From positions 372,001 through 403,384 of the forward strand of contig QPGO01000073.1 in the NCBI GenBank assembly GCA_008632985.1: a stretch of DNA of 31,384 nt. The letters run 5' to 3'. Position 1 is the first letter of the stretch. Each line of letters opens with the position of its first letter. The stretch comes from Psammoneis japonica (Eukaryota). Both the position numbers and the translations under genes were made by a program. The notes below the pieces were generated by a model. The model was given only the letters and a program-made list of their open reading frames with translations, was not told the origin of the DNA and did not search any database. Positions 1 through 31,384 of the stretch are shown piece by piece.

Positions 1-1111
1 CTACTCCGCCACTCGGCAATTTGTTCCACTTCTTCCGTTAAACTCGATCCCCGCATGATTAACAAACTCGGTTCCAATCCTAACGAATCCGCCACGGTTC
101 CTAATAAAAAGTAATCACGCAAGGTTTGTACAAAAGAATCTCGCAAAACTTCATGTCCCTTGGATGCCAATTGTTCCTTGCGTTTCGAGGAAACAAAATA
201 TCTTCAAACATGTTGACTTGAACTAAAAAGGAATCACGCAATTCAGCATGTTGTCGTCCAGCCTTTTCATAAAACATGCCCGCGACAGCCTTTAATTCAC
301 AATGACGCAGCAAAGCACGAAACGAGGATGTGTTGTTGTAATTTTTGCGTCGTTTCGACATTTTCTTCATGTACCATGCCAACAAGGGTGTGCCACCACC
401 ATGATTGTGTGTCCGACAAAAGGCATCGTATCGTATAAGAATTTGTCGTACCGCCAATACATTCATGGCACAATACGCGTAGAGTTGTAAAATATCATGT
501 GCCAATTGTTTCGACAACGCACGGTATTCTTCGAGCTGTAATTGTTGATGAATCTCGTAAAGTTCCGGTAAATCTTCTTCTTGTTGGGATAAATGTTGCC
601 ATGCATTGTGATAGTACAGTGCACACTTGTCGAGTTGATGTGATAAAAACATAATCAACTCGTTGCGTTCCAATTGCGTCACGTGGGCCATGACGTGACG
701 TTTGTAAATGCGATTTTTTGTAGCATTGTGTTTTCCTCCAAAAAATGAAGAGGAAGAAGCGGCATCGGAATCGGTATCCGTTTCCATCAACAAATTGTAA
801 TGATTGTGTGGCATAGTACTGCTACCACTGCTACTACTCGGATTGCCCATGACGTCTTGTTGTTGCTGTTGCTGCTGCACTTTATCACTCGTTGGTGGAG
901 AAACTCGTACAGCAAACAATTCATCCCGATCAATATAGCCATCAATCGAATGACCTATAGCCCATCGAAGACGTCGTCGTCGAGTGGCAAACGATACAAG
1001 TGTCTTTTTAAAATGCCCATAATCGACATAGTACGAGCAATCGGGAGCACCACCACTCCCGCCCATGGCACGTTCCATGGTGCGTCGAAAGCCGTCATTG
1101 TTCATATTCAT
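1..1111 (-). CDS. SPX-domain protein, possibly SPX-MFS phosphate transporter type; 3'-partial, one apparent frameshift near 191-193
   Basis: SPX-like motifs (YYVDYGHFKK, FLSHQLDKCALYY, LYAYCAMNVLAVRQILIRYD). Adding one base in the A-run at 191-193 continues the frame as KEQLASKGHEVLRDSFVQTLRDYFLLGTVADSLGLEPSLLIMRGSSLTEEVEQIAEWRS off the window edge. The MFS part is not visible here. Confidence 0.62.
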
Positions 1112-1624
1112 GATTAAAGAAAAAAATGGAAGCGATTTAGAGAGACCCTAATTTGTAGCTGTAAGAAACATTCAACAGAGAGAGCAGCCAGCCAATGCTA
1201 TCTCGTCATGGCGATGATTGGATGAGGTGAGTGAGCAATGATTGTGTTCTTTGCTTGGGCGGCATCCGTTGAGGTGCGTCGCCAACACGGAATGAACAAA
1301 ATGAGAGCTGAAGGTGGATATTGAATTTGTTTTATAATTTTGATAGTAAAATCGTTTTTAATATTATTTTATTTATACATTAAATAACAGACCCAATATA
1401 AAAATAACGGTTACGTGTGCAACGGACAACAGATCTTTGTTTGTGTGGCAAAAAAGTATGTGTCATTTTCGTCTGTGTTGTAAAGGTTGCAGTACCAGGT
1501 AGCTTTCCGCGCGGCAGTTCGTCCTCTTGTGTGCTTTTGTTTCTGCCGCCGACACAATGACCGCGACGCACTACTGCGTTCTGCGTTCTCATTTCTCCTT
1601 CATACTAAACTAATACGAATAACA

Positions 1625-2504
1625 ATGGGTTGCTGTTGTAGTTGTTGTTGTGTCAAAGGTGCATCGGGTGCTTCTCTAGAAGCGGAAATGACAAGTACGT
1701 CATCCAATAATAAAAGGAACTAATTTGTCGATATCCAAAACCATGTCGGCACCCACGATACGATGGATTGCCGAAAACAAGGTGTGTTACTACTTTTGCT
1801 TTTAATGTATTCATACAATAGAACGAATCTTACAGTGCTGTCTTACAACTTGTTATTCTCTATTTTTTTTAACAGATTTCAGGAACAGGTTTGGCATTGG
1901 CAGGAGTAACGATTGAACAAGATGCCGCGTATTGGGAATGGCATTTAGAAACTTCAGAAGACGACGACGACGAGTCGTCATCGGCAACAGACGTTATGTT
2001 TGGTGTTGCAACACGAAAAGATTCCAAATTTTATCAAACCACCGAAGATGGTGAAGAAGGTGTGTGTGATGTGATTGTGATGTATAGAGAGAGTTTTGGA
2101 GTGTATCTATCGCAAGTTATATATGCGCTGGGGCGTATATGCAAAAGTTGAAGGGTCTATAGTAACTCACACGCCACTTTTGTTGTTTGTATTATTTCTG
2201 ATTATTCTATACAGATTCCTCCAACACCGCCAGTACGGCACTGATGCGAACCATTTCCGTCAACACAAGGATACCGTCGGAGTTGCCGTCCACAATCGGA
2301 TTTGCCAATGATTCAATTTCTCGTCAATGGAGAACCACTACACGATTTGGCCATTAATCGATTTCGAGGATCCGTTATCCATCCATTTATTTACAAGAAG
2401 AACAAGAAGTAACGGCGACGCTTGTATTGAATGAAGCCGATTTTAAAGAAATGTCGCCGCATGCAAGATTTGGGCCATTGATTGTAGCAAGGGGAATTAT
2501 ATAA
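1625..2504 (+). CDS. SPRYD7: SPRY domain-containing protein 7-like; 3 exons (1625-1781, 1876-2059, 2215-2504) with several 1-nt indels
   Basis: MGCCCSCCC N-terminus; ISGTGLALAGVTIEQDAAYWEWH; DTVGVAV..SDLPMIQFLVNGEPLHDLAINRFRG..YPSIY. GT-AG introns at 1782-1875 and 2060-2214. Frame repairs are needed near 1713, 2260, 2292 and 2375. Confidence 0.8.
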
Positions 2505-3375
2505 ATAAAACAAGGAAGACAATTGTGATTTTTGTGTACAGACAGCAATAGATTGTTGTTTTAGAATTGCGCCAGAGAGAGGAGAGAGAAACAATGGCAG
2601 GAGACATTTCTTTATGCTTTTCTCATTTTAAAGGCATTGACGACCCTTGAAACAAGGCCAGTTCTTCAGAGTGGAAGAGAACGGACTCAAGCGTTGGATT
2701 GATGGCACGGGGCTTGGTTGCTGGGTTCTTCTTTCTGGCCAGCAGCCATCTCTGTTTGCTGGAGCACAGAGTGCTGGCAGCCTGGATCTAGTGGACAGAA
2801 AACCTGCTGCAAAGGAGTGGCTGTGCCTGCATTGGCAGCAGCCGGCACTGCATCATCTTCCCACACAATGTGTGGGGGAGTGCCGCCAACTCAATTTCTG
2901 AGCTTTTGATGCTGGTGACTCTCCAGGGATGTGGTGTGGAGAGGCAAAAGCCAATGTGTTTTGGCCATTTGCAAAAAAGTGCACAAAGAGAGAAAAAGCC
3001 TCACTGGACTGTGATCTGGTGGGGCGGCATGTTGCTTTCAAGAAAAAAAGAATGACGCGGGTTTCTGCCGACCGAGCAAAATGTTGGCTCTCCAGAAAGA
3101 AGTGGGCTGCCATTCACAGGGACCCAAGTCCACTGTTGCAGAATGTTTGGTCATTTTGTGCACACATGGTGCTTGCATTCCATGCAGCTCTCATGGCAGC
3201 TTTGGTGGCTGGGAGCAAGGTGAGACGAGAAAGCAGGGTGCGTGACTGACGCCCTTGACACCAACTTTGATCAAATCTTCAGCGGCTTGATCCTCAAGCC
3301 CATGAGGTGGGGCATCTTCATGAAAAGCTCCCTGCATTGATGATGCAGAGTTGGCACATGGGGTGGTGCAGGCAA

Positions 3376-3851
3376 TGTTTGTTTGTTTGTTTGCCTGTCA
3401 GATTCTGAGGTGGACGTGTCTTTGGCCAAAAGGTGGCCCATGTTTGCTCTTGTGCAAACAGTGCACCTGCTGGCCCGTGACTGCAACAATGGAACAACAG
3501 AGTCAGTGCATTGGGCATTGCTTGTTTGTCTGTCAGGTGCATGGGTGGCACACATCTTGAGCCACAAGGCTGTGCATTCTTTGCTTTGTGTGCACAAACA
3601 ACACCAGCTGGCCCACACTCACAAAGGCACCACCGCCAGCACAGTTCCACCAAATGCCTCAATGGTTGTGTGAATGGCACAGAAATGGCACGTGGGTGTT
3701 GTTTGTTTGTCAAGCATGCAGAAGAGGAGTGAGGTGCATGTCTTGAGTTACAAGGGGGCTTTTCACTCTTGCTTTGTGTGTGCACACAAGCAACACCTGG
3801 CTGCTGTGCTCACAAAGGCTGGCTCAACTCTGCCAAGTGCCTCAACAGCTG
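3376..3851. repeat. Degenerate tandem repeat, about 3 units of 145-180 bp
   Basis: Recurring TTGTTTG(T/C)(C/T)TGTCA ... TCTT ... TTGCT(T/C)TGTG(TG)CA ... CACC.GCTG. Units 2 and 3 also share CTCACAAAGGC ... CCAA.TGCCTCAA. Units start near 3380, 3521 and 3698. Confidence 0.55.
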
Positions 3852-4034
3852 TTGCTTTGAGTGCTCATTGGCTGTCTTGCATCTTGGCTGCACAACCCAC
3901 CACCATTTGTGCTCCAGCAGTGGGAGAGAGTTCCCCAAGCTCTGCTTTGAGTTCATGTGAACTCTCTCTCCTGGGACTTGTTCCAGTCTCAGGTGCACAC
4001 ATGCACAAAAAAATGCCCTTTTCAACAGAGTCAA

Positions 4035-4499
4035 GGGTGGAAAATCCCTTGTTTTGGGGGGAATTTTAGCAATTTCACAGGCAAAATGGCTAAAACAAGA
4101 CAGTGATTTTTGCAAACGTGCACAATCAATGGAAAAACACACTCAAACGGCTTGAGTGTGAATGCCGAGCGAGCTCACTGTGCAAACAACAACACAACAC
4201 AATGGCCGAAATGCCATTTGTCAAACACAGTGGAGGTGGGGAGGCCTCCAACTTTCTTCACAAGTTTGTCACCCACATCAAACATGACACACTTGTGAAA
4301 AAAAGGTCAAGGCTGCCCCACTGAGTTTTCAAGAAATGACGGCATTTTTTGGCCATTGTTGTGTTGTTTGCACAGTGAGCACAGAATGGGTTGGCGTGTG
4401 TTTTTCCACAATTGAGTCACAAATGAAGAAGACACCACCAGTCATTTTTGGTGCTTTTTGCACCAAATGCATGAAAAAAAAGCAAGAGATTTCCCACCC
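4035..4499. mobile_element. MITE, decayed copy A (same family as 14340-14783)
   Basis: Termini GGGTGGAAAATCCCTTG ... CAAGAGATTTCCCACCC. Colinear over its whole length with copy B. Flanked on both sides by TCAA (4031-4034, 4500-4503), where copy B has TTAA. Confidence 0.88.
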
Positions 4500-5186
4500 T
4501 CAAAACCCAATGAATTTCAAATGTGTTGATGTGGGCGTGCATGCAGAAAGGTCTTGTTTGTGCAATCATGTGTGCAAAACTGAGGATGCACAAGATGACA
4601 TGGGAGCTCAGTTTTCCAATGAGCAGTTTGTGGTCCCAAGCACAAGTTGCTCTCAATGGAATGAATGAAAACACTTGTCATTGACAAATGAGTTTTAAAA
4701 GACATGAGAAGATGTGAAACTCAGCCCATGCAATGGAGCCAGCTTTGGACACTTTTTTGCCACTTTGATGACACAAATGACTGGGAGTGCTTGTGCCGGT
4801 TGATGGTTGATGACACGGAGGAAGCGCACATGGCAGTGTGAAAAAGAGCTTGCCCTCAGAGACCAACTGTGAGTGAAATGAGGCTCAATTGTTGATGCTG
4901 ACAGATGTGTTTTTTTCTGCTGTGCTGCAGATTGCAACAGGCATTTTTTGTCATTGCCATTGATGGCACAGACTGTGTGAAATGCCATGGTCCTTGTCAT
5001 GTCATTCAATTTTCCACAAAACTGAAAATGGCAGGCTGTCATGGTTGCTGAAAGCCATGGCCATTTTGGCTGTGTTGGTTGGCTTGAATTTCATCTTTGC
5101 AGCTGATGTTGAAGAAAACACAAAATGTTTGTTTTTTGTGAAAAAAAAAACTACGAGGTCCCACCTGCCAGGGCTGGAACTCATCA

Positions 5187-5700
5187 CAAAACTGGGTCCA
5201 TCCTGCCAGATTTTCTTTCCACTTTGTTCTCTCCACAGTTCTTCCAGCAGGTCTTGTAGACTGGGAAAGGTCTGCACTGCCTTGCACCATCTTTGACCTG
5301 CAAATCATCACTGAACACAGCCATGCAGTCTAAAACTTGTCCATCTCTTTCTCTCAAATGCTTCGCTCTTTCTTTGAAAAGTGCTGTGTTGACAGAATCT
5401 CTGTCTTCATTTCTGTGTGTTGTGTGCTTTGTGTCCTTGGGCAGCTGCTTTCATTTGTCATGTCCATGTCTGCAAGTGTGACTTTTCCATGATCCCAGAA
5501 GCGCTTCAGAAGCTTTCCCCATTTTGGGTCATCCTTGAATCTGTGCATGCCATGCAGCTCGTCCATGCAGCACTTCACCCAATCTTGGAATTCCACACGT
5601 CTCTTTGCACAAAGGACAGATGTTGCAACCCACTGGTGCTCTGGCTGCCTGGAATCACCTGCAGACACTGCGTTCATCCCTCTGCAAGGTTTTCCCAGGC
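5187..5700 (-). mobile_element. Decayed PIF1-family helicase fragment, probably from a Helitron
   Basis: GKPCRGMNAVSAGDSRQPE resembles PIF1 motif III (PFGG.N...GDF.QL). ELHGMHRFKDDPKWGKLLKRF..GKVT.AD resembles motif IV. After a frameshift it continues LPKDTKHTTHRNEDRDSVN...CWKNCGE...RMDPVL and then breaks off. Confidence 0.72.
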
Positions 5701-7707
5701 TGTGCTTTAATGTGGCTTTCTGGTGCAGGTTCAACACATCAAAGTGCATGGTTGTACATGCAATGCCATTCATTTTTATCTTGCAATGTGCAAGACTGCC
5801 TTGTGGCTTCTTCTGTCTCCCTCCGACACAGCTGAAAAAGCAACCACATGTCTTGACTGGTGTGAGCAGTGCAAGCTCCATTTCGGCCAGAGATGTGTGG
5901 GGCAAACAGCGCACCCACAGCGTGCGACAAGCACTTTGTCAAGAGAGCACAAAATGGGTCAGAGCACAACACAAAGGAGGCAAGGATGACATGCGTTCAT
6001 CTGCCAGCATTGGCCCTGCCGGGCACACAACCCTTGCCGGACCAAATGCAGCCTTTGCAATGGGACCACTCACCCCGGGTCCCACCGTTGGAACATTGGG
6101 CAGCCTGTCCCCTGCCGTCGATGTGGACTCCAGGGTTTTGAGGGGGTGGCAAACCTCTCTCCAACAAAAAAAAGGGAGGAGCTGGAGACAAAATCAAGAA
6201 GGCCCTGAGTGAGCACAGCTGCACGCACTGCAAGAAGCCTGGTGGTCTCCAGTTGTGTGGGTGACACTTTGGGCCAGCAGCGCACCTCTTTGGGTCGCAG
6301 TTTGGCTTCTCCATTGTGGAGCTCACCACAGAGGATGTGATGGGGGCAAGGGTGGGGGTGCAGTGCCCAAAGCCAACCTCAAAGACTTGGGTGGAACTAG
6401 CTCACTTGTTCAAGCTGAGGTCTGACTGTGGCACATTTTTTCCAAAGCTTCTGTCCATGCCAAAAAATTGCTGCATCAAGTGAAAATCAAACCAGGAGTT
6501 GGCAGTGCTCAAAGACTCAATTGAAAATGACTGCTGTGAGCTCCTAGAGAACCCGGCAGCTGTTTTCCAGCATGGTGAAAGCAACCCCCAAAGCAGCCAA
6601 GAGGTGGAGCAAGTCTCCAGTGAGTTGGCCCAAGCTGAGGTTGAAGTCTTGCTGCTGGTTGCACTTGAGCCAGAGAGCCCAATGCCAGCAGCAGCACCAC
6701 TGGTTAACTGCTCTAGCACAACAAGTGGCCCATGTTGCAAGCACTGTGAACAATGATGGAAAGGGGCCAACCAGAGACAGTGCAGCGCAGCTCCTTTTGG
6801 GTGCCCCAGACCAGCCAGTGAGTGTTTGTGGCACAGACAGGAGGAGTGCATGCCAGTCAAACAAAAGAGCATTGCTGTGAGTGTGCCAGAAGCTGCAGAA
6901 GGGTGCAGTTCTTGGGTGAGGCAGTGGCACAAAAACAAGCGCCGTGCAGAGAGGGCTGCAGAGCTCTGAAAGAAAAAGAAACAGCAGCAAGTCACACTCA
7001 GTTCTGTGCAAAAATCAGTGCCAAGCTCTGTGGCAAAAAACCAAAAAACATCAGGCCCACATTGCAAGAGCACCGAGAGAGCTCCTTTGTTGTTGCCACA
7101 AGGGCTGGGTGGCACACAAGCTTGAAGCAACACCACACTGGGGGGCCAGCGGCCACAAGCTGGCAAACAACAGCAAAAAAAAGAGTGGTGGAGTTGGGCA
7201 CAGTTGCCCATGGCTGAAGAAGACAGAGAAAAGTTGAGCTGTGTGCTGACTGTGAGCAGGGATGAGCGCCACACTGTTCACCACCCAAGCACAGCCACGT
7301 TCTTTTCTCTGCACTTTTCGACGTTGGCCTGAGGACTGGAGCATGCTGCCATTCTGCAACAGCCCTCAGCAGACCAACATCTCTTGAAAATCAAGTGTGG
7401 CAAATGGGTAACAGTCACTGTCACTGCCAGTTTGGGTTGATCCGGCTGGTGGTGGCATTGAAAAAGGTCAGCACAAAAAAGTCTAGAAAACGTCGCGTGC
7501 GGACAGACCACCACTGCGAAATGCTGAACGTGTGGTGACACCCAAGTTCTAGAGGGATGACAAGATCTACTGTGTTGTGAACTACACTACCCTGTGTTGC
7601 AACTATGAGCTTGGTTCTCAGTGTTGTAGTTTGTTACGCAATGATCACGAATGCACCTGTCAGATTTTGAGCGCATCTTTTGCCCAAAACAATTTTTGCG
7701 CACCGCG

Positions 7708-9792
7708 TTAAGCGCATTGCTTGTTTTGACCATTTCCTGTGAATCCATTGCAGCAATTGCTGCAATTTCCAGTGCATGTCACACCTGCACCATCACAAGG
7801 AGGTGGACTTGCCACTGGCGCTGGCGTTGAACCGGGTTGACCGTTGCACGACTTGTTGTTGCCGCTTCCAGAGTATCCATAGCAGCAATCGTTGCAGGCA
7901 CCACCCGAGCACGGACCTGGTCCGAGGCACGGTTCTGTTGGAGAAAACGATGGTGACACAGTCGGAAAAGGCGTCGAGCTCAACGTTGGTGATGCGGTCG
8001 GAGAAGGCGTCGGGCTCAACGTTGGTGAAGGCGACGGTTCCGGCGTTGGAGGCGACGCGCCTCCCAAAACATTGCAGGCTGCAGGATAATGCGCCTCCAG
8101 CATCTCAGGCAGGACCACTTCTCCAAAGGCCGTGAGTACATCTTCCTGCATGTCCCAAAAGTTGGCTCTCAGATATCGCGGGAATTCAATTTGAACACCA
8201 TCAATCGAACCTCCAGACTGACTTCCGTGAGTTTCAACGTTGTAGCCACCCTGAAAATACGATTCTCCTTCAGCTGGAGCGCTAACCATGGGTGATGGAA
8301 CGGACAAGTATCCAGACGCGTTTGCAGCAGTCGGCAGCTCAAACAGTGCCCCCATACTCCAGATGCCACGCACGATACTTGAAAAGGAAGCGTTATTGTG
8401 CGTGGGCATGTTCTTGATAGAGCTCGTATAAGCCAGGCCGTCCACAAAAGAGTCATCTTCGCGTAATTGACTAGAAGAGAGCTTGTATCCTAGTTCAATG
8501 CGCGCTTCGGGATGAATGTGTCCATGAAAGTCAACAAGCAGACCGGCACCGCATGGGTGGTTGTTTTCAATGTCTGCTCGTGCGGCGGTGGCAAAGATGT
8601 GGAAATCGTTGTATGTGTCAATAGCCGTTTGGTCAAACTGCGCCGCCTCGTCGATTTCGCGATTGGGATCGAGCTTGATTCGACCAAGACGATTGACGAC
8701 TAAATGGCATGTCTCTCCCGTATACGCTTCAAAGACGTCATTAGCTCTGCGAGCCATGTCTTGGGTGTTTTCGTCGTTTGCGGTAACGGCACGACAATTG
8801 GTCGAATCCTCTGGTGTACACGTTTTGCTCCAATCACAACTTGTACCATCCCAACATCCGTGGGTACGGTCGTCAATGTCGCCGGGATAAAGGTCGCCAT
8901 CGTGACCCGTGAGAATGATGCATGCCGCCGTTCCGGGAATGTATTCAGTGTACCCGTTGGCTCCGCGTTGACCTGTGCGAATCGTAAAGGGAGTTGATGG
9001 TGCTTGGTAGTCAGAAAGACGAATTGAAGAAGTTGACGTTGTCTTGAAGCGTTTGCGATTGACCATCCACTCCTTGAGGGTATCCAGTGTCGCAGACTGC
9101 ACAAGAAGCATATATTAGAAAAGAACGGAAAGATGGTGAGAGGAACAGTTTCCAAAAATAAGTTGTCCTTTGTATCTTGGTTTTTGACTTTTTTGCCTTA
9201 CCTTGGCATACCAGGGTCGGTACCAAAAGCTATCGGAGTGATCGAATGAAACCGCCGATACTCCATCCACGAGACCGGTGGGCACGGCGCTCTGATCCGA
9301 TCCCGATACGCTAGCGCAATCTTCCCAACCTCCCGTTGAGTCAAACGCAAAAATCAAGCTAGGGCTGGTCGTGTCTCCTTGATAGATAATGAGCTGGTCA
9401 CCATTTCCAGTGGTAAACGAGACAGTACCAGACAAAACCTCCCACTCCAACCCTTGTCCTTGGGGAGTGCTTTCGTCCTCAAATTCAAAAACGCTGCCAG
9501 CCGACACGGCCGTTTGAGCGGTGAATTTGATGACAGATTCACCGGATTGAAAGCCACTACAAGTCCACCCCTTGTCGGTAAAAAAGATTTCCGTTCCTGC
9601 TTCCAGTGACACCCAAGTCACAAATGCAAAAGCGTCGGGGTCATCCGAAGCAAAGGCAACAATCTGAATGTCGTTTGGAGAAAGGACTGTTGCAGCGTTG
9701 GTAAGGATCAGTTTGCTCGAGGAAAATAGTAACGCCGCCACCAGTGTCAGAGCGGCGTTGGACAAAAAAAGAAGCGGTGATGAGCTAACCAT
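7708..9792 (-). CDS. Secreted protein of about 659 aa: signal peptide, lamin-tail-like beta domain, N-formylglutamate amidohydrolase-like metallohydrolase, Pro/Ser/Thr linker and two Cys-rich repeats
   Basis: ATG at 9792 followed by a hydrophobic leader. A phase-0 intron at 9201-9097 (GTAAGG...CTAAT...TGCAG) joins the two listed ORFs. Motifs DIQIVAFASDDPDAFAFV..GTEIFFTDKGW, ILTGHDG, DENT, RIKLDPNR, LVDFHGH, GGYNV, QIEFP. Confidence 0.78.
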
Positions 9793-10177
9793 GGTCAAGA
9801 GTGAAGATGAAGAGGCAGGAGAGCGACGAGACAACAGACAAGCGAGTCAAAACAATGTTTCTTGAAGCCAATCTGAAATCCGTGTTGTGTTTTTTAGCAT
9901 AATACTTGTATAACTTCAAGTGACTCTCTTAAAAAGTAAGATAGTCGTACGACAGTTCGAGTCTTGGTTCAAGTTCAGTATTTATTGTCAATGACCTTCT
10001 CCAGGCACTCTCCACCGTGAGCCTCGCTGCGCGCTGTATGGTAGGGCCCGCTTACCGCTTATTTGCCAATCCGTTCTGCGGTGCCTATCATATGTGGATA
10101 TGGTAGAGGTAGTAGAGCAGGGAGCATTTTGACGTCGGGAAGTCTATTATTTGCATTACTATATTTTTCAAAACGTC

Positions 10178-19500: not shown

Positions 19501-20674
19501 GATGGACAAGCTTCCTCCCCAGCCTGACTGCGTCCTTTCTTGTTTCGGCAAGCTTGGACTTGATCATGAAATCGACCGCCTTGGAACCCACAAAAGTCTT
19601 TTTATATACCTTTAATCGGTACATGTGATCTTTTATAGGCATTTCATTCTCAAACACAAATGCAGCCTCTTGCAGCGGAGGGCATGACTTGTCGTGTTGA
19701 TGCTCGGCGTTACTGCTCGTGTCGTTATGGTCAGCATCGGAATGCGCGAATCGCTCGTCTTGAGGAGTAAAGCAATAAAAGAGAAAGTCGTCTCTAAACT
19801 CGTGCTGATTTAGGACGTGTCGAAACAGATTGTATTCTCTGGTGAGTGCTCTCCCTAGTTCCACAGCATGGTGTCTGGATCGGGCCATTCCTGATATCAC
19901 CATGTAGTCGACCGCGTCGCTTCCAATGAAAACATTATTGTACGTCTGAAAATGATACCGTAGATCTTTTGTTTCGATTTCATTTTCAAATGCCTTGGCC
20001 AATTCACTCAAGTCTTGAAAGGATGATGCCGAGTTCAAGGACAAGGATCCGAGAGAGCCTTCCTCCGAGTCGTCATCAAGCAATGCATGTCCATACGTAT
20101 GCATAAAACACCCAACTTCGTCTTGGATGGACACGAATCGATGATGCTTTGGAACAAATTGAAAGAATAAATATTCGTCTTTAAACGAGTGCTGTCGACA
20201 AACATGCTCCATCAAATTGTACTCCTTCATGAGGGCATTTCCAATCTGCACAGCATGCTTTCTCGAGTCTGCGAGCTTGTTTTTGACCAGAAAATCGACC
20301 GCCTCTCTAGCTACAAAGCAATTTGGATAATTCCGAAAGTGATACTTGTGATCCGATACCTTCATGCCGTTCTCAAATATTTCTCCAATGCGCATTAGAC
20401 TCATACCGTCCAACGAGCTCGCCAGGGAATATCCCGATTCGGATCTAGTAAAGTCGTCTGTAAAGCTGCCGCCTCTCGAGTTGATGGAAATATCTCTGGG
20501 CGGTGAAAAGCTCAGACCGTTTTCATAATGACTTTCTTTGTTAGTTTCGTGAGAGACAACCAATGTCGACATGGATGATAAGCGTGGATCACTGACGGGT
20601 GGTGGTGGTTCGGACGCGTGATCAAGTACTTCTAGTCGATCATCTTGCTTGCAACATTGAAAGATGCGCTTCAT
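16580..20674 (-). CDS. 1364-aa protein: six tandem DEP domains plus a C-terminal class II (edema factor/CyaA/ExoY-like) nucleotidyl cyclase-like domain
   Basis: Uninterrupted 4.1-kb ORF. Six repeats of consensus Y..TF.G..AVDF.V....A..R..AV.LG..L....LFEHV...H.FKD.YLFY.F (DEP). C-terminal WRP..GKGLDIKGKS..G.LSGFVPF.Q, VSDFDCF and VRHGAECFN..FPQ. Confidence 0.85.
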   Translation of the reverse strand: MKRIFQCCKQDDRLEVLDHASEPPPPVSDPRLSSMSTLVVSHETNKESHYENGLSFSPPRDISINSRGGSFTDDFTRSESGYSLASSLDGMSLMRIGEIFENGMKVSDHKYHFRNYPNCFVAREAVDFLVKNKLADSRKHAVQIGNALMKEYNLMEHVCRQHSFKDEYLFFQFVPKHHRFVSIQDEVGCFMHTYGHALLDDDSEEGSLGSLSLNSASSFQDLSELAKAFENEIETKDLRYHFQTYNNVFIGSDAVDYMVISGMARSRHHAVELGRALTREYNLFRHVLNQHEFRDDFLFYCFTPQDERFAHSDADHNDTSSNAEHQHDKSCPPLQEAAFVFENEMPIKDHMYRLKVYKKTFVGSKAVDFMIKSKLAETRKDAVRLGRKLVHQYNLFEHVCNEHDFQDDYFFYRFVPPERRITPDDEDSQHDVLFPDAYSDHSHVSSVGNSGNTPSLLQVANAFRKGVHVGTHVWRFKSYRNTFVASQAVDFLVNSSFAQTRREAVVLGRRLASEMHLFEHVTGDHSFKDDYLFFKFTSEKEKARRKESFASDMTSESDSLHLIAQSLRANVRVADNKYRMRTYKDTFIGREAVDLLVEEGLAENREHAVELGRQMATSFNLFEHCVRQHEFKDAYLFYRFVNMGELKPRVTRDDITDDTVVDLRELNEIAIEFEKGVKTSENRHHLRVYKDTFVGSDAVDFLVSRDASLSREDAVHVGQLLARAFNLFEHVSRQHPLKDEHLFYRFNPKSERYTYDLEKLAKFEETPVDTIGETTVSSTNDKDDGFSFSTKVERSQSFSMPAKSASTGDVKSFSAGSLDIHRRASVPVRPAAALRKADRVKIWSTTFRRVDPRYQILSAVNIVTQEKAYSLQDGIDRDVISDLLRGTDLAPMVFSIWRPTSFDAIRRMMLNEGTGKGLDIKGKSAKRGKLSGFVPFLQINENRHKYKVRTLPKDGRVRLFFKNKRAREVAAAKLEAVGQDMIETVRQASKILSNDRASESSQRDALKSMLLDVTDPSIIYIDDYSPQSYGMDLSVRVFWEACFVRQDCTRRAGSEFDTGRPSLPPFQDMNFASLRNRSTRNVKGMPKAVVLQYGTDDPLSPFEFVMAYEENGRVLPVVSDFDCFLIGTRNVRYSAPLPPDQLEVLTWCVDKIEEILESPPRPHSWTSRWLEVLRDSANDGFHPKVPQLGFGDPVSYSTMENTIHRLTSTAGPVRHGAECFNYYFPQDLDDEYLVISDTVPGNVCWKYLNVDELQDFLSEKIDGGYTFPLNPKNVLCDGGRWKELYDKLIASRMPHVQESMNVWYPENSGLRKQIEAIHSKHPEGFQRESLAEDSSRFCLEKNQPKDASFKITMESTNTILDVAA

Positions 20675-21163
20675 TTCTTTTATTTAAGTCAGTACCAGAA
20701 GTCAGATACCTTGAGCGCCTCAATCTATGAGAACTTAGCTAGAAGGGGAGTCAAAGAGAAAGAATAGATAAGGCATGCACAAGCAACACACACTCTTGAA
20801 AAATGCTCTTGCGTGTTGCGTGTTCCATCGCGAAGTTGCTCGCATGTTCGAGTGAAGGTCACGTTTGTCTTTGTTTATTGTGACATTTACAGAGATGTAG
20901 AAAATCGTATTATGACATAAGAAGGTCATATTCAATATAACGTAATTTAGAAAGCGTCCGATTCTTCAATTAACATTAAAAAATAAAAAGGAATGTCAAA
21001 GTCATTTTGATAGGTTACAGAGAAACCGATCACAAAAAATGACGCTCCGCTTGACAAAACTGCTTCTTTCCCTTTCCCCGCCACAAACATCGCATTACTT
21101 GAGTTGGCTATTGCATCTGACCATCGCTACTCCCCAATTCAACTTCACAAAGACGACCGCGAC

Positions 21164-22543
21164 ATGAAGAATGGGTACAGCAGCAGGCCCCAAAACCGGA
21201 GCGTTGTCGTTCATTGGCGTGCAGTGACGTTTGTATTTTTGATTGGTCTCTCGTTTCGTGGATTACACACAAACTTGAACGTGTTTCACTTGTTCATTCC
21301 AAAGTTTCTCGGCGAACAGACTCTAAGAGCGTTCGAAAGCAACGGTTTGTTTTCCAGCTCGTATAAAACAAAACTACCAGAAGCTCTTTTGCCCGTTACT
21401 TTTTCAGGCTGTTGCACCGGACACATTACGATATTACATGCGACATGCCTTACAGAGAAAGCTTGCAATGTTTCGCATTATCCTTTTTCCTCACCACAAG
21501 AGGCGTCATACTTTAAAAGGTCGGTGCTTAATGGTACAGAGAAGATGGAGTTGAGAAGAATTTGCATGCAAGCTGCAGAGCGAAAACCGCCTCCCCTGCG
21601 GTGGTGCTCATCCCAAAATCTGCCGACAGATGAAAAATATCCCATGGGTTGTAGTCAGATCTCCATGGGCGGTGGGTCTGGGCCGTACGATCGAGTCTTG
21701 TTGTTTCCGCAAGGAAAGCTAGCATTTTGTGGAATACCCAAAGCCGGAGTCACGCAGTGGATACAGTTTTTGCGATTTACCTTTGGAGCAAAAGATTACC
21801 AAAGCCCGCCATACTCCAAATCGGATGTAGGACATGCCATGTTTGATGCTATGCGCAAGGAAGTACAAGACGAAATTTGGAATGATGAGTCTTGGACAAA
21901 GGCGATCTTTATTCGCAACCCGGCCGAACGTTTGTTGTCAGGATATCTCGACAAGATTGAGGGCAATCAAAGATTCGTTGGAGCGAACGTGACGTTTGCA
22001 GATTTCGTTGATTTTCTTGCAATGAAGCAAGTACTCAGGTTAGATTCAGACAAGGGCCGATCACAAGGCATGTTCACTGGACTGTCCTGGAGAACTGATC
22101 CGCACTTTCGACCGCAGGCCTGGGCTTGCGGATTGTCAGAGGAAATGGACACGTTTCAATACGTCGCGTCAATGGACCGTGTCGCCTTCCATACAAAGTC
22201 ATTGCTACAGCAAGTAAATATGTGGGATTCTTTTGGACGTCATTATCGTTTGTCAAATGGGACAAAAGACACCGCATATGTAAAGTGGCCTCCCGATCCT
22301 CTGCAACAACAAGACGAGGAACTGGGTTTCCAGCAACAAGTGGGTAAGATTACCGACTCGGCGCGAGCGCACAACACTGGTGCAACAAGCAAGATCGACA
22401 AATACTATACTCCGGAAGTAATGAAGAGAGTACGAGATCTGTATTCGATGGATTTTGCGTTGTGGGATGCACTTCAAGTCGCCGACAAGGAGGGCTTTGT
22501 ACACGGCAATGACATTGTGAAGAAACTGAACCCAAAGTGTTGA
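21164..22543 (+). CDS. Carbohydrate sulfotransferase (Sulfotransfer_2 family), type II membrane protein, copy 1
   Basis: 5'-PAPS-binding motif FCGIPKAGVTQW, 3'-phosphate-binding motif FIRNPAERLLSGYLDK, DPHFRPQ...C, and LYSMDF. N-terminal hydrophobic anchor. First ATG is at 21164. Confidence 0.9.
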   Translation: MKNGYSSRPQNRSVVVHWRAVTFVFLIGLSFRGLHTNLNVFHLFIPKFLGEQTLRAFESNGLFSSSYKTKLPEALLPVTFSGCCTGHITILHATCLTEKACNVSHYPFSSPQEASYFKRSVLNGTEKMELRRICMQAAERKPPPLRWCSSQNLPTDEKYPMGCSQISMGGGSGPYDRVLLFPQGKLAFCGIPKAGVTQWIQFLRFTFGAKDYQSPPYSKSDVGHAMFDAMRKEVQDEIWNDESWTKAIFIRNPAERLLSGYLDKIEGNQRFVGANVTFADFVDFLAMKQVLRLDSDKGRSQGMFTGLSWRTDPHFRPQAWACGLSEEMDTFQYVASMDRVAFHTKSLLQQVNMWDSFGRHYRLSNGTKDTAYVKWPPDPLQQQDEELGFQQQVGKITDSARAHNTGATSKIDKYYTPEVMKRVRDLYSMDFALWDALQVADKEGFVHGNDIVKKLNPKC

Positions 22544-23511
22544 ATACAAGAATATACATTTCGCATTGGTTGCTTCTTCATTCCGCTCGCTCTTACTTGC
22601 TACAGGTCGACTCGCTCTCTTTCTTTATCACTGACGCCGACTAAGGAGCTGTTTATCCTCGCAGCTTTACTTTTTTCTAGTACGACAAAACAATGCTGCT
22701 ATTCCGTGACCGGCGTACTACAAACGTGAAGTTACAAACAAAACTATGATTCAAAAAGCAGCGTCGACGTTATTGTTATCGCTTTTGCATTTGTTTTGAA
22801 ATGAGATCGAAGAAAATGAAGTAGTCCTTCAAGTAGGGTCTCAAACATTCGCTGGGGCGCTTCCCTGAATTCTGGAAAACACGATCTCTCTACGAGCCAT
22901 GTAAGTTTCAACTAACAAACCCTTCAACTGCTACCGATACTAATGCCGTCACTGAAGTTAGTTTGGCATTTGGGATTTGCTCCAATCTCGAATCCCAGCC
23001 ACACTTACTGGTTCGGCCTCTCGGGTCGATCTAGAAAATGGGGAAGCGAGAGACACGATGCCTTCAAGCCCTACTTTCTAGAGATAAGTGCTGCATTTTC
23101 TAGTGTTTCTATCACAGAAATAACTCGCTCATCGTCCACAGTGGACGTTCAGTAATGTGAGCAAACTACTGTATGGATTCTAGGCCCCTGTACCGATAGA
23201 AAGCGAACCACAGCGTAGAAATCATTAACAATTGCTAATGAATATGATAATATCTCATTCCGCCACCAGAAATGTCCGAGACATTCGAATTGTTAAATGC
23301 AAATGACTGCAAGTGACAAATCCGGGATCACTCGATCACATGATCCAGATCCGCTTTACCGGATCCCAGATTTATGATAACTTCTATTTCGCACCCTCCC
23401 GCCTCCCACAACTCCCCGCTGCTTTCCTCATTCGCTTTCACGCCTCGACAAAAGAGTCATTTATTTTGAGTAGCCTATTGTGTTTGATCATCGCTTGAAG
23501 CAGAAGGTGAC

Positions 23512-24945
23512 ATGACGAACGAGGAAAGCAGGCAAAAACATCGGATCGTGAATTGGCATACGTTGACGTTTGCGAGTTTGATTGGTCTCTGTTTTCATGG
23601 ATTCCAAACGAGCTCAAGTTACTTTCACTCTTTCGTTCCAGAGTTCATAGGCGAACCGGCTCTGAGAGCTTTGGAATTCAACTATTTGTTTTCAAGCGAT
23701 ACTTCTCGCGAAAGTTCACTTGAAACGGAGCTGCCAGATGCTCTTCAACCGGTAACTTTTTCAGGCTGTTGCAGTGGACATTTTTCGGATTTCCATGCAA
23801 CATGCCTTACAGAGAAAGCTTGCAATGTCTCCTATTATCCATTTTCATCTCCGGAAGAGGCGTCATACTTTAAAGGATGGGAACTAAGCGGAAAAGAGAA
23901 GATGGAGTTGAGACAAAAATGTCTGGAGTACGCCGAGAGAAAACCTCCTCCTACACGATGGTGTTCATCAGAGAAACTTCCAACAGATGAGAAATACCCC
24001 ATGGGTTGTAGCATGAATTCCATGGGCGGTGGTTCAGGGCCTTATGATCGTGCATTAGTATTTCCGCAAGGAAAGCTGGCATTTTGTGGCATCCCCAAAG
24101 CCGGAGTCACGCAGTGGCTTCAGTTTTTGCGATTTACCTACGGTGCAAAGGATTACCTAAGCGTACCATATTTCAAGTCAGATGTAAGTTATTCTAGGCT
24201 CGATGTTTTGAGCGAAGAAGTGAGAGACGAAATTTGGAGTAACACATCATGGACCAAGGCGATCTTTATTCGTAACCCGGCTGAACGTTTGTTGTCTGGG
24301 TATCTTGACAAGATTGAGGGCAAACCAGTACATGTCGGTCACGCGAATGTGACCTTTGCAGAGTTCATCGATATCCTTGCAATGAAGAACATCACCAGAC
24401 TGAATTCAAAGAATGGCCCATCAACAGGAATGTTCACTGGGCTGTCATGGCATACTGATCCGCACTTTAGACCACAAGCTTGGGCATGCGGATTGTCTGA
24501 GGAATTGGACATGTTTCATTACGTCGCATCAATGGACCGTGTCGCCTTCCATACAAAATCATTGCTGCAGCAAGTAAATATGTGGGATTCCTTTGGACGT
24601 CATTATCGTTTGTCAAATAATGAAACAAACTCTATATTGACACCATGGAAAGTGTGGCCTCCCGAACCCCAGCTACAACGAGAAGGGGAGGCAGAACTGG
24701 GTTTCCAGCAACAAGTTGGCAAGATTACCGACTCGGCGCGAATGCACAATACTGGTGCAACAAGCAAAATCGACAAATATTATACTCCAGAGCTTATGAA
24801 GAGGGCGCGAGATGTTTATTGGATGGACTTTGCTTTATGGGATGCACTACAAGAGGCAGACAAGGAAGGCCTTGTACACGGCAAAGACATTGCAAAGAAA
24901 CTTAACCCAAAGTGTGGAATGCAAGAGTCGCCTTTAAAAAGCTAG
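23512..24945 (+). CDS. Carbohydrate sulfotransferase (Sulfotransfer_2 family), copy 2 (tandem paralog)
   Basis: Same motifs as copy 1, colinear, with high nucleotide similarity. Confidence 0.9.
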   Translation: MTNEESRQKHRIVNWHTLTFASLIGLCFHGFQTSSSYFHSFVPEFIGEPALRALEFNYLFSSDTSRESSLETELPDALQPVTFSGCCSGHFSDFHATCLTEKACNVSYYPFSSPEEASYFKGWELSGKEKMELRQKCLEYAERKPPPTRWCSSEKLPTDEKYPMGCSMNSMGGGSGPYDRALVFPQGKLAFCGIPKAGVTQWLQFLRFTYGAKDYLSVPYFKSDVSYSRLDVLSEEVRDEIWSNTSWTKAIFIRNPAERLLSGYLDKIEGKPVHVGHANVTFAEFIDILAMKNITRLNSKNGPSTGMFTGLSWHTDPHFRPQAWACGLSEELDMFHYVASMDRVAFHTKSLLQQVNMWDSFGRHYRLSNNETNSILTPWKVWPPEPQLQREGEAELGFQQQVGKITDSARMHNTGATSKIDKYYTPELMKRARDVYWMDFALWDALQEADKEGLVHGKDIAKKLNPKCGMQESPLKS

Positions 24946-25281
24946 TCGAGAAGTAGTGTTTTCGCTCGACAGACTAGAACTCCCTCGCTTTTCCGTTTTT
25001 CTCCCTGTGAATTCTATATGCTAGGCTACAGTAGTTGAGAAAGACAAACAAACAGAAATTAAACTATATAGCCAAAAGGCCCTGATTTATATATCTAGAA
25101 TGGCGATGTCGCCAGAAGGGTGTTGAAATATTAGTACACAAACCCGTATACAGACCTCCCATGTTGGGAGCGATGCAAAACCAATTTTGTAATATACCAC
25201 TCATGTATGCAAGTACAGAAAACGTAAACACGAACACAGCACACCAGATGGACCAAACAACCCTCGACATGCACAACCAAC

Positions 25282-25315
25282 ACACAAACCCCAACACAAA
25301 CCCCAACACAAACCC
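25282..25315. repeat. 12-bp tandem repeat (ACACAAACCCCA) x about 2.8
   Basis: Read directly. It lies just 3' of the 25332-26549 gene. Confidence 0.8.
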
Positions 25316-25331
25316 ACTACATAACCGTTCC

Positions 25332-26549
25332 TTACAAGGACGCATTTTTTGGAAAATGATACCGCGCCGCCAATTTGGGAGAAATGGCATTTTTCAAACG
25401 ACGAACAACTTGCTCCACCAAGAATGCACGAGGCGACAAATCTTGCTGCTGAAGCGCCTTGGTTGTCCAGGGAACAGCATGAAGGGGCGTGTAACAAATG
25501 GAAATGCCCGTGGCGACATGAAAATAAGGTGCCAGGGCGTCTTGGATGGCTTGGCATTCTCGAGAATACGTGTCCAACTCGGCCATGTCCACAATGTTGG
25601 ATGCCGTTTCGTCATAGATACCATTGTTACCCACCGCATCCATGTGGGCCTTCATCTTGACGAGCTTCTGCTGGACGCTTTCGGCTAGGGCCGGAAAGGC
25701 AGGATTATCCAGCATTCCCAACAAGGTGTGCGCAATCTTGTAGAATTGATAAATTTTCGACATGGCGTAGACATAATTGTACTTGAAAATCTTGTAGGTC
25801 GGGATCAAAAGCTCTTGCCCTTGAATGGTTTCGTGGCGGTCGGGATGATCACTGGGATTGGTTGCGTCCGTGCCGGTAAGCACGACGCGAAAGTTGGTCA
25901 TGCCAACAAGACACTCTTGCAGAGCCGTGCACAAGTTGGTGACGGACGCAACGTTGCGGGCAAAGGGATTCTCACCCGTATGACGACCCAAGGTAAAGTA
26001 CACGGTAAAGATCTTGTCGGGAGCATTTGCCTTGTAATCTGCAAGGGCCTGTTGGAAAACATTCCTGAATTCGTCGGCACCCACGTTTGCAACATCCAAG
26101 TGGGATTTGGGAATGTGTACAATGTTGGAGGGAAGATCCTTGACGGTGGACCGTGAAACAGTGTACACCTTGTCGCATGACCCCGAGAGAAACTCGACAA
26201 GGGTTTCTGAAATGGAGCTAGGTTTAGCTGCGTACTTGCCACCAAACACAATTGGAAATTCATTGGCGTTGGGCTTAAGCTGTTGCACGTCGGCCCATAT
26301 TTCCTTTTCTTGCTCCCACATGTCTTTATTGATATTGCGAAAGAATTCCAACACTTCTGGCATTGCTTCTGTTTCGTCCTTGAACTCTGGAAGAGAGACG
26401 AAGTGCTCCAGCTTTGCACGAATCGGAGTAGTCATCAAGAGCCTGTAATAAGCGAGTGTAGGAGAACCGCCAGTGGCCTTGACTGCCTCCTCTTGTTCAG
26501 CCAATAAGGCCTTCATGTGAGCTTGTGCAGCTTTATTTGTCGTCGACAT
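25332..26549 (-). CDS. 405-aa protein, possibly an atypical/extended short-chain dehydrogenase (NAD(P)-binding Rossmann fold)
   Basis: Clean ORF with normal composition. IVFGG...SSISETLVEFL....VYTVSRS (beta-alpha-beta-like), RNVASVTNL, VVLTGTDA, and YAMSK (YxxxK). Confidence 0.55.
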   Translation of the reverse strand: MSTTNKAAQAHMKALLAEQEEAVKATGGSPTLAYYRLLMTTPIRAKLEHFVSLPEFKDETEAMPEVLEFFRNINKDMWEQEKEIWADVQQLKPNANEFPIVFGGKYAAKPSSISETLVEFLSGSCDKVYTVSRSTVKDLPSNIVHIPKSHLDVANVGADEFRNVFQQALADYKANAPDKIFTVYFTLGRHTGENPFARNVASVTNLCTALQECLVGMTNFRVVLTGTDATNPSDHPDRHETIQGQELLIPTYKIFKYNYVYAMSKIYQFYKIAHTLLGMLDNPAFPALAESVQQKLVKMKAHMDAVGNNGIYDETASNIVDMAELDTYSRECQAIQDALAPYFHVATGISICYTPLHAVPWTTKALQQQDLSPRAFLVEQVVRRLKNAISPKLAARYHFPKNASL

Positions 26550-26841
26550 GGTGTATAGTTCTAATCACAGGAGAAAGAGAAATGAAGTTGTCTGTGGCTG
26601 CCGCTGTACGGATCGAGGATCGAGAGTGAGTCGAGGATACCATTAGCATTGACTCTTTGATAGAGATGATGAGATGCACGATGCACGAATCGGAGATTCC
26701 CGCCCTGCACGCCGTCCGCGCACCATGCGGGAAAACTGCTCAAACGCGCATGCACGCAAGCACACGGACATGAGCGAACACTCCACTAAGTGACATTTAA
26801 CGGTCATGATTGAGAGTTCCAGTCTTGGCTTTTCCAACCGA

Positions 26842-26917
26842 AAGTTTGAGCAATTGCTCCAACTTGCATCCACCATTTGATTGCTCGAACTTGCCAAGTT
26901 TGAGCAATTGCTCAAAC
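26842..26917. repeat. Duplicated palindromic motif AAGTTTGAGCAATTGCTC; the second copy is part of a perfect 20-bp palindrome
   Basis: Copies at 26842-26859 and 26896-26913. GTTTGAGCAATTGCTCAAAC at 26898-26917. A partial third copy lies near 26877-26894. Confidence 0.8.
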
Positions 26918-27456
26918 ATGTCATCAGCAGAGGGGCGAAAAAGGCGGCATGAATTGCAGGTCATCGTCCCCCCACACTGAACCATTGCACGCACCGCTTC
27001 GTTCATTGGGCGGACCCCTCACTGCTTAAATTGCACGGCCGCTTGTTGGGATCTCACCTTTTTTATTTGTTTGCACGTGTCCATGTTTGTCCTTCATCTG
27101 GTCATTGCCCACCAACATTGTGGTGTGTCATTTTTCAAGCTCCGACTTTGGCAACTCAACAATCGCCTGACCGGCACATGTTTGCAGTTGTCCCAGCATT
27201 TTCATTCCATTTTTTTCTTTGTTTGCACTCAGTGACATCTCCAATTTCTGATGGCAAGTTGTGCATTTGATGCACTCATGTTGCTTGTTTGTTGGCACAA
27301 TGTGTTGCCACAGCGGCACAGGAGCCACCATGAACGGCGCTGCGATCATGAGCGCGTCACGCATGCTGGCTGTGCATTGAGCAAACCGAATCATGTCACA
27401 AACACTTTGTTTTGCTTGCAATGATTCCACGGCAATTTCACCACATCAATTTTTGC

Positions 27457-29190
27457 TCACTTTGTTCTTTCTGAAGTTGACACTGGGGAATCCGCGCACC
27501 CTCGCGCAGCCTCCATGTCCCCTTTTTCTGGAGGACAATGGAAACACAACAGGCAATGAGGGCCTTTCTTGCAAGTCTGAACTGGCAGCTCACCCCTGAC
27601 TTTCCAGTGCTGCCTCATTTGTGGCACAATCCCAAGAATGGGTTGTTCCACTTTTTTTGATCTCTGGGACACAAGCTCAAGCGCAGTTCCCATTGCATTT
27701 GAAGCTGTGGCTGGACTTGCAAGGTGCAAAGGAAGAATGGGAAGGCCACCGGGTGGTTTGCTTTGCAGCACCAGAAAGTTGCAGAGGCCTTCAACAGCCT
27801 GGCTAGAGTGCTTTGGCAAGAACCTGACAGCCATGGTGGATTTCATGTGCCAGTTTGTCGAGTCAGAAAGTCTCTGCAATTGCTCAACGTTCCTTCAGAA
27901 GAGCAGCTTCATCAATGAAGCCAACTTCATGGCACAGATTCAGAGCATCACTGTGCCCATTGTGGAGACTTGTTTCCTCCCTCACATCATGTCCGAAAGA
28001 GGCAACAGCCACCACTGGTGCAAATTGGTCTTTTCTGAATGCTCACAACCAAAGACGATGGTGCACCCGAGCCATCTCCTTTGAATGGCTTCGACATGTT
28101 TGACAAGGTGGATGACATGGAATTTGTTCTCCAAGTGAAGGCCATGCCAGCTGATGCCTTTGATGGCATGCAGTGCTGTCAGGATGAAGTGTGCATCACA
28201 TGCTTTGATCTGCCGCCTCCCCACATTAACGAGGAGTGGACTCAAATGTTTGGTCAACCAGCGCGGGAGAAACTCAGTGCTGGATGGTGCAAAAACAAGC
28301 TCTGCTCAGTCCAGCTAAAAAACATGAGCCGAGGTGGCAGGAAACATGAGCACGAAGACAACTTGGACTGCTGCTGGCTCACATGCGACAACACTGAAGG
28401 TCTTTGCTCATTCGGCAAGGACAAGGTTGGCGACACTTGGTCATTGAAATTTTTGTCAAGCAGCTGTGGTGAGGCGGGAAATTGCTGCATTGACACGTTT
28501 GGAATGAGAGACCTTGTTGCAAGGGTGGGCTTTTTACACATGCCATCAACCGCAATTGCAGCCGGTTCATTGGGGATTGCTCTGGTCCAACTCATCTCTG
28601 CAAGGGTGATCTTTCCTCTCACCACCCTGAAAATTTCTTCCTTGATGATGGTTGCCCATGGGAGTTGGTTTCCTTGCGATTGAAGGGGGACACAATGCAG
28701 GATGCCATGGTGTTCCCTGCTTCAGTCATGTGGAATCGTTGGCTGTCATTGGCCAAGACCCCCATCTGCAATGTTGGTGATGACTTGGGTGTTCACAGTC
28801 ATTGTGTGCAGCTGGCAATGATGGCCAGCCACCAGATGGGCTTCAACTGCTTTTTCCACATCTGCACCAAACCACATGACTCACTGTGTGGTTGCAACTG
28901 TTTCGAAGCAACATGATCCTTTCATCTGCCAGCCGCAGTCGACAACTCATCTGGAGCCTGTGGCTGCTGACACACTTCATTGCACTGCACTCAACAAGCA
29001 AGGCAGATGCTGTTGGGCACCACACTCTTGAGGACAAAGAGACAACATGCTCCCATGTTCTCTTCTGCCATGTTCTCTCCAATTGAGTCCACAACTGGCT
29101 CAAGTTGGGAGAAGAGATGCACTTGTCAATGAGGAGCTCCTTGATCTTTCTCTGGCTGCCCACATGTCCATTGTCAACAATGGCTGTCAA
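27457..29190 (-). pseudogene. Decayed long coding sequence of unknown family
   Basis: Protein-like frames (…HHGILHCVPL..LPWATIIKEEIFRVVRGKITLAEMSWTRAIPNEP…; …RQIKACDAHFILTALHAIKGISWHGLHLENKF…) interrupted by TGA stops (consistent with CGA->TGA) and frameshifts. Tyr is absent and His/Cys are in excess. Confidence 0.45.
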
Positions 29191-29522
29191 GATGAGTTGT
29201 GTTCCGTGTGATGATGGCGCTGCTTTGCGGGCTTGTTGATGATGTGGTGGTCATGTGCCAAAAGCACGCACAGGAGTGCCGCAGCTGCATCAGAGTGCAC
29301 GACATCGCAATGTCTGCACACATGATAAAAACATGTTGCCACATTGTAAAATCTGCTTGTCCACACATGATGGTTTTTGTCATTTGGCCAATCATTGATC
29401 TCCTGCTGTTCTTCATGTTTGAACACAGATGTTTTTTAATTTTTGTGCTCTGCCTTTTTCACAACAACTGATGATCTTTAACGACAAGCCAAACATTTCA
29501 ATTGCATGCAATGAAATTTTCA

Positions 29523-30005
29523 TCATGTAAAGTGTGCACCAATTGTTTGGTCAACAACTGTGCTCCAATTTGCCCAGTCGTCCGCATCGTCCTCTTCATT
29601 CCATGTGTCTTGTCTGCTCTCTTGCAAGAATTTCAAATGTGCCACTGCTGCATTGGATGTTTCCTCGTCACCGTTCCAAAAAAGCCACGCTGCATTTCTT
29701 GCATTTGGGCGAACATCATCGAGAGGAAGAGGTCCCTCGAAGTGCTGAATCGCATCGCTGCTCCCCTCTTGACGTCGTGTCATTGGCTTCTTTTTGTCTT
29801 TCTTCATTTTGCCCATCCTGTTTTTCTCTTCCTTCCTTGTCTTGGCGCCGCCTGTTTTCACCGTCTCCAGCGTCTTTCCATCCGAATCCTTCTTTTTCAT
29901 TGATCCCGTCGCCGTTGCCTTCATCTCTTGTTGTTGTTGTTTTTTTTCTGTTGTGTCACTTTGTTTTGGATCCATGTTTCTGACTTCTCTCTGTGCTGTC
30001 TCCAT
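29523..30005 (-). pseudogene. 160-codon ORF, Lys-rich N-terminus and acidic/Trp-rich C-terminus; probably a TA-converted gene remnant
   Basis: Natural-looking charged composition, unlike the neighbouring spurious ORFs. No Tyr codons. Confidence 0.4.

Positions 30006-31384: not shown

Follow-up and report, generated by a model that had tools for sequence, protein, structure and literature searches.

Near-complete loss of TpA from sharply bounded blocks in a diatom-like genome: comparison with known hypermutation systems

Described systems and their likeness to the TpA-poor blocks

Fungal repeat-induced point mutation (RIP) acts chiefly on CpA, where the change of C to T gives rise to TpA, and the deamination of 5-methylcytosine is unable to remove this step. 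APOBEC enzymes convert C to U on single-stranded DNA in TC and CC contexts, while ADAR acts on double-stranded RNA. Adenosine deaminases of the TadA/ADAT2 type, like engineered adenine base editors, convert A to I, equivalent to G, with T or U favoured before the target A and, in the tRNA-Arg substrate of TadA, a C after it.

The closest described case comes from mutation accumulation in the chlorarachniophyte B. natans, where 231 of 302 new mutations fell in two integrated viral regions; 230 of these 231 were A:T to G:C changes, every one of them at TpA, on both strands (bioRxiv 10.64898/2026.01.13.699255). The same genome contains 124 clusters depleted in TpA and enriched in CpA and TpG, and Mettrop et al. 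found an ADAT2-like candidate enzyme (bioRxiv 10.64898/2026.01.13.699255). The signature described below is thus not unprecedented, this 2026 preprint on one chlorarachniophyte being its single precedent (bioRxiv 10.64898/2026.01.13.699255); our literature search found no diatom report of TpA hypermutation.

Here we analysed a stretch of 31,384 nt (the window) containing three blocks that nearly lack TA. As in B. natans, TA is replaced by TG or CA on both strands in discrete kilobase-scale domains, TpA depletion is coupled to CpA and TpG enrichment, the targets, which may be foreign or mobile here, are mostly unannotatable, and polymorphism is raised in the target. When the TpA-depletion thresholds of the preprint were applied, 10 of 31 scoring windows passed, forming two runs of at least three (3001-8000 and 27001-31000) and one single window (13001-14000). 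The two cases differ in lineage, in that the named relatives of one gene in the window, the basis of the diatom assignment, were all diatoms; in that erasure is near complete here, with Rho of 0.02-0.09 against 0.45 in the giant-virus region of B. natans; and in that the identifiable target is a putative Helitron-like fragment with repeats instead of a giant virus or virophage. Furthermore, CpG is co-depleted here, whereas CpG has 0 occurrences in the main text of the preprint, and a preference at the +1 flank (TAY over TAR) is suggested by our data. De novo mutation was observed in the B. natans lines, whereas the present case is known from its end-state sequence.

The blocks resemble RIP in their irreversible context-specific transitions, by which DNA that is probably mobile was inactivated where it lay, and in the bounded dinucleotide signature left behind. 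RIP itself was rejected since TpA is erased (observed/expected ratio, o/e, 0.05-0.08) and the GC content (0.485-0.51) is the same as in the flanks, not lowered; and, unlike in RIP, duplication is apparently not required, since most of block 1 is found at single-copy depth in sequencing run X1. The change of CG to TG or CA at 18/26 sites of a repeat pair, together with a CpG o/e of 0.18-0.29 in the most decayed parts, resembles 5-methylcytosine decay, but TpA is removed as well, including in stretches without CpG loss. An innate defence based on deamination, with clustered context-specific transitions, would also be a likeness to APOBEC/AID and ADAR hypermutation of retroelements and viruses in animals, from which the present case differs by both-strand, TpA-restricted A:T to G:C change in chromosomal DNA. 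ADAR-type hypermutation of retroelements was likewise rejected, as the outcomes are interspersed on both strands and 0/155 block open reading frames (ORFs) contain a reverse transcriptase (RT) domain. The context of TadA/ADAT2-type enzymes fits the TAY rule; in nature their substrates are tRNA or RNA, and the case proposed here would call for activity on DNA.

Composition and boundaries of the three blocks

The initial annotation had described three sharply bounded, nearly TA-less blocks, and their coordinates and counts hold. Block 1 contains 14 TA where 183 were expected, block 2 contains 4 for 54 and block 3, 14 for 150; relative to TA density in the window's normal parts, the Poisson probabilities of so few TA are 1e-59, 9e-19 and 2e-46, respectively. 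The o/e of TA is 0.05 in 2647-7540 (17 TA) and 0.08 in both 12900-14335 and 26800-31384, against 0.48-0.66 in three gene-bearing stretches of the window, in line with the ordinary TA originally attributed to the flanking DNA. In the same three intervals the CG o/e is 0.22, 0.58 and 0.55, compared with 0.92-1.21 in the gene-bearing stretches, and TG and CA show the excess first noticed (o/e 1.5-1.8). The edges were refined to ~2630 and 7490-7550 for block 1, ~12955 and 14336 for block 2 and ~26798 for block 3 (Table 1). TA-free runs had been claimed at 2791-3748, ~13198-13903 and 29530-30073, and we recovered them at 2789-3749 (960 nt), 13196-13904 (708 nt) and 29528-30074 (546 nt), with further ones at 28535-29326 and 27064-27804. 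Within block 3, TA returns partially at 30583-31001, and the CG o/e is 0.29 in 27500-29300 and 0.74-0.81 in 29300-31384. When the blocks were translated, each of the 18 frames contained 0-0.5% Tyr, 3.2-7.1% Cys and 2.8-6.0% His, which bears out the loss of Tyr and the Cys/His-rich ORFs reported initially.

Table 1. Blocks, repeats and coding remnants in the window
Feature	Coordinates	Strand	Remarks
Block 1, TpA- and CpG-erased domain	2630..7549	.	TA o/e 0.01-0.07, CG o/e 0.18-0.22, TG+CA o/e 1.75-1.89
Multi-copy palindromic repeat, mutated copy in block 1	4033..4503	+	77% identical to 14338-14787 (ungapped columns)
DUF6570 domain remnant (putative)	5708..5890	-	56% identity/55 aa to P0134; 48%/61 aa to P0135
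C-terminal ~500 aa of ACSF4/AASDH-like gene (A10 motif, PP-binding, beta-propeller)	11732..13213	-	
Block 2, TpA-erased domain, CpG loss only mild	12956..14336	.	TA o/e 0.05, CG o/e 0.58
Same repeat, copy with ordinary TA and CG	14338..14787	+	starts 2 nt past block 2 end
Block 3, cut by window end	26799..31384	.	TA o/e 0.04-0.09 to 30583, 0.18 after
Decayed, frame-shifted gene of unnamed conserved family (invariant E..HxD)	27716..28928	+	
214-codon ORF inside the decayed family gene	28039..28680	+	0 Tyr; invariant Glu to Lys
Second fragment of the unnamed E..HxD family	30934..31344	+	matches P0007 residues 114-252, E 1.9e-18

The signal is also present in reads. Contigs built from 31-mers of run X1 reproduce block 1 at a depth of 54-62, like the flanks, bridge its right edge into the flank (6829-8099) and, in several instances, lie on block 2 (4 at 13405); however, X1, for which no platform is recorded, is possibly the sample behind the window assembly, and these contigs are therefore no independent proof against an artefact.

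Mutational origin, flank preference and targets

The cause of the TA depletion is mutation and not native composition. The missing TA and CG steps balance the excess of TG and CA in blocks 1, 2 and 3 (359/349, 72/61 and 228/233), and the total frequency of pyrimidine-purine (YR) steps is unchanged, being 0.235-0.244 inside the blocks and 0.239-0.260 outside. As CG makes up 190/359 of the missing steps in block 1, CpG decay of the 5-methylcytosine type accounts for only part of the TG/CA excess. The TG:CA counts (533:508, 109:157 and 410:390 in blocks 1, 2 and 3) show no clustering of either outcome along the blocks (runs-test z 0.6-0.8). TpA was lost while CpG remained normal in 29300-30583 and in 12956-13213, the latter with 1 TA and an ordinary CpG density; CpG loss is therefore separable from TpA loss.

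A palindromic repeat is present as a mutated copy in block 1 and as a copy with ordinary composition, carrying 49-nt inverted arms (14468-14516 and 14627-14675), beside block 2; by BLAST, with gaps counted, their identity is 74%. The 21 TA of the unmutated copy correspond in block 1 to CA (12), TG (3) and TA (2), and its 26 CG to TG (12), CA (6) and CG (2), that is, CA or TG at 15/21 TA and 18/26 CG, the direction of change being read from this single repeat pair and from distant protein relatives. Two duplicated genes that have diverged to a similar extent served as a control and kept 24/54 TA and 34/54 CG. The repeat copies are also separated by 38 transversions, which implies an old divergence, and the summed X1 depth over the mutated copy is 144-222 in the covering bins versus ~56. 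With one repeat family mutated in block 1 and unmutated beside block 2, targeting is by domain and not by sequence family.

Comparison of the window with the X1 contigs revealed that 9 of the 14 variant events in block 1 lie at YR steps, comprising 3 CA/TG swaps, 4 exchanges of CpG with TpG or CpA and 2 of TpA with TpG; variants are denser in block 1 (16 per 3429 nt) than in the flanks (6 per 5451 nt; p 0.0015). The proposal of T:A to C:G transitions at TpA thus gains support from the mass balance, the repeat pair, this polymorphism and the replacement of Tyr by Cys or His described below, and, from outside, from the mutation-accumulation preprint on another alga. A separate CpG decay, also suggested originally, agrees with the two stretches of TpA loss with normal CpG and with the CG sites of the repeat pair.

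Among the TA surviving in the blocks, 19/32 are in YTAR, compared with 147/813 outside (odds ratio 6.6, p 5e-7). On the assumption that TA contexts in the ancestral sequences were distributed as in normal DNA of the window, the estimated survival of TA is 0.8%, 6.1% and 27% when 0, 1 or 2 strands, respectively, read TAR, and back-mutation from CA fails to account for the YTAR surplus (p 1e-8). Since the survivors are mostly YTAR and survival rises with the strands reading TAR, we infer that the TpA process favours a pyrimidine directly after the A (5'-TAY-3'; for a T target this reads 5'-RTA-3'). Seven sites of the repeat pair (4 ATAA, 1 GTAG, 2 TTAT) have a single TAY-predicted outcome; 3 agree, 1 is opposite (a TTAT that became CA), 2 are transversions and 1 has not changed, which does not confirm the strand rule predicted from TAY. 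This flank rule and the separability of CpG from TpA loss are new in the present analysis.

Regarding the nature of the targets, block 1 contains a putative Helitron-like fragment recognized through the relatives P0134 and P0135, both of which carry PF20209; in a Pfam profile search the window ORF of the DUF6570-like stretch itself received no score. All 5 Tyr of P0134 correspond to Cys (4) or His (1) in block 1, and one Arg is aligned to Cys. According to passages of PMC11417382, DUF6570 marks the HLE2/Helentron-type Helitron-like transposases, a group whose RepHel transposase (Helitron_like_N plus PIF1 helicase) has DUF6570 in the same ORF. The DUF6570-like stretch of 55-61 aa stands alone here, as neither Rep or helicase domains nor RT, integrase or transposase domains were detected among the 155 block ORFs; a search for viral matches of the block sequences found none. 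At block 2, the alignment of the ACSF4-like gene to P0001 covers residues 420-923, its N-terminal adenylation core (P0001 residues 1-419) has no detectable match at this locus, and this end of the gene may belong to a truncated copy. The TA-less state starts at ~12955, within this coding homology, and reaches ~260 nt into host-type coding sequence. In block 3, the relatives aligned to the 214-codon ORF average 3.6% Tyr versus 0 in the ORF, and other fetched proteins of the E..HxD family contain 0.4%-6.0%, mostly 2-4%; in a profile-wide test, TA/CG to TG/CA changes explain 4 of 43 conserved-column mismatches, where the null expectation averages 1.9 (P 0.10, not significant). The initial designation of the blocks as transposon DNA therefore stands in part: the DUF6570 fragment, the multi-copy repeats and the decayed gene of the unnamed family favour it, while the lack of RT, integrase and transposase domains in the ORFs and the block edge inside a host-type gene speak against it.

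Competing explanations and significance

Overall, the blocks are probably best explained as silenced mobile or duplicated relics in a diatom-like nuclear genome, edited in place at TpA (probably TAY), with a separate CpG decay. The relics would include the Helitron-like fragment, the palindromic multi-copy repeat, the decayed genes from the unnamed family and the end of a truncated gene copy. The editing took place on both strands of the DNA itself, turned TpA into TpG or CpA by A:T to G:C transitions and ran near saturation inside domains with sharp limits. CpG was removed by another process, slower and separable, that turned CG into TG or CA and may be 5-methylcytosine deamination. A TadA/ADAT2-like enzyme that deaminates adenine in DNA and is brought to silent chromatin may be the agent, and the outcome may be a permanent genome defence; editing destroys Tyr codons and changes TAA/TAG to TGA, CAA, CAG or TGG.

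The outcome itself is blind to which base is hit, since TpA is self-complementary and a T modified at this step (5-hydroxymethyluracil- or base-J-type, or faulty repair) and read as C would give the same TG/CA products; the flank rule reads equally as 5'-RTA-3'. We nevertheless regard such thymine-directed chemistry as unlikely, because TAY fits the U-A-C context of TadA-type enzymes and, to our knowledge, no thymine modification is established as giving near-saturating T to C change. The ADAT2-like candidate of B. natans points the same way (bioRxiv 10.64898/2026.01.13.699255). Sharp edges, and a right edge of block 2 at the very point where another element begins, would suit blocks that arrived TA-free after APOBEC-like hypermutation of an extrachromosomal viral or transposon intermediate; this is very unlikely given that the nested repeat copy was mutated along with its host block 1, that the TA-less state extends ~260 nt into host-type coding sequence, that TpA and CpG polymorphism exists in place between window and X1, and that in-place mutation was directly seen in B. 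natans lines (bioRxiv 10.64898/2026.01.13.699255). Strand-dependent miscalls of modified heterochromatin bases, writing TA and CG as TG or CA, would hit both palindromic YR steps with a random-looking outcome per site, as found here, and neither for the assembly nor for X1 is the sequencing platform recorded. Nonetheless, an artefact of sequencing or assembly is highly improbable, as the X1 contigs carry the blocks at depth 54-62 and bridge into normal flanks, TpA is lost where CpG is normal (29300-30583 and 12956-13213), the 38 transversions of the repeat pair mark an old divergence, and in the Illumina-based B. natans data this change occurs as genuine mutation (bioRxiv 10.64898/2026.01.13.699255).

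A native composition, whether from a TA-avoiding donor (a virus or another genome) or from selection against TA, would fit our searches, which yielded no intact close relative of the blocks and no origin for the block 3 family. Such a composition is extremely improbable in view of the flow of both CG and TA into TG/CA, the mutated and unmutated repeat copies, the change of Tyr to Cys/His at 5/5 sites, the ordinary Tyr content of relatives, the lost invariant residues and frame-shifts, and the block edge inside a host-type gene. Finally, ADAR-type enzymes favour a U before the edited A (bioRxiv 10.64898/2026.01.13.699255, discussion), and transcripts could have been edited from A to I (ADAR/ADAT-like), reverse transcribed and re-inserted. 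This route predicts TA to TG on the sense strand only, whereas TG and CA are near equal and interspersed; with an RT domain in 0/155 block ORFs, a sole identifiable element of DNA transposon type, and changes that extend to a nested repeat and to coding sequence of host type, it is scarcely credible.

Returning to in-place editing of DNA, it is tentatively possible that diatoms and chlorarachniophytes share a chromatin-targeted DNA adenine-deamination defence that edits silenced mobile DNA at 5'-TAY-3' on both strands until hardly any TpA remains, alongside 5-methylcytosine CpG decay. If so, DNA A-to-I editing would be an immune mechanism of long standing and wide distribution in the SAR supergroup, and its natural enzyme, probably TadA/ADAT2-derived, would offer an adenine editor already able to work on double-stranded DNA or chromatin. 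A diatom-like genome that carries this end state would show that the process is not confined to one species, and adds testable detail in the TAY flank rule, the independence from CpG decay and the targeting of domains rather than families. Ecologically dominant algae with genetic tools would be a place to seek the enzyme, and a natural chromatin-aimed DNA adenine deaminase would be of interest for both genome defence and base editing. TpA-restricted A:T to G:C hypermutation also opposes the usual GC to AT mutation bias, and the TpA-erasing signature accounts for the spurious Cys/His-rich ORFs and the missed transposon annotation in such regions.

TA and CG depletion in three blocks

The initial annotation had described three nearly TA-less blocks, and sliding windows together with exact counts bore this out: the observed/expected (o/e) ratio of TA was 0.05 in 2647-7540 (17 TA), 0.08 in 12900-14335 and 0.08 in 26800-31384, compared with 0.48-0.66 in the three gene-bearing stretches of the window. 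Taking as reference the TA density in the remainder of the window, the Poisson probability of the deficit was 1e-59, 9e-19 and 2e-46 for blocks 1, 2 and 3, respectively. The refined edges lie at ~2630 and 7490-7550 for block 1, at ~12955 and 14336 for block 2, and at ~26798 for the start of block 3, within which TA partially returns at 30583-31001. The TA-free runs that had been pointed out are also present (2789-3749, 13196-13904 and 29528-30074), as are the loss of Tyr and the translations rich in Cys and His: translated in every frame (18 translations in total), the blocks contain 0-0.5% Tyr, and 3-7% Cys and His.

CG was likewise depleted, with o/e ratios of 0.22, 0.58 and 0.55 in blocks 1, 2 and 3 versus 0.92-1.21 in the gene-bearing stretches, and TG and CA rose to 1.5-1.8 in the blocks. 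CpG loss is a second process, separable from TpA loss. The CG ratio was 0.18-0.22 throughout block 1, 0.29 in 27500-29300 and 0.74 in 29300-30583, and in this last stretch, as in block 2, TA was equally depleted; moreover, a host-type coding stretch at 12956-13213 has lost TA (one left) but not CpG (ten remaining). Surviving CpG showed only a slight flank shift (T-flanked, 22% vs 31% outside). Diatom transposons are methylated, and the CpG decay would most simply reflect 5mC deamination in methylated silent DNA, a slow process next to a fast erasure of TpA.

Mutational origin and proposed flank preference of the TpA loss

Four lines of evidence, namely mass balance, a repeat pair, proteins and polymorphism, agree that the TA loss is the product of mutation and not a native composition, and support the central inference of the initial annotation, that of T:A->C:G transitions at TpA. 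When scaled to the normal DNA of the window, blocks 1, 2 and 3 lack 359, 72 and 228 TA+CG steps and carry an excess of 349, 61 and 233 TG+CA steps, and the total pyrimidine-purine step frequency is unchanged (0.235-0.244 in the blocks vs 0.239-0.260 outside), as expected from transitions at TA and CG. One repeat occurs both within block 1 (4033-4503) and in normal DNA (14338-14787), the copies being 74% identical with gaps (BLAST) and 77% over ungapped columns. Among the 21 TA of the normal copy, 12 read CA, 3 read TG and 2 read TA in the block-1 copy, and among its 26 CG, 12 read TG, 6 read CA and 2 read CG; the control, a sulfotransferase duplicate pair of similar divergence, retains 24 of 54 TA and 34 of 54 CG.

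At the protein level, all five Tyr within the 55 aligned residues of P0134, a DUF6570 (PF20209) relative, lie opposite Cys (4) or His (1) in block 1, and one Arg lies opposite Cys. The block-3 ORF 28039-28680 has no Tyr in 214 codons versus a mean of 3.6% in its aligned relatives, and the other fetched proteins of the family contain 0.4% to 6.0%, mostly 2-4%; in the alignment two conserved Tyr were replaced by Cys, and two conserved Arg by Trp or Cys. A profile-wide test of this ORF was not significant (4 of 43 mismatches explained vs a null of 1.9, P 0.10). Finally, comparison of block 1 with contigs of sequencing run X1 revealed 14 variant events, of which three were double swaps between CA and TG, four were CpG<->TpG/CpA and two were TpA<->TpG; the remaining five were of other kinds. 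Variants were denser in the block (16 per 3429 nt) than in the flanks (6 per 5451 nt; p 0.0015). Double swaps would be expected in two lineages that inherited a single TpA or CpG deaminated on both strands before replication.

The X1 contigs reproduce block 1 at a flank-like depth of 54-62 and span its right edge (6829-8099), which weakens the explanation of the blocks as a sequencing or assembly artefact, although X1 may itself derive from the sample that was assembled; we regard an artefact as highly improbable. A native composition, against which the four lines stand, is hardly credible.

The TG and CA outcomes were nearly equal (533:508, 109:157 and 410:390 in blocks 1, 2 and 3) and unclustered (runs-test z 0.6-0.8), implying that both strands were struck, one site at a time. 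Among the 32 TA surviving in the blocks, 19 are YTAR, an enrichment with an odds ratio of 6.6 (p 5e-7) over the 147 of 813 found outside, and 10 are TTAA (42 of 813 outside). The estimated survival of TA was 0.8%, 6.1% and 27% where 0, 1 and 2 strands read TAR (A followed by a purine); by our arithmetic, these figures fit an additive per-strand hazard in which TAY (A followed by a pyrimidine) is struck ~4-6 times as readily as TAR. Such a preference fits the observation that Tyr codons (TAY) turned mainly into Cys, in 6 of 7 events across the DUF6570 and block-3 alignments. Back-mutation from CA failed to account for the flanks of the survivors. A strand-direction check on the repeat pair covered only seven single-outcome sites (three agreeing, one opposite, one unchanged and two transversions), and a bulk context-balance test of the TAY preference was confounded.

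Contents and limits of the blocks

The description of the blocks as transposon DNA held in part: a DUF6570 (Helitron-like) remnant and a multi-copy repeat favour it, but a search of 155 stop-free block ORFs recovered neither a reverse transcriptase nor an integrase or transposase domain. Pfam searches gave no family at E <= 0.01 for 99 such ORFs (70 aa or longer) taken from all three blocks, three chance-level rows below the cut-offs (E 0.04-0.09) for 56 block-1 ORFs of 35-69 aa, and nothing relevant at E <= 10 for 19 minus-strand ORFs of block 1. No terminal direct or inverted repeats beyond those of shuffles were found at the block ends in purine/pyrimidine space. Comparing the window with itself in a two-letter alphabet gave too much noise, recovering only the known pairs and short internal repeats at 3383-3852; the latter, of ~110-130 nt (3383-3491/3518-3629 and 3547-3669/3733-3852) and ~84% alike, were seen only as purine/pyrimidine. 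The period-3 signal was low throughout block 1 and moderate at 27600-28600.

Features within and around the TA-depleted blocks
Feature	Position	Strand	Basis and remarks
DUF6570 remnant	5708-5890	minus	ORF 5357-5938 matches two DUF6570 proteins
Palindromic repeat	14465-14675 and 4175-4387		49-nt arms, 96% complementary, 110 nt apart
ACSF4/AASDH-like gene, C-terminal ~500 codons	13213-11732	minus	Residues 420-923 of relative P0001 align
Sulfotransferase tandem duplicate (Sulfotransfer_2)	21104-22543 and 23512-24945		~78% DNA identity; TA and CG ordinary; control pair
Frame-shifted pieces of one large protein, unnamed family	27716-28928 and 30934-31344		Homology to relatives

One study describes DUF6570 as encoded in the RepHel transposase ORF and as a marker of the HLE2 (Helentron-type) group of Helitron-like elements (PMC11417382). 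The second matching protein, P0135, is a 107-aa DUF6570 fragment encoded on a public contig of 621 nt; it is without any Tyr, with Cys, His, Asp, His, Phe, Cys and Phe at the seven Tyr positions of P0134, and may represent a further TpA-erased copy, in this organism or a different one. Block 1 is mostly at single-copy depth in X1, and the summed X1 depth was 144-222 in bins over the block-1 repeat copy and 842-976 in bins around the 14338-14787 copy, versus ~56 in the flanks. This palindromic repeat is MITE-like or a Helitron-associated hairpin element; two DNA patterns derived from it had no match in metagenome contigs.

In block 3, a search with ORF 28039-28680 gave 47 relatives, the best at E 5.7e-19, and these representatives of the family range from 129 to 5542 aa. 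Both family alignments keep Glu, His and Asp, the last two forming an HxD motif, without exception, and the Asn after HxD is fully conserved in one of them and almost so in the other; the frame-shifted block-3 copy has lost the invariant Glu and is therefore a pseudogene. No Pfam family was found in the 15 relatives tested, no relative of solved structure by profile (best E 0.72), no usable match in an Atlas search and no relatives in viral contigs, and a fold model (pLDDT 83.6) matched nothing in the PDB or among viral folds at E <= 0.001. An identity as a TET/JBP-like HxD dioxygenase was considered and found to be without support.

Block 2 adjoins and overlaps the ACSF4/AASDH-like C-terminal homology, so that its left edge lies inside host-type coding homology; no counterpart of residues 1-419 of P0001 was found at this locus. 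Together with one repeat family being edited within block 1 and unedited 2 nt past the end of block 2, this edge argues against editing before integration, which we consider quite improbable. Targeting looks regional: both observations fit limits set by a chromosomal domain or by insertion time rather than by sequence family. A contig ~85% identical to the ACSF4-like gene at 12045-12984, present in both X1 and a second run, X2, shows that this gene has a second copy; its alignment ends at 12984, just within the TA-less zone, where editing would lower identity under the 80% cut-off used.

The probable editing process, its precedent and the flanking genes

Our data make it likely that silenced mobile DNA was edited in place, at the DNA level and on both strands, from TpA to TpG or CpA, with an independent decay of CpG. 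Editing of RNA followed by retro-copying into DNA conflicts with the mixed TG and CA outcomes and with the negative search for a reverse transcriptase domain in the 155 block ORFs, and is barely conceivable. The agent might be a TadA/ADAT2-like adenine deaminase, a tentative choice that draws on the TAY context and on the candidate proposed for B. natans. As TpA is palindromic, the data are equally consistent with A or T as the chemical target; a thymine-directed chemistry is nevertheless unlikely.

The process of TpA erasure is already known from one preprint on B. natans. There, 231 of 302 new mutations fell within two integrated viral regions, and 230 of these 231 were A:T->G:C, all on TpA, on both strands and in some lines only; 124 TpA-depleted, CpA+TpG-enriched clusters were described, an ADAT2-like candidate was proposed, and CpG is nowhere mentioned in the main text (bioRxiv 10.64898/2026.01.13.699255). 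With respect to B. natans, the window appears to extend TpA erasure to a diatom-like genome and a Helitron-like target, and adds a saturated end state, the co-decay of CpG and the flank rule. A literature search on TpA hypermutation in diatoms found nothing relevant.

The genes flanking the blocks are eukaryotic. Among the 81 relatives of the sulfotransferase at 21104-22543, every entry with an organism name belongs to a diatom, namely Amphora coffeaeformis (46%), Stephanocyclus meneghinianus and, in two MMETSP entries, 'Thalas...'; one further relative has a CCRYP tag, which we take to be Cyclotella cryptica. The best matches, in entries lacking such a name, are 54-55% identical. An unbroken ORF of 1364 codons on the minus strand (16580-20674) contains six DEP domains (Pfam E 1e-105). 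Long ORFs poor in introns, together with a GT..AG intron of 105 nt, suit a diatom better than B. natans, whose genome is intron-rich.

Sequence of this stretch was found in a single study, and no RNA data set was listed for it. X2 is transcriptome-like, covering genes unevenly and showing one GT..AG joint at 9096/9202. Its cover was zero in 2671-4806, 5341-7476 and 13351-14418 and 0.25 in the bin 4807-5340, an absence that is not evidence on expression. At the joint, an X2 contig omits 105 nt (9097-9201, minus strand) with CT..AC ends, that is GT..AG on the minus strand, so that ORFs 7708-9111 and 9115-9834 probably form a single two-exon gene, whose product resembles N-formylglutamate amidohydrolase and ends in a Pro/Thr/Ser tail rich in Cys. 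An ankyrin-repeat gene (14952-15743) matches an X2 contig exactly and has a low TA o/e (0.20-0.24), a raised o/e of TG and CA (1.37-1.47) and a summed X1 depth of ~300; this might reflect either mild editing or, in a family with several copies, nothing more than normal codon bias. At 1289-1545 the X1 contigs are at half depth (27-29 vs ~56) with many differences, pointing to a pair of haplotypes or to a closely related paralogue.
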